From Clostridia bacterium (GTDB lineage Bacteria > Bacillota > Clostridia > RUG12999): a DNA stretch of 64,000 bases. The notes beneath the pieces are model-generated. The model ran no database searches. It saw only the letters and a list, made by a program, of their open reading frames with translations, and had not been told where the DNA came from. The stretch lies in the NCBI GenBank assembly GCA_045534775.1, contig JAZSKI010000049.1, forward strand, positions 9,254 through 73,253, read 5' to 3'. Position numbers and translations under genes: made by a program. Shown here piece by piece: positions 1 through 64,000 of this stretch (the first letter of the stretch is position 1; each line of letters opens with the position of its first letter).

Positions 1-73
1 CAATTTTTTCACTGCCTGATGATGTACAACCGGTACCGCCGCAAACCAACACGTGAGCTCTGTATAATTCCAT
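1..73 (-). CDS. NuoF-like flavoprotein subunit of [FeFe]-hydrogenase/NADH dehydrogenase (HydB/HndC-like), N-terminal fragment; continues beyond the window start
   Basis: Reverse complement of 1-73 reads MELYRAHVLVCGGTGCTSSGSEKI. This is the thioredoxin-like [2Fe-2S] N-terminus typical of NuoF/HndC. The RBS AAGGAGGGG lies at 76-86 on the minus strand. It is the last gene of the operon 1528->1. Confidence 0.6.
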   Translation of the reverse strand, partial: MELYRAHVLVCGGTGCTSSGSEKI

Positions 74-92
74 TGTTTAAACCCCTCCTTAA

Positions 93-470
93 TTATTCCG
101 CCGCACCGATTGTATATTCGGTAACAACTTTACCGTTAACAATGTGGTCGTTTATAATTTTAACTGCCTTCTCAGGTGTAACCTTTACATAGGTAATCTT
201 TTCGCCTTCAGGTGAATATACCTCTACGATAGGCTCAAGACGGCACATACCTATACAGCCGGTCTGTGTTACCTTAACATGCTCCAGATTTCTTTTCTGA
301 GCTTCCTCAGCCAAAGCTGCAAGCACAGGTCTTGCACCTGCCGCAATACCACAGGTAGCCATACCTACAACTATTCTGTAGCCTGCTTCCTTATCGTTAC
401 GCATCTGTATGTTATTCTGCACTTGCTCTCTTATTTTTTTGAGTTCTTCAAGACTTTTCATTAAATTCAT
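93..470 (-). CDS. thioredoxin-like [2Fe-2S] ferredoxin (small hydrogenase-associated subunit)
   Basis: 125 aa. It carries the CGIAAGARP...TGCIGMC cysteine pattern of the NuoE/HndB-like 2Fe-2S fold. It is tightly packed with the neighbouring genes. Confidence 0.7.
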   Translation of the reverse strand: MNLMKSLEELKKIREQVQNNIQMRNDKEAGYRIVVGMATCGIAAGARPVLAALAEEAQKRNLEHVKVTQTGCIGMCRLEPIVEVYSPEGEKITYVKVTPEKAVKIINDHIVNGKVVTEYTIGAAE

Positions 471-476
471 TCCTTT

Positions 477-1028
477 CTAATAAGTTGTGGCACCAACGGA
501 CGCCAGCCCTTCATTTATATACTGTTTAATCCATTCCAGGACCTCGTATTCACTTAAAGGCACATCGCCCAAAGCATCTCTTATTTCCTTTGTATCGAAA
601 ACAAATTTCCCACTATCGGTAGTATGAGAATAAACAAAATCAAGCTCCGCATTCATAGATATAAGGGAAATCATCGTTCCCGTCATATCACCTAAAGGAC
701 TTCTGTCGATATTGTCATGCACAAAGGTCGCTGTGACCTTTGTTCCCACACCTTTTTCCGATTCAATTTTAAATTCACCGCCCGCCTGCTCTGCCGCCAT
801 TTTAAAAAGGGGCAATCCGAGTCCCACTTTTCTGGTAGTTCTAGTAGTGGTAAAGGGGTCAGTTACCTTACTCAAAAATTCCTCATCCATTCCGCAGCCG
901 TTATCGGTTATATGTATCGCAAGAACGTTTTTTTTAAGACTTTCTTCAATTTTAATACCTATCTCCGTAGCCTTTGCCGAAACTGAGTTTTGAGCTATAT
1001 CAAGTATATTAAGGGAGATCTCCTTCAT
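477..1028 (-). CDS. GHKL/HATPase_c-type ATP-binding protein (anti-sigma-factor/kinase-like) of hydrogenase operon
   Basis: 183 aa with the HATPase_c motifs ITDNGCGMD and GLGLPL. The 2-nt gaps to flanking genes indicate translational coupling. Confidence 0.65.
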   Translation of the reverse strand: MKEISLNILDIAQNSVSAKATEIGIKIEESLKKNVLAIHITDNGCGMDEEFLSKVTDPFTTTRTTRKVGLGLPLFKMAAEQAGGEFKIESEKGVGTKVTATFVHDNIDRSPLGDMTGTMISLISMNAELDFVYSHTTDSGKFVFDTKEIRDALGDVPLSEYEVLEWIKQYINEGLASVGATTY

Positions 1029-1030
1029 AA

Positions 1031-1528
1031 TTACATAGCCATATATTTAGCCAAAATTCCATCAACATCATCAACGGTAAGCTTGCCGTAAACCTCATCA
1101 TTTACAGTAAGTACAGGTGCAAGACCGCAGGCACCGATACAACGTGTTGCATCAATGGAGAATTTACCGTCAGATGTACAGGAGCCTACTTCAATACCAA
1201 GATTTTTCTTGAACTTTTCAAGAATATCGCCGCTGCCCTTAACATAGCAAGCCGTTCCGAGACAAACAGCAATCTGATACTGCCCCTTCGGTGTCAGCGA
1301 GAACTGCGTGTAGAAGGTAACAACACCGTAAATTTCCGTTAAAGAAATTCCTAAGCCTTCAGAAATAATTTTCTGAACCTCAATGGGCAAATACCCGTAA
1401 ATTTCCTGAGCGCCGTGAAGCACAGGGATAAGTGCACCCTGAACATCTTTGTAGCGTTCAATCAAAGCCAATAACTCTTTTTCCTGCTCTTTTGTACCCT
1501 TGAAAGCAGGCACTGCATTTTTAGCCAT
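1031..1528 (-). CDS. NADH-quinone oxidoreductase subunit E-like (HydC/NuoE) [2Fe-2S] protein
   Basis: 165 aa, containing CLGTACYVKG...CIGACGLAPV, the NuoE thioredoxin-like ferredoxin fold. Confidence 0.85.
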   Translation of the reverse strand: MAKNAVPAFKGTKEQEKELLALIERYKDVQGALIPVLHGAQEIYGYLPIEVQKIISEGLGISLTEIYGVVTFYTQFSLTPKGQYQIAVCLGTACYVKGSGDILEKFKKNLGIEVGSCTSDGKFSIDATRCIGACGLAPVLTVNDEVYGKLTVDDVDGILAKYMAM

Positions 1529-1582
1529 TATTTTTTCCTCCCATAATAGTAATTTTTAAACTCCATACCGCAAAGCGATACT

Positions 1583-1600
1583 TCGTTAAGTTTTTAACAA
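1583..1600 (-). promoter_or_regulatory. Rex (redox-sensing repressor) operator-like site upstream of the hydrogenase operon
   Basis: On the minus strand this reads TTGTTAAAAACTTAACGA. It matches the clostridial Rex box TTGTTAANNNNTTAACAA at 17 of 18 positions. A second palindrome TTGTGCACAA lies at 1605-1614. Confidence 0.4.
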
Positions 1601-1671
1601 TTTGTTGTGCACAAAAAACGCACAAATCAATTATAACATTTTTTTTAGAAAAAATCTATAGTCTTTTTAAA

Positions 1672-2388
1672 TTATAGTAGAAAATTATTCATGAAATTAA
1701 TGATTTTTTTTGTACATTTTTCACAATCCGACAAAAAATTCACTTTTTCGGAGATATCCCACAGAAAATGTGCATCGGAGCTACTGATGATATTATATGA
1801 CCTTTCAAGCCCGTTTTTAAGTACAAACTCCTCTGCTGTGGGCTTTTTTGATATTTCAACGGTGGTAAAACCATATTCCGGCGGTATCATACCAAGGTTC
1901 GAGATTACGGAATATGCCGATTTATCCACGTGCGCCGGAACAGGTGCTCCCCCGAAGCGTCGCACAAGGGCTGCTGCATCATCAATCTGAAGCGTCAACG
2001 CACAGCTGAGCAGCTGTTCAACATTTTCTTTAATGTTATCCTCTTCATCAAAAATGTACTGATTTCCGAAAATATCCACTCTGTTTTCTATGGGCTGACG
2101 ATATTTTCCTATTTCTTTTTCAAACTCTTCTGCCACATCTACGGTTTCGAAATAGCACAGCAAATGGATTTCTTCTGCCGTTTCCAGCTCCATACCCGGC
2201 AAAAGTAATATCCCCTGCTGCTTTGCAAGCTTTGATATAACCCGCAGATTTCCGACAGTGTTATGGTCCGTTACGGCAATGGCATCCAGCCCCTTTATCA
2301 TTGCCATATTAACTATATTATTCGGTGTCATATCATCGTCTCCGCAGGGTGACAACGCTGAGTGAATATGAAAATCATAATAAAACAT
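1672..2388 (-). CDS. PHP-domain phosphoesterase
   Basis: 238 aa. N-terminal MFYYDFHIHS...VTDHN shows the PHP metal-binding His/Asp pattern. Confidence 0.75.
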   Translation of the reverse strand: MFYYDFHIHSALSPCGDDDMTPNNIVNMAMIKGLDAIAVTDHNTVGNLRVISKLAKQQGILLLPGMELETAEEIHLLCYFETVDVAEEFEKEIGKYRQPIENRVDIFGNQYIFDEEDNIKENVEQLLSCALTLQIDDAAALVRRFGGAPVPAHVDKSAYSVISNLGMIPPEYGFTTVEISKKPTAEEFVLKNGLERSYNIISSSDAHFLWDISEKVNFLSDCEKCTKKIINFMNNFLL

Positions 2389-2413
2389 AATACTACCACT
2401 CCACAGCTGATAA

Positions 2414-3067
2414 TTAATAGCCTGCGTTTTCTCCCACTATAATCACCTTAATCCTGCCCTTGACCCGTTGTCTTGAGGAAATAAGCCAATCGGCACAAAT
2501 TCTGTCATCGCCGTCACAGCCCTTGAAGCTTTTCTCCGATACGCATACGCCTTTTTTACTGCAATAGGTGTCACAGCTTAATCTGACACAGTTTTTCGGC
2601 GCGGCTTCTTTTTTGATTCTTTGCACGCCTTCTTCTATATTTTTTACAATTTTATTTATACCTGCCACCATAATCACCGATTTCGGTCCGAAGGCAATAG
2701 CCGCTATTCTGTTGGCGTTTCCGTCACAGTTGATAAGCTCTCCTGTCTCCGTTAAAGCATTTGTACTGCAAAGATAATTATCTGCCCCAAAGGTTTTTCT
2801 GTAAATTTCAGGCACATCGGCATTTTCTGCATATCTATCAAAAAATTCGTATCTGCCGCCTCGGAGATAGTCTATAACTCCACATTCAAAAAGGCTCATA
2901 GACCCACCTACGGCTACACTCTCCCCTTCCGCCATCAATTTATCCAGAAGAGGGATAACCTCTGCCTTTGTTTCAACATAGTAGGCTTCCATATTATTTT
3001 TCTTTAAATTTTCCAATACCTTTTCAATATTCATATTCTCCGTCCTTTCTTCTGTTATATATAGCAT
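2414..3067 (-). CDS. LUD-domain protein (LutC-like, DUF162)
   Basis: 217 aa with lactate-utilisation C-like fold signatures. The start may be the internal Met at 3034, and there is a 44-nt overlap with the upstream MATE gene. Confidence 0.55.
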   Translation of the reverse strand: MLYITEERTENMNIEKVLENLKKNNMEAYYVETKAEVIPLLDKLMAEGESVAVGGSMSLFECGVIDYLRGGRYEFFDRYAENADVPEIYRKTFGADNYLCSTNALTETGELINCDGNANRIAAIAFGPKSVIMVAGINKIVKNIEEGVQRIKKEAAPKNCVRLSCDTYCSKKGVCVSEKSFKGCDGDDRICADWLISSRQRVKGRIKVIIVGENAGY

Positions 3068-4394
3068 ACAGCTTCTTAAAGCATCTCTTATAAAGCATCA
3101 GATGTGCAAGTGTTGTTATTATCCAAGAAATTAAATAGGATAAATAAAGGCACTCCATAGTCGGTACTATTTTAAACACTGTACATATCCAGATAATTCT
3201 GAAAACGCAAGCTCCAAGCAAGGATATGACCATAGGTTCTATTGAATAGCCTATTCCCCTCAACGCCCCTGCCGCTACCTCCATAGTGCCGCAGATGAAA
3301 TAACCGGTTATAATGTATTTCATTCTTAAAAGTCCATAATTAATAACCTCTATGTCCGTTGAATACATACCCAAAAGAGGCATTGCCAGCAGCATTACCA
3401 CCGCCGATAATACTGCACCTACCACCGTTACAAGTCCCATTGTAATGGGCAAGCCTTTCTTTATCCTGCCGAAATTCCCGCTGCCGATATTCTGACCGTT
3501 GTAGGTAATAATTCCGTGATGAAAAGCGTTCATCGCTATATAAACAAAGCCTTCTATGTTTCCTGCCGCCGCACTGCCTGCCATTGCAACTGCGCCAAAG
3601 GAATTTATTGAGGTCTGTATTATTATATTTGAAAAAGAAAAGCAAATTCCCTGTATTCCCGCAGGAAGCCCTGTTCTTGTAATATTCAGAAAGGCTTTTT
3701 TATGAATTTTAAGCTTCCTGATTTCCAAAAGCCCCTGCGACCCTTTTAAACAGCCGATGGTACAAAAAGCCGATATGTATTGAGATATTATGGTAGCAAG
3801 AGCAACTCCCGCCACATCCATTTTAAATTTTATTACAAACAGCAGGTTGAGTGCCACATTTATTACTCCCGATACGGTAAGAAAATAAAGGGGGCGTCTC
3901 GTATCGCCCATAGCACGAAGTATTCCGCTTCCGAAATTATACAGCATAAGCCCCGGTGCACCCAAAAAATATATCCGCAGATACAGGGTTGACAGGTCAA
4001 TGACCTCCTTCGGGGAATCCATAATTTTAAGCATCATCCTCGAAAATACTATCCCTATCGCCATCACTATAAGTCCGCTGAAAAATCCCATAGCTACAGC
4101 TGTATGAGAAACCTCTTCCATATCCCTTCGGTCTTTTGCACCTATCGCCCGTGACATAGTAACATTTACGCCGATGGAAAGTCCTACAAAGACATTGATA
4201 ATAAAATTTATCAGACTGCTCGTAGAGCCTACCGCCGCCAGGGAGTTGCCACCTGCAAACCTACCCACAATCACCACATCTGCCGCATTATAAATAAGCT
4301 GTAATATTCCCGAAAGTGCAAGAGGCAGTGTATAAAGCAACATATTTTTTACTATACTCCCCTTGCTCATATCTATTTCATATTTACCTTGCAT
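3024..4394 (-). CDS. MATE family efflux transporter
   Basis: 456 aa with 12 predicted TM segments and typical MATE N-terminal motifs. Confidence 0.85.
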   Translation of the reverse strand: MQGKYEIDMSKGSIVKNMLLYTLPLALSGILQLIYNAADVVIVGRFAGGNSLAAVGSTSSLINFIINVFVGLSIGVNVTMSRAIGAKDRRDMEEVSHTAVAMGFFSGLIVMAIGIVFSRMMLKIMDSPKEVIDLSTLYLRIYFLGAPGLMLYNFGSGILRAMGDTRRPLYFLTVSGVINVALNLLFVIKFKMDVAGVALATIISQYISAFCTIGCLKGSQGLLEIRKLKIHKKAFLNITRTGLPAGIQGICFSFSNIIIQTSINSFGAVAMAGSAAAGNIEGFVYIAMNAFHHGIITYNGQNIGSGNFGRIKKGLPITMGLVTVVGAVLSAVVMLLAMPLLGMYSTDIEVINYGLLRMKYIITGYFICGTMEVAAGALRGIGYSIEPMVISLLGACVFRIIWICTVFKIVPTMECLYLSYLISWIITTLAHLMLYKRCFKKLYAIYNRRKDGEYEY

Positions 4395-4415
4395 ACTATC
4401 ACTCTTTTCATATCT

Positions 4416-4444
4416 ATTCTACCACAAAAAAATCCATTTTGCAA
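4416..4444 (-). promoter_or_regulatory. sigma-A-type promoter for MATE gene (TTGCAA-17-TAGAAT)
   Basis: Read on the minus strand with a 17-nt spacer. The -35 box is embedded in a 15-mer that is repeated at 21277-21291. Confidence 0.4.
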
Positions 4445-4491
4445 TAGCTTTGGGTATTTATTTCCAAAATTTATTTTTTATTTAAAACATA

Positions 4492-4520
4492 TTGACTAAA
4501 ATGTAATAATATGGTATAAT
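4492..4520 (+). promoter_or_regulatory. consensus sigma-A promoter TTGACT-17-TGnTATAAT
   Basis: TTGACT at 4492-4497 and TATAAT at 4515-4520, with an upstream TG (extended -10). The RBS AAAGGAGG lies at 4538-4546. Confidence 0.6.
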
Positions 4521-4554
4521 CAAGATATAGAATTTAAAAAGGAGGTTTTGTCTT

Positions 4555-4959
4555 ATGAAATCCACCGGTATTGTTCGTAAGGTTGACCAGCTTGGTCGAA
4601 TCGTAATTCCGAAAGAGCTTCGCAGGACATTAAATCTTGTTGAAAATAAAGATTCCCTTGAAATTTATATTGAAAAAAATACTATTCTTTTAAAGAAATT
4701 CGTTGGTGGTGACGAAAAAAGCAGTATGACCCGCGGCATCGACCCTCTGGGTCGAATTGTTCTGCCTATTGAGCTTCGCCGTCGTCTGGATATTGCGGAA
4801 GAAAGGGATTCCCTTGAAATATATATAGACCACACCACCATAATACTTAAGAAATATGAACCGGCGTGTGTGTTCTGCCAGAACGCCCGCAATGTTTTCA
4901 CCTTTAAGGGTAAGAATATCTGCCCCGCCTGTCTGGAGGAGCTTAAAGCTATAAACTAA
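4555..4959 (+). CDS. AbrB/SpoVT-family transcriptional regulator with two tandem AbrB N-domains and C-terminal CxxC...CxxC zinc ribbon
   Basis: 134 aa. Residues 1-50 (MKSTGIVRKVDQLGRIVIPKELRRTL...) and 57-105 (MTRGIDPLGRIVLPIELRRRL...) are two copies of the swapped-hairpin AbrB domain. The C-terminus reads CVFCQN...CPAC. Confidence 0.75.
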   Translation: MKSTGIVRKVDQLGRIVIPKELRRTLNLVENKDSLEIYIEKNTILLKKFVGGDEKSSMTRGIDPLGRIVLPIELRRRLDIAEERDSLEIYIDHTTIILKKYEPACVFCQNARNVFTFKGKNICPACLEELKAIN

Positions 4960-4963
4960 ACCG

Positions 4964-5003
4964 ATGAGAAGTCTTGCGAGGGCAAGGGCTTCTCATACTT
5001 TTA
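4964..5003 (+). terminator. rho-independent terminator
   Basis: Nested hairpin atgagaag-tcttgc-gagg-gcaag-ggcttctcat followed by ACTTTTAAT. Confidence 0.55.
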
Positions 5004-5016
5004 ATGGAGGATTATT

Positions 5017-5832
5017 ATGTTTATTGAAATTATAAAATCTTGTGTTCTGGGAATAATTCAGGGTATTACCGAATGGTTGCCCATCAGCAGTACAGGTCAT
5101 CTTATTCTCGTAAATGAATTTCTGAAGCTGAACTGTTCAGAGGAATTCTGGAGTCTCTATGAGGTTATAATTCAGCTTGGGTCAATCCTCGCCGTGCTTG
5201 TGCTTTATTTTTACAGGCTCAACCCCTTCTCTCCGAAGAAAACCTCCGAAGAGAAAAAAAGCACCTTTAATATGTGGTTCAAGGTAATTATCGGCTCCTT
5301 GCCTGTAGCGGTTATCGGCGTGCTGTTTAATGACTATATCCCCGACCATCCTTTCGTTATTGCGGCGGCACTTATAGCTTACGGTGTGCTGTTCATTGTA
5401 ATCGAGAAGATGTCAAAAAAACCGAAAACCAATTCCATTGAAGGAATGTCCTTCTTGAAATCCTTGGGTATAGGTCTGTTTCAGACGCTTTCCATTATTC
5501 CCGGCACCTCTCGGAGCGGTTCAACCATCATGGGTGCTGTAATACTCGGCACTTCACGACCCGTGGCGGCTGAATATTCTTTTTTTCTTGCAATACCCGC
5601 TATGGTTGGTGCAAGTCTTCTCCGTGTATATAAATTCATAAAAGAATGCGGCCTTGTTTTTACTTCCACAGAAATCGTTGTAATGCTGACGGGTATGGCA
5701 GTCTCCTTTGTTGTATCGGTATTTGCTATTAAATTCCTGATGGATTATATTAAAAAACACGATTTCACTGCCTTTGGATATTACAGAATTATCTTAGGTA
5801 TTATAGTGCTTCTTTATTTTGCATTCATTTAA
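5017..5832 (+). CDS. uppP: undecaprenyl-diphosphatase
   Basis: 271 aa with the BacA/UppP motifs QGITEWLPISSTGH and PGTSRSG. Confidence 0.9.
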   Translation: MFIEIIKSCVLGIIQGITEWLPISSTGHLILVNEFLKLNCSEEFWSLYEVIIQLGSILAVLVLYFYRLNPFSPKKTSEEKKSTFNMWFKVIIGSLPVAVIGVLFNDYIPDHPFVIAAALIAYGVLFIVIEKMSKKPKTNSIEGMSFLKSLGIGLFQTLSIIPGTSRSGSTIMGAVILGTSRPVAAEYSFFLAIPAMVGASLLRVYKFIKECGLVFTSTEIVVMLTGMAVSFVVSVFAIKFLMDYIKKHDFTAFGYYRIILGIIVLLYFAFI

Positions 5833-5846
5833 AGGAAGGATAAAAA

Positions 5847-8213
5847 TTGAACACAAAGATATATAAAATACTTGAATATAATAAAATATTACAGTTTCTT
5901 GCCGACAGCGCCGTAACGGGCGAAGCCAAAAAGCAACTGCTTGCTCTTACCCCTTCGGTGGGTTTTGATGAGGTTGAAGCCTTGCAGAAAGCCACCTCTC
6001 AGGCTACTTCCATGCTTGTTATGCACGGGGCGGCACCGATTGTTGCCGTCCCCGATATTCGTGCCGCTGTAAACCGCAGTAAGCTTGGTGGTGTTCTCTC
6101 CCTTTCGGAATTATTGGGCGTAGGGGCTGTTTTGCGATGTGCAAAAAACCTGATTGCCTATATGGATAAAGGCGAAAAATTTGATATTCTGCAATCTATG
6201 TGCAGTAATCTTACCACCATGCCCGATTTGCAGCGGGATATTTCAAACAGCATTTTAGGCGAGGATACCGTAGCCGATAACGCCAGCGGTGAGCTGGCGG
6301 CGCTTCGCCGTAAAATTTTACAGCTGAATAATAAAATCAAGGATATTCTGAATGATATGCTTCGTTCGGCGGAAACTCAAAAATATTTGCAGGAGCCTAT
6401 TGTCACTATGCGCGGTGACAGATATGTTTTGCCTGTTAAAAACGAAAACCGCAATAATGTTCCCGGAATATTACACGACACCTCTGCTACGGGTGCAACA
6501 GCCTTTATCGAACCTATGGCTGTAGTGCAAACTAACAATCTTCTCCGTGATGTTATAGTTGCCGAGCAACGTGAAATTGAACGTATTATAGCTGATTTTT
6601 CAGCCCGTGTTGCTCTTTGTGCCGATATAATTTTGGAAAACTACCGTATTATAATTGAAAGTGATGTTTTATTTACAAAAGCGTCATTCTGCAACAAGTT
6701 GAAATGCACAGAACCTGTTTTAAACCGTGAAGGTCAGCTTGTAATCAAAAAAGGCAGACATCCACTTCTTGACAAAAAAACCGTGGTCCCCGTTGATATT
6801 TATATAGGTGGTGATTTTGACACTCTCGTTATAACCGGACCCAATACGGGTGGCAAAACCGTAACCTTAAAGACCGTAGGTCTGTTTGCCCTTATGTGCC
6901 AATCAGGGCTTCAGCTACCTGCAGATTCAGGCACGATAATGCCCGTTTACAGCAATATTTTTGCCGACATTGGTGATGAACAGAGTATTGAGCAAAGTCT
7001 CAGTACCTTCTCGTCTCACATGGTAAATATTGTAGATATTTTAAACCTTGTTGAGCCTAATACCTTAGCTTTGTTTGATGAACTCGGAGCAGGTACCGAC
7101 CCGGATGAAGGCGCAGCGCTTGCCATTGAAATTTTAGAATATATGCGCAGCTGCGGTGCGTCTTCCATTGCCACAACCCATTACAGTGAGCTTAAAATGT
7201 ATGCTCTTTCAACAGACAGAGTTGAAAATGCCTCCTGCGAATTTGATGTGGCAACTCTCAGACCTACCTACAGACTTTTAATCAGCGTTCCCGGGAAATC
7301 CAATGCCTTTGCTATTTCAAAGAGACTCGGACTCTATGATACCATTATTGAAAAAGCATCCGCCCGAATGACAGCAGAAAGTGTCAGATTTGAAGATATA
7401 GTATCAGAGCTGCAGCAAAAACGTGAAGCCGCTGCCACAGCTTATGATGAAGCGGTAAAAATGCGTAACGAGGCGGCATCCCTCCGCGGGTCCCTCAAAA
7501 AGGAGAAGGATACCATCAAGGACCGCCGTGAAAAGCTGTTGGAGGATGCTCGCCGTGAGGCTCAGGAAATAATTTTAAAAGCTCAGGAGGAAACGGATAT
7601 TCTGCTTAAGGAAGCCCGCCGGCTTTCTGCCGAGCTGGGCGAAAAGGACAGCATCAGGCAGATGGAGCAGGTGCGTTCGGAAATACGTCAAAAAGGCTCC
7701 GTTGCCGATAAACAGTTACGTAAAAATCAGCAGAAATCCAACACTAAAATCAGCGAAATCAAGCTTGGAATGACCATAGATATTTTATCTGTTGATGAGC
7801 GCGGTACGGTTTTATCCCTCCCCAATCAAAACGGTGATTTTACTGCTATGGTTGGTATTATGAAGCTTAAAACCAACGTCCGTGACGTTAAAATCGTAAA
7901 TGACAGCAGTGCAAAACAGGGTGTTAAAATTATTGAAAGCCGCAAAAATATATCCAGCCGTTCCATGAACATTAAAACGGAACTCGATTTGCGGGGTTTT
8001 ACCGCCTATGATGCTATTATGGAAGTGGATAAATTTATAGACGATGCCTTGCTCGCATCTCTGCCGAAGGTGTCCATTATTCACGGCAAAGGTACGGGCG
8101 CTTTACGTGCCGCACTCCATGACCATCTCCGTAAAAACAAGCTGGTAAAAACCTTCCGTCTCGGAAGTTACGGCGAAGGTGACAGCGGAGTTACCATAAT
8201 TGAATTTAAGTAA
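5847..8213 (+). CDS. mutS2: endonuclease MutS2 (MutS domain + C-terminal Smr)
   Basis: 788 aa. Walker A GPNTGGKT and a C-terminal Smr domain (LDLRG...IIHGKGTG). TTG start. Confidence 0.9.
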   Translation: MNTKIYKILEYNKILQFLADSAVTGEAKKQLLALTPSVGFDEVEALQKATSQATSMLVMHGAAPIVAVPDIRAAVNRSKLGGVLSLSELLGVGAVLRCAKNLIAYMDKGEKFDILQSMCSNLTTMPDLQRDISNSILGEDTVADNASGELAALRRKILQLNNKIKDILNDMLRSAETQKYLQEPIVTMRGDRYVLPVKNENRNNVPGILHDTSATGATAFIEPMAVVQTNNLLRDVIVAEQREIERIIADFSARVALCADIILENYRIIIESDVLFTKASFCNKLKCTEPVLNREGQLVIKKGRHPLLDKKTVVPVDIYIGGDFDTLVITGPNTGGKTVTLKTVGLFALMCQSGLQLPADSGTIMPVYSNIFADIGDEQSIEQSLSTFSSHMVNIVDILNLVEPNTLALFDELGAGTDPDEGAALAIEILEYMRSCGASSIATTHYSELKMYALSTDRVENASCEFDVATLRPTYRLLISVPGKSNAFAISKRLGLYDTIIEKASARMTAESVRFEDIVSELQQKREAAATAYDEAVKMRNEAASLRGSLKKEKDTIKDRREKLLEDARREAQEIILKAQEETDILLKEARRLSAELGEKDSIRQMEQVRSEIRQKGSVADKQLRKNQQKSNTKISEIKLGMTIDILSVDERGTVLSLPNQNGDFTAMVGIMKLKTNVRDVKIVNDSSAKQGVKIIESRKNISSRSMNIKTELDLRGFTAYDAIMEVDKFIDDALLASLPKVSIIHGKGTGALRAALHDHLRKNKLVKTFRLGSYGEGDSGVTIIEFK

Positions 8214-8239
8214 AAATATACAAATGCGGGGTGTCTATT

Positions 8240-8635
8240 ATGAAAATCAGTCATTTCACCGAAAAGGTTATTAAATTTATATTTGAATGTATAGTTGTTA
8301 TCTGCTGTCTTACCCTGTCCCATTTCAGTCACAGCATAATACTTGAGATAGCCGATGTCTTTTTGCTTGTATTTTTGTGCGTTACCCTGACGGTTAATAT
8401 TCTTAACGTCCTGAAACACAATGTTCATTACGACAAAGAAACTGTGCATAAAGAAAGAACTGCGGCAGAGATAGCAATAATAGGACTTATTATACTTATG
8501 ATGCTGTTCTCCCTGGCAAATACTTTTTTTGATTTGCATATTCAGGTTACACCTAAATTAACGGATATTATTTTATATTCGGTTTTAGCGTTGAGAGACG
8601 GCATATACATTTATCTCAGCAAAAGAAAAAAATAA
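8240..8635 (+). CDS. hypothetical small membrane protein (about 4 TM)
   Basis: The ORF track starts it at GTG 8231; ATG 8240 is more likely. It is hydrophobic and has no recognisable family. Confidence 0.45.
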   Translation: MKISHFTEKVIKFIFECIVVICCLTLSHFSHSIILEIADVFLLVFLCVTLTVNILNVLKHNVHYDKETVHKERTAAEIAIIGLIILMMLFSLANTFFDLHIQVTPKLTDIILYSVLALRDGIYIYLSKRKK

Positions 8636-8668
8636 TTTAACCGATATTCATTTTAAGGAGATTCAAAA

Positions 8669-9454
8669 TTGAAAAGGCATATTAAAAACGACCTGGTTTA
8701 TTATACAGATGAAGCGCTTGACCAATCAGGAAATATTACCCACGTTTTCACAACCCGCCTCGGCGGTGTCAGTAAAGGTAGTCTTTCTTCCCTTAATATG
8801 GGCGTTAACCGCCCTGACACACGTGAGAATATTCTGGAAAATTACCGCCGCGTTTGCGATACCGTAGGCTTGGATTATACCCGCTGTGTTTTAGCACAGC
8901 AAGCTCACACGTCAAATATCCGCATTGTAACAGAAGCCGATGCAGGTAAAGGACTGATTGTTCCTTCTGATATTAAAGATACTGATGGTCTTGTCACCAA
9001 CATAAAAAATCTCCCGCTGGTGATTTTTTATGCCGATTGCGTTCCTGTTTTACTTTATGACGAGACGTCTCACGTAATTGCGACTGTTCATTCGGGTTGG
9101 CGGGGAACCGTCTCTAAAATTGCCGAAAATGCAATTAATATAATGAACTCCCGGTTCGGTTGCCGTCCTGAAAATATTACCGCCGTTATAGGTCCTTCCC
9201 TATGCAGGGAGCATTTTGAAACCGGTCTTGATGTAGCGGAGAAATTTTCCTCTTATCCCCGGTGCATAGTCTATAAAAATGACAAAGCATATATAGATTT
9301 GTGGCAGGTTAACCGACAAATTCTGCAAAACTGCGGTGTCAGCAATATAAATATTTCAGGTCTTTGCACCGTCTGCGATACTTATGAGTTTTTCTCCCAT
9401 CGCGGGTGCGGTCCGGATACCGGCAGAATGGCTCTGATTGCTTGTTTGAAATAG
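8669..9454 (+). CDS. pgeF: peptidoglycan editing factor PgeF / YfiH (DUF152) family protein
   Basis: 261 aa with the conserved HSGWRGT motif. TTG start. Confidence 0.8.
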   Translation: MKRHIKNDLVYYTDEALDQSGNITHVFTTRLGGVSKGSLSSLNMGVNRPDTRENILENYRRVCDTVGLDYTRCVLAQQAHTSNIRIVTEADAGKGLIVPSDIKDTDGLVTNIKNLPLVIFYADCVPVLLYDETSHVIATVHSGWRGTVSKIAENAINIMNSRFGCRPENITAVIGPSLCREHFETGLDVAEKFSSYPRCIVYKNDKAYIDLWQVNRQILQNCGVSNINISGLCTVCDTYEFFSHRGCGPDTGRMALIACLK

Positions 9455-9463
9455 GAGGCGGAA

Positions 9464-10402
9464 ATGTTTTACAACCCTTATTCTGAATATTTAATGAAAA
9501 CTTATGGTGAAAAGGTATATAAGCTTCCTGTAAATCTTAAAACCACCTGTCCCAACCGTGACGGCACATCAGGCTATGGCGGTTGCATTTACTGCGGTGA
9601 AAAGGGTGCAGGCTTTGAAAATCTTTCAAACGACCTTTCGGTCACCGAACAGCTTCGCCGCAACGCCGAATATATCGGCAAAAAATATAATGCAAAGAAA
9701 TTTATCGCTTATTTCCAGAATTTCACCAACACCTATATGCCTGCAGATGAATTTGAAGGCTATGTAAAAGAGGCGACAAGCTGTAATATTATCGGTATTG
9801 ACGTTTCCACAAGACCCGATTGCATTTCAACTCAATATCTTGAAATTTTAAAAGAAACAGGACTTGACATTACCATTGAGCTTGGGCTTCAGACGGTGAA
9901 TTATCATACTCTGAAAAAAATTAACCGCGGTCACGGACTGGCTGAATTTATCGAAGCGGTGCTTCTCATAAAAAGCTACGGATTTAAAGTATGCACCCAC
10001 ATCATATTGGATTTGCCCTATGACAATATAACCGATGTTACAGAGGCCGCACGAATTTTATCGGCTCTTAAAATTGACTTTGTAAAGCTCCATTCCCTTT
10101 ACGTTGTCTATGATACTGTTTTAGACAACCTCTATACCAAAGGCGAAATTTCTCTTTTGTCGTACGAGGACTATATTGACCGATGTGTAGCCTTTTTGCG
10201 GAATTTAGATGAAAATATTGTAGTTCAACGACTAATCGGACGAGCTCCCAAAGAGGATTGCCGAATAGCGAATTTCAATATGAGCTGGTGGAGAATCAAG
10301 GATTTAACAGAAGAACGCTTCAAAACGGAAAATGCCCGTCAGGGCGATTTATGCGGCAGTCTTTGCGGCAGTGCCGTAAAAAAATTTGTAAAGAAGGATT
10401 AG
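9464..10402 (+). CDS. TIGR01212-family radical SAM protein (YhcC-like)
   Basis: 312 aa. The CPNRDG...GGCIYCG cysteine motif is characteristic of TIGR01212. Confidence 0.8.
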   Translation: MFYNPYSEYLMKTYGEKVYKLPVNLKTTCPNRDGTSGYGGCIYCGEKGAGFENLSNDLSVTEQLRRNAEYIGKKYNAKKFIAYFQNFTNTYMPADEFEGYVKEATSCNIIGIDVSTRPDCISTQYLEILKETGLDITIELGLQTVNYHTLKKINRGHGLAEFIEAVLLIKSYGFKVCTHIILDLPYDNITDVTEAARILSALKIDFVKLHSLYVVYDTVLDNLYTKGEISLLSYEDYIDRCVAFLRNLDENIVVQRLIGRAPKEDCRIANFNMSWWRIKDLTEERFKTENARQGDLCGSLCGSAVKKFVKKD

Positions 10403-10403
10403 A

Positions 10404-10892
10404 ATGTATTACGAAAAAGTAACCGATGCTATCGAAACCGTTGCCTCTCTTGCAGAGGAAATCTGGATTGAGCATTATAAGAAAATCATCCCCGAAGATA
10501 CCATCAGAATGATGGTGAAAAATCACCAGAGCAGTGATGCCATTGCAAAGAAAATTGCTGATGGATATGAGTATTTCTTAATATTTGACCCTTCGCCCGT
10601 AGGCTATTTCGCCGTAAAGGAAACAGAAAAAGGTCTATATCTGGATAAGGCATATCTTAAAAAAAGCAGCCGCAAAAAAGGCTATTTCAAAAAGATAATC
10701 TCAGATTTGTCGTCCAAAGGTTTTCCGAGAATTTACCTTTCCGTCAACAGTGAAAACGAAAGCTCTATCGCCGTTTATACCGCCTGCGGATTTAAAATCT
10801 GCGGTGAGTCTAAAAACGATTTCGGCGGCGGTGCTGTTTTTAAGGATTACATAATGGAAAAATTATTCAAAAATGATATTGCATATAAATAA
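10404..10892 (+). CDS. GNAT family N-acetyltransferase
   Basis: 162 aa with an acetyl-CoA binding core (RKKGYFKKII...). The start lies 1 nt after the upstream stop. Confidence 0.7.
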   Translation: MYYEKVTDAIETVASLAEEIWIEHYKKIIPEDTIRMMVKNHQSSDAIAKKIADGYEYFLIFDPSPVGYFAVKETEKGLYLDKAYLKKSSRKKGYFKKIISDLSSKGFPRIYLSVNSENESSIAVYTACGFKICGESKNDFGGGAVFKDYIMEKLFKNDIAYK

Positions 10893-10912
10893 AATATTGT
10901 ATAATAATATAC

Positions 10913-10941
10913 TTGAAATATTCACCAATTAGGTGTATAAT
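10913..10941 (+). promoter_or_regulatory. sigma-A promoter TTGAAA-17-TATAAT for nifS-nifU
   Basis: TTGAAA at 10913-10918, TATAAT at 10936-10941, with TG immediately upstream of the -10 box. Confidence 0.5.
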
Positions 10942-10976
10942 CAAAATATGTAATAATTTGACAAAGGATGGTACTT

Positions 10977-12140
10977 ATGAATACAGATATATATTTTGAC
11001 CACGCCGCCACTACTTATGTTAAACCGGAAGTGCTGGCGAAGATGCTTCCCTGCTATACCACTCATTTCGGTAATCCGTCCGGTGTTTATAAGGTAGGCA
11101 GAGAGGCTCGCGCCTTTGTGGACAAAGCCCGCGCCGATATAGCTATGTGTCTCGGCTGTCTGCCCGAAGAAATTTTCTTCACAGGCTGCGGTAGCGAAGC
11201 CGATAACTGGGCTATTACGGGAACAGCTTATGCTAATAAAAATAAAGGTAATCATATAATAACAACAGCCTTTGAACATCACGCCGTTCTTCATACCTGT
11301 CAGAAGCTTGAGAAAGAAGGCTTTGATGTAACTTATATAAAGCCCGATAAAAGCGGTTTAATTTCTCCCGATGACATCAGAAATGCCATCACCGATAAAA
11401 CTATACTTATTACTGTTATGTATGCCAATAATGAAATAGGCACAATTCAGCCTATCGCTGAAATCGGCGAAATTGCAAGAGAATTTAAAATCCTCTTCCA
11501 CACAGATGCAGTTCAGGCTGTAGGTACTCTCCCCATTGATTTACGTACCGTAAATATTGATATGATGTCTATGTCAGCACATAAATTCTACGGTCCGAAG
11601 GGTGTAGGCGCACTTTATATCAAAAAAGGCTGCCGTCCCGCAAACTTTATGCAAGGCGGTGCTCAGGAATCCGGCAGACGTGCAGGTACGGAAAACGTAG
11701 CAGGTATCGTAGGTATGGCAGAAGCACTTAAGCTTGCCTGTGCCAATATAGACGAAAACCGTCTCAAGCTATCTCAGATGAGAGATTATCTGATTACTGA
11801 GGTTTTAAATAAAATCCCTTATACCAGACTCAACGGTCACGTGACAAAGCGTCTCCCCGGAAACGCCAATTTCTCCTTTGAGTTTATCGAAGGCGAATCA
11901 CTTTTGCTTTTCCTTGATATGAACGGCATTGCGGCGTCCAGCGGCTCAGCCTGTACTTCAGGCTCTCTCGACCCGTCACACGTGCTTCTCTCCATTGGAA
12001 TACCCCACGAAATTGCCCACGGCTCCCTCCGCATTTCTCTCGGAGATTACAATACCTACGGGCAGATAGATTTTTTAATTGAAAAGCTTATTGAAATAGT
12101 GGCACGCCTTCGTGCTATGTCACCTTTATATAACGAATAG
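10977..12140 (+). CDS. nifS: cysteine desulfurase
   Basis: The PLP-lysine motif SAHKFYGPKG and the C-terminal active site SSGSACTS are present. ATG 10977 has the RBS AAAGGATGG 7 nt upstream, so it is preferred over the track start at GTG 10968. Confidence 0.85.
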   Translation: MNTDIYFDHAATTYVKPEVLAKMLPCYTTHFGNPSGVYKVGREARAFVDKARADIAMCLGCLPEEIFFTGCGSEADNWAITGTAYANKNKGNHIITTAFEHHAVLHTCQKLEKEGFDVTYIKPDKSGLISPDDIRNAITDKTILITVMYANNEIGTIQPIAEIGEIAREFKILFHTDAVQAVGTLPIDLRTVNIDMMSMSAHKFYGPKGVGALYIKKGCRPANFMQGGAQESGRRAGTENVAGIVGMAEALKLACANIDENRLKLSQMRDYLITEVLNKIPYTRLNGHVTKRLPGNANFSFEFIEGESLLLFLDMNGIAASSGSACTSGSLDPSHVLLSIGIPHEIAHGSLRISLGDYNTYGQIDFLIEKLIEIVARLRAMSPLYNE

Positions 12141-12155
12141 AAAGGAAGAAACATT

Positions 12156-12590
12156 ATGTATACAGAGCAGGTTATGGAGCATTTTGCAAATCCTCATAAC
12201 GTAGGCGAGGTTGAAAACGCCAACGCCGTAGGTCAGGTTGGTAATGCGAAATGCGGCGATATTATGAAAATGTCAATGTTGATTGAAGATAATATTATAA
12301 AAGATATTAAATTCAAAACCTTCGGATGCGGCGCGGCTATTGCAACCAGTAGCGTTGCCACCGATTTGGTTAAAGGAAAAACCATTGAAGAAGCGCTCAA
12401 AATCACTAACAAGCAGGTTATTGATATGTTAGGCGGTCTGCCTAAAGAAAAAATCCATTGCTCGGTTCTTGCCGAAGAAGCAATCCAAATGGCTATTCAG
12501 AACTACTATGAACGTCAGGGTCTGGAATTTCCGGGCAGCAGTCACAGATGTAACGGTTGCTGTGAAAGCTGCGGCGGTCACCACGAATAA
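12156..12590 (+). CDS. nifU: Fe-S cluster assembly scaffold NifU/IscU-like
   Basis: 144 aa with the IscU signature cysteines in GNAKCGD and FGCGAAIA and a Cys-rich C-terminus. Confidence 0.85.
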   Translation: MYTEQVMEHFANPHNVGEVENANAVGQVGNAKCGDIMKMSMLIEDNIIKDIKFKTFGCGAAIATSSVATDLVKGKTIEEALKITNKQVIDMLGGLPKEKIHCSVLAEEAIQMAIQNYYERQGLEFPGSSHRCNGCCESCGGHHE

Positions 12591-12597
12591 GTATTCA

Positions 12598-12632
12598 AAA
12601 AGGGGCTGTTTAAACAGCCCCTTTTAATTTTT
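12598..12632. terminator. bidirectional rho-independent terminator between convergent nifU and the ABC transporter gene
   Basis: aaaaaGGGGCTGtttaaaCAGCCCCtttt, with A/T runs on both sides. Confidence 0.65.
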
Positions 12633-14424
12633 ATTCATCTTCTTTAAAATTCAGCATTTCCTTAAACAAGCCTTCTTCACGGCTCAGCTCATCATAGCTT
12701 CCCGACTGGATTATTTCACCCTTATTGAACACCAGAATTTCATCTGCGTTTCTGATGGTGGTCAGTCTGTGTGCCACAATGATTACCGTATGAGATTTCA
12801 TCAGCTCGTTAATGGCGTTTTGAATGTGACGTTCAGATACGTTATCCAGCGCCGAGGTTGCCTCGTCAAAAATAAGAATATCAGGTTCCCCTAAAATAGC
12901 TCTTGCTATGGCAAGACGCTGTTTCTGACCGCCCGAAAGCCCGTAACCGCCATCGCCTACTATGGTATTCCAGCCCATGGGCAGGTCGTTGACAAATTCG
13001 TGGACTCTTGCCAGTTCCATTGCTTTGATAATATCCTGCATAGGTGCATCGGGGCAGGCTATTCTGATATTATCCATAATACTCATCTGGAAAATAAAGG
13101 GTTGTTGCGGAACGATACCTATACTCTTACGCAAATCGTGAAGACTGTACTTTTTAATATTACAACCGTGCATCTTGATTTCGCCGTCATTTACCTCGTA
13201 AAGTCGCATAATCAGCTTTATAAATGTACTCTTTCCGCTACCGGAGGAACCTACCAACCCGAAGCTTTTGTTATATTCAAGACTGCAGTTAAAGTTTTTA
13301 AATATTTTTCTGTCATCATAACCGAAGGTGACATCTTTAAATTCTATACAAGGTAAATCCTTTTCCGCGGCTCTTTTACGTTCTATCTCAATGCTGTGGC
13401 AACGCTCCGTTTCGGGAGTGCCGGAAGCCTCCTCCAAAATATCTTCAATCCGTTTAAGGCTGGCCTGTGCATTGGATTGAAGCAGACTTATGTTAAACCA
13501 GTTTGACATGGCATTCATAACAATACCCATGCTACTGATAAACGCCGTCAGCTCACCTAACGTGAGACCTCTGTAGATGCAAGAAATACCTCCCACGAGA
13601 TATATTGCCGCTACGCCGGCGCTCTGAACAAGCTCAGGTTTTGCACATTCTAACCATTGGGTAAAGGAAAGGTAGATACCCTTTTCTTTAAGCTGTTTTA
13701 TATATCCGTCAAATTTAATATGAACCTCATCCTCAACGGCATACATTTTAATGGCATCACTGCCGTGAATTACGTCGTTTATGTACTTGCTGGCTTCCGC
13801 CTCGCTTTTTAGCATTTCAGTTGAAATTTTTGTGATTTTTCCTCTTGCGGCAATATTTACACTTATGGTAATAAATGCTATGATGAGCATTAATACCGTC
13901 AGGAGCCAGTCATAGGAAAATAGGGCTACCAGCGATATAAGCGACGAAACTGCGTTCACCGGTATTGCAAGTGCAAACTGATGAAGAAAGTTCTTTAAAT
14001 TAGCCATTGGCGAGCCCATAATGTAGTTAAAAAGCTCTCCCGATGATGTGGTATCATAAAATCTCATACACAGATTTTGAATATGGCTGAAAAATTTTGA
14101 ACGCACATTGAACAAAAAGCCTTCAAGCCCTTTGAGAAGATTACGGAACCCTACTCCCCAAATCAACAGTCTTATGATATGCAATATCACATAGCCGCCA
14201 CACAGTATGGCTACCGTTTTGATTTTTTCTGCAGTCTGCAAAGCTTCATTAGCAATACCGTCATCAATAACATGTTTGATGACTATGTTCTGACTTGCCA
14301 CTATTGCGCCTGCAATCATAGCACCTATCATGGCAATAAAGAGATTCTTTTTGTTGTCTCCCACCAAGCTCCAGATGCTTTTCCAAAATCCGTTTTTAGC
14401 CTTCTTCTCCTTCATAAGAACCAT
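12631..14424 (-). CDS. ABC transporter, fused permease/ATP-binding (exporter type)
   Basis: 597 aa with 6 N-terminal TM segments, Walker A GSSGSGKST and the signature LSGGQKQRLAIARA. Confidence 0.85.
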   Translation of the reverse strand: MVLMKEKKAKNGFWKSIWSLVGDNKKNLFIAMIGAMIAGAIVASQNIVIKHVIDDGIANEALQTAEKIKTVAILCGGYVILHIIRLLIWGVGFRNLLKGLEGFLFNVRSKFFSHIQNLCMRFYDTTSSGELFNYIMGSPMANLKNFLHQFALAIPVNAVSSLISLVALFSYDWLLTVLMLIIAFITISVNIAARGKITKISTEMLKSEAEASKYINDVIHGSDAIKMYAVEDEVHIKFDGYIKQLKEKGIYLSFTQWLECAKPELVQSAGVAAIYLVGGISCIYRGLTLGELTAFISSMGIVMNAMSNWFNISLLQSNAQASLKRIEDILEEASGTPETERCHSIEIERKRAAEKDLPCIEFKDVTFGYDDRKIFKNFNCSLEYNKSFGLVGSSGSGKSTFIKLIMRLYEVNDGEIKMHGCNIKKYSLHDLRKSIGIVPQQPFIFQMSIMDNIRIACPDAPMQDIIKAMELARVHEFVNDLPMGWNTIVGDGGYGLSGGQKQRLAIARAILGEPDILIFDEATSALDNVSERHIQNAINELMKSHTVIIVAHRLTTIRNADEILVFNKGEIIQSGSYDELSREEGLFKEMLNFKEDE

Positions 14425-14467
14425 CTCCCCTGAAACGCTCGCACTATTATATTATTCAGTTTTCTTA

Positions 14468-14496
14468 AGTGTACCACATAACCTTTTATTTGTCAA
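14468..14496 (-). promoter_or_regulatory. sigma-A promoter TTGACA-17-TACACT (minus strand) for the ABC transporter gene
   Basis: The reverse complement of 14468-14496 gives TTGACAaataaaaggttatgtggTACACT. Confidence 0.4.
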
Positions 14497-14505
14497 CACT
14501 TTTTT

Positions 14506-17382
14506 CTATTTTTTCAAAATAATTTTTACGGTTCCAGAGAGGAGGGCTAAAACCACCTTGTCATCTGCATTTATTTCCGAAATATCCGTCTTTTTCAGCC
14601 TGCCGTTTTCTATTTCATAAACCACCGCCGAGGTGGTTGAGAAGTTCCTTTCGCCACCGGTTGACTCCGCTATAATGCGACCGTCATATTTTTTCAGTAC
14701 CTTACCCAAAAATACTGCTGTTTCTCCGAAGAAGAAATCCGCCGTTACAGTACCCCATTCGCCCGTTACCCATTCATAGAAATCTGTAGTATCGGCTGAA
14801 TGTAAAAACCGCACTGCATTTATTTCTCCTTTTTCGTCCGTACCGTATTGCAGAATATCGCCGACCGCAAGTGGGGTCCCCCCATCGCCCGGGTGCAGGA
14901 TTTTGTTTTTACAGGAACCTATTGCCGTTATATCTTCAATATCCCTTGCGGAAATTTTAATATCCGTTCCATTACTGAAGGTAAGCATATAAACCTCGTT
15001 TCCCGTTTCATCGAGGGTCACTTCTATTTCCCGGATTATGACAATTTCATTATAATTGGTAATATTCAGCATCTGGCTGTCCTTTTCGTGGACTATGACC
15101 GCCTCAGGTACATATTGTTCGTCTGTGCCGTAGATTTCTATATTATATCTGTTTGTAGCTTTGAAAAAATCTTTTTTCCTTACAAAGTAGCCTTCCTCGT
15201 AGGTTTTATCTTCGGGAATTACTATAATCTTTGTTTCGTCCGACAGGAAATATCTTGCGGCAAAAAGACTGTTGTGATAGAGACTGATGCTCTTATAATC
15301 CGCATTTTCCACGCTGAGGCTGCTTATTTTTCCGTCTCTCGCCAGGCTGTATTTTACGGTTTTCCCTTCAGGCGGCAGGGCAACGCCCTGCTTTAAAGTA
15401 AATATTTCTATTTTACCGCCGCCCGTAAAGAGTTTTATTTCCATATCATCCGAAATATTACCCGAGCTTCCCGTTTTTATCACATAGCCATAGTTTTCAT
15501 AGGGCGAGCTTTTAATATCGGCATAGAGGATTTTCCCCTGTCTGTCAAAATAAAAATATCCCCATTCACCCACCTGCGGTTGCGGTGTGTTTCCGAAGGC
15601 GGCTGAAACCGCGTAGGGTTTCCCGTCAATAATTAACTCCCTTTCACTTAAAGAGTCTAAGGTCCCGATGACCGCTTCCGTTGAAATTATAATTTCTGTC
15701 GCCCTGCCGTTTATGCTTCTTGCAATTTGCAGTACCTCGTCGGCATTATAGCTCAAATCATCTGTTTTTTCGCCGTCACGGATTACGGTTACCTGCCTGC
15801 AATCGGGCAAATTAAGCATAAGCTTTCCGCTGAATCTGCCGTAAACTTCTTTTTCGAGGCTTCCTCCGCTTTGGGCAACTACCGCAGTATAGCTTTTGAT
15901 TTTAACCGTTTCTGCAGGTGAACCGATAATCTCAGCCTCCCCGTCAGCAGGGCAATAATCGGCTAAATTGCAATCCCCTGCCGAGGCTAAAAACTCGCCG
16001 TTATATATAATTCTGGTATTGGGTGTGATGCTGACCCTTACGCCGCCACCTGCGATTTCGCTGTTATTAAACTCTTCAATATCATCTGCCGAAATCACCT
16101 TTACATCCTCTGTTTTATCAGTAAAATGTATAACCTTCCCCTCGTCATCCGCATAAAGCTTCACCCTATGACCCAACAGCTTTTTAATTCCTTCATCCCC
16201 GCAGCTATAGGTTTCAAAACCCAGTCGAATCTGAGTTTTCCTCACCGAGCTGTCACCCGTCAGGGCGGTTGTGCCGTTATCCGTCAAGAGAGACGTTACC
16301 GTATTAATTTTATGATAATATTTAAGAGCATTTACAGTTTTATCGTATACGATATTCTCTCCGAAGGAGCTTTGCTCCATAACCCTCGTTTCAAAAGCGT
16401 TTGCTAGAAGATTTACCATATCTCCTCTCGTTATATCGCCGTCTTTGACATTTTTCCCCAGCTTCAGCTCCCCGGCAATGGACAAATATCCTACGGGATA
16501 GCCGCCCGTGGTCTCGGCATAGTTACCATAGCCCAGTGCCGTTACAAGTATTTTTACGGCTTCCTTATAGCTGACAATCCTGTCCGGATAGAAAAGCCCG
16601 TCTGACGCTCCGGTGACAAGTCCATTTTCCACCCCTGCGTTTACATAAGGCGTATACCACGCTTCCTTAGCCACATCCTCAAAATAGGTGTAGCCACCGC
16701 CGTTTTCCGCATTAATCAGCTTTGCAACCGCAGTAATGTAGCCGGCACGGGTAACAGTCTCTTCAGGTCTGTAGCTACCGTCATCATAGCCGTTTAAGAT
16801 ACCGAGACTGTTTAAAAGCTTTAAGCTATCCAGCATATTTTCATCTGTTACATCAGCAAATTTTTCACTACCGCCCTTTTCGCCTCTGATAAAGCGAATA
16901 GCAGGGTTCCAGGAGTTTCCGCCCAAATTCTGAAATTCTATTTTTATGAATTTATCTTCGGTGTTTTTTATTTTATAGTCTATTGTCAGCCATTTATTTT
17001 CTATCTTGGGATGGATTTTAATGGACGGTTTAATTTGTCTGAACTTCTCCCCGTCCTCCGACAAATAGAAATTAAAATGAGACATTCCGTCACCGTCCCA
17101 GAAATAGGTTGAAACGGTAAGGTCGCATTGAATCGGGATTTCATATACAAGCCACTGTGGTGAAAGCTCCGTTCGCTGAATAAAACTGAAATCATCGGTG
17201 AAGCTTACCTCCTCATCCGTATGAGGGGTTGCCGTAAGCTTTTCACTATGAAAAACCGCACCGTCAAGGCTTGCGCAATCCTCAAAAAAAGGCAACGATA
17301 CCTCTTCTGCCGATACAGCGATCGGCAGAAGAAGTACTGACAGAATTATTAAAATATGTTTTTTTATATTACACTTTAACAT
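14506..17382 (-). CDS. large secreted cell-surface protein with N-terminal SLH (S-layer homology) domains
   Basis: Signal peptide MLKCNIKKHILIILSVLLLPIAVSA. Several SLH repeats are present (FADV...LGIL.GY.DG.YRP...TRAE...). The start is placed at the second Met (17382), which has a GGAG RBS. The ORF track starts at 17397, which would overlap the ilvD relic. Confidence 0.75.
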   Translation of the reverse strand: MLKCNIKKHILIILSVLLLPIAVSAEEVSLPFFEDCASLDGAVFHSEKLTATPHTDEEVSFTDDFSFIQRTELSPQWLVYEIPIQCDLTVSTYFWDGDGMSHFNFYLSEDGEKFRQIKPSIKIHPKIENKWLTIDYKIKNTEDKFIKIEFQNLGGNSWNPAIRFIRGEKGGSEKFADVTDENMLDSLKLLNSLGILNGYDDGSYRPEETVTRAGYITAVAKLINAENGGGYTYFEDVAKEAWYTPYVNAGVENGLVTGASDGLFYPDRIVSYKEAVKILVTALGYGNYAETTGGYPVGYLSIAGELKLGKNVKDGDITRGDMVNLLANAFETRVMEQSSFGENIVYDKTVNALKYYHKINTVTSLLTDNGTTALTGDSSVRKTQIRLGFETYSCGDEGIKKLLGHRVKLYADDEGKVIHFTDKTEDVKVISADDIEEFNNSEIAGGGVRVSITPNTRIIYNGEFLASAGDCNLADYCPADGEAEIIGSPAETVKIKSYTAVVAQSGGSLEKEVYGRFSGKLMLNLPDCRQVTVIRDGEKTDDLSYNADEVLQIARSINGRATEIIISTEAVIGTLDSLSERELIIDGKPYAVSAAFGNTPQPQVGEWGYFYFDRQGKILYADIKSSPYENYGYVIKTGSSGNISDDMEIKLFTGGGKIEIFTLKQGVALPPEGKTVKYSLARDGKISSLSVENADYKSISLYHNSLFAARYFLSDETKIIVIPEDKTYEEGYFVRKKDFFKATNRYNIEIYGTDEQYVPEAVIVHEKDSQMLNITNYNEIVIIREIEVTLDETGNEVYMLTFSNGTDIKISARDIEDITAIGSCKNKILHPGDGGTPLAVGDILQYGTDEKGEINAVRFLHSADTTDFYEWVTGEWGTVTADFFFGETAVFLGKVLKKYDGRIIAESTGGERNFSTTSAVVYEIENGRLKKTDISEINADDKVVLALLSGTVKIILKK

Positions 17383-17835
17383 CAAGCACAGCTCCATTTA
17401 TAGCAGAAGATACAAGCATTGCATAGCGGCTGAGATACCCTTCTTTGATTTTCATTTCGGGACAGTTCCATTCTTTCATTCGACTTGCGGTTTCCTCGTA
17501 GCGAATTATCGCCACATCAGCTTTTTCGATTTTACCGTCCATAATAGCAGCTATTGCCTCGTCCTCGCTGCCAAAACCTTTGCCTCTTATTCGTGTACCG
17601 GCATTTCCTCAGCAACAGCGGCACGTTTTGCCACACAGCCGTCCTTTGCGGCACGGGGTATTTTATACGTACGGATATGCCCGGGGATAATCTCATTAAA
17701 GGTACTCGCAACACCTGTAACAGGTCTTTTTATCTGTTCGCCCGTATATCCCATAGCATTAAGAAGGCTACGGTGAGAAGCTTTTTTTAAGCCCGTACCT
17801 CTCTTAAAATCAAACCTTTCAAAAGTTATATAATT
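17369..17835 (-). pseudogene. ilvD: dihydroxy-acid dehydratase (ilvD) relic: N-terminal ~65 codons fused to two C-terminal pieces, no start codon, internal stop/frameshift
   Basis: Minus-strand translation gives ...LKKASHRSLLNAMGYTGEQIKRPVTGVASTFNEIIPGHIRT... (IlvD residues ~10-75), then a stop, then in another frame GKGFGSEDEAIAAIMDGKIEKADVAIIRYE|ETASRMKEWNCPEMKIKEGYLSRYAMLVSSAINGAVLDV (IlvD ~395-420 joined to ~515-558). About 1.2 kb of ilvD is missing. Confidence 0.6.
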
Positions 17836-17893
17836 AGTATATCATATAGAAATTATAATTGCAAGAGTTATTTTAACAAAACCCGCGGAATAG

Positions 17894-18205
17894 TTAATTT
17901 CTTTCGTTACACACCTCTATGTAGAAGCTCACCGGTCTGAATCCGTCATTACAGGAAATCATAGCCGATTTTTCATTTTTCATCCAACCGTCGTAGAAGT
18001 TACCGCCGCCGGTTGCCAGCTCTTTTACAAAATATTCCATACTCTCCCAGGCAGAATCGCACATATTTTCAGGCTTTTCGCCGCGGACGGACATAAACTC
18101 CATACCGAGCCGCATTTCGCAGGCATGCTCGATTGGATTTTCATATTTTTCTATCAAATCCTCATACCGCATCATTTTCATAACGGTAATTTTTACGTCC
18201 TTCAT
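17894..18205 (-). CDS. hypothetical protein (103 aa, 4 Cys), last gene of PAS-Sir2-rhodanese operon
   Basis: 4-nt ATGA overlap with the upstream rhodanese gene. No family recognised. Confidence 0.5.
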   Translation of the reverse strand: MKDVKITVMKMMRYEDLIEKYENPIEHACEMRLGMEFMSVRGEKPENMCDSAWESMEYFVKELATGGGNFYDGWMKNEKSAMISCNDGFRPVSFYIEVCNERN

Positions 18206-18618
18206 TTCTCCACCTCATACTGCCAGTCAATGATACCGCCGAATTCTTTTACCTTGGTGTAGCCGAGCTTTACAAGGCTTTCCGATGCGATTTTACTTCT
18301 TCTGCCGCTACGGCAATATACAAGTATCTGCTTGTTTTTGTCCGAAATCACCCTTTCGGCTTCCGCCTCAATTTCGGTGTATGGAATTAAGATTGCTCCC
18401 GGAATATGTCCCTCGCAAAACTCGCTCTTTTCCCTTACATCAAGGATAATTATATCCTCGCCGCTATCCATTATCCTTTTTGCCTCTTCTGTTGAAATCT
18501 GTTCGTACATTACTATTCCTCCCTGCTTTGATACATTCTCACCGCCGTTATTATCCCCGCAAGCGGTGAGAAAAATACAAAACACAGCAGATATAATACA
18601 TAATATTTTCTTCATCAT
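18202..18618 (-). CDS. rhodanese-domain lipoprotein (sulfurtransferase-like)
   Basis: Signal peptide with lipobox LTAC. Single rhodanese domain with the active-site loop YCRSGRRS. Confidence 0.8.
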   Translation of the reverse strand: MMKKILCIISAVFCIFLTACGDNNGGENVSKQGGIVMYEQISTEEAKRIMDSGEDIIILDVREKSEFCEGHIPGAILIPYTEIEAEAERVISDKNKQILVYCRSGRRSKIASESLVKLGYTKVKEFGGIIDWQYEVEK

Positions 18619-19352
18619 AGTTTTTCCATCACCTTTTTGAATACCTCGCCGATATTTTCTCTTATTACCAAATCGGCGTGACCGTCGTATTCTGTTTCGG
18701 ATTTATTTATCATAACAATATATTTCCCTCTGAAATATCTTACAAAGGATGCGGCAGGGTACACCGCAAGGGATGTCCCTCCTACCACGAGCATATCCGC
18801 GTTTTCTATATGATACACCGCCGATTCCGCAATCCCCTCATAGAGTGCTTCGCCGTACAGTACAACCTGAGGCTTCATAATTCCGCCGCAGGAAACGCAT
18901 CTTGGTACATTTTTGTTTTTGATTTCCGACAAAAGCATATCTGTCGCTCCTTGTCTGCCGCAGGAAACGCAGGTAAATTTTTCTGCCGTTCCGTGAAGCT
19001 CAATTACATTTTTGCTACCCTCCCGTTGATGCAGTCCGTCTATGTTTTGGGTTATGACCGCCTTCAGCTTCCCCATTTTTTCAAGCTTTGCCAATGCTTT
19101 GTGGGCATCGTTGGGTTCTGCCTCGATTATAAAATATTTTCTGTAAAAATCATAAAAGGTTTCGGGATTTCGGAAAAAGAAATCGTGGCTTAAGATTTCT
19201 TCGGGTGGTATACCGTATTCTTTAACTGTATTATATAATCCGTCCCGACTCCTGTAATCCTTCACGCCGCTTTCGGTAGACACTCCCGCCCCTCCGAAGA
19301 AAGCTATTCTGTCACATTCTCTGACCATCTCTGTAAATTTTTCTATATTCAT
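18615..19352 (-). CDS. cobB: NAD-dependent protein deacylase, Sir2 family (CobB-like)
   Basis: 245 aa with GAGVSTESGVKDYRS, the Zn ribbon CVSCG...CVSCGG and a Rossmann fold. 4-nt overlap with the rhodanese gene. Confidence 0.85.
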   Translation of the reverse strand: MNIEKFTEMVRECDRIAFFGGAGVSTESGVKDYRSRDGLYNTVKEYGIPPEEILSHDFFFRNPETFYDFYRKYFIIEAEPNDAHKALAKLEKMGKLKAVITQNIDGLHQREGSKNVIELHGTAEKFTCVSCGRQGATDMLLSEIKNKNVPRCVSCGGIMKPQVVLYGEALYEGIAESAVYHIENADMLVVGGTSLAVYPAASFVRYFRGKYIVMINKSETEYDGHADLVIRENIGEVFKKVMEKL

Positions 19353-19365
19353 TTTACTTGCCTCG

Positions 19366-19731
19366 TCAAACCTTTTTAGGCTGATACAGCCCGACCGGCT
19401 CTCTGTTTCTGTACTCGTGTTTCTCGTAGTAGCCTATCAGAGTTCCGTCATCATCACGAAGTGCTACCATATAGACATCCTTGTTTTCTTCATCATTACG
19501 ATAGGTATAGATAATATTGTTACTCTTTCCTTCCTTAAACCACGCAAGGACCTTATCTATCATCTCGTTTGCCTTCTGCGTATGGCAGTCTCTTATGCTG
19601 CTGCCCGTCAAATTCTTGCGGTACCTCGCTATAGCCGACGGATTCATATATACAATTTTGTCATTCATATCGCAAATAACAACAGGTGCCGTATCCGCTT
19701 CAAGTACACTTTTTAATAATTTGTTTAACAT
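19366..19731 (-). CDS. small stand-alone PAS-domain protein
   Basis: PAS-fold pattern (VVICDMNDKIVYMNPSA...DGTLIGY). The start is placed at the second Met (19731), which has the RBS AGGAGGG 5 nt upstream. The track start is 19746. Confidence 0.55.
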   Translation of the reverse strand: MLNKLLKSVLEADTAPVVICDMNDKIVYMNPSAIARYRKNLTGSSIRDCHTQKANEMIDKVLAWFKEGKSNNIIYTYRNDEENKDVYMVALRDDDGTLIGYYEKHEYRNREPVGLYQPKKV

Positions 19732-19795
19732 CTTGTCCCTCCTCATTTTTTATTGTTTTGAATAAAAGCCTCTTGTTTAATTTTATCCGATGCTT

Positions 19796-20470
19796 TTATT
19801 TCAGACTTTTCAGATATTCCTTTTGCCTGTCCGTAATCCGATGGCTTTCCGCCGCCTTTTGGATTGTCTTGTTATGTACCCATTGGGGCAGGCTCTTGTT
19901 TTCTATATACCTAACAGCCGTATCATACTGTTTTACAAGTGCTGCCTGAAAATACCACGCCATCATCATATTGACATAGTATTCCTCCGACCTGATGTTT
20001 GCAACCATATCGGTGTATTCCTTCCTGAAGCTACAGTCCAGAAAATGCGTCATAAGCATACCTATTGCAAAACGTACTGTATACGGTTTATCCGATTTGA
20101 GCCATTCTTTAATTTTAATCAACAGCTGAGGCAGATTGTTCTTAAATGCCGCAGGTCTGAAACCGTCGCAGGTTGCCCAGTTATCTATCCACGGTAAAAA
20201 CCTTTCCGTCTCCGCCATACAGCTGTCATAATTCTTTATCTGCATTATCAAAAATGCGTGAAGGTTATTTTCTTCGTAGTATTTATGAGGCAGGCTGTCT
20301 AAAAATTCCCCGTATTCTTCCCTTTTAAAAAGCTCCTTAGCAAGTCGTTTAAGCTCAGGCACTCTCACTCCTATTACCCATTCTTTATCAACAGTCGGCA
20401 TAAGCCCGGAGTGAAAATCGCGGTATTTTAAGTCCTGCAAGCTAAATAATTCTTTTTGTATGCTTTTCAT
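19796..20470 (-). CDS. DNA alkylation repair enzyme (AlkD/AlkC HEAT-like repeat family)
   Basis: 224 aa. Family signature residues are present (WVIGVRVPELKRLAKEL...WATCD). Confidence 0.8.
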   Translation of the reverse strand: MKSIQKELFSLQDLKYRDFHSGLMPTVDKEWVIGVRVPELKRLAKELFKREEYGEFLDSLPHKYYEENNLHAFLIMQIKNYDSCMAETERFLPWIDNWATCDGFRPAAFKNNLPQLLIKIKEWLKSDKPYTVRFAIGMLMTHFLDCSFRKEYTDMVANIRSEEYYVNMMMAWYFQAALVKQYDTAVRYIENKSLPQWVHNKTIQKAAESHRITDRQKEYLKSLK

Positions 20471-20496
20471 TTTTACCTCAATGCTTTAAAATTTCT

Positions 20497-21239
20497 TTAA
20501 TTTTCAATCAAAAAGTCCGATTTTGCGGTTTGCCTGAATTTTATGGGCGATACGCCTTTTATTTTTTTGAAAATACGGCTGAAATAGGCAGCGGCAGAAT
20601 AACCCAGCATTTCCGAAATTTCTTCTATGCTGTAATCGGTGTTTGCCAGCAAATTTTCGGCTTTTTCTGTTTTTCTGAAATTTATATACTCACTGACTGT
20701 ACAGTGATAATAGCTGTGAAACAACCTGTACAGAGAGCTTTTTGAAATATATGTCGCTTGCGCAACCTTCGTTGCCGAAAGAGGTTTAAAAATATTTTCA
20801 TTTATATACATGGTTGCTTTTTCGATATTTTTATCCGACTTCGGTTTCATGATATTTTCAAGTAATATGTATTTTGCCAGCATAACGCCAACTGTGGTTA
20901 TACTTCGGATTTTCGCATCTTCAACCATCTCAAGGCTGTCATAGTATTCCTGTAGCTTCGGGTTTGTGCAAAAGCCTTTTCCAGTTTTTATCTGACCCAT
21001 AATAACATATCCTATAATTATGCCTTCATGGATGATTGGCACAGCAATGTCCGTAAGCCCTGCGTGGCAGATATGGCGTTCAGGCTTTTTGCTTTCCCCG
21101 CATCGCCGCAAAAGCTTTATATCAGAGCTACTGCAGGCACGCCTTCCCTCCGGCGTTTCCTGAATTTTTCTGCAATAGTCATTGGAAACGATGCTTTTTT
21201 TATATTTGAGTATATTAAATCATTATAATCAACTATCAT
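20497..21239 (-). CDS. AraC-family regulator with N-terminal PocR sensory domain; apparent -1 frameshift in a T7 run
   Basis: C-terminal AraC HTH. The PocR motifs DYCRKIQETPEGRRACSSSD and HICHAGL are present. The frame opens without an ATG. The true start MIVDYNDLIYSNIKK is at 21239 in another frame. The two frames join if the T7 run at 21195-21201 is T8. The gene lies 26 nt upstream of alkD. Confidence 0.6.
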
Positions 21240-21255
21240 TTTTATCACCCTTTAA

Positions 21256-21284
21256 ATTATACACCATTATATTATTTTTTGCAA
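21256..21284 (-). promoter_or_regulatory. sigma-A promoter TTGCAA-17-TATAAT (minus strand) for the PocR/AraC gene
   Basis: The reverse complement reads aaagctaTTGCAAaaaataatataatggtgTATAAT. It shares the 15-mer AAAGCTATTGCAAAA with the MATE promoter. Confidence 0.4.
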
Positions 21285-21362
21285 TAGCTTTTCCTCAAAA
21301 GTTTTCACAAAATTGGAATATAGTGCAAAAAAATAAAAATTTTTAATATTGTAGAATCTTTT

Positions 21363-22240
21363 TTGTTATGTTATACTTTAGGTAATACTGAAAAAAGATG
21401 TGTCTCTATGAATATATATAATGTAAATGAAACGTCATATCATACGGAAGATTATAAAATCAAAATCAACGGCATTGAGGTTACTCCCGATACGGCGAGG
21501 GTTTTTGCCGTTTTCTTCAACAGACGCCGGCCCGGTCATCAAAGACAAATTGAGCAGTCGGAGCTTGTAAATTTTGTTTCATTTTCCTGCTATGGTGAAG
21601 CTGTTATTGAAGTTACTCCTGCGGAAAACTTTGAAAGCTATGTTATAAGACCGAAATCTCTTGGTTTTAAGTCCCGCATTACCGAAAGCGGCAGTATTGA
21701 AATTATAATGACACGGCCTGCATATTTTACCGTTGAGCCTTTTGGAAGAAGAAATGCACTTCACGTATTTGCCGACCCCGAAAAAGCTTACGAAAAGGAT
21801 GAAAATACTATTAATTTCGGCAAAGGCGTTCATGATAAATATGGATTGCGCCGATGTCCATGATATAACCTATGAAAATATCAACGTGGAATTTGATGAG
21901 CTAATTCCTCAGCCTGTGCTTTAGCAGACCGATAGTGAGGTTTATAAAAACCCCAATCCTGACTATGCTCCTCCCCTTATTCCTTCGGAGGTTGTTTTCC
22001 ATTACGAATATTCGGCAGGCGGCAAAAGACGCGGCAAAAACAGAAGGCTTAAGCTTAAAAACATTCATCTTTTCGGCAGACAAAAGCCTATTATTCATTT
22101 TGAAGGCTACGACCATGAACACGGCTGTGATGATATTACTGTTTCAGGGTTGTTCCGGAATGAGAAAAAAATAACCGATTTAAACGAAACCGAAATGACC
22201 GCAAACGAATTTTGCAGAAATATTACGTTAAAATAACGTT
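21363..22240 (+). pseudogene. degraded glycoside-hydrolase-like gene (possibly right-handed beta-helix / GH28-like), pieces in three frames
   Basis: Recognisable fragments are NIYNVNETSYHTEDYKIKINGIEVTPDTARV..., then DCADVHDITYENINVEFDE in a second frame, then IHLFGRQKPIIHFEGYDHEHGCDDITVSGLFRNEK in a third frame. The total is far shorter than any intact family member. The family assignment is tentative. Confidence 0.35.
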
Positions 22241-22287
22241 GCTTTCTGCCTATAAAAATTTCATATTAAAATAGGAGGTAATTTAAA

Positions 22288-24187
22288 ATGAAAGAAATTA
22301 TTGTTCCGGTTGTATATAACACCGTCGACCGTTGCGGACGCAAGGAAATTACAGACGCTCTTAAGCAAGCGAATGTGTCCCGCGTTTTTATAGGGTTTGG
22401 TCAGTATTTTTACGATGAAAAAACGTCTGGAATCCTTTAAAATCCTTAAAGAAAGTATTGATTATTTTAAAAACCAAGGCTTTAAGGTCGGTGTGTGGCA
22501 TTGGTCCTTCTGGATAAAGGATTTTAGCCCTTTTACCATGATAACAGGTGCAGACGGCAAGGTATCCTCCGGCTTTACCTGTCCCTTTGATAATGATTTT
22601 ATAAAATTTGCCGGTGATTTTACTAAAGAGTTAGCCCATTTAGGTATTGACTCAATTCTCCTTGACGATGACTACCGTTTCGGTCATTTAGATGTTGCAA
22701 ACGGCTGTATGTGTGACAAGCATCTGACAAAAATCAGAGAAATTTCAGGTGAAGAAATAAGCCGTGAGGAGCTTAGTAAAAAAATTCTTGTAGGCGGTAA
22801 AAACAAGTGCCGCAGTGCATAGATGCAGGCAAACGACGAATCTTTGATTTCCTTCGCCAAGGAGCTGCGTAAAGCCTTAGATACAGTTGACAGCAGTATC
22901 AGAATGGGATATTGCAGTTGTATGACGAATTGGGATAACGATGGTACTGATCCTGTTTCCATTGCCAAAGCTCTTGCCGGCGATACAATCCCGTTTTTAA
23001 GACTTATCGGTGCTCCCTATTGGCATTATGACAGACTGTTCGATCAGGATTTGCAAGGTGTTATAGAGGTTGAACGATTAAAGCTGACCTGGGCAGGAAA
23101 TCAAGGTGTTGAAATAACCTGCGAGGGTGATGCTTATCCCCATATCAGCCATTATTGCAAGGTCAGCCATATGGAAGTCTTCCACACAGCAATGCTTGCA
23201 GACGGCAGAGCTGATGGTTATATAAAATATATGATAACCTATAACACCTCCCACAAAAGATATAATGAGAAAATAGCTTCTCATATCAGGAATATGCCTT
23301 TATATAAGGATGTTTCGAGAATTTTCGACAATAAGACTGCCGTAGGAGTACGGATTTTTGAGTTCCAGCACAAGCTTGAGAATATGGACTTGCCTGAGGA
23401 ATATTGCGGAAATGAAAAAATTGCTCATCTCGTATTCTCACAGGGAGCAAAAGCAATGGCGGCTCTCAGTATTCCTACAACCTATGATGAAACTGAATGT
23501 CCCGGTGTTATTTTTGGTGAAAATGCAAAATATGTAACAGAGGAAAATCTTAAATACGGTGCGATTTTAGACCTTGATGCCGCCAAAATTCTTGAAAAGC
23601 GCGGTATAGATACAGAGCTTGCAAAAATTGGAGAAAGCCTTAACGCCAACGGCGGCGGTGTCGATTCTGCAGAGGAATATTATGTGACTGAAGACGACTA
23701 TGCAAAGTGTTTCGGACGGTTTGATGCCTTTGCTACTGAGCTGAAGGAAGGGGCAACAGTAGAAAGCTATTATGTCATAGATGAGAAAAAGCTCCCTAAC
23801 GTATATACCTATGAAAACAAAGATGGACTGCGTTTTCTTGTGATAGCCGTTAAAATGTTTTCTTCCGATGACAGAGTATTCAAACATATTTTAAGACAGC
23901 TGCAATTTATCCGCTATATTGAGTGTATAAGCAGAAAGCCGTTGCCTGCTGTGTGCAGTGAGCATCCCGAGCTTTATATGATGGTGAAGCGAAATGGAAA
24001 AGAACCCGCAGTGGAGTTATGGAATTTGTCCGATGACGGTATTGAAAGCCCCATCATCATGGATAAAAATATAGAAAATGCAGAATTTATAAATTGCGCC
24101 GGTAGCTTCAAAGAAAATATCGTAAATATTTCTCCCTTGCAGCCGCACAGCTTTGCATTTTTTAATATTACGGAGGAATTAGTGTGA
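22288..24187 (+). pseudogene. hydrolase-like (TIM-barrel-like) gene interrupted by a homopolymer frameshift and an in-frame TAG
   Basis: ATG 22288 (RBS TAGGAGGT) opens a 50-codon frame ending at TAA 22438. A TTG at 22397 opens an overlapping frame that continues the protein if the A6 run at 22418-22423 is A5. That frame ends at TAG 22820-22822, immediately followed by in-frame ATG 22823 and a 454-aa ORF. Confidence 0.5.
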
Positions 24188-25035
24188 ATTTTTTAATACT
24201 TTCGGTTATAGTTTTAAGTGTTTCTTCCCGGAATATTTTCCGAAAAATATATTCTGACAAACGAGGAAAGGAAAATATTTACATATTTAATATGGTGGCG
24301 GCTATTACATCTATAATCTTTTTCCTTTTATGGTCAAGAGGAAATTTGAAATTTGATTTAACCACCACCTTATATGCTGTCGGCTTCGGTATTTGTTTTC
24401 TTACCTGTATGACAGGAATGGGCTTTGCCATCAAATACGGATCTTTGTCCCTTACTTCACTTGTGTTGTCTTATTCCCTGATAATACCGACTCTACACGG
24501 CATCATCTTTTTAAAAGAAGCTGTAAAGCCTGCTCTTATCATAGGTCTTTTACTACTTTTAGCTTCTTTATATTTAATAAACAAGAGCGATGAAAAGTCA
24601 AAAATCACTCTGAAATGGGGCGTATTTGCACTTTTGGCATTTTTAGGCAATGGTGGCTGTTCAACCGTTCAAAAAATGCAACAGGTTGCTTGCGGCGGTA
24701 ACTATAAAAATGAATTTATGATATTTGCCATGCTAGTGGTTGCTGTCGTTATGGCAGTAAAGGGACTCCTTATAGACCGCGATTTTGAACAGCTTTCTTT
24801 TAAAAACGGCGGCATTTGTGCCCCTGCTTACGGCTGTGCTAACGCCCTTGCCAACCTGCTTGTAATGGTTCTTTCAGGTTTAATGTCATCATCACTTATG
24901 TTCCCCACCATATCAGGCGGGGGTATAATCGTCACATGGATAGTTTCAAAATTTTTCTTTAAAGAAAAACTCACCACTATGCAAAACGCAGGAGTAATCC
25001 TCGGCATAGCGGCGGTAGTAATACTAAGCATATAA
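24184..25035 (+). CDS. DMT/EamA-like 10-TM transporter
   Basis: 283 aa, hydrophobic. The GTG start overlaps the upstream stop (GTGTGA), indicating coupling with the hydrolase-like gene. Confidence 0.65.
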   Translation: MNFLILSVIVLSVSSRNIFRKIYSDKRGKENIYIFNMVAAITSIIFFLLWSRGNLKFDLTTTLYAVGFGICFLTCMTGMGFAIKYGSLSLTSLVLSYSLIIPTLHGIIFLKEAVKPALIIGLLLLLASLYLINKSDEKSKITLKWGVFALLAFLGNGGCSTVQKMQQVACGGNYKNEFMIFAMLVVAVVMAVKGLLIDRDFEQLSFKNGGICAPAYGCANALANLLVMVLSGLMSSSLMFPTISGGGIIVTWIVSKFFFKEKLTTMQNAGVILGIAAVVILSI

Positions 25036-25057
25036 AGTTTTGATGTGATATAAGACA

Positions 25058-25096
25058 TTTGCAGGGGCGATTCGTGAATCGCCCCTGCAAAAATTT
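25058..25096. terminator. bidirectional rho-independent terminator between the convergent transporter gene and queA
   Basis: GCAGGGGCGattcgtgaatCGCCCCTGC at 25061-25088, with T-rich flanks. Confidence 0.65.
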
Positions 25097-25099
25097 CTT

Positions 25100-26125
25100 T
25101 TATATTATCAGCATCGCATCTCCGAAGCTGAAAAATCTGTATTTTTCTTCTACCGCTTGTTTATAGGCTTTCATAGTGGTTTCGTAGCCTGCAAAGGCGC
25201 TTACCAGCATTATAAGCGTAGATTTCGGCAGATGGAAATTTGTGATTATGGCATCGGGGATTTTGAATTCATAGCCGGGATAAATAAAAATATTTGTACT
25301 GCTGCTACCCGGTACTATATGTCCTTTCCTGTCCGCCGCCGATTCAAGACTGCGGCAGGAGGTTGTCCCTACGGCGATTACTCTTCCTCCCTGTGCTTTT
25401 GTTTTGTTTATCAGCTCCGCCGCTTCTTCCGATACGGTATAATATTCTCTGTGCATTTCGTGATCCTCTACGTTTTCCGTCTTGACGGGTCTGAATGTTC
25501 CGAGCCCCACGTGGAGGGTAAGATAAGCGATATTTACACCCATTTCTTTTATTTCCTCAAGGAGCTTATCCGTAAAATGCAGACCTGCCGTAGGAGCCGC
25601 TGCCGAGCCTTCATTTTTGGCATATACCGTCTGGTATCTTTCCTTATCTTCTAATTTTTCCGTTATATAATGCGGCAAGGGCATTTCGCCCAGCTCATCT
25701 AAAATTGTTTCAAATACACCATCATATTCAAAGGTTACTATTCTGTCGCCGTCATCCTTTACCTCGGCGATTTCCGCCTTAAGCCTGCCGTCGCCGAATA
25801 CTACGCGGTGACCCTCTTTCAGTCTTCTGCCGGGGCGCACTATAGACTCCCACTGTGTCTGCGAGAGGCGTTTTAATAATAAAAATTCCACCTCTGTACC
25901 GCTGTCCTCACGGCGACCATAAAGTCTTGCGGGAATAACTCTGGTATCATTTAAAACCAGACAATCGCCTTTTTTCAGCATTGACTTTATATCGGCAAAA
26001 TGCTTGTTTTCCACCTCGCCCGTAGTACGACTTACACACATAAGCCTCGAAGCATCACGCTGTTTAAGCGGTGTTTGTGCTATCAGCTCCTGAGGAAGCT
26101 CGTAATCAAAAATTTCTAATTTCAT
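25100..26125 (-). CDS. queA: S-adenosylmethionine:tRNA ribosyltransferase-isomerase
   Basis: 341 aa. N-terminus [20 protein letters not shown]. Confidence 0.9.
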
Positions 26126-27882
26126 TTCATCATCCCATTAATTTTATTTTCATCAGGTGTAATATATACCGTTTTATAATCCGTATATATTACCATACCC
26201 GGTTTTGCTCCCGATGGTTTTTTTACATATTTTATTGTGGTATAATCCACCGGCACATTCCCCGATTTTCTTGCCCTTGAATGATAGGCGGCAAGAGCCG
26301 CCGCTTCCTCTATGGTAGTATCGGGGACGCTTTTTTTATCCGTTATAATAACCGTATGAGAGCCGGGAATGTTTTTGGTATGGAACCAAATGTCGTGGTT
26401 TTTAGCTATTTTCAGGGTCAGATTGTCATTTTGCCTGTTGTTTCTGCCAACTAAAATTTCAAACCCGTCACTGCTTATATATCTGTCGGGCATAGACGGC
26501 TTTTCCTTTTTGCCTTTACCTTTATTTTTAATCCTGATATAGCCTTCTTCCTCCAGCTCAATTTTTATTTCGCCCAGCACCTTGACATCCTCGCAATTTT
26601 CAAGGTTGCACAAAACCGTTTCAAGATATTCAATATCCGCAAGTGATTGTTTCAGCTGGACTGCCGCCGCCTGAGCCGTACTTTTAAGTTTATTATATTT
26701 CCCGTAATATTTCTGCGCATTTTCCGAAGGAGTAAGCTCGCCTTCGAGGGGTATTTCTACAATTTTCCCTTCATCAAAATAATTTTCCAGCACAGCTCTT
26801 TTATCGCCCTTTTGAATGCGGTAAATATTTGCCGTTATTAAATCACCGCAAAATCTGTAATAATCGCACTTATCCGCTTCATCTACAGCTTGCTGCTGTA
26901 AAACAGCCTTCTTTCTGCAGCGTTGAAGTAAATTTGTAACAGTTTTAATTGTATCGGCACTTTTTTGTGCAAATCTGCTGCGGCGTTCACGCTCGCCGTA
27001 AAAGCTGTCGGGATATACTGCAAGTAGAGGTATTTTCTCAATTTTACCGTATTGTGTAAGCTCAATTGCTGAAAAATCAAGAGGTTTGCCCGTATCGTCA
27101 AACACTACAGACGGAGTGAAGCATCCGTCCCTGATTTTCTCAAATTCCTTTAAAATTTCTTCAGCAATTTTCAGAACCTGCGTTCGCGATACCTCCATAT
27201 AAGCTATGTCCGTTATGCCACAGCCGCGATAGACAAATTCTCTTGCAACAGCAGGAGAAATTCCACCGAATTTTTCCAATATATATTTATCGGTTTTCTT
27301 CTCGTTGGGGCAATCAAAAAGTGTTTCCGTTATCTCCTCTGCCGAAATCTCAAAAGGTGAAAGCTTTTCCTGAGCAGGAGGATTTTCATATTCAATCCCC
27401 GGCAAAACCATTCTTACGGAGCTGACAGAAGCATCTACCCTGCGCACACAGTCAACTACTCTTCCTTCACTATTTACGAGAATTATGTTGCTGTGTCTGC
27501 CCATTATCTCTGTAACAAACCTGAAAACTGTTATATCTCCAAGCTCGGTGCGGTTTTCTATCTCAAATTCTATTATGCGTTCTATCCCCAGTTGCTTTAT
27601 ATTTATAATTTTTCCGCCAAGAAGATGCTTTCTCATAAGCATACAAAAAGTCGGTGGGGTCAGCGGATTTTCTCTTGCAACAGATGTCAGATGTACTCTC
27701 GGAATTGAGGGATTGCAGCTGAAAAACACTTTATAATTATTCCCCTGTGACCTTACTGCCATAACAACGCTGTCGCTGTCGGGCATATAAATTTTATCGA
27801 CTCTGCCACCCGTAAGAAGGTTGCAAAGCTCGTGGGTAATACAACCTACCGTTATTCCGTCAAATGCCATTTCATCCTCCAT
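26122..27882 (-). CDS. rqcH: ribosome quality control protein RqcH (NFACT/FbpA family)
   Basis: 586 aa with NFACT-N, coiled-coil and NFACT-R domains. 4-nt overlap with queA. Confidence 0.85.
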
Positions 27883-27924
27883 TCTGCCACCGTAAACGGC
27901 GGCATATTGTGTCCTTGAACACTT

Positions 27925-28122
27925 TTAGATAACTATCTCGGGCTGGTCTTTTGATGTTTCAACAGCACCGTTAATAAGTACAAAATCCGGATTTGTCTTT
28001 ACTACCGGCATTTCAGGCTCTGTTGCCGCGCCTCTCCATTAAGATGCCTCCTCGCTTTGAGGGTCAGAAACAACCGGAATCACAAAATCGCCGTTTTCTC
28101 TGCATTTAAGAATACGTTTCAT
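27925..28122 (-). other. two tandem in-frame mini-ORFs (27 aa + 28 aa) separated by TAA, upstream of rqcH
   Basis: MKRILKCRENGDFVIPVVSDPQSEEAS, then TAA, then 9 codons, then MPVVKTNPDFVLINGAVETSKDQPEIVI. Both share a PVV / DFV(I/L) motif. A sigma-A promoter lies immediately upstream. Confidence 0.25.
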
Positions 28123-28152
28123 TTATGCCATCTCGAAAATAATAATATTTAT

Positions 28153-28181
28153 TATATGATTTTGTAAAGTTAGGGACAAAA
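28153..28181 (-). promoter_or_regulatory. sigma-A promoter TTGTCC-17-TATAAT (minus strand) upstream of the mini-ORFs and rqcH
   Basis: The reverse complement reads TTGTCCctaactttacaaaatcaTATAAT. Confidence 0.4.
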
Positions 28182-28195
28182 TTTTTTGATCCTTT

Positions 28196-28324
28196 TAAAG
28201 GCTTCCCCTCGAGGGGAAGCTGTCACGAAGTGACTGATGAGGTGTAGCTTGCAAGCAATAGTTGTTTCATTTTCACCTCATCCGAGTTGCTTCGCAACCC
28301 ACCTTCCCCTCAAGGGGAAGGCTT
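28196..28324. repeat. symmetric array of five inverted repeats (two near-identical 20-bp GC-rich palindromes flanking three nested hairpins)
   Basis: A=GCTTCCCCTCGAGGGGAAGC (28200-28219) and A'=CCTTCCCCTCAAGGGGAAGG (28301-28320). B=gtcacgaagtgac (28221-28233) and B'=gttgcttcgcaac (28285-28297). C=gatgaggtg (28235-28243) pairs with C'=cacctcatc (28273-28281) around a 29-nt centre. Confidence 0.5.
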
Positions 28325-28373
28325 TTATCCCTTACATATCAAAGTTTAGAATTCGCGAACGATTTAGATGCCG

Positions 28374-28814
28374 TCAAAAATGTGCCTCATAATAATAAAA
28401 GTTATCTCTGATTTTTTCTGTGTAATATCTGTTATACTGATAATCAGTTGAATATCCTTCCCCATCTTTTTTCAGTAAATCCGTATCACAATACATTGTT
28501 CCGCACCAAATTGCCTTTGGCAAATTGTCTTCCGTATAATAGAAACCATAATCATGTGATGATGGAGCAATACCAAAGCCTCCACAATAAAAATCAATTC
28601 CCTCTTCTGCAATGTCAACAGACTCAATTCTGCTTAAATTCAAAGAATCGGAGAAATCTTGTTCAACAACATCAGAAAGTAATAGTTCATAATTTTCATT
28701 CACAAGTATAAAAATTTCTTCTTTTGCATCTTTATCAAAAAAGACTTTTTTAAATAAGAATGTAATGACTATGACTAAAAGTATTGATAATATAATTTTA
28801 ATTGGTTTTTTCAT
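28374..28814 (-). CDS. hypothetical membrane-anchored (signal-anchor) protein with Tyr/Asn-rich C-terminus
   Basis: 146 aa. N-terminal TM MKKPIKIILSILLVIVITFLF. C-terminus ...YSTDYQYNRYYTEKIRDNFYYYEAHF. Its start abuts the stop of the upstream four-helix-bundle gene. Confidence 0.55.
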   Translation of the reverse strand: MKKPIKIILSILLVIVITFLFKKVFFDKDAKEEIFILVNENYELLLSDVVEQDFSDSLNLSRIESVDIAEEGIDFYCGGFGIAPSSHDYGFYYTEDNLPKAIWCGTMYCDTDLLKKDGEGYSTDYQYNRYYTEKIRDNFYYYEAHF

Positions 28815-29195
28815 TTAATCGCCTTTACTTTGGTTTTCCTTTGCAGTATTTACTGACTTAACAAGCATCCGCCTGATGATGCCACATTCATTCAATAGTT
28901 CCTTTGAAACCACTTCCGTTATGCAGTTTGAACCAACAAGCATTTCAATCCAATACTCAGTTTCTATACATTCTTTTGAGGCAATATGAAACTTGTTTAT
29001 AAAATCAGCTTTGCTTGCTGCACAATTTGCTTCGTGTATATTCGCTCCAATCGATGTTGAGCTACAAATGATTTGATTTATCAAAACACTTCTGCCTTTC
29101 TTCGAATCAATAGCATCGCAAACTGATATGATTTTAAGTGCAAGTTCTTTTGCTCTTTTGCGAAGTTCTGAGTCTTTCATAAATTTGTCCTTCAT
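28815..29195 (-). CDS. four-helix-bundle protein of the 23S rRNA intervening-sequence / Avd-like family (TIGR02436-like)
   Basis: 126 aa. Family signatures ...FINKFHIASKECIETEYWIEML... are present. Confidence 0.7.
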   Translation of the reverse strand: MKDKFMKDSELRKRAKELALKIISVCDAIDSKKGRSVLINQIICSSTSIGANIHEANCAASKADFINKFHIASKECIETEYWIEMLVGSNCITEVVSKELLNECGIIRRMLVKSVNTAKENQSKGD

Positions 29196-29330
29196 ATATG
29201 TCCAGTGAAGTTTTTGATTCTCAAAAGTGAAGTTAAGTTTGCCACTTCACCGCCAGGTGAAACTTCACTATCGCAAGATATCTTCACTTGCCCACAAGGG
29301 CAAACTTAGTTAATAATTTCATCTCCAATG
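29196..29330 (-). promoter_or_regulatory. structured 5' leader with five GTGAAG/CTTCAC repeats forming mutually exclusive hairpins (attenuator-like)
   Basis: AGTGAAG at 29204 and 29226. Its reverse complement ACTTCAC occurs at 29254, 29272 and 29282. One hairpin is 29227-29233/29254-29260, a 7-bp stem followed by UUUU on the minus strand. A second is ttgccc-acaa-gggcaa at 29288-29303. Confidence 0.4.
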
Positions 29331-29335
29331 AAATT

Positions 29336-29364
29336 ATTATATCATATTAAGCAAAAATTGTCAA
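29336..29364 (-). promoter_or_regulatory. perfect consensus sigma-A promoter TTGACA-17-TATAAT (minus strand)
   Basis: The reverse complement reads TTGACAatttttgcttaatatgaTATAAT. It drives the leader and the four-helix-bundle operon. Confidence 0.55.
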
Positions 29365-29395
29365 GAAAATTGTATTTAAATCCCATTTTGCATAC

Positions 29396-29424
29396 TTGAC
29401 ATATTTTACCGCAAGGTATATAAT
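29396..29424 (+). promoter_or_regulatory. perfect consensus sigma-A promoter TTGACA-17-TATAAT (plus strand)
   Basis: TTGACA at 29396-29401, TATAAT at 29419-29424. RBS AAGGTGAGG. TTG start at 29459. Confidence 0.6.
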
Positions 29425-29458
29425 ATATATGTGAATAAATCGAAGGTGAGGGATAAAA

Positions 29459-30403
29459 TTGAAGCTTTCTCTGATTGTTCCCTGCTACAACGAGCAGGAT
29501 AATGTTGATAAGCTCCTTGAAGCTTGCAATAATGCTTTTTTAAATAGAATAGAAGATTTTGAAATAGTCTTTGTGAACGACGGCAGTATTGACGATACCC
29601 GAAACCGACTCAGAGCCATTTTTGCCGACAATAATAATATAAAAGTAATAAATCTGTCGAGGAATTTCGGCAAGGATTCTGCCATATATGCCGGTCTTTC
29701 CCACGCCTGCGGCGATTATGTATCCATAATTGACGCCGATTTACAGCAAAGTCCTGAGATTGTAGTCGAAATGGTGGATTTTCTGGACAAGAACCCCGAT
29801 TATGACTGTATTGCCGCCTATCAGGATAAACGAATTGAAGGCAAAACTATGAGCTTTATGAAAAAGCTTTTCTACAAGCTCATTAACCACGTCTGTGAGA
29901 TACCCTTTAAATCAGGTGCCAGCGATTTTCGCACCTTCAGGAAAGCTATGGCTGACAGTATACTTCTGCTGAAGGAATATCACAGATTTTCAAAAGGAAT
30001 CTTCTCGTGGGTAGGCTTTAACACCTATTATATGCCTTACCGCGTGCAGGAACGCCACGCAGGCAAAACCGCCTGGAATTTCAGAAAGCTTCTGAAATAC
30101 GCCTGGAACGGGTTTGTCTCCTTCACCACCTTCCCTCTGAAGCTTGCTACGATAATGGGCGGCATCTGTGCTTTTTGTGCTTTGGTTTACACCGTTGTTG
30201 TAATTATTCAAAAGCTCTGTTTCGGTATAAATGTCCCGGGCTTCCCCACCATCGTGGTGTTGATTTTGCTTATCGGCGGTCTCCAGCTCATAACCTTAGG
30301 CATAATCGGTGAATATATTGCTCATATATATATCGAAGGTAAGCATAGACCTATCTATATCATAAAGGAATATTTAACCTATGACGAGGTGTCTGAAAAA
30401 TGA
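29459..30403 (+). CDS. family 2 glycosyltransferase, polyprenyl-phosphate sugar transferase (GtrB/DPM1-like) with two C-terminal TM helices
   Basis: 314 aa with LIVPCYNE, VNDGSID and the DxD motif IDADLQ, plus C-terminal TM helices. Confidence 0.85.
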   Translation: MKLSLIVPCYNEQDNVDKLLEACNNAFLNRIEDFEIVFVNDGSIDDTRNRLRAIFADNNNIKVINLSRNFGKDSAIYAGLSHACGDYVSIIDADLQQSPEIVVEMVDFLDKNPDYDCIAAYQDKRIEGKTMSFMKKLFYKLINHVCEIPFKSGASDFRTFRKAMADSILLLKEYHRFSKGIFSWVGFNTYYMPYRVQERHAGKTAWNFRKLLKYAWNGFVSFTTFPLKLATIMGGICAFCALVYTVVVIIQKLCFGINVPGFPTIVVLILLIGGLQLITLGIIGEYIAHIYIEGKHRPIYIIKEYLTYDEVSEK

Positions 30404-31704
30404 AGATAAACCAATCAAAAAACACTTTTTACATTATAAGCGGATTAATGTTTCTGCTTATGCTTTTATGTAATTTTCTGACAGGAAAATATTGTGACGA
30501 TTTCGCCTATTGCTACAGCTTTGCCACTAAAGAACGAATCGACAGCCTTTTTGATATTTTTCCATCCATCTACGCTCACGGAAACATTATGAACGGCAGA
30601 GCCGTTGCTCATTTTTTTGCACAGCTTTTTCTGATGCTTCCTCCCGCAATATTCAAAATAATCAATTCAGGTATGTTTGTACTGCAGATAATTTTAATAT
30701 ATTTTATTGCCAAACCCGAAAAAGAGCATAACAACCTGATTTTTATGGGTGTCTTCGGTGCGGTGTGGTGCTTTGAACCTGCTTTCGGTCAGGTTAACCT
30801 CTGGCTTGACGGTGCCTGCAATTATTTATGGAGTATAGTTTTCGGGCTTATATTTATCTATCCTTTTATAAATTTATTTCTCTATGACAGAAAAATAAAA
30901 AACAAGCTTATAAAGGTGCTTTTCGTATTTACAGGCTTCATTGCCGGCGCGTATCTTGAAAATGCCTCCGCCGCCATAATTTTTGCGGCAATTCTCCTGC
31001 TTATATTGACAAAATTCCATAAAAAATACAAACTACCCATCTGCAGCATCCTTTCCGCAGTCGCTTCAATCACAGGCTACGCCACTATGCTTATGGCTCC
31101 CGGAACCGCTAAAAACAAAGCTGCCGAGCTTACTCTCCAAACTCTTAGAGTGAATTTTATGACTGCCCTTGAAATGATGAATGAATTTCGTCCCCTTTTA
31201 ATTGCTTTTACGGTATTGCTCGTCATAGCCGTTGCAATAAAAGCCGATAAAGATAAAATCCTGCTTTCGTCAGTTTTTGCATTAACCTCGGTTTGTGCTA
31301 ATTTTATTCTGACGGTTGCCAGCTATTATCCTGAGCGTTGCGCCTTTTGCAGTGCAGTATTCCTGACAGTTGCCGTTGCAATTTTAACGGCACAGCTCTT
31401 TAAAACCGAGTACAAAATACCCGTTACCGCTATGGTATGGGTTATGCTTCTTATAACAAGCTATAATCTGATGCTCGGTATAAATGACATATATGCCACA
31501 GAAAAACAACGCCGCGCAGGCGAGGAATATATTATGCTGTGCAAATCGCAAGGCATAACAGAGGTTGAACTGCCTTTAATTCAGGCAACAACCAAATACA
31601 GTCCCGCCTACGAAATTAAATATCTCGATACCGAGGACCCTACTACCTGGCCTAATTACAGTATGGCAAAATTTTACGAAATTACATCAATTATAGGTCG
31701 TTAA
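30400..31704 (+). CDS. polytopic membrane protein, probable GT-C-type glycosyltransferase partner (GtrC-like)
   Basis: 434 aa with more than 10 TM segments. The 4-nt ATGA overlap with the GT2 gene indicates translational coupling. Confidence 0.5.
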   Translation: MKINQSKNTFYIISGLMFLLMLLCNFLTGKYCDDFAYCYSFATKERIDSLFDIFPSIYAHGNIMNGRAVAHFFAQLFLMLPPAIFKIINSGMFVLQIILIYFIAKPEKEHNNLIFMGVFGAVWCFEPAFGQVNLWLDGACNYLWSIVFGLIFIYPFINLFLYDRKIKNKLIKVLFVFTGFIAGAYLENASAAIIFAAILLLILTKFHKKYKLPICSILSAVASITGYATMLMAPGTAKNKAAELTLQTLRVNFMTALEMMNEFRPLLIAFTVLLVIAVAIKADKDKILLSSVFALTSVCANFILTVASYYPERCAFCSAVFLTVAVAILTAQLFKTEYKIPVTAMVWVMLLITSYNLMLGINDIYATEKQRRAGEEYIMLCKSQGITEVELPLIQATTKYSPAYEIKYLDTEDPTTWPNYSMAKFYEITSIIGR

Positions 31705-31746
31705 ATTATCAGATTATTAAAAATTTCATTTTTTTTTAAAAAACTA

Positions 31747-31775
31747 TTGATTTTTTAAAAAAACTGTGATATAAT
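31747..31775 (+). promoter_or_regulatory. sigma-A promoter TTGATT-17-TGaTATAAT for rpsT
   Basis: TTGATT at 31747-31752, TATAAT at 31770-31775, extended -10 TG at 31767-31768. Confidence 0.55.
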
Positions 31776-31810
31776 TATCAATATATATTCTTATTTGCGA
31801 GGTGAAATCA

Positions 31811-32074
31811 ATGCCTAACATTAAATCAGCTAAAAAAAGAGTAAAAGTTATTCGCACAAAAACTCTTAACAATCAGATGGCAAAATCTGCTCTTAAGACA
31901 TCTATTAAAAGATTTGAAGCCGCTGCAGTTGCAGGTGACAAGGCTACGGCAGAAACAAGCTACAGATTGGCTGTAAAGAAAATTGACCAGGCTGTGGCAA
32001 AAGGTATTTTGCATCAGAATACAGCAGCGCGCAAGAAGTCAAAACTTACATTGGTATTAAATAAAGTAGGTTAA
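31811..32074 (+). CDS. rpsT: 30S ribosomal protein S20
   Basis: MPNIKSAKKRVKVIRTKTLNN... with RBS GAGGTGA 8 nt upstream. Confidence 0.9.
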   Translation: MPNIKSAKKRVKVIRTKTLNNQMAKSALKTSIKRFEAAAVAGDKATAETSYRLAVKKIDQAVAKGILHQNTAARKKSKLTLVLNKVG

Positions 32075-32090
32075 TTTTGCATTTTTAATA

Positions 32091-32126
32091 CACGCAGTGC
32101 ATCAGCACTGCGTGGTTAATTTGGTT
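32091..32126 (+). terminator. hairpin downstream of rpsT (weak T tract)
   Basis: CACGCAGTGCatcaGCACTGCGTG followed by gttaatttggtt. Confidence 0.4.
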
Positions 32127-32143
32127 AATTGAATAATTACAGG

Positions 32144-32172
32144 AAAGATTACCGTTTGAAGTAATCTTTTTT
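32144..32172 (+). terminator. rho-independent terminator
   Basis: GATTACcgtttgaaGTAATC followed by TTTTTTT. Confidence 0.5.
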
Positions 32173-32179
32173 TCTGCCC

Positions 32180-32226
32180 AAAAACCGTAAAAGAGTCCGC
32201 ATAAATTCACGCGAACTCTTTTACGG
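32180..32226 (-). terminator. rho-independent terminator for the DUF378 gene (minus strand)
   Basis: 13-bp stem accgtaaaagagt/actcttttacggt, followed on the minus strand by TTTTTGGG. Confidence 0.5.
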
Positions 32227-32228
32227 TT

Positions 32229-32438
32229 TCATCTGTTTTCGTCTGAAACGAATTTCTTATCTTTGAATAATATGGTAATTGACCACAATCCCGCAAGGGC
32301 AACAACAGTATAAATTATTCTGCTGATAACCGCGAGCTGACCGCCAAAAAGCCAGCCTATGGCATCTATACCGAAAATTCCTATGCTTCCCCAATTAAGA
32401 GCGCCTACTATTACCAAAATAAGTGCCAAATTGTCCAT
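32229..32438 (-). CDS. DUF378 family small membrane protein
   Basis: 69 aa, 2 TM, family-typical LNWGSIG...GWLFGG. RBS GGAGG. Confidence 0.7.
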   Translation of the reverse strand: MDNLALILVIVGALNWGSIGIFGIDAIGWLFGGQLAVISRIIYTVVALAGLWSITILFKDKKFVSDENR

Positions 32439-32456
32439 TTTTATTTGCCTCCAAAC

Positions 32457-32493
32457 AGTAAATGCAGAGCAAATTTAATGCTCTGCATTTACT
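32457..32493. promoter_or_regulatory. perfect 14-bp-arm palindrome immediately upstream of the DUF378 RBS (operator or 5'-UTR hairpin)
   Basis: AGTAAATGCAGAGC-aaatttaat-GCTCTGCATTTACT. It lies between a TGTATAAT extended -10 element (minus strand, about 32506-32513) and the GGAGG RBS. Confidence 0.35.
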
Positions 32494-32602
32494 ATTTGTA
32501 TATTTACCTGAAATTATACATAATAAAACCCGCAATGCCGTAAAATGAGTTCACCAAAACCTGCCTCAGCAGGTGGGTATTTCCTGATTGCTTTATAAGT
32601 CC

Positions 32603-32632
32603 CCTGGCGTATCCGAAGATACGGGGGCATTT
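32603..32632 (-). other. stable stem-loop with UUCG tetraloop (minus-strand RNA) within a structured intergenic region
   Basis: Minus strand reads gCCCCCGUAUC-UUCG-GAUACGccaGGGG. A further hairpin CCUGC-ugag-GCAGG flanks it. Confidence 0.3.
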
Positions 32633-32782
32633 ACGCCACATTCAGAGAGCCAATTCCCTTATAAAAAATGTTGGTTTAGGTAATACTGTATTCACGAACA
32701 TTGCAGGCAATTTAAACTGCTCTATCAATACTTATTGTATCATATTCCGAAGAAAATATCAATAGTTTCGCAATAAAAATTT

Positions 32783-33088
32783 TTATTCTTCCTCGAAGTC
32801 ATATACGTCTTTGTTGTTTTCTTTGAAAATTCCATAGACATTGTCTAATAAAATCTCATCAACAACTGTTACAAGGGAATCATCGTCTTCGGTTTCTCCC
32901 AATTCCAGCTTCATGATTACAACTCCGCTGTCCTCGTCCTCTACAGGTACCATTACGAAATAGCAATCGCCTTCATAATCCACCTTATCGAGGATTTCAA
33001 AATCAACCTCGTTACCGTCTTCATCTACCAGGGTGTAAGGACCGTCATCCTCTTCTTCAATATTTATGTTTTCTCTTTCATCTGCCAT
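32783..33088 (-). CDS. DUF1292 family acidic protein (YrzB-like)
   Basis: 101 aa, very acidic. Family motif ...DEDGNEVDFEILD...YFVMVPVED... It lies downstream of ruvX, as in Bacillus yrrK-yrzB. Confidence 0.7.
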   Translation of the reverse strand: MADERENINIEEEDDGPYTLVDEDGNEVDFEILDKVDYEGDCYFVMVPVEDEDSGVVIMKLELGETEDDDSLVTVVDEILLDNVYGIFKENNKDVYDFEEE

Positions 33089-33116
33089 TTTTCTTTTCCT
33101 GCCTTTCTTTTAAAAT

Positions 33117-33524
33117 TTATTTATCTAAATATGCTTGCAACAAAATCACGGCAGATACTGTATCTACTACGTTTCTGCGTTTTCTGCTGCCTGACATATC
33201 TACATCGTTAAGTATTCTGTGAGCCTCTACGGTGGAGAGCCTTTCGTCAATGAATTCATACTCTTTTCCCGACATTGCCGACAGTTTTTCGGCAAATTCT
33301 CTCGCAAGCTGTGCCGATTCGCCTTCCGTACCGTCCATATTCTTCGGCAAACCCATTAATATTTTATCCACTTTTTCCGAAGATATAATCTCATTTACCT
33401 TTTCAAGCTGTATTCTGAAATTTTTTTCGTGGACGGTAGCATAGGGCGTGGCAAGTATTCCGAGGGCATCGCTTATTGCACAGCCTATCCTTGCTTTACC
33501 GTAATCCAGGCATAAAATCTTCAT
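33117..33524 (-). CDS. ruvX: Holliday junction resolvase-like protein RuvX/YqgF
   Basis: MKILCLDYGKARIGCAISD... RNase H-like. RBS AAGGAG 6 nt upstream of ATG 33524. The ORF track starts at 33545, which would overlap the upstream gene. Confidence 0.85.
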   Translation of the reverse strand: MKILCLDYGKARIGCAISDALGILATPYATVHEKNFRIQLEKVNEIISSEKVDKILMGLPKNMDGTEGESAQLAREFAEKLSAMSGKEYEFIDERLSTVEAHRILNDVDMSGSRKRRNVVDTVSAVILLQAYLDK

Positions 33525-33534
33525 ATAAATCTCC

Positions 33535-35745
33535 TTATTGTTCAATGATATTTATGGCTATTTCAGCAGATTTTTCGGATTTCTGTTTAAACTTTTCTGC
33601 CGATGCTTTAAGCTCTTCCCGGATAGTATCTCCGTTTTCAAAGGCTTTATCAATCATCATCTTATAATCTCCGCCCGTCATAGCGCGAGGGTCGAGAAAA
33701 TACGGTTGATTAATATATTTCAGGAAATTACTTACCTTCGGATCGTATGCAATTCCCACAGGCGGTACTCCGTAAAGAGTGGCGTAAATCAGCATATGCA
33801 ATCTTACAGATACTACCATACTGCTTTTTGCTACTATTCCGAGAGTTTCGGGGATACCGACTCTCCTGCTTATAAAGATGCCTTTGTTTTTCATTTTAGC
33901 TACAATGCTTCTGCTTATTGACGCATCATAAGGATATTGCATAGGTATAAATACGGGTCTGAGCTTGTAGTTGTCGTAAATGTAGTCCGCCATTTCTGCA
34001 CATCTCGTATCAAAATCCTCGGGACATTTATCCCATTTGCGAACAGATATGCAGACGAATTTTTCTTCCTCGCCCAAGCCGTATTGTGCGAGTAGCTTTC
34101 CCGCGTTTTCGGTATTATCCTCACTTATGCTGAAAACAGGGTCTGCCGTCACCTCGCAGGTCGGCGTTCTGACTCCTAAGGCTCTTAACTCCTCTAAGGA
34201 GTCGTCATCACGCAAAGTTATATAATCCACCCGATTAATAACTCTTTTAACTCTTCTGCGATTTAACTTTTTGTTTATGGGCCCGATACCGTTAGCATAG
34301 AGCACAACCTTGCAACCGTATTTTTTAGCTTTTGCTGTTATAAAGAGATAATATAAAAGAGATTTTGTGCTTGTTACGTCCTGAATCAGGCTTCCGCCGC
34401 CCAGGATAAACAGTTTGGAATTTTTTATCTCTTTAAATACCTTTATAATATCGTATCTGTGTGTGGCACGAACGCCGTACATCTCCGAGGTTTCCTTGGG
34501 GTTGAAGGACATCACATTTATTGAAATATCCTTTTTCAGTTTGCGGAGTGAATGAACTATCGCATATAAAAGGGCATCGTCGCCGCTGTTTTTATATCCG
34601 TAATATCCCAGAACGGTAACGTCGTTTTTACCGTTTCGGGTGCCGCGGCGATACAGCTCTAAATTATCTTCTGTCATTCTTTCCAGCGAATAGTGACACA
34701 TTACTATGTTTCTGTTGTATCTGCCCATTTCATAGAGCAGGCTGTCATCCGATTCAAGGATAGTTATCAAATCATTTTTGAGTATTTCGCTGTCAACAGG
34801 CAGACAGCCGCGGCAGGTGAAATTATTATTCCTTGCCACGTCAACATTCTCGCGCGTTAATATGCCGATATAGCCTTCAACTCCCGCCACTATTACAGGC
34901 TTTGCCATAGACATAGATTCAAGGATTGCACGGGCTACACCTACGCAAACGGCAGCAGAAGATAAGAGGCGGTTTACATCTATCCTCGCTCCCGTCATAA
35001 CGACGGCACGTCTGCCGAGATTTTTGTTAATCTGCGTTGCTCTTGCTTTTAAGGTTTTGGCAATGTTTCCTTCGCCTATTATCATCAGTTCAATATCGGG
35101 GATTTTCATTGCTATATCCTCAAAAACATCTAACAGCTTTATAAGCGGGAGGCACACATCATCGTTGAGTCTGCTCATATAGACTATTCTTTTTGCACCG
35201 GGTTGAAGCCCGAATTCTTCACAGATGTCATCATATCTGTTGTCGGGAGAAAATTTTTCCACATCCACGCCGTTAGTGCTGACTATAATATTTTCAGGGC
35301 TGACCTTATAGTTTTTCATCAGATATTTTTTTATATCCTCGCTGACAGCAAGACTGTAATCTCCCCAATTTGTCAGAAATTTCAAGCCCTTTGCCGTGAC
35401 GTATGTTCCGTGGGTTGAGGTCACGAAATTAAATTTAACGGTTTTCCTGATAAGCCCGCATATAAATCCCGGGATGCGGGCATGGGCGTGAACTATATCG
35501 GGTTTTTCTGTTTTTATTATCTCTTTAAGGATACCGTAAGCCTTTGCCATACATCTCAGGTCGCGCTTGCTTAAGGGAGCTTTATAGTGCTTTATACCGC
35601 ATTTTTCTACCTCAGGCAGATATGCTCCCCCATCGGATACCATAATTATATCGTGACCCTTTCGTTTAAGCTGTTTCGACAGCTCTACCACGTGGGTTTC
35701 GGCTCCTCCGATATCAAGTCCCATAAGTGTCATCAGTATTTTCAT
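33535..35745 (-). CDS. fusion protein: N-terminal GT4/GT-B glycosyltransferase + C-terminal polysaccharide pyruvyl transferase (CsaB-like)
   Basis: N-terminal MKILMTLMGLDIGGAETHVVELSKQL (GT4). The C-terminal half carries GYYGYKNSGDDALLYAIVHSL..., the PS_pyruv_trans/CsaB signature. Confidence 0.75.
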   Translation of the reverse strand: MKILMTLMGLDIGGAETHVVELSKQLKRKGHDIIMVSDGGAYLPEVEKCGIKHYKAPLSKRDLRCMAKAYGILKEIIKTEKPDIVHAHARIPGFICGLIRKTVKFNFVTSTHGTYVTAKGLKFLTNWGDYSLAVSEDIKKYLMKNYKVSPENIIVSTNGVDVEKFSPDNRYDDICEEFGLQPGAKRIVYMSRLNDDVCLPLIKLLDVFEDIAMKIPDIELMIIGEGNIAKTLKARATQINKNLGRRAVVMTGARIDVNRLLSSAAVCVGVARAILESMSMAKPVIVAGVEGYIGILTRENVDVARNNNFTCRGCLPVDSEILKNDLITILESDDSLLYEMGRYNRNIVMCHYSLERMTEDNLELYRRGTRNGKNDVTVLGYYGYKNSGDDALLYAIVHSLRKLKKDISINVMSFNPKETSEMYGVRATHRYDIIKVFKEIKNSKLFILGGGSLIQDVTSTKSLLYYLFITAKAKKYGCKVVLYANGIGPINKKLNRRRVKRVINRVDYITLRDDDSLEELRALGVRTPTCEVTADPVFSISEDNTENAGKLLAQYGLGEEEKFVCISVRKWDKCPEDFDTRCAEMADYIYDNYKLRPVFIPMQYPYDASISRSIVAKMKNKGIFISRRVGIPETLGIVAKSSMVVSVRLHMLIYATLYGVPPVGIAYDPKVSNFLKYINQPYFLDPRAMTGGDYKMMIDKAFENGDTIREELKASAEKFKQKSEKSAEIAINIIEQ

Positions 35746-35788
35746 ACCTAACTCTCCATTCTGTCATATCAATATTTTGCCGTCTTTA

Positions 35789-37663
35789 CTAATTCTTTTT
35801 TGTTTTTTCGGGCAATATACCGTTATCGTATAAAAATAACAAATTTTTTAACTCATTAATTTTCTCCGAAAGCCTTTTCCCTATATCCGTATCTTTAACC
35901 ATAAGTCTTTTTTTGTCTTTTTGAACTATATCTCTTTGTGACATCATCTCTTCATTACTTCTGATCAGTTCATCAATATTTTCAAATTCCTCGTGTGCCG
36001 TCAGCATCAGCCCGTGGGAATCGAAGGTAAGAGTGTATCCGGCAATACCGGTTTCTTTACGGTATGTTTTTGACATTCCGCCGTCAATCAGAATCAGCTT
36101 TCCGTTTGCCTTTATCGGGCTTTCGCCCTCTTTAAGCTTGACCGGTATATGTCCGTTTATTATATGCCCTTTCCTAATCTCCATATCAAATTCCTTCAAG
36201 ATTCTGTTACATACATCAACATCATCCTGGAAGTTAAAATAGGGTTGTTTTTCTTCAATATGAGCCTTTTTATCTTTAATATACATTCTCTCAAAGGTTG
36301 TCATATTCTTTTTGCCGAACAAGGGAGATTGCGGCGAACACCACATATACCAGAAAAAGTCCGGATTTTCTCTTGTAGCATATATTTTTCTCAATTCTCT
36401 TTCGCAATAATCGAGATGTTTTTTACCCGACAGCTTCGTTCCGCCAATATCAACAACCAAAAATTTGCCGTTCTCATCCATCGGAATACATCCGTGGTAC
36501 AATAAATTATCATTATAGCATTTGTAGATAGACCCTTTGTCAAACAAATATCTTAAATGCTTTTGCATCTTTTCGCTGTTAATAAAGCTGTGTCTGAAGT
36601 TTGCCATTATTTCTTTTTCTTTATCCGTCAGCTCGGATAATTCCGGGTTTCCCGAAGCAAGCAACTCTTTAAGGTTTATATCATATCCGCACCATTTGGA
36701 ATTAGCTACATCTACCTTGTCAAGCTTTGTCTGGGCGTCCATAGAAAATTGCGGATTATTACGTATCGTCATATCCTCCAGCTTAAATCTGATGACAGAA
36801 ATAGCCTTGTACATTTTTTCTGCGCTGTTTTTTCCGCTGTAATAGCGATTGGCAAAATGCTCCAGCTTTCGCAGGCTTATACCGTAGCCTTCCTCCAGAA
36901 ATATCGTATTCCCGTATTTCATGCTGTTGGCAAGAACTACAGCAATACAGACCTCACTACCCAGCATTGCTCCCATCCAGACAATATCATGATTCCCCCA
37001 TTGTATGTCAACCGACCTGCAATTCATTATTATATCCATTACCAAATCCGGTCTTGGACCTCTGTCAAAAATATCTCCGACAATATGCAGATGGTCTATT
37101 ATAAGCTTTCTTATAAGTGCCGATATTTCTATTATAAAGTCATCTGCACTTTCTAATTCTATTATGCCACCAATAATTTCGTTGTAATATTTATTTTTGT
37201 TAATACTTTTCGTATCACAGTTTAATAATTCGTCTATTATGTAGGCATACTTTTCCGGCAAAGCCTTTCTCACCTTTGAACGGGTATATTTTGCACACGC
37301 AAGATTACAAACCTTGATTAATCTTAACAAGGTTTCCTTATACCATTCCTTGTCCCTGTCCGCTTCCTTCAGTATTCTTTCCGGATAGTAAATAAGATTA
37401 GCCAGCTTGGTTTGTTCGGTTTCTGACAGACTGCTACCGTAAGCCGCAACCACTTTTTCTTTTATTGCTCCCGATGCTGTTGTCATAACGTGCGAAAAAT
37501 GTTCATATTCTCCGTGTATATCGCTCACGAAATGTTCTGTTGCTTTCGGCAAATTCACTATAGCTCTTAAATTAATTATTTCAGATTTTACATCTTTTAT
37601 TGTCGGAAAACTCTCCGCTAAAAGCTTGTAATACTTTAATTCGTCGTGGATAACCAAGCTCAT
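35789..37663 (-). CDS. fbp: fructose-1,6-bisphosphatase class 3
   Basis: 624 aa. Metallophosphatase motifs VSDIHGE and GNHD are present. YydE-type length. Confidence 0.9.
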   Translation of the reverse strand: MSLVIHDELKYYKLLAESFPTIKDVKSEIINLRAIVNLPKATEHFVSDIHGEYEHFSHVMTTASGAIKEKVVAAYGSSLSETEQTKLANLIYYPERILKEADRDKEWYKETLLRLIKVCNLACAKYTRSKVRKALPEKYAYIIDELLNCDTKSINKNKYYNEIIGGIIELESADDFIIEISALIRKLIIDHLHIVGDIFDRGPRPDLVMDIIMNCRSVDIQWGNHDIVWMGAMLGSEVCIAVVLANSMKYGNTIFLEEGYGISLRKLEHFANRYYSGKNSAEKMYKAISVIRFKLEDMTIRNNPQFSMDAQTKLDKVDVANSKWCGYDINLKELLASGNPELSELTDKEKEIMANFRHSFINSEKMQKHLRYLFDKGSIYKCYNDNLLYHGCIPMDENGKFLVVDIGGTKLSGKKHLDYCERELRKIYATRENPDFFWYMWCSPQSPLFGKKNMTTFERMYIKDKKAHIEEKQPYFNFQDDVDVCNRILKEFDMEIRKGHIINGHIPVKLKEGESPIKANGKLILIDGGMSKTYRKETGIAGYTLTFDSHGLMLTAHEEFENIDELIRSNEEMMSQRDIVQKDKKRLMVKDTDIGKRLSEKINELKNLLFLYDNGILPEKTKKN

Positions 37664-37702
37664 ATCTCCTTTCCGTCTTATTCCTGTTTCACGGCACTAC
37701 GT

Positions 37703-38548
37703 CTATTCAGCTTGTAAAATTGCCGCCTTAACTGTGTTTTTCATAAGCATGGCTATTGTCATAGGACCTACGCCACCCGGCACGGGGGTAATTGCTCCTG
37801 CTACCTTGCTTACTTCATCATAATCAACATCGCCGCACAGCTTGCCTTCGCTGTTTCTGTTCATACCAACGTCAATAACCACAGCGCCTTCCTTTACCAT
37901 ATCGGCTTTGATAAGACCTGCCACTCCTACTGCCGCTACCAGAATATCTGCTTCAAGGCATTTCTCCTTTAAATCGCGGGTTCTTGAATGGCAAATGGTA
38001 ACCGTACCGTTTTTATGAAGCAGAAGCATCGCCTGAGGCTTACCTACAATATTACTTCTTCCCACAACTACGCAGTTTTTGCCTGCAACCTCTACGCCGC
38101 TTTCGGCAATAAGCTCCATAACACCCGCCGGAGTACACGGCAGAAAATCAAAATCGCCTATCATAATTTTACCCACATTAACGGGATGGAAAGCGTCTAC
38201 GTCTTTGTTTGGATTAATTCTGTTTAAAACTGCCTTCTCGTCAAAATGCTTTGGTAAGGGAAGCTGTACCAGAATACCGCTTATGGTTTTTGTTTCATTA
38301 AGAGTATCTATCAGCTCCAACAACTCTTCCTGCGAGGTTTCCGCAGGAAGTGCATATTCCTCGGAATATATACCCGTCTGCTCGCAGGCTTTCTTTTTAT
38401 TGTTAACATACACCCTTGATGCAGGGTCATCACCGACTATAATTACAGCAAGTCCCGGGTTAATGCCTTTTCCTTTCAGCTCTGCCACCTCTTGTGCCAG
38501 CTCTGCCTTTATCCTTGTTGATACCATTTTTCCGTCTAAAATTTTCAT
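37703..38548 (-). CDS. folD: bifunctional methylenetetrahydrofolate dehydrogenase/cyclohydrolase
   Basis: 281 aa with [16 protein letters not shown] and PGGVGPMT. Confidence 0.9.
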
Positions 38549-40364
38549 TTTTTCTACCTCCGTCTTCTTTATGTTCAGGCCTTATAAGACAATCCTTACC
38601 AAACCCTATTAAATCCTCTCGTCCCGCTTTTTGTAAAGCTTTTCTTACTATCGCCGCATTCTCAGGGCGGTTAAACTGTAGCAATGCTCTTTGCATTTTC
38701 TTTTCTTCGGAGGTATTTGCCACATATACCTCTTTCATGGTCCCGGGGTCAATTCCCGTATAATACATACAGGTTGAGATTGTGCCCGGTGTGGGATAAA
38801 AATCCTGTACCTGCTGTGGATTAATCCCCTCTTTTTTCAGATACACCGCCAGCTCTACCGCCGATTTAAGGGTCGACCCGGGGTGACTTGACATAAGATA
38901 AGGTACCAGATACTGTTTTTTGCCTAATTTTTCATTTATCTTATAAAATTTCTGACAAAAGCTTCTGTACACATCATTGCCGGGTTTCCCCATTTTTTCT
39001 AAAACCTCGCCGCTTACGTGTTCAGGTGCCACCTTAAGCTGACCGCTTACATGATGTTCGCATATTTCCCGCAGAAACTCATCACTTTTATCTGCCATTA
39101 TATAGTCAAATCTAAGTCCCGAACGGATAAAAACTTTTTTTATCCCGTCAATTCTTCGCAGTTTCCTGAGCAGCTCAAGATAATCCTTATGGGACACCTT
39201 CATATTGGGGCATACCTTTGGATAAAGGCATTGCTTTGACGGGCAGACTCCGTTTTTCAGCTGATTGTCGCAGGCAGGGTCACGGAAATTCGCCGTCGGA
39301 CCGCCTACATCGTGAATATACCCTTTAAATCCGTGATGGTGGGTTATTTTTTCAGCCTCCTGCAAAATTGACTGATGACTTCTGCTTTGAACTATACGTC
39401 CCTGATGAAACGCAAGAGCGCAGAAATTACAGCTTCCGAAACAGCCTCTTGAGCTTATTATACTGAACTGCACCTCTTCAATAGCGGGAACTCCGCCCAT
39501 TTTTTCATATATGGGATGGGGTTCACGCATAAAGTTCAAAGAAAATACTCTGTCCAGCTCCTTACGGCTGAGTGGCATCGCAGGTTTGTTTTGTACCAAA
39601 TATCTGCCGGCACATTCCTGCACCACCGTTTTCCCTCTGACAGGGTCGTTATGATAATATTGCAGTTTCACCGCTTTTGCGTATTCCTCTTTTGACCCTG
39701 CAACCTCTTTAAAGGAAGGACACATAACGTAATCCTGCAATCCATCTGTAGTTTTGGCAATATACGCCGTCCCGTCAATATAGGTAAGCTGAGAAATATC
39801 AAAGCCTTCATTGAGCGCCTTTGCCACTTCGGCTATAATCCTCTCGCCCATTCCGTAGATAAGCAAATCCGCACTACTGTCAAAAAGAATTGACCTTCTC
39901 ACCTTGTTGTCCCAATAGTCATAATGGGCGTATCTCCGAAGACTTGCTTCGATTCCGCCTATGATTATGGGTACGTCTCCAAAGGCTTCACGGATTTTAT
40001 TACAATAAACTATCGTTGCTCTGTCGGGGCGGCTACCCGCCTTTCCGCCCGGTGAATAAGCATCGTCACTTCTCGGTTTTTTTGCCGCCGTATAATGTGC
40101 CACCATAGAATCTATATTCCCTGCCGATACTAAAAACCCGAGTCTCGGTCTGCCGAATTCCCTGAAGGCTTCGGCATTTTTTGTGTTCGGTTGAGAAAGA
40201 ATGGCAATCTTAAAGCCTTCCTTTTCCAGCACTCTTGACAAAATTGCCGCCGCAAAGGAGGGATGGTCCACATAAGCATCTCCCGTAACAAATACAAAAT
40301 CTGTCTCTGCCCAGCCTCTCTCTTCCATATCACGCCGATTTATGGGTAAAAAATCCTTTATCAT
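38460..40364 (-). CDS. ygiQ: YgiQ family (UPF0313) radical SAM protein
   Basis: 634 aa with N-terminal DAYVDHPSF and the radical SAM motif CFGSCNFC. Its Lys/Arg-rich C-terminal tail overlaps the folD start by 89 nt. Confidence 0.85.
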
Positions 40365-42628
40365 TTTTCATTTTCCATCATTTCATTAAATTGTTGTTTT
40401 GTCATTATAAGGGTACGGGGTTTGTTACTGCCGTCATAGGTTGATATTACCTTATGCTTATCCAGAATATCAATAAGTCTGCCTGCTCTTGCATAGCCCA
40501 CCTTAAGCCTTCTTTGAAGCATAGACGCAGAAACCTGACCCAGTTCAAAAGCTATTTCCGCCGCTTCCTCAAAAAGCTCATCCTGTTCGGGACTGCTGTC
40601 AGGGGTTGCCGCAGCCGCAGCATTACCTTCAATAGTTTTGAGTATGTCGTGGTTATAGTCGGCAGAAGCCTGTTCCTTTACAAAATTAACTATGTTTTCC
40701 ACATCCGTGTCCGATACAAAGGCACCCTGCACACGGTTTAATTTAGACGTTCCCGCCAGCATCATAAGCATATCGCCTTTACCCATAAGCTTTTCTGCAC
40801 CGCCCGTATCCAAAATGGTACGCGAATCCACCGCACTCGATACGGCAAATGAAATTCTTGACGGGATATTTGCTTTGATTACGCCCGTAATAACGTCTAC
40901 GGAAGGTCTTTGAGTTGCAAGCACCAGATGCATGCCTGCCGCCCTTGCCTTTTGAGCCAGTCGGCAAATATAATCCTGAGCCTCGCCCGGCGCTACCATC
41001 ATAAGGTCTGCAAGCTCGTCTATAATTATAACAATCTGCGGTACAATGGTAGCATTTTCATCTTCCTCAAGAAGCTTTTTATTATAGCCTTCCAGATCAC
41101 GAACAGCTTTTTCCGCAAATTTCTGATAGCGTTCCTCCATTTCTTTAACTGCCCAGCAAAGCGCGCCTGCCGCCTTCCTCGGGTCTGTTACGATAGGTAT
41201 GAGCAAATGAGGAATTCCGTTGTACATTCCAAGCTCAACCACCTTGGGGTCTACCATTACCAGCTTAACCTCTTCGGGTTTTGCTTTGTATAAAATACTT
41301 GTGATTATGGTGTTTATGCATACACTTTTACCCGACCCCGTTGCTCCCGCAATAAGGAGATGGGGTGTTTTGGCAATATCCATAACGGCAACATTGCCGT
41401 TTATGTCTCTGCCGACAGCAACTGCCAGCTTTGATTTATGATTTCTGAATTCGGGGGTTTCGATTATACTTCTCATATATACCGCCGATACCGTATCGTT
41501 TGAAACCTCTACTCCCACGTAGCCCGGCAGAACTTCAATTCTCACATTACTTGCCGGAAGTCTGAGAGCAATGTCCTGGTCAAGTGCCGTTATTCGGTTT
41601 ACTTTTATTCCTGCCGCAGGGACTACCTCATACCTGGTTACGCTGGAGCCTCTTGTGATGTTTGTTATCTTTGTTTCTATGCCGTAGCTGCTGAATATCT
41701 CCATCAACTTCGCCGCATTTTCCTTTAAAGTATCTAAGCTACCGCCCGTATGTACCTTGGGTCCTTCATAGAGAAGGTCAACTGACGGGAATATATATTC
41801 TTTCACAGGTTCGGGTTCCTTGACCTCTCCGTTTTCGTCTATAATCAAATCCTCAGCAATTTGAGCAGGCTCGGTCGGAGTTTCCTTTTCAGCAGGTTCC
41901 GGGGCAGGCTCAGGTGTAGCCGCTTCCTCTTTATCGCTCATAGTATCATTGATAACCAGGTTGTCTGCCCAATTATATTCTTCCAGGTCGAAGTTATCCT
42001 CCTCTTTCTCCTGTTTTTTGGTTTTTTTATGTTCCTTCACCGATTCTTCTTTTATCTTTTCTTCCTTCTCCGCCTTGCGTTCCTCAAGGTACTCTCTGAA
42101 ACCCGTAAGCATTTTCCTGAACAAACTAATGAGCGATATTTCAAAGAGAATTACCGTCATTATAAGCAAAATTGCAAATACGGTTATAAATCCGCCTACC
42201 GTTCCCATAAGCCATATAGCAGGCTCTGCCAAAAGTCCGCCTATAACACCGCCGCCGTGACCTTCCGTCCCGAGACGGAACAGCTCTGCAACTCCTCCGT
42301 CTGCGGCGGAGTTTGAAATCCTGTGTATAAGCTGAAACAGCATTGATAATGCAGGAGGTATACATAAGATTACCACTATTTTTGCTGTATTTTTTCCTAA
42401 AATTGCCATTATTGCCGCCGCAATAAAGGCTATAGGCAAAATATACGCAATATCTCCAAGCAATCCACAAGCCGCCGCTGAGAGCCATTCTCCTGCTTTG
42501 CCGCCGCCTTCCATCCAGAGGCTGACTATGAAAAATATGCCCAAAGCAACCGCTATGATTGCTATTACTTCCTTCTTTAAAAATCCCTGTTTTTCATTCT
42601 TCTTGCGAACAACCTTCTTTTTAGCCAT
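40361..42628 (-). CDS. ftsK: DNA translocase FtsK/SpoIIIE
   Basis: 755 aa with N-terminal TM helices, a Pro/Glu-rich linker, Walker A GATGSGKS and a C-terminal gamma domain. Confidence 0.9.
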
Positions 42629-42666
42629 TCACCTATCCTCGCCTTTCTGTTACACATAAAACGTAT

Positions 42667-43464
42667 TTACCGCACACCAAGCAGCTTTGCGGCGTTTTCA
42701 TATAATATTTTGTTTCTGTCCTCATCAGATAAATTAAGTCTGTATATATCCTCAAGCGCCTCACTTGTCCATTGTATGGGGAAATCGCTTCCGAAAAGGA
42801 TTTTGTTTACATCGTGCATATATATCATTTTATAAACTTTTTCGCTTTTTACAAAAGGCATAGTGCTTGAGGTATCAAAATACACGTCCTTGCCGTAAAG
42901 GCATTTTATGGCCTCTTCCCAGTCAAAAACCCCACCCATATGAGCGGCAATCACCGTCAGCTTCGGGAAGCTTTCAAGAACATTTGCAAGTCTTGCAGGT
43001 TTTGAATTATCGGTGTTTTTATCACCCATGTGCATAAGAATGGGAAGTCCTATATCCATTGCGCATTGATAAATTCTATCCATTGCCGGTTCGTCTATCT
43101 TAAAATTCTGAAAATCAGGGTGTAGCTTCAGACCCTTAAGTCCCATCGCCTTAACCCTTTTCAGCTCGTTTTCAATGTTTTCAAAATCCTTATGTATAGT
43201 GCCAAACCCGATATAAAGCTTTTCAGCCTTAGCATATTCGCCTATAAAATCATTAACCTTCTCCACCTGAGTCGCCTTTGTTGCCGAAGAGTGGATGACA
43301 AATCCGCGCATATCCAGCCCGGTGCTCCGACTTATCAGGGTTTCTGCTATTCCGCCGCCGTGCATATCCAGCCCATAATAGCTACCTACAAATTCTGTTG
43401 CCTTTGCCGCTATTTTCTCAGGGAAAACGTGACAATGGAAATCTATTATCTTTTGTTTGCTCAT
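42667..43464 (-). CDS. amidohydrolase-2 family metal-dependent hydrolase (TIM barrel)
   Basis: IIDFHCHVFPEK... and a His/Asp metal-ligand pattern. The start is placed at MSKQK (43464) with the RBS GAAGGA. The track start is 43491. Confidence 0.7.
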   Translation of the reverse strand: MSKQKIIDFHCHVFPEKIAAKATEFVGSYYGLDMHGGGIAETLISRSTGLDMRGFVIHSSATKATQVEKVNDFIGEYAKAEKLYIGFGTIHKDFENIENELKRVKAMGLKGLKLHPDFQNFKIDEPAMDRIYQCAMDIGLPILMHMGDKNTDNSKPARLANVLESFPKLTVIAAHMGGVFDWEEAIKCLYGKDVYFDTSSTMPFVKSEKVYKMIYMHDVNKILFGSDFPIQWTSEALEDIYRLNLSDEDRNKILYENAAKLLGVR

Positions 43465-43540
43465 CTGAATCCTTCTTCCCATACAAGCCATAATAGAGGC
43501 ACGGGAGCATTGCTCCCCGCCTCCATAATTATAGTTTCAC

Positions 43541-46303
43541 TCAGCCTATTACCTCAGCACAGCGTTTGCAGAGTGTAGGATGCTTTTCGTCTGTTCCGAC
43601 TGTTTCGCTGAACATCCAGCATCTTTCACATTTTTCGCCTGCCGCCGCCGTAACCTTAATTTTTACGTTTTCTCCTGCAAAGGCATCCTCGCAGTCGCCT
43701 TCGGCAACTCTTGCCGCAGATACTATGAGGAGAGTCTTTAAATCTTCCTCTATGCTCTTTATAAATTCATATTTTTTGCCTGTAGCATAGATTGTAACAT
43801 CTGCACCCAGAGAATGACCGATCACTTTACTGTTTCTCGCTTCTTCAAGTGCCTTTTGAGCATCGGCTCTTATTGCTTTAATGTCTGCATATTTTTCGTC
43901 CAGCTTTGTATCCTCGTATTTTTCATCTGCCGCAGGCATATCGTTAAAGTATACGCTGTCCTTGTTATCCTCAGCCTTATGAGGCATAAACTGCCAGATT
44001 TCCTCTGCTGTAAAGGTGATTATAGGTGCCATAAGCTTAACAATGGCATCAAGGATAAGATACATAGCCGACTGCGCGCTTCTGCGCTCACAGCTGTCTG
44101 CTTTTTCCGTATAAAGCCTGTCTTTGATAACATCAAGGTAGAAGTTACTCATATCAACAACACAGAAATTCAGAATTGCGTGATATAATACGTGGAATTC
44201 AAACTCGTCATAAGCCGCTTTTGTTTTTGCTATAAGCTGGTTTAATTTCATCATAGCCCATTTATCCAGCTCGTTCATATTCTCATAGCTTACCATATCC
44301 GTGTCGGGATTAAAGCCGTTTAAGTTACCTATCATATATCTGGCGGTGTTACGGATTTTTCTGTAGCCTTCGGAAAGCTGTTTTAAAATATCATTGGAAA
44401 TCTTAACGTCAGATTTATAATCCGAAGAAGCTATCCACATACGGAGAATATCTGCACCGTTTGTTTCGATTACCTCGTGGGGGTCAATGCCGTTACCTTT
44501 GGATTTGGACATTTTATTACCTTCAAGGTCAATTACCATGCCGTGGGTTAAAACAGTCTTATAGGGAGCCTTGCCTTTTGTGGCAATGCTCGTGAGAAGT
44601 GACGACTGGAACCAGCCTCTGTACTGGTCGTTACCTTCAAGATAGAGGTCTGCCTGATCGCCGAAGCCTCTTTCTTCAATAACAGCACCGTGAGATGAGC
44701 CTGAATCAAACCATACGTCCATTATATCTGTTTCTTTTGTAAATTCACCGCAACCGCACTCACATTTTGTACCTGCAGGCAGCATTTCGCTTGCATCTGC
44801 CGAGAACCAGATGTCAGGTCCTTTTTCTCTGAACAGGTCTGCGATAATTTTTATTGTTTCGTCATTTATAAGCTCTTTCCCGCAATCCTTACAATAGAAA
44901 ATAGGAATAGGCACGCCCCATACACGCTGACGTGAGATACACCAGTCGCTACGCTCGCTTACCATATTACTTATACGAAGCTCGCCCCACGAAGGAATCC
45001 ATTGTACCTTCTCAATAGCCGCAAGAGCTTCCTTTTTAATGCTTTCAACCGATGCAAACCACTGTTCCGTAGCACGGTAAATAATAGGCTCTTTACATCT
45101 CCAGCAATGGGGATAAGAGTGAGTTATAACCTTCATTGACAGCAAATGTCCTGTAGCTTCCAAATCCTCTAAAATAGCTTTGTTGGATTTTGCATAGAAC
45201 ATACCCGCAAATTTTCCTGCTTCTTCTGTCAGATAACCCTTTGCATCAACAGGTACCACGTTACCGATTTCAGGATATTTCTGACATACAATATAGTCCT
45301 CCATACCGTGACCGGGAGCTGTATGTACGCAACCGCTACCGGCTTCTAAGGTTACGTGGTCACCCAGAATTACCAGAGAATTTCTGTCTAAGAAGGGATG
45401 GCGGCAGGTAATGTATTCAAGGTCGCTGCCTTTAAAGGTTTTGATTATGCTGTAGTCTTCAATTCCTGCATCGGCACACACTGTTTCTACCAATTCAGAC
45501 GCAAAGACATACGCCTCGTCACCAACCTTAACCAGACTGTATTCAAAATCGCCGTTTAAGCAAATTGCAAGGTTCGCAGGAAGCGTCCACGTTGTAGTGG
45601 TCCAGATTACGAAGTAAACCTTTTCCTTTACGTCCCCGAACATACCCTTGCCGTCTTCAACCTCAAATTTTACGTAGATTGTTGCTGTTTCGTCATCCTG
45701 ATATTCAATCTCAGCTTCTGCCAAAGCTGTTTCACAGTCACTGCACCAGTAAACAGGTTTAAGACCTTTATAAATAAGACCCTTGCTTGCCATTTTACCG
45801 AACATCTCTATCTGTTTGGCAACATAGTTATTATCAAGTGTAATATATGGGTTTTCCCAGTCACCCATCACGCCCAGTCTCTTAAACTGCGACCTTTGAG
45901 TATCAACATATTTAAGGGCAAATTCCCTGCAGGTTTCACGGAACTTTACAATTCCTGCCTGTTGAGGATTTATACCGAGCTTTTTAATAGCCTGCTTTTC
46001 AATGGGTAGCCCGTGAGTATCCCAACCGGGAATATAAGAAGCCTTAAAGCCGCTCATGTTTTTATATTTAACTATTATATCCTTCAGGATTTTGTTCATA
46101 GTATGTCCAAGATGAATATTACCGTTAGCATAGGGAGGTCCGTCGTGAAGCACATAAGGTGTTTTTCCTTCATTCTTCTCCATAAGCTTGTTATAAAAAT
46201 CAACGTCATCCCACTTCTCCATTATTGTGGGTTCCTTCTGAGGGAGATTTGCCCTCATAGAAAAATCTGTTTGCGGCAGATTAAGCGTCTTGCCGTAATC
46301 CAT
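43541..46303 (-). CDS. ileS: isoleucine--tRNA ligase
   Basis: HIGH motif PYANGNIHLGH, KMSKS, and C-terminal Zn fingers CxxC. The likely start is MDYGKTLNLPQTDF at 46303. The track start is 46312. Confidence 0.9.
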   Translation of the reverse strand: MDYGKTLNLPQTDFSMRANLPQKEPTIMEKWDDVDFYNKLMEKNEGKTPYVLHDGPPYANGNIHLGHTMNKILKDIIVKYKNMSGFKASYIPGWDTHGLPIEKQAIKKLGINPQQAGIVKFRETCREFALKYVDTQRSQFKRLGVMGDWENPYITLDNNYVAKQIEMFGKMASKGLIYKGLKPVYWCSDCETALAEAEIEYQDDETATIYVKFEVEDGKGMFGDVKEKVYFVIWTTTTWTLPANLAICLNGDFEYSLVKVGDEAYVFASELVETVCADAGIEDYSIIKTFKGSDLEYITCRHPFLDRNSLVILGDHVTLEAGSGCVHTAPGHGMEDYIVCQKYPEIGNVVPVDAKGYLTEEAGKFAGMFYAKSNKAILEDLEATGHLLSMKVITHSYPHCWRCKEPIIYRATEQWFASVESIKKEALAAIEKVQWIPSWGELRISNMVSERSDWCISRQRVWGVPIPIFYCKDCGKELINDETIKIIADLFREKGPDIWFSADASEMLPAGTKCECGCGEFTKETDIMDVWFDSGSSHGAVIEERGFGDQADLYLEGNDQYRGWFQSSLLTSIATKGKAPYKTVLTHGMVIDLEGNKMSKSKGNGIDPHEVIETNGADILRMWIASSDYKSDVKISNDILKQLSEGYRKIRNTARYMIGNLNGFNPDTDMVSYENMNELDKWAMMKLNQLIAKTKAAYDEFEFHVLYHAILNFCVVDMSNFYLDVIKDRLYTEKADSCERRSAQSAMYLILDAIVKLMAPIITFTAEEIWQFMPHKAEDNKDSVYFNDMPAADEKYEDTKLDEKYADIKAIRADAQKALEEARNSKVIGHSLGADVTIYATGKKYEFIKSIEEDLKTLLIVSAARVAEGDCEDAFAGENVKIKVTAAAGEKCERCWMFSETVGTDEKHPTLCKRCAEVIG

Positions 46304-46784
46304 TATCATCATTCCTTTCTGTGTCTTCAGGTATATTATTTACCATATCATAAATTCCTCTTATGGTTGCAAGCATCTGCAGCTTATAATTGGAAATTTG
46401 CGTCTTAACCGCTTTCAGCTCAGTTTTGGCCACGCTTACCGCTTTTTGTGCTTCAAAAACCGTTTGCTGTGCTTTGTTTTCTGCATCCTCCATTATAATT
46501 TTTGCTCTGTCGTGAGCGGAGGATTTAAGCTCGTCACTTGTGGTCTGTGCCACAATCAATGTATTTTGCAGTACATCTTCCATAGATTTATATTTCGTAA
46601 CCGCCGCGGACAGCATATTTACCTTGTCTTTAAGCGCCACGTTTTCCATATAAATTGTTTTATAGTCCTGAAACAGCATCGCCATAAACTGGTCAATTTC
46701 TTCGCAGTCATAACCGCCTAATGCCTTCTTTTTAAATTCCTTTGTTTCCAAATCTATCGGAGTCAGCATCAAGGTCCACCTCAC
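46281..46784 (-). CDS. divIVA: DivIVA domain cell-division protein
   Basis: MLTPIDLETKEFKKKALGGYDCEEIDQFM... plus a coiled coil. Confidence 0.85.
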   Translation of the reverse strand: MRWTLMLTPIDLETKEFKKKALGGYDCEEIDQFMAMLFQDYKTIYMENVALKDKVNMLSAAVTKYKSMEDVLQNTLIVAQTTSDELKSSAHDRAKIIMEDAENKAQQTVFEAQKAVSVAKTELKAVKTQISNYKLQMLATIRGIYDMVNNIPEDTERNDDNGLRQDA

Positions 46785-46785
46785 T

Positions 46786-47511
46786 TTAAATATATTTACG
46801 TAATTTTATTATGCTTCTGCCTTTTTTGGATATATGAGAAATTCCGTCATACACGAATTTCCCATACCCTCTGACAGATAAAATATCATTTTCCTTCAGC
46901 ATATAAGCTGTATTGGTGTTTTCGGCAAAATTCACTTTAATGCTCCCCGATGCAACGACTGCCGATGCCGCTGTCCTGCTTTTACCTGTTATAATCGCCG
47001 CAATGCTGTCAAGTCTCGGGGCCTGCACCGACCCCGAAATTTCTTCATATTTTTTTGAAGGGATTTTCTCATTTAAGTCTCCCCGTTCGGTTTTTATCAT
47101 ACTGCGACCCACCGAAATAAAATTTTGCACGATATATTCCGAAATACTGCTAAGGCAGAAAATATACGCCTTGTTTCCTTCTATAAGAATATCACCCAAC
47201 ACCTCGCGTTTCAGTCCCAGTCCAAGTAAACTGCCCAGATAGTCGCGATGGGTATATTCCCTGCCGTCGGTAGTGACTGCCTTTACCATATCAATATCCC
47301 AATAAATTTCATCCTCGCTTCCATCGGGGTAAAACGCCGCTATTTTGCGTTCCGCCTCGTCAAAGCCACCCCACAGCTTCTTACTTTTGAATTTTAAAAC
47401 CAACTGTTGCTGCTGCGGTGTCAAAAATTTTGAAAACACACAGTATGAATATTTGTCACGCTTTAACGCCAGGTCTTCAAGTCTTGCCTCTGTGATTTTC
47501 ATTTCGTCCAT
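46786..47511 (-). CDS. ylmH: YlmH-like RNA-binding S4-domain protein
   Basis: 241 aa with a C-terminal S4 domain. Position matches dcw-cluster synteny. Confidence 0.75.
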   Translation of the reverse strand: MDEMKITEARLEDLALKRDKYSYCVFSKFLTPQQQQLVLKFKSKKLWGGFDEAERKIAAFYPDGSEDEIYWDIDMVKAVTTDGREYTHRDYLGSLLGLGLKREVLGDILIEGNKAYIFCLSSISEYIVQNFISVGRSMIKTERGDLNEKIPSKKYEEISGSVQAPRLDSIAAIITGKSRTAASAVVASGSIKVNFAENTNTAYMLKENDILSVRGYGKFVYDGISHISKKGRSIIKLRKYI

Positions 47512-47521
47512 ATTTTTATCC

Positions 47522-47821
47522 TCAAAGAAAAACAGAACGCATAACTACCAGAAGTGCCCCTTGTATAAATTGCAGTAAAAGCAACACTATGACAGGCGAA
47601 AAGTCTACGGGAAGCTGACCCATCTGCGTTTTGTTCAACAGATTTCTCACAGGTGCCATTATAGGCTCTGTAAGGGATTCAATCATATACAACAGCTTGC
47701 TGAAAACGCTGTTGTCATACAAAAACGGTAGCCAGCTTGAAAATACCCTTACAAGTATAAGAACATATACTATGTTAAATAACGAGTTTATGGCAAGCAT
47801 TATTGCCGGACCTATTCCCAT
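47522..47821 (-). CDS. yggT: YggT family membrane protein
   Basis: 99 aa, 2 TM, YGGT signature. Confidence 0.8.
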   Translation of the reverse strand: MGIGPAIMLAINSLFNIVYVLILVRVFSSWLPFLYDNSVFSKLLYMIESLTEPIMAPVRNLLNKTQMGQLPVDFSPVIVLLLLQFIQGALLVVMRSVFL

Positions 47822-47839
47822 TTTTAAATCCTTCCTTCT

Positions 47840-48298
47840 TTAATTGTTCCACAAAAAGCCTTTATTTTTAAGCTCATCCTTAAAGTCGCCCATAATGGTT
47901 ACATTATAGGGAGCTATAAGATATATGTTTGTAGCAACCTTTTGAACGCTACCGCCCAAAGCATAAATTGCACCGTTAAGGAAATCAAATATTTTTCTTG
48001 CGGCATCCTTTTCCATAAGCTCAAGATTAATTACAACCGGTTTTCTTTCTTTAAGATGATCTGCAATTTCTTTAGCCTCATCAAAGGTTTCAGGTTGGAT
48101 AACAACAACCTTGAACTGAGTAGTTGCATTAATGTTTACAACCTTGCTTCTTTTATTAAAAGCTTCAAAATGCGTTGTGGTTGTTTCCTGAGGCGCATTA
48201 AGCTCCTCGTACTCCTCGTAATCGTCCTCCTCGGTTGTGTTAAAGCCTATTGCGTTTAAAATTTTTGATGATAACTTCATGGTTTTCCATCCTTTCAA
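47840..48298 (-). CDS. sepF: cell division protein SepF
   Basis: C-terminal SepF domain VVVIQPETFDEAKEIADHLKERKPVVINLE. The start may be the internal Met at 48280. Confidence 0.8.
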   Translation of the reverse strand: MKGWKTMKLSSKILNAIGFNTTEEDDYEEYEELNAPQETTTTHFEAFNKRSKVVNINATTQFKVVVIQPETFDEAKEIADHLKERKPVVINLELMEKDAARKIFDFLNGAIYALGGSVQKVATNIYLIAPYNVTIMGDFKDELKNKGFLWNN

Positions 48299-48310
48299 TT
48301 TTAATATTTA

Positions 48311-48997
48311 TTATCTTGAACCAAAGATTGCACGACCTACTCTTACCATAGTCGCACCCTCTTCTATGGCTACTTCAAAATCGTTGCTCATACCCATAGA
48401 TAAAATATCCATACTTATATTATTATATTTTTTTTGCTTTTTGTCAATATATATTTTGTATAAATCTTTAAAAATTTTACGGCTGTTTTCCATGTTTCCG
48501 CTGTCAAGTGGCGGAATTGTCATAAGTCCTTTAACTTTTATGTTGCTCAGCCCTTCGATATATTCCAGCAGACCGTCCAGCTTTTCGGGCGCTATTCCCG
48601 ATTTGCTTTCTTCGCCCGATACATTGACCTGTATCAGTACATTTATATCACGCCGAGCCTTTCCTCCCTGCTTTGAGATTTCCTCTGCAAGCTTTTCGTT
48701 ATCCACCGAATGAATCAAGGCTATCTTATCAGCTATATATTTGACCTTATTGGATTGCAAATGTCCGATAAGATGAATTTCGGCATCCTCCGATATATCC
48801 TCATACTTTTCAACCAACTCCTGAACACGGTTTTCACCGATAACACGAAGCCCGCATTCTATGGCTTCATTAATAAGCTCCGGCGGTTTGGTTTTGCTTG
48901 CTCCTACCAGCACAACTTCCTCAGGATTTCTGCCGCTTCTTTTGCAAGCCTCTGCTATCCGCCCTTCTACTTCTTTTAAGTTTTCAGATATACTCAT
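48311..48997 (-). CDS. yggS: YggS family pyridoxal phosphate homeostasis protein
   Basis: 228 aa with PLP-lysine VGASKTK, an alanine-racemase N-terminal-like fold. Confidence 0.85.
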   Translation of the reverse strand: MSISENLKEVEGRIAEACKRSGRNPEEVVLVGASKTKPPELINEAIECGLRVIGENRVQELVEKYEDISEDAEIHLIGHLQSNKVKYIADKIALIHSVDNEKLAEEISKQGGKARRDINVLIQVNVSGEESKSGIAPEKLDGLLEYIEGLSNIKVKGLMTIPPLDSGNMENSRKIFKDLYKIYIDKKQKKYNNISMDILSMGMSNDFEVAIEEGATMVRVGRAIFGSR

Positions 48998-50184
48998 TGG
49001 ATCACCACCTCCTCGCGAAGCTCCAGCGCACCGTCTTTCGTATTATCCGCTTTTACTATGGCAAATTCGTCATTTTTAAACAGCACATCTACCTGTTTAA
49101 CTACTGTTTCCTTGCCACTACGTACCTCTACCGCATCTTTTCCTTCGTGCTTTTTAAGCGCCGAGGTCGGTATTTTTAATCCTTTATAATCGTCTACATA
49201 TATTTCAACCGAAACCTTGCGGTTTTTAAGCAAATATTCTATTTCCTGAGTTCCCTTAAGGAATATTGCCACCTTGCCGTTTTCCGCTTCGGTGCAGCCC
49301 GCGTACCTACAGGTTATTTCCTCTGTGTTACCGCCGAAAAATTTAACGTTGACGCGACCTATCTCCTCAAATTTTCCCACCCTGTCCTCTTCTGTTATAA
49401 CGGCAATCAGCCACGTAGAATTATCAACAACCTTGGCTACGGGATAGGGTAATATATCCTGAGACGGCTCATATACCTTGCGGCTGAGAAGCTCCTCTAT
49501 TCCCGACACCGTCATTGCAGAGGCTGTATCGGTTTTTAAAATCCCCTCCAGCCCGTCTACCGAGGCAACAAACACCCCCGAGGTTCCGCTGTACAAGGTT
49601 TTTACGTTGCTGCCGAGTTTTTGCTCCAGCTGACTTTTCTCGGCTTCCAAGGCTTCGATTACTGCCTTTTTACCTCCCGACGTGCCTGTTTTAATATTTT
49701 CCTTTCTTGCTATCAGCGCATCCATTTCTTTCCTGATTTTATTGATTTCTGCCTGATTTCCTTCTGCACTCAACGCGGAGATTTTAGCGGAATACTCTTT
49801 TAACTTACTGTCTATTGCCGAAATATCACCTGAAAACAGCGTATCACTTCCTGTGCTCGTCTGTACTTCTCTGATTTTTTCGTTTACGGCGTTAATCTCT
49901 CCCACTGCCTCTCTGTCGGGCGTTCCTTCGTAAAATTCGCCTACGGCTTTGCCTTTTTCCACCTTACTGATATTCGGAACACTGTTCTGGAAAAAACCCG
50001 TTGAACCTACTGTTATGGCCTGTTCATTGCGAATTACAAGAGCATCTGTTTTTATAATATCCACATATTCGCCCGCTTTTACCACAGCACTGTTTTTACT
50101 TATTTTTACATTATTATAAATGTTCCACATAGATAATATACCAACAACTATCAGCACTATCGGAATAAGCTTTTTCACAATCAC
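48994..50184 (-). CDS. HlyD-family / efflux-adaptor-like membrane-anchored coiled-coil protein
   Basis: 396 aa with an N-terminal TM, lipoyl-like hairpin, long coiled coil and C-terminal beta-barrel. It occupies the position after miaA where hfq sits in Bacillus. Confidence 0.5.
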   Translation of the reverse strand: MIVKKLIPIVLIVVGILSMWNIYNNVKISKNSAVVKAGEYVDIIKTDALVIRNEQAITVGSTGFFQNSVPNISKVEKGKAVGEFYEGTPDREAVGEINAVNEKIREVQTSTGSDTLFSGDISAIDSKLKEYSAKISALSAEGNQAEINKIRKEMDALIARKENIKTGTSGGKKAVIEALEAEKSQLEQKLGSNVKTLYSGTSGVFVASVDGLEGILKTDTASAMTVSGIEELLSRKVYEPSQDILPYPVAKVVDNSTWLIAVITEEDRVGKFEEIGRVNVKFFGGNTEEITCRYAGCTEAENGKVAIFLKGTQEIEYLLKNRKVSVEIYVDDYKGLKIPTSALKKHEGKDAVEVRSGKETVVKQVDVLFKNDEFAIVKADNTKDGALELREEVVIQ

Positions 50185-50227
50185 ACATCCTTTTATCCTT
50201 TGTTACCGTAATATCCTTCAGGTTCGT

Positions 50228-51133
50228 TTACTTTTTCAACCACCTGCTTAAATCGGGGGTTTCTTCAGGTTTAAGCCACGTTATATTATTCCTTTTAAAC
50301 CACGTGAGCTGCCTTTTTGCATATCTCCTGGTTTCCATCTTTATTTTTTCCGCCAGCTCCTCCTCGGTGTAAACGCCGTCAAGATAATCCAGTACTTCCT
50401 TATAGCCTATGCCCTGCATAGAGGTATTTTCTCTTTTGCAGCCCAGTCTTACGCATTTTTCCACCTCGGCTATCAGCCCCTGCTTCATCATTATGTCAAC
50501 CCGTCTGTTGATACGGTCATACAAGATTTCTCTGTCATATTCTATCGCAAACTCCGCCGTATCATAAATCTTCGGTGATTTTTTTGAGGTTTCTATCTGC
50601 TTTGCCATGGTTTTTCCCGTATTTTCATAAATTTCAATGGCACGGATTACCCTTTTTATATTATTGGGATGGATATTCTCAGCACTTACGGGGTCAATTT
50701 CCTTTAACCTTTCAAAAAGCGCTTCCTTGCCGCAGCTTTCATAAAAGCTTTCAATGCTTCGGCGGATTTCGCCGTCGGTTTCGATTTCTCCCGACAAAGC
50801 TATGTTATTCATTACCGTGTTGATATAAAGACCTGTGCCGCCTGCTAAAATCGCAATTTTACCGCGGCTGTGAATATCGGCAATCGCTTTATGCGCCGCC
50901 TCGGCATAGTCCCACAGACTGAAATTCTCCGTAGGCTCTACAATATCAATAAGGTGATGAGGCACGCCTTCCATCTCCTCGGCAGTAGGCTTGGCGCTTC
51001 CTATATCCATATGTTTATATATCTGCATAGAATCGGCAGAGACTACCTCGCCTCCTACAGCCTTTGCAATTTTTACTGCCAGTGCGGTTTTTCCGCTTGC
51101 CGTTGGGCCTTCAACTGCTATTAACGGTATCAT
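50228..51133 (-). CDS. miaA: tRNA dimethylallyltransferase
   Basis: P-loop AVEGPTASGKT at the N-terminus. Confidence 0.9.
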   Translation of the reverse strand: MIPLIAVEGPTASGKTALAVKIAKAVGGEVVSADSMQIYKHMDIGSAKPTAEEMEGVPHHLIDIVEPTENFSLWDYAEAAHKAIADIHSRGKIAILAGGTGLYINTVMNNIALSGEIETDGEIRRSIESFYESCGKEALFERLKEIDPVSAENIHPNNIKRVIRAIEIYENTGKTMAKQIETSKKSPKIYDTAEFAIEYDREILYDRINRRVDIMMKQGLIAEVEKCVRLGCKRENTSMQGIGYKEVLDYLDGVYTEEELAEKIKMETRRYAKRQLTWFKRNNITWLKPEETPDLSRWLKK

Positions 51134-51134
51134 A

Positions 51135-52961
51135 TCATTTTATCCTTTTAAACTGTTTTTCTATAAACTGCCTGTCCATAATTATCCACGCCGGTCTGCC
51201 GTGGGGGCAGGTAACGGTTTTTTCCGTTTCAAAAAGCCGCCTTACCAAATCATCCATTTCTGTGTGCGTTAATTTTTTGCCTGCTTTTATTGAACCTCGG
51301 CAAGCCACCGTATGCAGTGCCCTTTCTTTTCTTGCTCTGCCTGCATCCATTCTTCCGCTTTTAAGCGAGGCTGTGATTTCGCAAATCACGTGGAGTATCT
51401 CCTCCACATCCATGACCTCGGGAACACCGCGTACCGCTACATCATTTTCACCAAAATCCTCTGTTTCAAAGCCTATTTCGGTAAAAAATCCCACATTCTC
51501 AGCCCAGATGTTTTTTTCTTCCGCTGTCAGCTTCACTATAACAGGAAGCATCAGCATTTGCATATTAATCCCGCTTTCTTCCCATTGCTTCAGCAATTTC
51601 CCGTAGGTAATATGCTCGTGCGCCGCGTGCTGGTCTATCAGCAACAACTCGTCCTTTCTTTCGGCAATTATATATGTGTTAAATATCTGTCCTATTATAT
51701 TATAACCTATTTCCTTCTCCAGTTCAACCCCTAATTGAACATAGTCGGTCTTTTTTTCTCTTATCTCTTGTTTAATTTCCGACCTTTCCGGCATTTTTTC
51801 GCTTAAATCCACCATTTTTATCGGCATCTGAGCCGGTTTTTCTTTCACGTCTTCGGCGAACACGAATACTCCTGTTTTAAAGGGGTCTCTTACCGACCTT
51901 TGCGGGGTTTTAAACTCAACTGCCGAAGCCGGCACTGTTTCCGGTTTCTTTTCCGCTTCCGTCACCTTGGGTATAACAGGCGTTGCCAGGGCATTTTTCA
52001 CCGCCCAGTAAACACAGCTGTAAATTTTTCTGTCGTCAGAAAATTTAACCTCCAGCTTTGAGGGATGGACGTTTACATCTACAGCTTCAGGGGAAATGTT
52101 CAGTTTTATAAAGCAAACCGGATGAAATCCCAAGGGAATTAAACCCTTGCAGGCTTCCTCCGCCGCCGTTTGCATCATTTTGCTCACAACCGGACGATTA
52201 TTTACATAGAAATACTGCATAGCACGGGTTTTTCTCACATATACAGGGTTGCCCACAAGACCTTTGACCGCAATTCCGCCGTCATTATAATCAAGCGACA
52301 TCATCTGAGATGCTGTCTCCTTACCAAAAATTGTATGTACCGTATTTTCCAGACTTCCGTCTCCCGCTGTAAACAGCTTTTCTTTACCGTCAGAAATAAA
52401 TCTGAAGGATACCTCAGGGTGGGCAATGGCAGTTTTGCGAACTACCTCCTCCACATAGCCCGCCTCCGTTGAATCCTTTTTCAAAAACTTCATTCTTGCA
52501 GGTGTATTATAGAACAAATCCGTTACTTTGATAGAAGTTCCTGCAAAGCCCGGTGTTTCCTCGGTGTTCTCTATGTTCCCACAGTCTGCCCTGCAGGTCA
52601 TTCCCATATCAAAATCTGCCGCTTTGGTATAAAGCTCAACCCTTGCGACAGCGGCAATGCTCGCCAGAGCCTCACCTCTGAAGCCTAAGGTATATATGGC
52701 ATCCAAATCCTTCGGGGAAGATATTTTACTTGTGGCATGACGCAAAAAGGCAGTTGGCACGTCTTCCGGGTGTATTCCGCAACCGTTATCGGTCACTTTT
52801 ATGAGTGACATCCCGCCGTTTTTAATCTCAACCGTCACCATTGCCGCACCGGCATCTATTGAATTTTCAATCAATTCCTTCACCGCCGAGGCCGGGCGTT
52901 CCACAACCTCGCCTGCCGCTATCATATTCGCCAAATCCTTATCAAGTAATTTGATAAACAT
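51135..52961 (-). CDS. mutL: DNA mismatch repair protein MutL
   Basis: 608 aa with GHKL ATPase motifs and a C-terminal dimerisation domain. Confidence 0.9.
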   Translation of the reverse strand: MFIKLLDKDLANMIAAGEVVERPASAVKELIENSIDAGAAMVTVEIKNGGMSLIKVTDNGCGIHPEDVPTAFLRHATSKISSPKDLDAIYTLGFRGEALASIAAVARVELYTKAADFDMGMTCRADCGNIENTEETPGFAGTSIKVTDLFYNTPARMKFLKKDSTEAGYVEEVVRKTAIAHPEVSFRFISDGKEKLFTAGDGSLENTVHTIFGKETASQMMSLDYNDGGIAVKGLVGNPVYVRKTRAMQYFYVNNRPVVSKMMQTAAEEACKGLIPLGFHPVCFIKLNISPEAVDVNVHPSKLEVKFSDDRKIYSCVYWAVKNALATPVIPKVTEAEKKPETVPASAVEFKTPQRSVRDPFKTGVFVFAEDVKEKPAQMPIKMVDLSEKMPERSEIKQEIREKKTDYVQLGVELEKEIGYNIIGQIFNTYIIAERKDELLLIDQHAAHEHITYGKLLKQWEESGINMQMLMLPVIVKLTAEEKNIWAENVGFFTEIGFETEDFGENDVAVRGVPEVMDVEEILHVICEITASLKSGRMDAGRARKERALHTVACRGSIKAGKKLTHTEMDDLVRRLFETEKTVTCPHGRPAWIIMDRQFIEKQFKRIK

Positions 52962-52981
52962 AATCTATCTTCCTCCTTCCG

Positions 52982-55555
52982 TTACATTTTTTCAAGGTCT
53001 TTTTTTAGGCTGTAAAGCATTGACAGTCCTTCAATGGGTGTCAGGGTATCAATATCAAGGTCTTTGATTTTTCTCACAAGCTCCAGCTCTGCCGACATTT
53101 CAAAGCTCATCTGCGGTTCTTCAGCCACCGTCTTTTTAGGCACAGCCACCGCTTTGTCCTTCTCTAAACTTTTAAGGATTACCCTTGCACGTTTTACAAC
53201 GTTTTCGGGAAGTCCCGCCAGCTTTGCCACTTCAACGCCGTAGCTATCATCTGCTCCGCCTCTTACAATTTTTCTCAGGAAGATAATATCTTCTCCCCTC
53301 TCTTTAATGGCAACGCTGTAATTCTTCACGCCTTCCATACTGTTTTCAAGCTCCGTAAGCTCGTGATAATGGGTAGCAAAAAGGGTTTTCGCACCGCAGG
53401 TTTTCCGGGATGCAGTATGCTCTGCCACCGCCCAGGCTATAGCCAGCCCGTCATAGGTGCTTGTTCCTCTTCCGATTTCGTCATATATGATAAGGCTTTT
53501 CGGTGTAGCATTTTTGAGAATCGAGGCTACCTCACTCATTTCCACCATAAAGGTACTTTGTCCCGCCGCCAAATCATCTGATGCTCCGACCCTTGTGAAA
53601 ATACTGTCACAAATGCCGATGTGTGCCGAGGTCGCAGGCACAAAGCTTCCTATCTGTGCCAGAAGAGCGATGCTTGCCACCTGCCTCATATAAGTGGATT
53701 TTCCTGCCATATTGGGTCCTGTTATGGTAAGAAGCCTATCGGTAGTATTGTTTAAAAAGGTGTCGTTTGGTACAAACATCTCCTCCGACAGTCTCTCGAC
53801 TACGGGATGTCTGCCTTGTTTTATGTCTATAATATCCGATATATCAACCGTAGGCTTACAATAGTTATATTTTACCGCCACCTCAGCCAGAGAAGCAAGA
53901 CAATCCAGAATACCTATTGCCTTAGCTGTCTTCTGAATACGCTCGCGACAACTGCCTACCTTCTCACGAATTTCCTCAAAAAGACTGTATTCAAGCTGCA
54001 TACTCTTTTCGGATGCACCCAAAAGCTTTTCCTCAATCTTTTTAAGGTCATCGGTTATATATCTTTCTCCGTTAGTCAGGGTCTGTTTTCTTATATAGCG
54101 GTCGGGAACCCTTTCAACATTGGATTTTGAAACCTCTATGTAATAGCCGAACACCTTATTGAAGCTTACCTTAAGATTCCTGATTCCCGTGGCCTCCTTT
54201 TCCTTTGCCTCAACTTCCGCAAGCCAGCCTTTTCCGTCACTTAAGGCCCGTCTGTATTCGTCCAGCTCTTCGCTGTAATTATCTCTTATTATGCCTCCCT
54301 CACGGATTGTAACGGGAGGGTTGTCGCAAATACTCTTTTCTATGAGCTCACACATATCCTCCATAGCATCCATAGATTTGTACAACTCAGTTACGATTGT
54401 ACTTTCACATGCTCCGATTTCAAAAATAAGGGAAGGCAACATTCTGAATGATGTTTTAAGTGCAATTAAATCTCTTCCGTTGGCACTGCCACAAACTACC
54501 TTTCCGATAATTCTTTCCATATCCGATATGTTTCTGAGCAAATCTCTTACATTTGAGCGCAAAATCACATCTTCAACAAACTCTTCAACGCCATCAAGGC
54601 GTTTGTTGATACTGCCGTAGTTAATAAGAGGCTGTTCCACCCAATTACGAAGCCTTCTGCCTCCCATAGAAGTCTCGGTTTTATCAATAACCCACAAAAG
54701 ACTGCCTTTTTTGCTTTTATTCCTCATCGTTTCCGTAATTTCAAGGTTGCGCCTTGTATTTGCATCCATATTCATAAAATCGCCTATGGAATAATAGGAA
54801 ACGCTGTCTATATGGCTTATGTCCGTTTTCTGAGTTTCTCCTATATATTTTATTGCCGCTCCGATAGCTGAGTAAGAAATATCGCCTTCAATGAGAGCGC
54901 ATTTGTCGCCGAATTTTTCATTATTTATTTCTTTGACGTCCTCAAAATAGTCGTTACCTCGTTTTGTAACGTAGCATTCAACGGTTTTTAAAAGCTTTTC
55001 AATCATTCTGTCTTCAAATGCCTCTTCGTTTATGAGACATTCCGTAGGCATAAATCTTGAAAACTCAGTAATCAGATTGTCGTGAATATCCGCATTTATG
55101 ACAGTTGCATAAAGCTCGCCGGTGGAAAAGTCCAGGAAGGCAAGACCCAGCCTGCTGTCACGTTTATATGCGGAAGCAAGAAAATTGTTTTTATCTGCCG
55201 CAACAGCACCATCTTCGGTTATGGTAGAGGGTGTAACGACTTTTGTTACCTCACGCCTTACAATGCCTCTCATCACAGCGGGATTCCCAATCTGCTCACA
55301 TATAGCTACCTTATAGCCCTTTGAGACCAGTTTTGAAATATATCCGCTACAGCTGTGGAAAGGCACTCCGCACATAGGCGCGCGCTCAGGCATACCGCAA
55401 TCGCGACCCGTAAGTGTGAGTTCAAGCTCTTTTGAGGCTGTAAAGGCATCATCGAAAAACATTTCATAGAAATCGCCTAACCGATAAAATAATATACAAT
55501 CCTCATATTTCTTTTTTACCTCGAAATACTGTTCCATCATAGGCGTGTAACCCAT
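52982..55555 (-). CDS. mutS: DNA mismatch repair protein MutS
   Basis: 857 aa with Walker A GPNMAGKST. Confidence 0.9.
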   Translation of the reverse strand: MGYTPMMEQYFEVKKKYEDCILFYRLGDFYEMFFDDAFTASKELELTLTGRDCGMPERAPMCGVPFHSCSGYISKLVSKGYKVAICEQIGNPAVMRGIVRREVTKVVTPSTITEDGAVAADKNNFLASAYKRDSRLGLAFLDFSTGELYATVINADIHDNLITEFSRFMPTECLINEEAFEDRMIEKLLKTVECYVTKRGNDYFEDVKEINNEKFGDKCALIEGDISYSAIGAAIKYIGETQKTDISHIDSVSYYSIGDFMNMDANTRRNLEITETMRNKSKKGSLLWVIDKTETSMGGRRLRNWVEQPLINYGSINKRLDGVEEFVEDVILRSNVRDLLRNISDMERIIGKVVCGSANGRDLIALKTSFRMLPSLIFEIGACESTIVTELYKSMDAMEDMCELIEKSICDNPPVTIREGGIIRDNYSEELDEYRRALSDGKGWLAEVEAKEKEATGIRNLKVSFNKVFGYYIEVSKSNVERVPDRYIRKQTLTNGERYITDDLKKIEEKLLGASEKSMQLEYSLFEEIREKVGSCRERIQKTAKAIGILDCLASLAEVAVKYNYCKPTVDISDIIDIKQGRHPVVERLSEEMFVPNDTFLNNTTDRLLTITGPNMAGKSTYMRQVASIALLAQIGSFVPATSAHIGICDSIFTRVGASDDLAAGQSTFMVEMSEVASILKNATPKSLIIYDEIGRGTSTYDGLAIAWAVAEHTASRKTCGAKTLFATHYHELTELENSMEGVKNYSVAIKERGEDIIFLRKIVRGGADDSYGVEVAKLAGLPENVVKRARVILKSLEKDKAVAVPKKTVAEEPQMSFEMSAELELVRKIKDLDIDTLTPIEGLSMLYSLKKDLEKM

Positions 55556-55585
55556 GTTCTGTCCCTCCGTTTTTAAAACTGATAA

Positions 55586-55993
55586 TTAGTGGCATCCTCC
55601 GCAGGTTGAACAGCTTCCGCTGCAGCCCTCGTGGTCGTGGGCGTGTTCTTCCTCGCCCGTAACATAAAACTGAATAATTGAATTTACATCAGCAAGAAGC
55701 TTTTCCGCCGCTTTCTTAGCCGCAAGATAATTTCTTATTACTGCATTTTCGCTAAGCTTTGTAAATTCTCTCGAAATCTGCTGTCTGATTTTAATTATTT
55801 CGGGAGGGGTTATATCCTCTCTTTTAAGCTCCTCAGTGCATTTTGCACAGTTTTCATCATATTCAGCCGTCAGTCGCTGTGCTTCGCTGTCACCGTGAAA
55901 CGCCGCCTCTGCTTCTGCATAGGCTTTGAATTCATCGCTTTCGGCAATAGCCTGTCCCAATATTTTAGCCTGTTCTATTACATCCATTTTCAT
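55586..55993 (-). CDS. YlbF/YmcA (RicA-like) family protein with C-terminal His/Cys-rich tail
   Basis: 135 aa. It sits between miaB and mutS, as ymcA does in Bacillus. The tail reads EEHAHDHEGCSGSCSTCGGCH. Confidence 0.65.
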   Translation of the reverse strand: MKMDVIEQAKILGQAIAESDEFKAYAEAEAAFHGDSEAQRLTAEYDENCAKCTEELKREDITPPEIIKIRQQISREFTKLSENAVIRNYLAAKKAAEKLLADVNSIIQFYVTGEEEHAHDHEGCSGSCSTCGGCH

Positions 55994-57369
55994 TTACCTG
56001 CCTTTTCTGTTATTTCTCCTGCCATATAAAATGTCAGAACCTTATTTATTTTAACCTTTACAAAACTGCCTATCAGCGACTCGTCACCTTCAAAATGTAT
56101 AATTTTATTGGTGCGTGTTCTGCCGCTGAGCATATTTTCATTGGATTTACTTTTCCCTTCAACCAAAACCTCTACGGTTTTCCCAAAATAGCCTTCATTT
56201 ATCTCCAGCCCTATCTGCTTCTGGCGTTCCAGGAGAATATCGAAGTTCCGATGCTTTTCCTCGTCTGTCTGAACATCTGCCATTTTAGCCGCAGGTGTTC
56301 CGTTTCTTCTGGAATAAATAAAACTGAAAATCCCGTCAAACCGCACCGTTTCGATAACATCCATAGTTTCGGCAAAATCCTCGTCAGTTTCGCCCGGAAA
56401 GCCTACGATAATATCTGCCGTCAGGGCAATATCGGGTATTCTTTTTCTTATCTTGTCAATAAGCTCCAGATACTGAGCCTTTGTATATTTCCTGTTCATA
56501 AGCTTTAAGATACGGTCACTGCCCGCCTGAAACGGCAGGTGCAGGTATTCGCATACTTTTTCACATTCCGCCATAGCATCTATAAGCTCGTCACTTAAAT
56601 CCTTCGGATGTGAGGTTATGAACTTTATCCTTTTTATCCCTTTGATTTCGTTCACCCTTCGCAGAAGCTGTGCAAAGGTGGTTTTGTTCTCCAGGTCCTT
56701 GCCGTAGGAATTCACGTTCTGTCCCAAAAGAGTAACCTCTACAAAACCCTTTTCCGCCATTCCCCTGATTTCATTTATAATATTCTCAGGCTGACGCGAC
56801 CGTTCTCTGCCTCTCGTATAAGGCACAATGCAGTAGGAACAGAAGTTATTGCACCCGTTCATAACGGTAACGGAAAAGCTTCTGTCGCCCTCACGCTTTG
56901 TTGGTATGCCCTCTACGATTTCCTCTTTCTCTGTTATTTCAATGACTCTTTTTCCCGTTGTCAGCTTTTTATCAAGCATTCTCGGAAAATCATATATATT
57001 ATGAGTGCCGAAAATTATATCTACATAAGGATATGATTTCCGCATTTTTTCTACCACCTGCGGCTGTTGCATCATACAGCCGCAAACCACTATAACCAGC
57101 TCTTCTTTTATTTTCTTAAGCTTTTTAAATGCTCCGACATTGCCGTAAATTCTGAACTCTGCACCCTCGCGGACAGCGCAGGTATTTACCACGATAATAT
57201 CTGCATTTTCTTCTGTTTCGGTAAAGCCATAGCCCATTTCCTCAAGCATACCGCGGATTTTCTCCATATCCGCTTCATTTTGCGCACAACCGTACACACA
57301 AGTATACGCAAGAGGCTTGCTGCCACCCGACAAAATATTTTTAACTCTGTTTATATATGTTTTATCCAT
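55990..57369 (-). CDS. miaB: tRNA-2-methylthio-N6-dimethylallyladenosine synthase (MiaB-like methylthiotransferase)
   Basis: MTTase N-domain, radical SAM CNNFCSYC and a C-terminal TRAM domain. The start is assumed at MDKTYINRV (57369). The track start is 57405. Confidence 0.8.
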   Translation of the reverse strand: MDKTYINRVKNILSGGSKPLAYTCVYGCAQNEADMEKIRGMLEEMGYGFTETEENADIIVVNTCAVREGAEFRIYGNVGAFKKLKKIKEELVIVVCGCMMQQPQVVEKMRKSYPYVDIIFGTHNIYDFPRMLDKKLTTGKRVIEITEKEEIVEGIPTKREGDRSFSVTVMNGCNNFCSYCIVPYTRGRERSRQPENIINEIRGMAEKGFVEVTLLGQNVNSYGKDLENKTTFAQLLRRVNEIKGIKRIKFITSHPKDLSDELIDAMAECEKVCEYLHLPFQAGSDRILKLMNRKYTKAQYLELIDKIRKRIPDIALTADIIVGFPGETDEDFAETMDVIETVRFDGIFSFIYSRRNGTPAAKMADVQTDEEKHRNFDILLERQKQIGLEINEGYFGKTVEVLVEGKSKSNENMLSGRTRTNKIIHFEGDESLIGSFVKVKINKVLTFYMAGEITEKAGK

Positions 57370-57449
57370 TAAGGCACAAATCCTTCCGTTACCGCAAATT
57401 ATCATACACTTTTACAACACGATCCACGTATTGTATACCATAATATATA

Positions 57450-57478
57450 ATTGTACCATAAAATAATAAGTTTTGCAA
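57450..57478 (-). promoter_or_regulatory. sigma-A promoter TTGCAA-17-TACAAT (minus strand) for miaB-ricA-mutSL
   Basis: The reverse complement reads TTGCAAaacttattattttatggTACAAT. Confidence 0.45.
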
Positions 57479-57503
57479 GTAAATTTGAAAAATTTTTATT
57501 GGG

Positions 57504-58112
57504 TCAAAAATTATCGTAAATAATTTTCATACAATCGTTTTCAATAAGTCTTTCCCCGTGTTCTCCGAGATAGGATGCCTGCAAAAGGGAATTTTCCGAC
57601 AGGTTCCCGTATTCGCATATAATTCCCATAAATACGGGGACGAAGCTTTTAAGCTCAGGTGTTATATTTATCACCAGCATATACTCCCCGCCTTGTTTGA
57701 AAAGAGAATTTTTATGTTCAAACAAAAGGCAGTAATACAGATTATTCTTTGCAAATTTGCATAAATCCTCAAATTCTTTAAAGGAATACACCAGCACCGA
57801 CTCTCCTGCGGTAATTTTTTCTTTTGCCTTTTTGTATCGGTATTTTTTCTGTTCGTCAACCCCCGTAAACTGTTTTTTTGTAATAAAAATAACAAAGGTT
57901 TCCGCATCCTTTCGCATAGCCTCCACCGTCAGCTTGCAATTATCAAATTCTATACCCGTCTCCTCGGTTGCCCGATGTATTATTTCCCAGAATATTTCAT
58001 TCGCTTTGGGGTTTCCGGGTGTCAGATTCTCATAATTAACATTCCATTTTATCATATCTTCAGATTTAAGAGTTACTTTAAGTATATTATCGGAAATTAT
58101 TTCAAACTTCAT
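57504..58112 (-). CDS. mecA: adaptor protein MecA
   Basis: N-terminal MKFEIISDNILKVTLKSEDMIKWNV...ANEIFWEIIHRATEE matches the MecA N-domain pattern. Confidence 0.7.
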   Translation of the reverse strand: MKFEIISDNILKVTLKSEDMIKWNVNYENLTPGNPKANEIFWEIIHRATEETGIEFDNCKLTVEAMRKDAETFVIFITKKQFTGVDEQKKYRYKKAKEKITAGESVLVYSFKEFEDLCKFAKNNLYYCLLFEHKNSLFKQGGEYMLVINITPELKSFVPVFMGIICEYGNLSENSLLQASYLGEHGERLIENDCMKIIYDNF

Positions 58113-58246
58113 ATTGCCCTCCCTTAATCAGGTTTTATTTCAAAAGTTTATTTCAAAAGAAAATAGTTTTAAATATTTCCCCTAATACATTATACTAAAA
58201 AATTTGCAAATTGAAAAGCCTTTTTTAAAAATTTTTCAAAAAAAGG

Positions 58247-58275
58247 TTGTAAATTTTTTTCAAATATTGTATAAT
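58247..58275 (+). promoter_or_regulatory. sigma-A promoter TTGTAA-17-TGTATAAT for rnf operon
   Basis: TTGTAA at 58247-58252, TATAAT at 58270-58275. Confidence 0.5.
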
Positions 58276-58309
58276 AAAAGAGTAAACTCTTGAGAATGGA
58301 GAGATTGAC

Positions 58310-59632
58310 ATGAAAACAGTTACCTTTAAAGGCGGCATTCACCCGCCGTACAATAAGGAATGTACCAATTCGGGAAGGATTATTCCTCTTGCTCCCGGCG
58401 AAAAATTATACATTCCCCTGCTTCAGCACATAGGTGCAACCTGCAACCCTCTTGTGAAAAAAGGCGACTATGTAAAGATGTATCAGAAAATCGGTGACAG
58501 CGAGGCTTTCGTTTCAAGTCCCGTCCACAGTGGCATCTCGGGTACGGTTGTTGATATTAAAAAGCATCTTCACCCAAACGGCACAAAGGTTGAAACCGTA
58601 ATTATTGAAAACGATTTTAACTACGAGAAGGATACCTCCTTAAAGCCCGATAAAACCTATGAGGAAATGACCGCCGAAGAAATAATTGACCTTACCCACC
58701 GGGCAGGTATCGTAGGTATGGGCGGTGCAGGCTTCCCCGTACATATAAAGCTTTCTCCTCCCAAGGACAAGCATCCTGAATACATAATCATAAACGGTGC
58801 CGAATGCGAGCCTTACCTTTCCTCCGACCATCTGTCTATGCTGAATTATGCTGATGATATAATCTACGGCATAAAGGTTCTTCTTAAAGCTACGGGAGCA
58901 GGCTCTGCAATCATAGCCATTGAGGACAACAAACGCGATGCAGAGCAGGTTATTTCCGAAAAATTAACCGATATTCCCGAAATTAAAACCTGTCTGATGA
59001 AAACCAAATATCCCCAGGGCTCTGAAAAGCACGTCATCAAAGCCGTTCTTGGACGAGAAGTTCCCTCGGGCGCTCTCCCCATTGATGCCGGAGTTATAGT
59101 AAATAATATAGATACCTGTATTGCAATTGCCAATGTAATGCTTCGCGGCATTCCCGTAACCGGAAGAAGGGTTACTGTATCAGGCGGCGCTGTAGTAAGC
59201 CCGGGCGTTTTTGAGGCAACCGTAGGCACTCCCATACAGGAATTGATAGACGCTTGCGGCGGTCTTTCTGCCGATGTGCATAAGCTTGTTATGGGCGGTC
59301 CTATGATGGGTACTCCTCTGTTCGATACGGATGTGCCTGTAATTAAGACTACCTCGGGCGTTTTAGCATTAAACAGAAGCGAAACAAAGCGTTATAGCGA
59401 GTCTCCCTGTCTTCGTTGCGGAAAATGCGTAGAGGCTTGTCCTATGGGTCTTATGCCTCTTGAAGTTGCCGAAGCAGGTCGCCGCGAGGATGGCGAAAGG
59501 GCTGTTTCGCTTCACGCAAATGACTGTATAGAATGTGGTAGCTGTTCCTATATCTGCCCCGCCGGCAGGTTTATTGTTGAAAACATAAAGCTGGCAAAAG
59601 CAAACGCAATGGCTATCCTTCGTAATAAATAA
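58310..59632 (+). CDS. rnfC: Rnf electron transport complex subunit C
   Basis: 440 aa with an NADH-binding fold and two C-terminal 4Fe-4S CxxCxxCxxxCP motifs. Confidence 0.9.
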   Translation: MKTVTFKGGIHPPYNKECTNSGRIIPLAPGEKLYIPLLQHIGATCNPLVKKGDYVKMYQKIGDSEAFVSSPVHSGISGTVVDIKKHLHPNGTKVETVIIENDFNYEKDTSLKPDKTYEEMTAEEIIDLTHRAGIVGMGGAGFPVHIKLSPPKDKHPEYIIINGAECEPYLSSDHLSMLNYADDIIYGIKVLLKATGAGSAIIAIEDNKRDAEQVISEKLTDIPEIKTCLMKTKYPQGSEKHVIKAVLGREVPSGALPIDAGVIVNNIDTCIAIANVMLRGIPVTGRRVTVSGGAVVSPGVFEATVGTPIQELIDACGGLSADVHKLVMGGPMMGTPLFDTDVPVIKTTSGVLALNRSETKRYSESPCLRCGKCVEACPMGLMPLEVAEAGRREDGERAVSLHANDCIECGSCSYICPAGRFIVENIKLAKANAMAILRNK

Positions 59633-59697
59633 TTCACTCCTGCCCGCCTGCGGCAGGTGAAAACTCAATTTGCAGGCAGAAAGGCAATGAACACGGT

Positions 59698-60675
59698 ATG
59701 AAACTTGATGTTCCGGTGTCCTCATCACCACATATAAGCAGTCCGGCAACCACTAAAAGTATAATGCTTGATGTTATCGTAGCACTTATCCCCGCCGGCC
59801 TTGCAGGAATATACTTCTTTGGCTCCTACGCCAGTTCTGTTATCGGCGTATCGGTGGTCTGCTGTATTCTCTTTGAATATCTGTGGCAAAGACTAATGAA
59901 AAAGCCCAACTCCACGGGTGATTTAACTGCGGCAATAACAGGTCTCCTTTTAGCATATAATATGCCGCCTACCATCCCTCTTTGGATGGTAGTCATAGGA
60001 GCCTTATTCTCCATAATAATCGTAAAACAGCTTTTTGGCGGCGTAGGTCATAACTTTATCAACCCCGCTCTTGGAGGCCGCGCCTTTTTAATGGCGGCGT
60101 GGGCACCTCAGATGTCGCGCTGGATAATTCCGTCCTTCTTCGGAACGGATGCCCTTTCGGCGGCTACACCTCTTTCCGTTATGAAGGAAGGCGGCATCTG
60201 TACCGCCACTCTTACGGATATGTTTTTCGGTAACACAGGCGGTTGTATAGGCGAAACTTCTGCGGCACTCCTTATTCTGGGAGGTCTGTATTTAGTTGTA
60301 CGAAAAGTAATTTCTCTTAAAATACCCCTTTCCTACATATTGACGGTTTTTGTGCTGACCTTCTTCTTTGGCGGAGGACAAAACATATCTTCCTCCTTCT
60401 ATCTGGCACTTTGTCACCTGTGTAGCGGCGGTCTTATGCTGGCGGCATTCTTTATGGCTACGGATTATGTAACATCTCCCGTTACAAAGTGGGGGCAAAT
60501 TATAATGGGTATAGGCTGTGGAATCATCACTACCGTAATACGTCTTGCGGGCAGCTATCCCGAAGGGGCTTCCTATTCGGTTCTTTTAATGAACGTTGCC
60601 ACTCCTTTAATAGATAAATTCACTCATCCCAGGGTATTCGGACATACTTTAAAGGAGGCGAAAAACAATGAATAA
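59698..60675 (+). CDS. rnfD: Rnf complex subunit D
   Basis: 325 aa, polytopic, NqrB/RnfD family. Confidence 0.9.
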   Translation: MKLDVPVSSSPHISSPATTKSIMLDVIVALIPAGLAGIYFFGSYASSVIGVSVVCCILFEYLWQRLMKKPNSTGDLTAAITGLLLAYNMPPTIPLWMVVIGALFSIIIVKQLFGGVGHNFINPALGGRAFLMAAWAPQMSRWIIPSFFGTDALSAATPLSVMKEGGICTATLTDMFFGNTGGCIGETSAALLILGGLYLVVRKVISLKIPLSYILTVFVLTFFFGGGQNISSSFYLALCHLCSGGLMLAAFFMATDYVTSPVTKWGQIIMGIGCGIITTVIRLAGSYPEGASYSVLLMNVATPLIDKFTHPRVFGHTLKEAKNNE

Positions 60676-61195
60676 AGAAGCTGCTAAGCTTGGTCTTATT
60701 TTAGGTGCAATATCATTAGCTATTGCCATTTTGCTTTCCGTTGTAAACCTTGCCACCAGGGATATTATTGCCATGCGGCAGGAGCAGGATATTCAAAACG
60801 CTCTTGCAAAGGTTGTTCCCGATGCGGTATTTGAAAGGCTTGATACTGCAACCGAAGCCTATGCCGCGAAAAAGGACGGGAATATCATAGGCTACTGCGT
60901 TAAAACCGCACCCTACGGCTACGGCGGCGAAATCGTTATGATAGTAGGTGTGACTACGGATTTATCCGTTACCGGCGTATCTGTAACCTCTATGGAAGAA
61001 ACCCCCGGTCTCGGTGCTTTAGCACAGAAGGATGAGTTTTTGAGCGGATATAAAGGCAAAAAAGGCGAGCTTAAGGTCACCAAAGACGGTGGCGAAATCG
61101 AAACCTTAAGCGGTGCTACCATCACCTCAAGAGCCGTAACGGCAGGCGTTAACGAGGCTGTAGCCTTTGTGGCAAATCTGACAGGAGGTAATTAA
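60668..61195 (+). CDS. rnfG: Rnf complex subunit G (FMN-binding)
   Basis: 175 aa with an N-terminal TM and the flavinylation motif SGATITS. Confidence 0.85.
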   Translation: MNKEAAKLGLILGAISLAIAILLSVVNLATRDIIAMRQEQDIQNALAKVVPDAVFERLDTATEAYAAKKDGNIIGYCVKTAPYGYGGEIVMIVGVTTDLSVTGVSVTSMEETPGLGALAQKDEFLSGYKGKKGELKVTKDGGEIETLSGATITSRAVTAGVNEAVAFVANLTGGN

Positions 61196-61197
61196 AT

Positions 61198-61812
61198 ATG
61201 GATATTAAAAAATATGTTTCCTCATTTACCAACGGTATCATAAAAGAAAACCCTGTATTTGTTATGCTTCTGGGAATGTGTCCCACCCTTGCCACCTCCA
61301 CTTCCCTTATAAACGCTTTGGGTATGGGACTTGCGGCAACCTTTGTACTGTTTTTCTCCAATATAGTAATATCTGCACTTCGCAATGTAATTCCCGAAAA
61401 AATAAGAATTGCCTCCTACATTATAATAATAGCAGGCTTTGTTACCATAGTGCAGATGCTCCTTAAAGCATACCTGCCTTCCCTTGACAAAAGTCTCGGC
61501 GTATTCATTCCTCTGATAGTTGTTAACTGCATTATACTTGCGCGCGCCGAAGCCTTTGCTTCAAAAAACAACATATTCCTCTCCGCACTTGACGGACTTG
61601 GAATGGGTCTCGGCTTCACCCTTGCTCTTTCAATTATCGGTGCAATCCGCGAGCTGCTTGCCGTAGGCTCTATCGGCGGGCTAAACCTTTTCGGCGATAA
61701 TTTCTGCGGTGCCGTAATTATGATATTACCTCCCGGAGGATTTTTGACCTTAGGGCTTATAATAGCTGTTATAAACATTATTAAAAGTCGCAGAAAGGAC
61801 GGTGCAAAATAA
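61198..61812 (+). CDS. rnfE: Rnf complex subunit E
   Basis: 204 aa, 6 TM, NqrD/RnfE family. Confidence 0.9.
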   Translation: MDIKKYVSSFTNGIIKENPVFVMLLGMCPTLATSTSLINALGMGLAATFVLFFSNIVISALRNVIPEKIRIASYIIIIAGFVTIVQMLLKAYLPSLDKSLGVFIPLIVVNCIILARAEAFASKNNIFLSALDGLGMGLGFTLALSIIGAIRELLAVGSIGGLNLFGDNFCGAVIMILPPGGFLTLGLIIAVINIIKSRRKDGAK

Positions 61813-62399
61813 TGGATTTTATACATAAATTTATATCTCTTGTTCTGACCGCCGTTCTGGTTGAAAACTTCGTCCTTGTGAAGTTTATGGGAATTTGTCC
61901 CTTCCTTGGCGTGTCCAAAAGAATCGGAACCGCCGTGGGTATGGGTATGGCTGTCACCTTTGTAATGGCACTTGCTTCCGCTATGACGTGGCTCGTACAA
62001 AGATTTTTACTTGTACCCTTCGGGCTGGAGTATCTGCAAACCATAGCCTTCATACTTGTAATAGCGGCATTGGTACAATTCGTGGAAATGGCTCTTATGA
62101 AAAAATTTCCTGCTCTTTATGATGCTCTCGGAATATATTTGCCGCTTATAACAACCAACTGTGCCGTTTTGGGCGTAACAATTCTGAACCAAACCAACGG
62201 ATACGGATTTTTAGGCTCCGTTACCTACGCTGTGGCTTCCGCACTCGGATTTACCCTTGCCATTGTACTTTTTGCAGGCGTACGCGAAAGACTTGAAAAC
62301 AGCGACATTCCCGAATTCATGAAAGGATTTCCGATTGCACTTATTTCCGCATCGCTTATATCCTTAGCATTTTTCGGATTTCAGGGACTCAAAATCTGA
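61812..62399 (+). CDS. rnfA: Rnf complex subunit A
   Basis: 195 aa, 6 TM, NqrE/RnfA family. Confidence 0.9.
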   Translation: MDFIHKFISLVLTAVLVENFVLVKFMGICPFLGVSKRIGTAVGMGMAVTFVMALASAMTWLVQRFLLVPFGLEYLQTIAFILVIAALVQFVEMALMKKFPALYDALGIYLPLITTNCAVLGVTILNQTNGYGFLGSVTYAVASALGFTLAIVLFAGVRERLENSDIPEFMKGFPIALISASLISLAFFGFQGLKI

Positions 62400-62420
62400 T
62401 GTGGGAAGGAGAAAACTTAA

Positions 62421-63206
62421 ATGCTTAACATATTATTTGCCGCCCTTATTTTAGGCGGACTCGGACTTTTATTCGGTGTTGTTTTAGGTGTGGCTTCAAA
62501 GATTTTTGAGGTCCATAAAGACGAGCGTATAGCTAAAATTATGGAGGTTCTGCCCTGTGCCAACTGCGGAGGCTGCGGTTTCACAGGCTGTAGTGCTTTT
62601 GCGCAGGCGGTTGTCGAGGGACGTACCTCTCCTACAGGTTGCACTGTCGGCGGAAGCAGCTGTGCAGAGTGCGTGTCTCAGATTATGGAAGTCAAAACCG
62701 AGTTCGTAAAAAAAGTAGCTCGTGTAAAATGCTCCGCAAGCTGTGAACGTTCTCCCCTTCGCTATCGGTTCAAGGGACCCGATAACTGTAAGGCTGCCGC
62801 AAAGCTTGGTGGCGGACCTAAAGCCTGCTCCTACGGCTGTCTCGGACTCGGCAGTTGCGAAAAGGCTTGCCCCTTCGGTGCAATCCATGTTACAGATGGC
62901 GTAGCTACCGTAGATGAAGAGAAATGTACAGGTTGCGGAAAATGCGTCAACGCCTGCCCCAAATATCTCATTGAAATTGTAAGTAAAGAAGTAAAATGTT
63001 TTGTTGCCTGCAGTTCTCTGGATAAAGGCTCAGAAATGAAGGATGTTTGCTCCGGCGGCTGTATAGGCTGTAAGCTTTGCGAAAAAGCTTGCCCGCAAGG
63101 TGCTATCATTGTAGATAACAATTTAGCACGCGTGGATGAGGAAAAATGTATCTCCTGCGGTGCTTGTGCTGAAAAATGCCCAAGAAAAATTATTAAAATT
63201 TATTAA
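62421..63206 (+). CDS. rnfB: Rnf complex subunit B (polyferredoxin)
   Basis: 261 aa with an N-terminal TM and multiple 4Fe-4S CxxCxxCxxxCP motifs. Confidence 0.9.
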   Translation: MLNILFAALILGGLGLLFGVVLGVASKIFEVHKDERIAKIMEVLPCANCGGCGFTGCSAFAQAVVEGRTSPTGCTVGGSSCAECVSQIMEVKTEFVKKVARVKCSASCERSPLRYRFKGPDNCKAAAKLGGGPKACSYGCLGLGSCEKACPFGAIHVTDGVATVDEEKCTGCGKCVNACPKYLIEIVSKEVKCFVACSSLDKGSEMKDVCSGGCIGCKLCEKACPQGAIIVDNNLARVDEEKCISCGACAEKCPRKIIKIY

Positions 63207-63214
63207 AATTATAC

Positions 63215-63243
63215 TTGCAAAATATAATATTGTATGATATACT
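63215..63243 (+). promoter_or_regulatory. sigma-A promoter TTGCAA-17-TATACT upstream of manA
   Basis: TTGCAA at 63215-63220 and TATACT at 63238-63243. Confidence 0.45.
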
Positions 63244-63258
63244 ATAATCTGTGGACGG

Positions 63259-63279
63259 TATTTGTCGGCTCGCGACAAA
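63259..63279. promoter_or_regulatory. palindromic operator-like site ATTTGTCG-gctcg-CGACAAAT just downstream of the manA promoter
   Basis: 8-bp arms with a 5-nt centre, positioned at roughly +10 to +30 of the predicted promoter. Confidence 0.35.
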
Positions 63280-63327
63280 TTTACCAAACTCTGAAATTGC
63301 GAGCAGAAAGGCTTACGGTTTTTACAA

Positions 63328-64000
63328 ATGGACGATTTATACCCGTTACGAATGCAACCGGTATTTAAAGATTATATCTGGGGCGGTTCTTCACTTAAAA
63401 AAATGTTTAAAAAGAATACTCCGTACAAAAAAACAGCTGAAAGCTGGGAAGTAGCTGTACATAAGGATGGCTGTTCAACAGTAGCCAATGGAGAATTTAA
63501 AGGAAAAACCATTGATGAATTAATTGAGCTTATGGGCAAAAGTCTCGTTGGCGAGCTTAATGACAACAAAAAATTCCCCCTTATGCTCAAGCTGATTGAT
63601 GCCGAGGACAGTTTATCCGTTCAGGTTCATCCCGATGATATTTATGCAGGCGAACACGAAAACGGTGAGCTTGGCAAAACCGAGATGTGGTATATTCTCG
63701 ATGCCGAACCTAAAGCAAAGCTTGTATACGGTTTTAAAAAAGACATAACCGAAGATGAGTTCCGCAAGGCTGTCGAGACCGATGAGCTTAGCGAAATACT
63801 GAACTTTGTTGATGTACAGCCCGGCGATGTATTCTTCATTGAAGCAGGAACTGTTCACGCTATTGGCAAAGGTCTTATTATTGCAGAAATCCAGCAGAAC
63901 TCCAACACAACCTACAGGGTTTATGATTGGGGCAGAGTTGGTACCGATGGCAAGCCCCGAGAACTGCACGTAGAAAAAGCTATTGATGTTTCCGGTCTTG
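63328..64000 (+). CDS. manA: mannose-6-phosphate isomerase, class I (Bacillus-type ManA/Pmi), 3'-truncated by the window end
   Basis: MDDLYPLRMQPVFKDYIWGG... and the cupin motif SVQVHPDD. The frame is open to the window end. It is not listed in the ORF track because it is partial. Confidence 0.8.
   Translation, partial: MDDLYPLRMQPVFKDYIWGGSSLKKMFKKNTPYKKTAESWEVAVHKDGCSTVANGEFKGKTIDELIELMGKSLVGELNDNKKFPLMLKLIDAEDSLSVQVHPDDIYAGEHENGELGKTEMWYILDAEPKAKLVYGFKKDITEDEFRKAVETDELSEILNFVDVQPGDVFFIEAGTVHAIGKGLIIAEIQQNSNTTYRVYDWGRVGTDGKPRELHVEKAIDVSGL

Follow-up and report, generated by a model that had tools for sequence, protein, structure and literature searches.

The locus lies in a 64,000-nucleotide stretch of DNA from a Clostridia bacterium, referred to below as the window, and consists of two abutting minus-strand genes, the leader that precedes them and a pair of divergent promoters (Table 1). 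The upstream gene was described in an earlier reading of the letters (the sequence-only reading) as encoding a TIGR02436-like four-helix-bundle protein, and this assignment holds, as both PF05635 (80.7 bits against a cut-off of 33.8, E = 1e-22) and TIGR02436 (92.9 bits against 24, E = 1e-26) score above their curated cut-offs. The closest PDB sequence match, and the only one at E ≤ 0.01, is 2RLD (E = 1.4e-21; five chains), which is not associated with a diversity-generating retroelement (DGR). Close homologues of the ORF number more than 1,350, with identities of 76–92%. ATG 29180 (MKDSEL...) is the more likely start codon, as in all homologues, and with this start the transcribed leader proposed earlier is about 150 nt long and not 135 nt. 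It should be noted that the window protein carries the changes R39C, Y53C, and L68S at positions occupied by Arg, Tyr, and Leu in 120 of the 120 closest homologues and that the invariant residues of the family motif (RSxTSIGANIxEAxY...IALKEC) are not intact; these three substitutions suggest that any protein-dependent function may have been lost at the window.

The stop codon of this gene (TAA, 28817-28815) directly adjoins the ATG of the second ORF, whose 146-residue product has an N-terminal transmembrane helix (residues 3–25) and 14 Tyr residues, in agreement with its earlier description as a Tyr-rich, membrane-anchored protein abutting the upstream gene. The suggestion that its C terminus looks diversified did not survive comparison with relatives. 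The protein has ordinary conserved homologues, the next relatives being 83% and 66% identical, and the Tyr-rich C terminus is the best conserved part of the family: YYTEKIRDNFYYYEAHF, within the C terminus, is invariant or almost so in 21 homologues, as are the C-terminal 17 residues. Being the most conserved part of the family, the Tyr-rich C terminus is not a DGR target.

Table 1. Features of the locus, with positions in the window
Feature	Position	Strand	Remarks
146-aa membrane-anchored protein gene	28374..28814	minus	ATG abuts TAA of the cassette; host cargo, outside the cassette
Whole portable cassette	28813..29346	minus	extended -10, palindrome H0, arrays A and A', Shine-Dalgarno (SD), four-helix-bundle ORF
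Four-helix-bundle gene (S23p / 23S rRNA IVS protein family), 121 aa	28815..29180	minus	profile matches
SD sequence GAAGGA	29188..29193	minus	for ATG 29180
Word w'2 ACUUCAC	29205..29211	minus	
Hairpin h'1 UUUUGA-GAA-UCAAAA	29212..29226	minus	5' arm is the UUUU tail of the sequence-only reading
Word w'1 ACUUCAC	29227..29233	minus	
Anchor' GGCAAACUUA	29234..29243	minus	complement of anchor X, between arrays A and A'
Hairpin h3 UUUCACC-UGGC-GGUGAAG	29245..29262	minus	3' arm holds word w3 (29250-29245)
Word w2 GUGAAG	29263..29268	minus	predicted pairing with w'1, probability 0.92
Hairpin h2 UAUC-UUGC-GAUA	29269..29280	minus	
Word w1 GUGAAG	29282..29287	minus	predicted pairing with w'2, probability 0.93
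Hairpin h1 UUUGCCC-UUGU-GGGCAA	29287..29304	minus	
Anchor X UAAGUUUGCC	29299..29308	minus	degenerate first word and 5' arm of h1; perfect complement at 29243-29234
H0, palindrome/hairpin with 13-bp arms, UAAUAAUUUCAUU-GGA-GAUGAAAUUAUUA	29311..29339	minus	overlaps -10 box and expected start
Sigma-70 consensus promoter TTGACA-17-TATAAT with TG extension	29336..29364	minus	pattern match
Divergent consensus promoter TTGACA-17-TATAAT	29396..29424	plus	drives GT2 (PgfS-like) and DUF6056 operon

The two promoters are perfect and stand back to back, as reported earlier, and are the only perfect TTGACA-17-TATAAT matches in the 64 kb, where 0.01 would be expected. The plus-strand promoter belongs to the host DNA, outside the cassette described below; the −10 box of the minus-strand promoter lies within the cassette, and its −35 box lies outside the block that is held in common with locus L040 (related loci are given L numbers). 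The sequence TGnTATAAT is found directly beside palindrome H0 in all related promoter-bearing cassettes. The fold of H0 has a z score of −6.5, and a hairpin of different sequence occupies the same position in 12 of 14 related loci. In promoter-bearing copies, where it overlaps with the −10 box and the expected start, H0 is very unlikely to be an RNA hairpin and looks more like an operator.

Downstream of H0, the leader contains short words that on the plus strand read AGTGAAG (29204 and 29226) and CTTCAC (29245, 29263, and 29282). The count of five GTGAAG/CTTCAC copies in the sequence-only reading was correct, but two of the positions given there, 29254 and 29272, were about 10 nt away from the actual ones (29245 and 29263). 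In the transcript these form array A, three GUGAAG words spaced by small hairpins, and array A', two CUUCAC words with one hairpin between them. A scan with 6-mers (the words in the window have only 6 nt in common) for at least three copies followed by at least two reverse complements within 200 nt found one such array in the window, and 29 of 30 shuffled sequences gave none. The stems covary among 14 loci, with 2–5 double changes per pair in h3 and up to 9 in h'1, and complements of 9–13 bp equivalent to the anchor are present in 10 loci representing 8 word families, with covariation of this helix also. Complementarity of the words is found in every family (GTGAAG/CTTCAC, GCGATATA/TATATCGC, ATGAATTG/CAATTCAT, AGCTAAAT/ATTTAGCT, TCGATAT/ATATCGA, and GTGATAT/ATATCAC). 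The GTGAAG copies themselves are not conserved in the closest orthologous leader: at this locus, L050, a cassette of the same architecture with the words AGCTAAAT/ATTTAGCT occupies the identical junction. The earlier description of the leader as a structured element whose repeats pair mutually is borne out, and alternatives exist, the local hairpin h1 as against the long-range anchor helix. Taken alone, the leader folds only modestly better than shuffled sequences (z = −2.0). The fold energies of the sense and antisense strands, summed over 20 arrays, are −1316.7 and −1313.3 kcal/mol, respectively; both strands fold equally well, so that the G-U strand asymmetry expected of a purely RNA-level structure is not seen. 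The loop types are mirrored between the two halves (UNNC in A, GNNA or GNA in A'), which gives the element a dyad symmetry like that of a DNA palindrome.

The extent of the element is defined by comparison with L040, which has 84% nucleotide identity with the window over exactly 29346-28813, from the −10 box to the stop codon, and unrelated flanks. The same order of modules (H0, ACTAAGTTTGCC hairpin, GTGAAGT/hairpin units, GGCAAACTTA, ACTTCAC/hairpin units, SD, ORF) is common to the window, L043, L016-21, L024, L034-37, and L044-47. It occurs in at least six contexts, the window among them. These cassettes are found at the 3' end of rumA (at least nine loci), in an intergenic spot between aminopeptidase and phosphoesterase genes, downstream of a Na/Ala symporter gene, downstream of yunB, and behind serine-recombinase elements inserted beside rumA. 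Their organization varies: L016-18 and L037 have the order A-A'-ORF-A, with a direct repeat of ~75 bp; in L043, the promoter-H0-A-A' segment is duplicated in tandem; and the number of units differs between the near-identical loci L035 (four) and L034 (two). Arrays also occur without any four-helix-bundle gene (L010, L011, L013, the first copy in L043, and the Gut-1 seed sequence BAAZ01000095) and beside decayed ones (L004, L050, and L023). The leader is not a control device of this operon alone; it makes up the 5' part of a cassette with sharp boundaries that travels with the four-helix-bundle gene into unrelated contexts. It is well supported that the GTGAAG repeats are two complementary word arrays, the arms by which a portable gene cassette with its own promoter folds, that this cassette was placed, or swapped in, directly before the gene for the 146-residue membrane protein, and that it is the source of that gene's promoter; through the TAA-ATG junction, it probably supplies translation of this gene as well. 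A phage or defence-gene reading of the locus was dropped because the anchor and first word were absent from the viral contigs scanned (0 matches) and neither the four-helix-bundle protein nor the 146-residue protein had a match in PHROGs or PADLOC.

At its gathering threshold, Rfam reports nothing at the locus, but the model of the Gut-1 RNA (RF01706) aligns with 26.6 bits (E 0.002–0.013) where the threshold is 50. Homologous loci form a series of full-length, sense-strand matches to this model at 32–59 bits, among them L054 (59.1), L023 (49.5), L005 (41.3), L043 (40.3), L035 (39), and L016 (37). L054, which carries the sequence of the Gut-1 seed BAAZ01025322, has a four-helix-bundle gene downstream. 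In the full-length alignment, the window has the Gut-1 arrangement of three hairpins on one strand, each followed by a GUGAAAU-like word, and the identification of array A as a diverged copy of the Gut-1 motif is, on this sequence comparison, well supported. As published, Gut-1 corresponds to the A half only and was classed as a free-standing small RNA with no gene association (Weinberg et al. 2010, PMC2864571). In the literature on Gut-1, PF05635/TIGR02436, S23p, and short tandemly repeated repetitive (STRR) sequences with four-helix-bundle genes, the searches turned up no paper connecting Gut-1, or word arrays outside rRNA, with this protein family, apart from the Coxiella IVS report of heptamer repeats upstream of S23p. 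A previously undescribed module was one of two readings offered earlier, and the element is indeed poorly described in the literature.

Inverted arrays of short words flank genes of the four-helix-bundle family in every relative examined, in five phyla, including Treponema, Nostoc, Planktothrix, Monoglobus, Bernardetia, Chlorohelix, Gloeocapsa, Chondrinema, Euhalothece, and L022. Of 13 loci, 12 have as many inverted-shared 6-mers as the maximum of 200 shuffles or more, L055 being barely above and L057 below. The ORF is enclosed by complementary repeats in L016-19, L022, L037, L051-53, and L055-60. The 23S rRNA intervening sequence (IVS) of Coxiella contains an S23p ORF, has terminal inverted repeats that are cut by RNase III, and carries, ahead of the ORF, tandem heptamers that vary in copy number, and the S23p protein of Xanthomonas campestris is a homopentamer (PMC4990558).

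The reading that we prefer for the arrays, which draws on analogy with the IVS and to which we give even chances, is that the stem formed by the words is an IVS-like processing or insulation device of the portable cassette and possibly also a platform for a pentameric protein. In the transcript, the complementary words would pair to give a branched stem that would correspond to the terminal inverted repeats of IVS elements, which RNase III excises from 23S rRNA. Such a stem would define the 5' end and the stability of the cassette's own mRNA, separating it from host RNA, and would allow a selfish cassette to sit inside transcribed DNA. The heptad-size words might in addition serve as a platform for the pentameric protein and so permit feedback control. 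Several features are at odds with a stem of this kind. Helices of 6–9 bp broken by hairpins fall outside the classical substrate type of RNase III; the antisense strand folds as well as the sense strand, the loops are mirrored, H0 overlaps the promoter, and the z score of the leader is only −2.0; and, as both arrays of the window are upstream, the ORF is not enclosed as in an IVS.

The identity of the words, combined with the divergence of the hairpins between them, suggests recognition of a specific sequence rather than mere pairing. The words could be binding sites, in RNA or DNA, for the pentameric protein, with the arrays titrating or positioning it and so providing autoregulation or a sponge, much as TRAP or CsrA binds repeated motifs, and with the complementary array as competitor. 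Within a locus the words are identical, whereas the intervening hairpins differ and covary; they are of about 7 nt across phyla (GTGAAGT, TTAGTGA, TCACTGG, GACTTGC, GATTTAC, and GACAGAT in Coxiella); full-length arrays have 4–5 word-like units, and the protein family forms pentamers. Similar proteins are accompanied by similar words even across phyla: L059 and L060 (55% identical) have a CAGTGA core in common, and L053 and L058 (69% identical) have GTAAATC and TAAAATC, respectively. Furthermore, formation of the anchor helix leaves the words as joining strands within a multi-helix junction. However, the complementarity of A and A' would be superfluous for this role, cyanobacterial and Bacteroidota arrays contain 12–36 tandem copies, and arrays persist in the absence of a four-helix-bundle gene or beside decayed ones; also, L057 and L023 both have the word ATGAATT, yet their proteins are not nearest relatives. 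We regard this explanation as unlikely, although deserving of serious weight.

A role of the arrays at the DNA level is still to be reckoned with, for example as recombination or transposition ends or as hairpin or cruciform sites, the RNA structure then being a by-product. This would fit the sharp boundaries and the many insertion contexts of the cassette, the A-A'-ORF-A order with its ~75-bp direct repeat, as expected of a circle integrating at A, the tandem duplicate in L043, the cassette of another word family at the identical junction in L050, and the variation in unit number between L035 and L034, as well as the lack of strand asymmetry, the mirrored loops, and the presence of palindrome H0 at the left boundary. 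Nevertheless, the cassette and its immediate neighborhood encode neither a recombinase nor a transposase, the serine recombinases of L034 and L037-39 belonging to separate elements inserted beside rumA, and there is no obvious target-site duplication. Without exception the arrays run in the same direction as the ORF, and almost always in that of the flanking genes as well; in the window both are at one end of the cassette. An action as DNA ends or sites is considered rather improbable.

It is very unlikely that the leader is a transcription-attenuation switch, as proposed in the sequence-only reading, in which mutually exclusive GUGAAG:CUUCAC hairpins gate an intrinsic terminator at ~29223 and thereby control the two-gene operon. 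Alternative pairings are possible (w3:w'1 versus w2:w'1, and h1 versus the anchor helix), and in the window four U residues follow w'1, but these are part of the next conserved hairpin, as the 5' arm of h'1. A terminator scan calls nothing at the leader, and the putative terminator (29250-29244 : 29233-29227) has a stem with only two G-C pairs of seven, a 10-nt loop and four U, and a predicted pairing probability of 0.06; 13 related leaders have no U-tract at this position. The predicted folds of the window and L040 sequester the SD sequence and the spacer (unpaired probability 0.2–0.36), but SD accessibility ranges from 0.2 to 0.95 among relatives, and sequestration, not being conserved in the cassette family, was dropped as a candidate mechanism. 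No conserved leader peptide is present; a candidate, the ORF MKLLTKFALVGK, was rejected as it has no usable SD sequence and is missing from L043. The element is, moreover, also found without any downstream gene. The leader is most probably neither a metabolite-sensing nor a tRNA-sensing attenuator.

Finally, the view of the gene pair as an orphan DGR remnant, an Avd gene beside a variable target protein, has in its favor that Avd falls in the same broad Pfam family, PF05635, and that the neighboring protein is small and Tyr-rich like a target, but its probability is negligible given the near invariance of the C-terminal 17 residues, the lack in the window of a template-repeat-like copy and of an ORF resembling a reverse transcriptase (RT), the occurrence of relatives in other contexts with no adjoining RT, and the absence of a PHROG match, with 2RLD as the sole PDB sequence match. 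The earlier statement that neither RT nor template repeat is visible in the window was upheld by searches for both: the best repeat of the last 157 nt of the 146-residue protein gene within the window is 15 nt, which is at chance level, and the three ORFs of at least 200 residues that contain Y[AV]DD are, on inspection, RnfC-like, coiled-coil, and S-layer-type. No RT gene was found in the flanks of relatives. On these results, the pair does not belong to a DGR.

The TIGR02436/PF05635 protein family is very large, and outside DGRs we know of no function for it; to our knowledge, ORF-bearing rRNA intervening sequences likewise have no known origin or means of mobility, and Gut-1 is an orphan motif. 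The present locus and its relatives tie the protein family, Gut-1, and the ORF-bearing IVS together into one testable system. It is tentatively proposed, as a possibility short of even chances, that genes of the S23p/IVS family and inverted arrays of ~7-nt words constitute a single widespread, unrecognised class of selfish cassette residing in transcribed DNA (operon spacers, defence operons, and rRNA helices), with a pentamer reading heptad words. If this is true, a single system would account for the orphan Gut-1, for how ORF-bearing rRNA IVS arose, and for at least part of the tandem heptamers of cyanobacteria. For annotation, it is relevant that such cassettes can donate strong promoters to neighbors, here the 146-residue membrane-protein gene, and that they can sit within operons, including restriction-modification and BREX/DISARM-type defence operons. 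In Monoglobus pectinilyticus, the four-helix-bundle gene stands between hsdS and hsdR; another carrier is Treponema saccharophilum pTS1.

Among known systems, Avd, itself a pentamer, shares a Pfam family with the window protein, but the window lacks an RT, a TR/VR pair, and a variable target, and at E ≤ 0.01 sequence searches matched the window protein neither to phage families nor to Avd structures. In the trp leader, TRAP is a ring-shaped protein that binds repeated RNA motifs, sites that have no complementary array. Operators of the TRAP type resemble the present element in having identical short words with irregular short spacing in a 5' leader and a ring-shaped oligomeric protein; the leader described here differs in its complementary array and in the lack of a conserved terminator/anti-terminator pair. 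The tandem 7-nt arrays near cyanobacterial homologues, which we take to be of the STRR heptamer type, flank homologues of the window gene in inverted orientation (GACTTGC × 36 in Nostoc and TCACTGG × 12 in Euhalothece), whereas the words of the window are few (three and two) and separated by hairpins.

The likeness to Gut-1 consists of three small hairpins, each followed by a word of the GUGAAR/GUGAUAU type, on the sense strand and in gut Clostridia, and the window aligns to the whole model (positions 1–77). The word is GUGAAG in the window but GUGAAAU in Gut-1, and the window element adds the complementary A' array and the anchor helix, is usually accompanied by a four-helix-bundle gene and, in this lineage, has its own promoter. 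The 23S rRNA IVS of Coxiella and Leptospira differs from the window element in enclosing its ORF, whereas the window has its two arrays upstream and no array beyond the ORF. The window cassette also lies between protein-coding genes, with no rRNA in the window (an Rfam scan gave only 6S RNA at threshold), its words are interrupted by hairpins, and it has its own promoter and a good SD sequence. Nevertheless, the two have in common the ORF family, complementary flanking repeats associated with the ORF, and a selfish character with patchy distribution and frequent decay of the ORF.

The leader on the minus strand belongs to a portable cassette that ends in the first ORF of the operon, which encodes a four-helix-bundle (FHB) protein of the PF05635/TIGR02436 family. 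Because all homologues of this protein begin with MKDSEL, its start is assigned to ATG 29180 and not to 29195; its TAA stop abuts the ATG of the ORF for a 146-residue membrane-anchored protein. The leader comprises a palindrome (H0), an array A of GUGAAG words (w1-w3) with hairpins, and an array A' of complementary words (w'1, w'2); the anchor X consists of a degenerate first word and the 5' arm of hairpin h1. The word array is found once in the window and is absent from 29 of 30 shuffles. The count of five repeats in the sequence-only reading holds, although two of the five coordinates were about 10 nt off, and its two consensus promoters are present, with no others in 64 kb against 0.01 expected. 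The plus-strand promoter drives two genes, for a PgfS-like family-2 glycosyltransferase and a DUF6056 membrane protein, that probably belong to a polyprenyl-phosphate sugar pathway.

Features of the window (upper rows) and of FHB loci in other organisms (lower rows)
Feature	Position	Strand	Sequence or order
-35 box	29364-29359	minus	TTGACA, then 17-nt spacer with TG extension
-10 box	29341-29336	minus	TATAAT
Palindrome H0	29339-29311	minus	13-bp arms
Anchor X and h1		minus	ACUAAGUUUGCCC-UUGU-GGGCAA, 3' of H0
w1, hairpin, w2		minus	GUGAAG, UAUC-UUGC-GAUA, GUGAAG, in that order after h1
Hairpin with w3 in 3' arm		minus	UUUCACC-UGGC-GGUGAAG, after w2
Exact complement of anchor X		minus	GGCAAACUUA, between w3 hairpin and w'1
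w'1, hairpin, w'2		minus	ACUUCAC, UUUUGA-GAA-UCAAAA, ACUUCAC, in that order
SD, then FHB start	ATG 29180	minus	GAAGGA
FHB gene	28815-29180	minus
146-residue protein gene	28374-28814	minus
Structured element	28200-28322	minus
Glycosyltransferase and DUF6056 genes	29459-31704	plus	TTG start 29459
6S RNA gene	32523-32712	minus	Rfam RF00013, 94.5 bits, full length
Monoglobus operon	L055		hsdS-FHB-hsdR
Planktothrix operon	L053		drmD-FHB-pglX
Chlorohelix operon	L057		helicase-FHB-methylase (N6 methylase)
Gloeocapsa operon	L058		DUF1156-FHB-HEPN (Swt1 HEPN)
Chondrinema operon			FHB between RND pump genes
Bernardetia words	L056 721-885 (x15 array)		TTAGTGA x15 vs TCACTAA
Euhalothece words	L060 1255-1351 (x12 array)		CCAGTGA vs TCACTGG x12
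Nostoc words	L052 1582-1892 (x36 array)		GCAAGTC vs GACTTGC x36
Planktothrix words			GATTTAC/CCCCAAT sets
Treponema words			RGAAAG-type

The close homologues of the FHB protein number more than 1,350 (76-92% identity), and in all the comparison loci (L numbers) fetched for several of these, one non-coding architecture lies upstream of the FHB gene. Hairpin H0 comes first, then ACTAAGTTTGCC-loop-GGCAA, then a run of GTGAAGT words (two to four, with a small hairpin after each), GGCAAACTTA, a run of ACTTCAC words (again two to four, with a hairpin after each), and finally the SD and ATG. In at least nine loci, which differ in their downstream genes, the cassette adjoins a rumA-type methyltransferase gene at its 3' end, the rumA stop codon falling within the first GTGAAG word; elsewhere it lies between M29 aminopeptidase and metallophosphoesterase genes, behind a Na/Ala symporter gene or behind yunB. 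The window and L040 are 84% identical in nucleotide sequence over 29346-28813 (extended -10 to stop codon) and have unrelated flanks; together with L043 they form a promoter-bearing sub-lineage with H0 type and SD region in common. L043 contains, at 1035-1500, two complete tandem promoter-H0-A-A' copies before a single FHB gene, a second array A stands immediately behind the FHB stop in L016-L018 and L037, and only A'-FHB-A is present in L019. The FHB ORF of the window is intact, yet it may be a copy losing function, judging from C39, C53, and S68 at positions that are R39, Y53, and L68 in 120 of the 120 closest homologues; truncated FHB genes are found in L004, L050, and L023.

The rumA-type gene (TRAM plus U5-methyltransferase) is, at its very 3' end, the most frequent site of the GTGAAG-type cassette (L020, L021, L024, L035, L036, and L044-L047, at about 1320-1500 with the FHB start at 1501; L034 and L037-L039). 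In L034 and L037-L039, an inserted element with a large serine recombinase gene separates rumA from the cassette, and two word units are lost in L034 relative to L035.

On sequence comparison, the words change between lineages while the architecture is kept: they are GCGATATA/TATATCGC in L001, L004, and L005, ATGAATTG/CAATTCAT in L013 and L023, TCGATAT/ATATCGA in L010 and L011, and GTGATAT/ATATCAC in L054. L050, which has the closest relative of the 146-residue protein gene (83% identity) and the same junction as the window, GGTGATTAAATGAAAAA, uses AGCTAAAT/ATTTAGCT rather than GTGAAG, and its FHB is a different protein (44% identity) whose reading frame is broken by a stop. Arrays without an FHB gene occur in L010, L011, and L013 and as the first copy in L043. 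Complementarity of the words and of the anchor is kept in every lineage, with covariation in the hairpins. For 14 GTGAAG-type leaders, the structure predicted by RNAalifold contains h1, the hairpins between words, and the word:word' helices; compensatory changes are frequent in the hairpin stems, reaching 9 per pair, and the words are invariant. In eight word families, the first word and 5' arm of h1 have a perfect, family-specific 9-13-bp complement exactly between A and A', and the long-range anchor helix, which competes with h1, is therefore supported by covariation.

In the ensemble for the window, w1:w'2 and w2:w'1 have probabilities of 0.93 and 0.92, and the anchor helix is ∼5 kcal/mol costlier than the minimum free energy structure. 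The proposal of an attenuator with an intrinsic terminator near 29223 fails: the terminator hairpin has an ensemble probability of 0.06, the terminator scan is negative, and the supposed U-tail behind w'1 forms the 5' arm of the conserved hairpin that comes next, with no U-tract there in related leaders. The SD is poorly accessible in the window and L040, and its accessibility ranges from 0.2 to 0.95 across the family. It should be noted that the antisense strand folds as well as the sense strand, that loop types are mirrored (UNNC in A, GNNA/GNA in A'), and that H0 overlaps the -10 box and expected start site in promoter-bearing copies, all of which weigh against reading the element at the RNA level only.

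In its A half, the leader carries a diverged form of the Gut-1 motif. The full length of the Rfam Gut-1 model aligns to this half with 26.6 bits, against a gathering score of 50, and related loci score 32-59 bits, in every case on the sense strand. The sequence of the published Gut-1 seed BAAZ01025322 recurs in L054 (59.1 bits), where it precedes an FHB gene 53% identical to that of the window, and the flank of seed BAAZ01000095 holds the anchor complement as well as the complementary array, AUAUCAC. Gut-1 was described solely as a gut-metagenome sRNA (PMC2864571), and the supplements of that 2010 paper have no mention of the four-helix-bundle family. No paper was found that links Gut-1, or heptad arrays outside rRNA, to this family.

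The 146-residue protein is an ordinary conserved protein with 87 homologues in uncultured gut Clostridia. Its Tyr-rich C terminus, YYTEKIRDNFYYYEAHF, was likened to the diversified target of a diversity-generating retroelement, but no other part of the protein is as well conserved among 21 aligned homologues, and the window has neither a template-like repeat of the 3' end of the gene nor a reverse transcriptase-like ORF, which refutes that reading. The pairing with the FHB gene recurs but is not universal: of 14 loci with the 146-residue protein gene, about 9 have a cassette or array within 3 kb. H0-A-A' elements seem to favor the neighborhood of this gene.

Complete H0-A-A' arrays without an FHB gene adjoin homologues of the gene in L010 (4506-4677), L011 (1066-1293), and L013 (428-566); in L050 its upstream neighbor differs from that in the window and is an ulvan-lyase-like gene. 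The motif GCATCTAAA(T/C) recurs at gene and cassette boundaries (window 28360-28372, minus; L040 about 1880; L010 about 4465; L002; L011), within a TTGCAT-17-CAATAT promoter-like site before the gene in L002 and L011; a similar sequence lies directly past its stop in the window. The strongly structured ∼120-nt element ∼50 nt past this stop (fold z = -6.5) lies between two palindromes, CTTCCCCTYRAGGGGAAG, absent from the rest of the window. With copies in L008 (131 nt at 85% identity), L013 (three), L043, and L002, it appears to be a second structured repeat dispersed through these genomes; its family gives weak, sub-threshold matches to Rfam whalefall-1 (29.4 bits in L043, threshold 37).

A wider sample of FHB homologues (31-43% identity) was drawn from PLSDB plasmids of cultured organisms, and their genes sit co-directionally within operons. 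The plasmid operons of L053, L055, L057, and L058 are defense-type; PADLOC gives no match for the window FHB. Plasmid FHB genes are flanked by short words on one side and their reverse complements on the other, often as plain tandem heptamers, and in 12 of 13 loci the inverted-shared 6-mers between 200-nt flanks are at least as many as in the highest of 200 shuffles (only just above it in L055, and below it in L057). In L052, L056, and L060, a long heptamer array adjoins the FHB gene, with a short complementary word set across the ORF; these arrays resemble cyanobacterial STRR repeats.

We suggest that the cassette would give the 146-residue protein gene its promoter and translational coupling, that the word stem would serve to process or insulate RNA, as the stem of an rRNA intervening sequence (IVS) does, and that the heptad words may be read by the pentameric protein. 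In the rRNA-borne Coxiella IVS, tandem heptamers of variable number lie upstream of the S23p ORF, the terminal inverted repeats are cut by RNase III, and the S23p structure is pentameric (PMC4990558).
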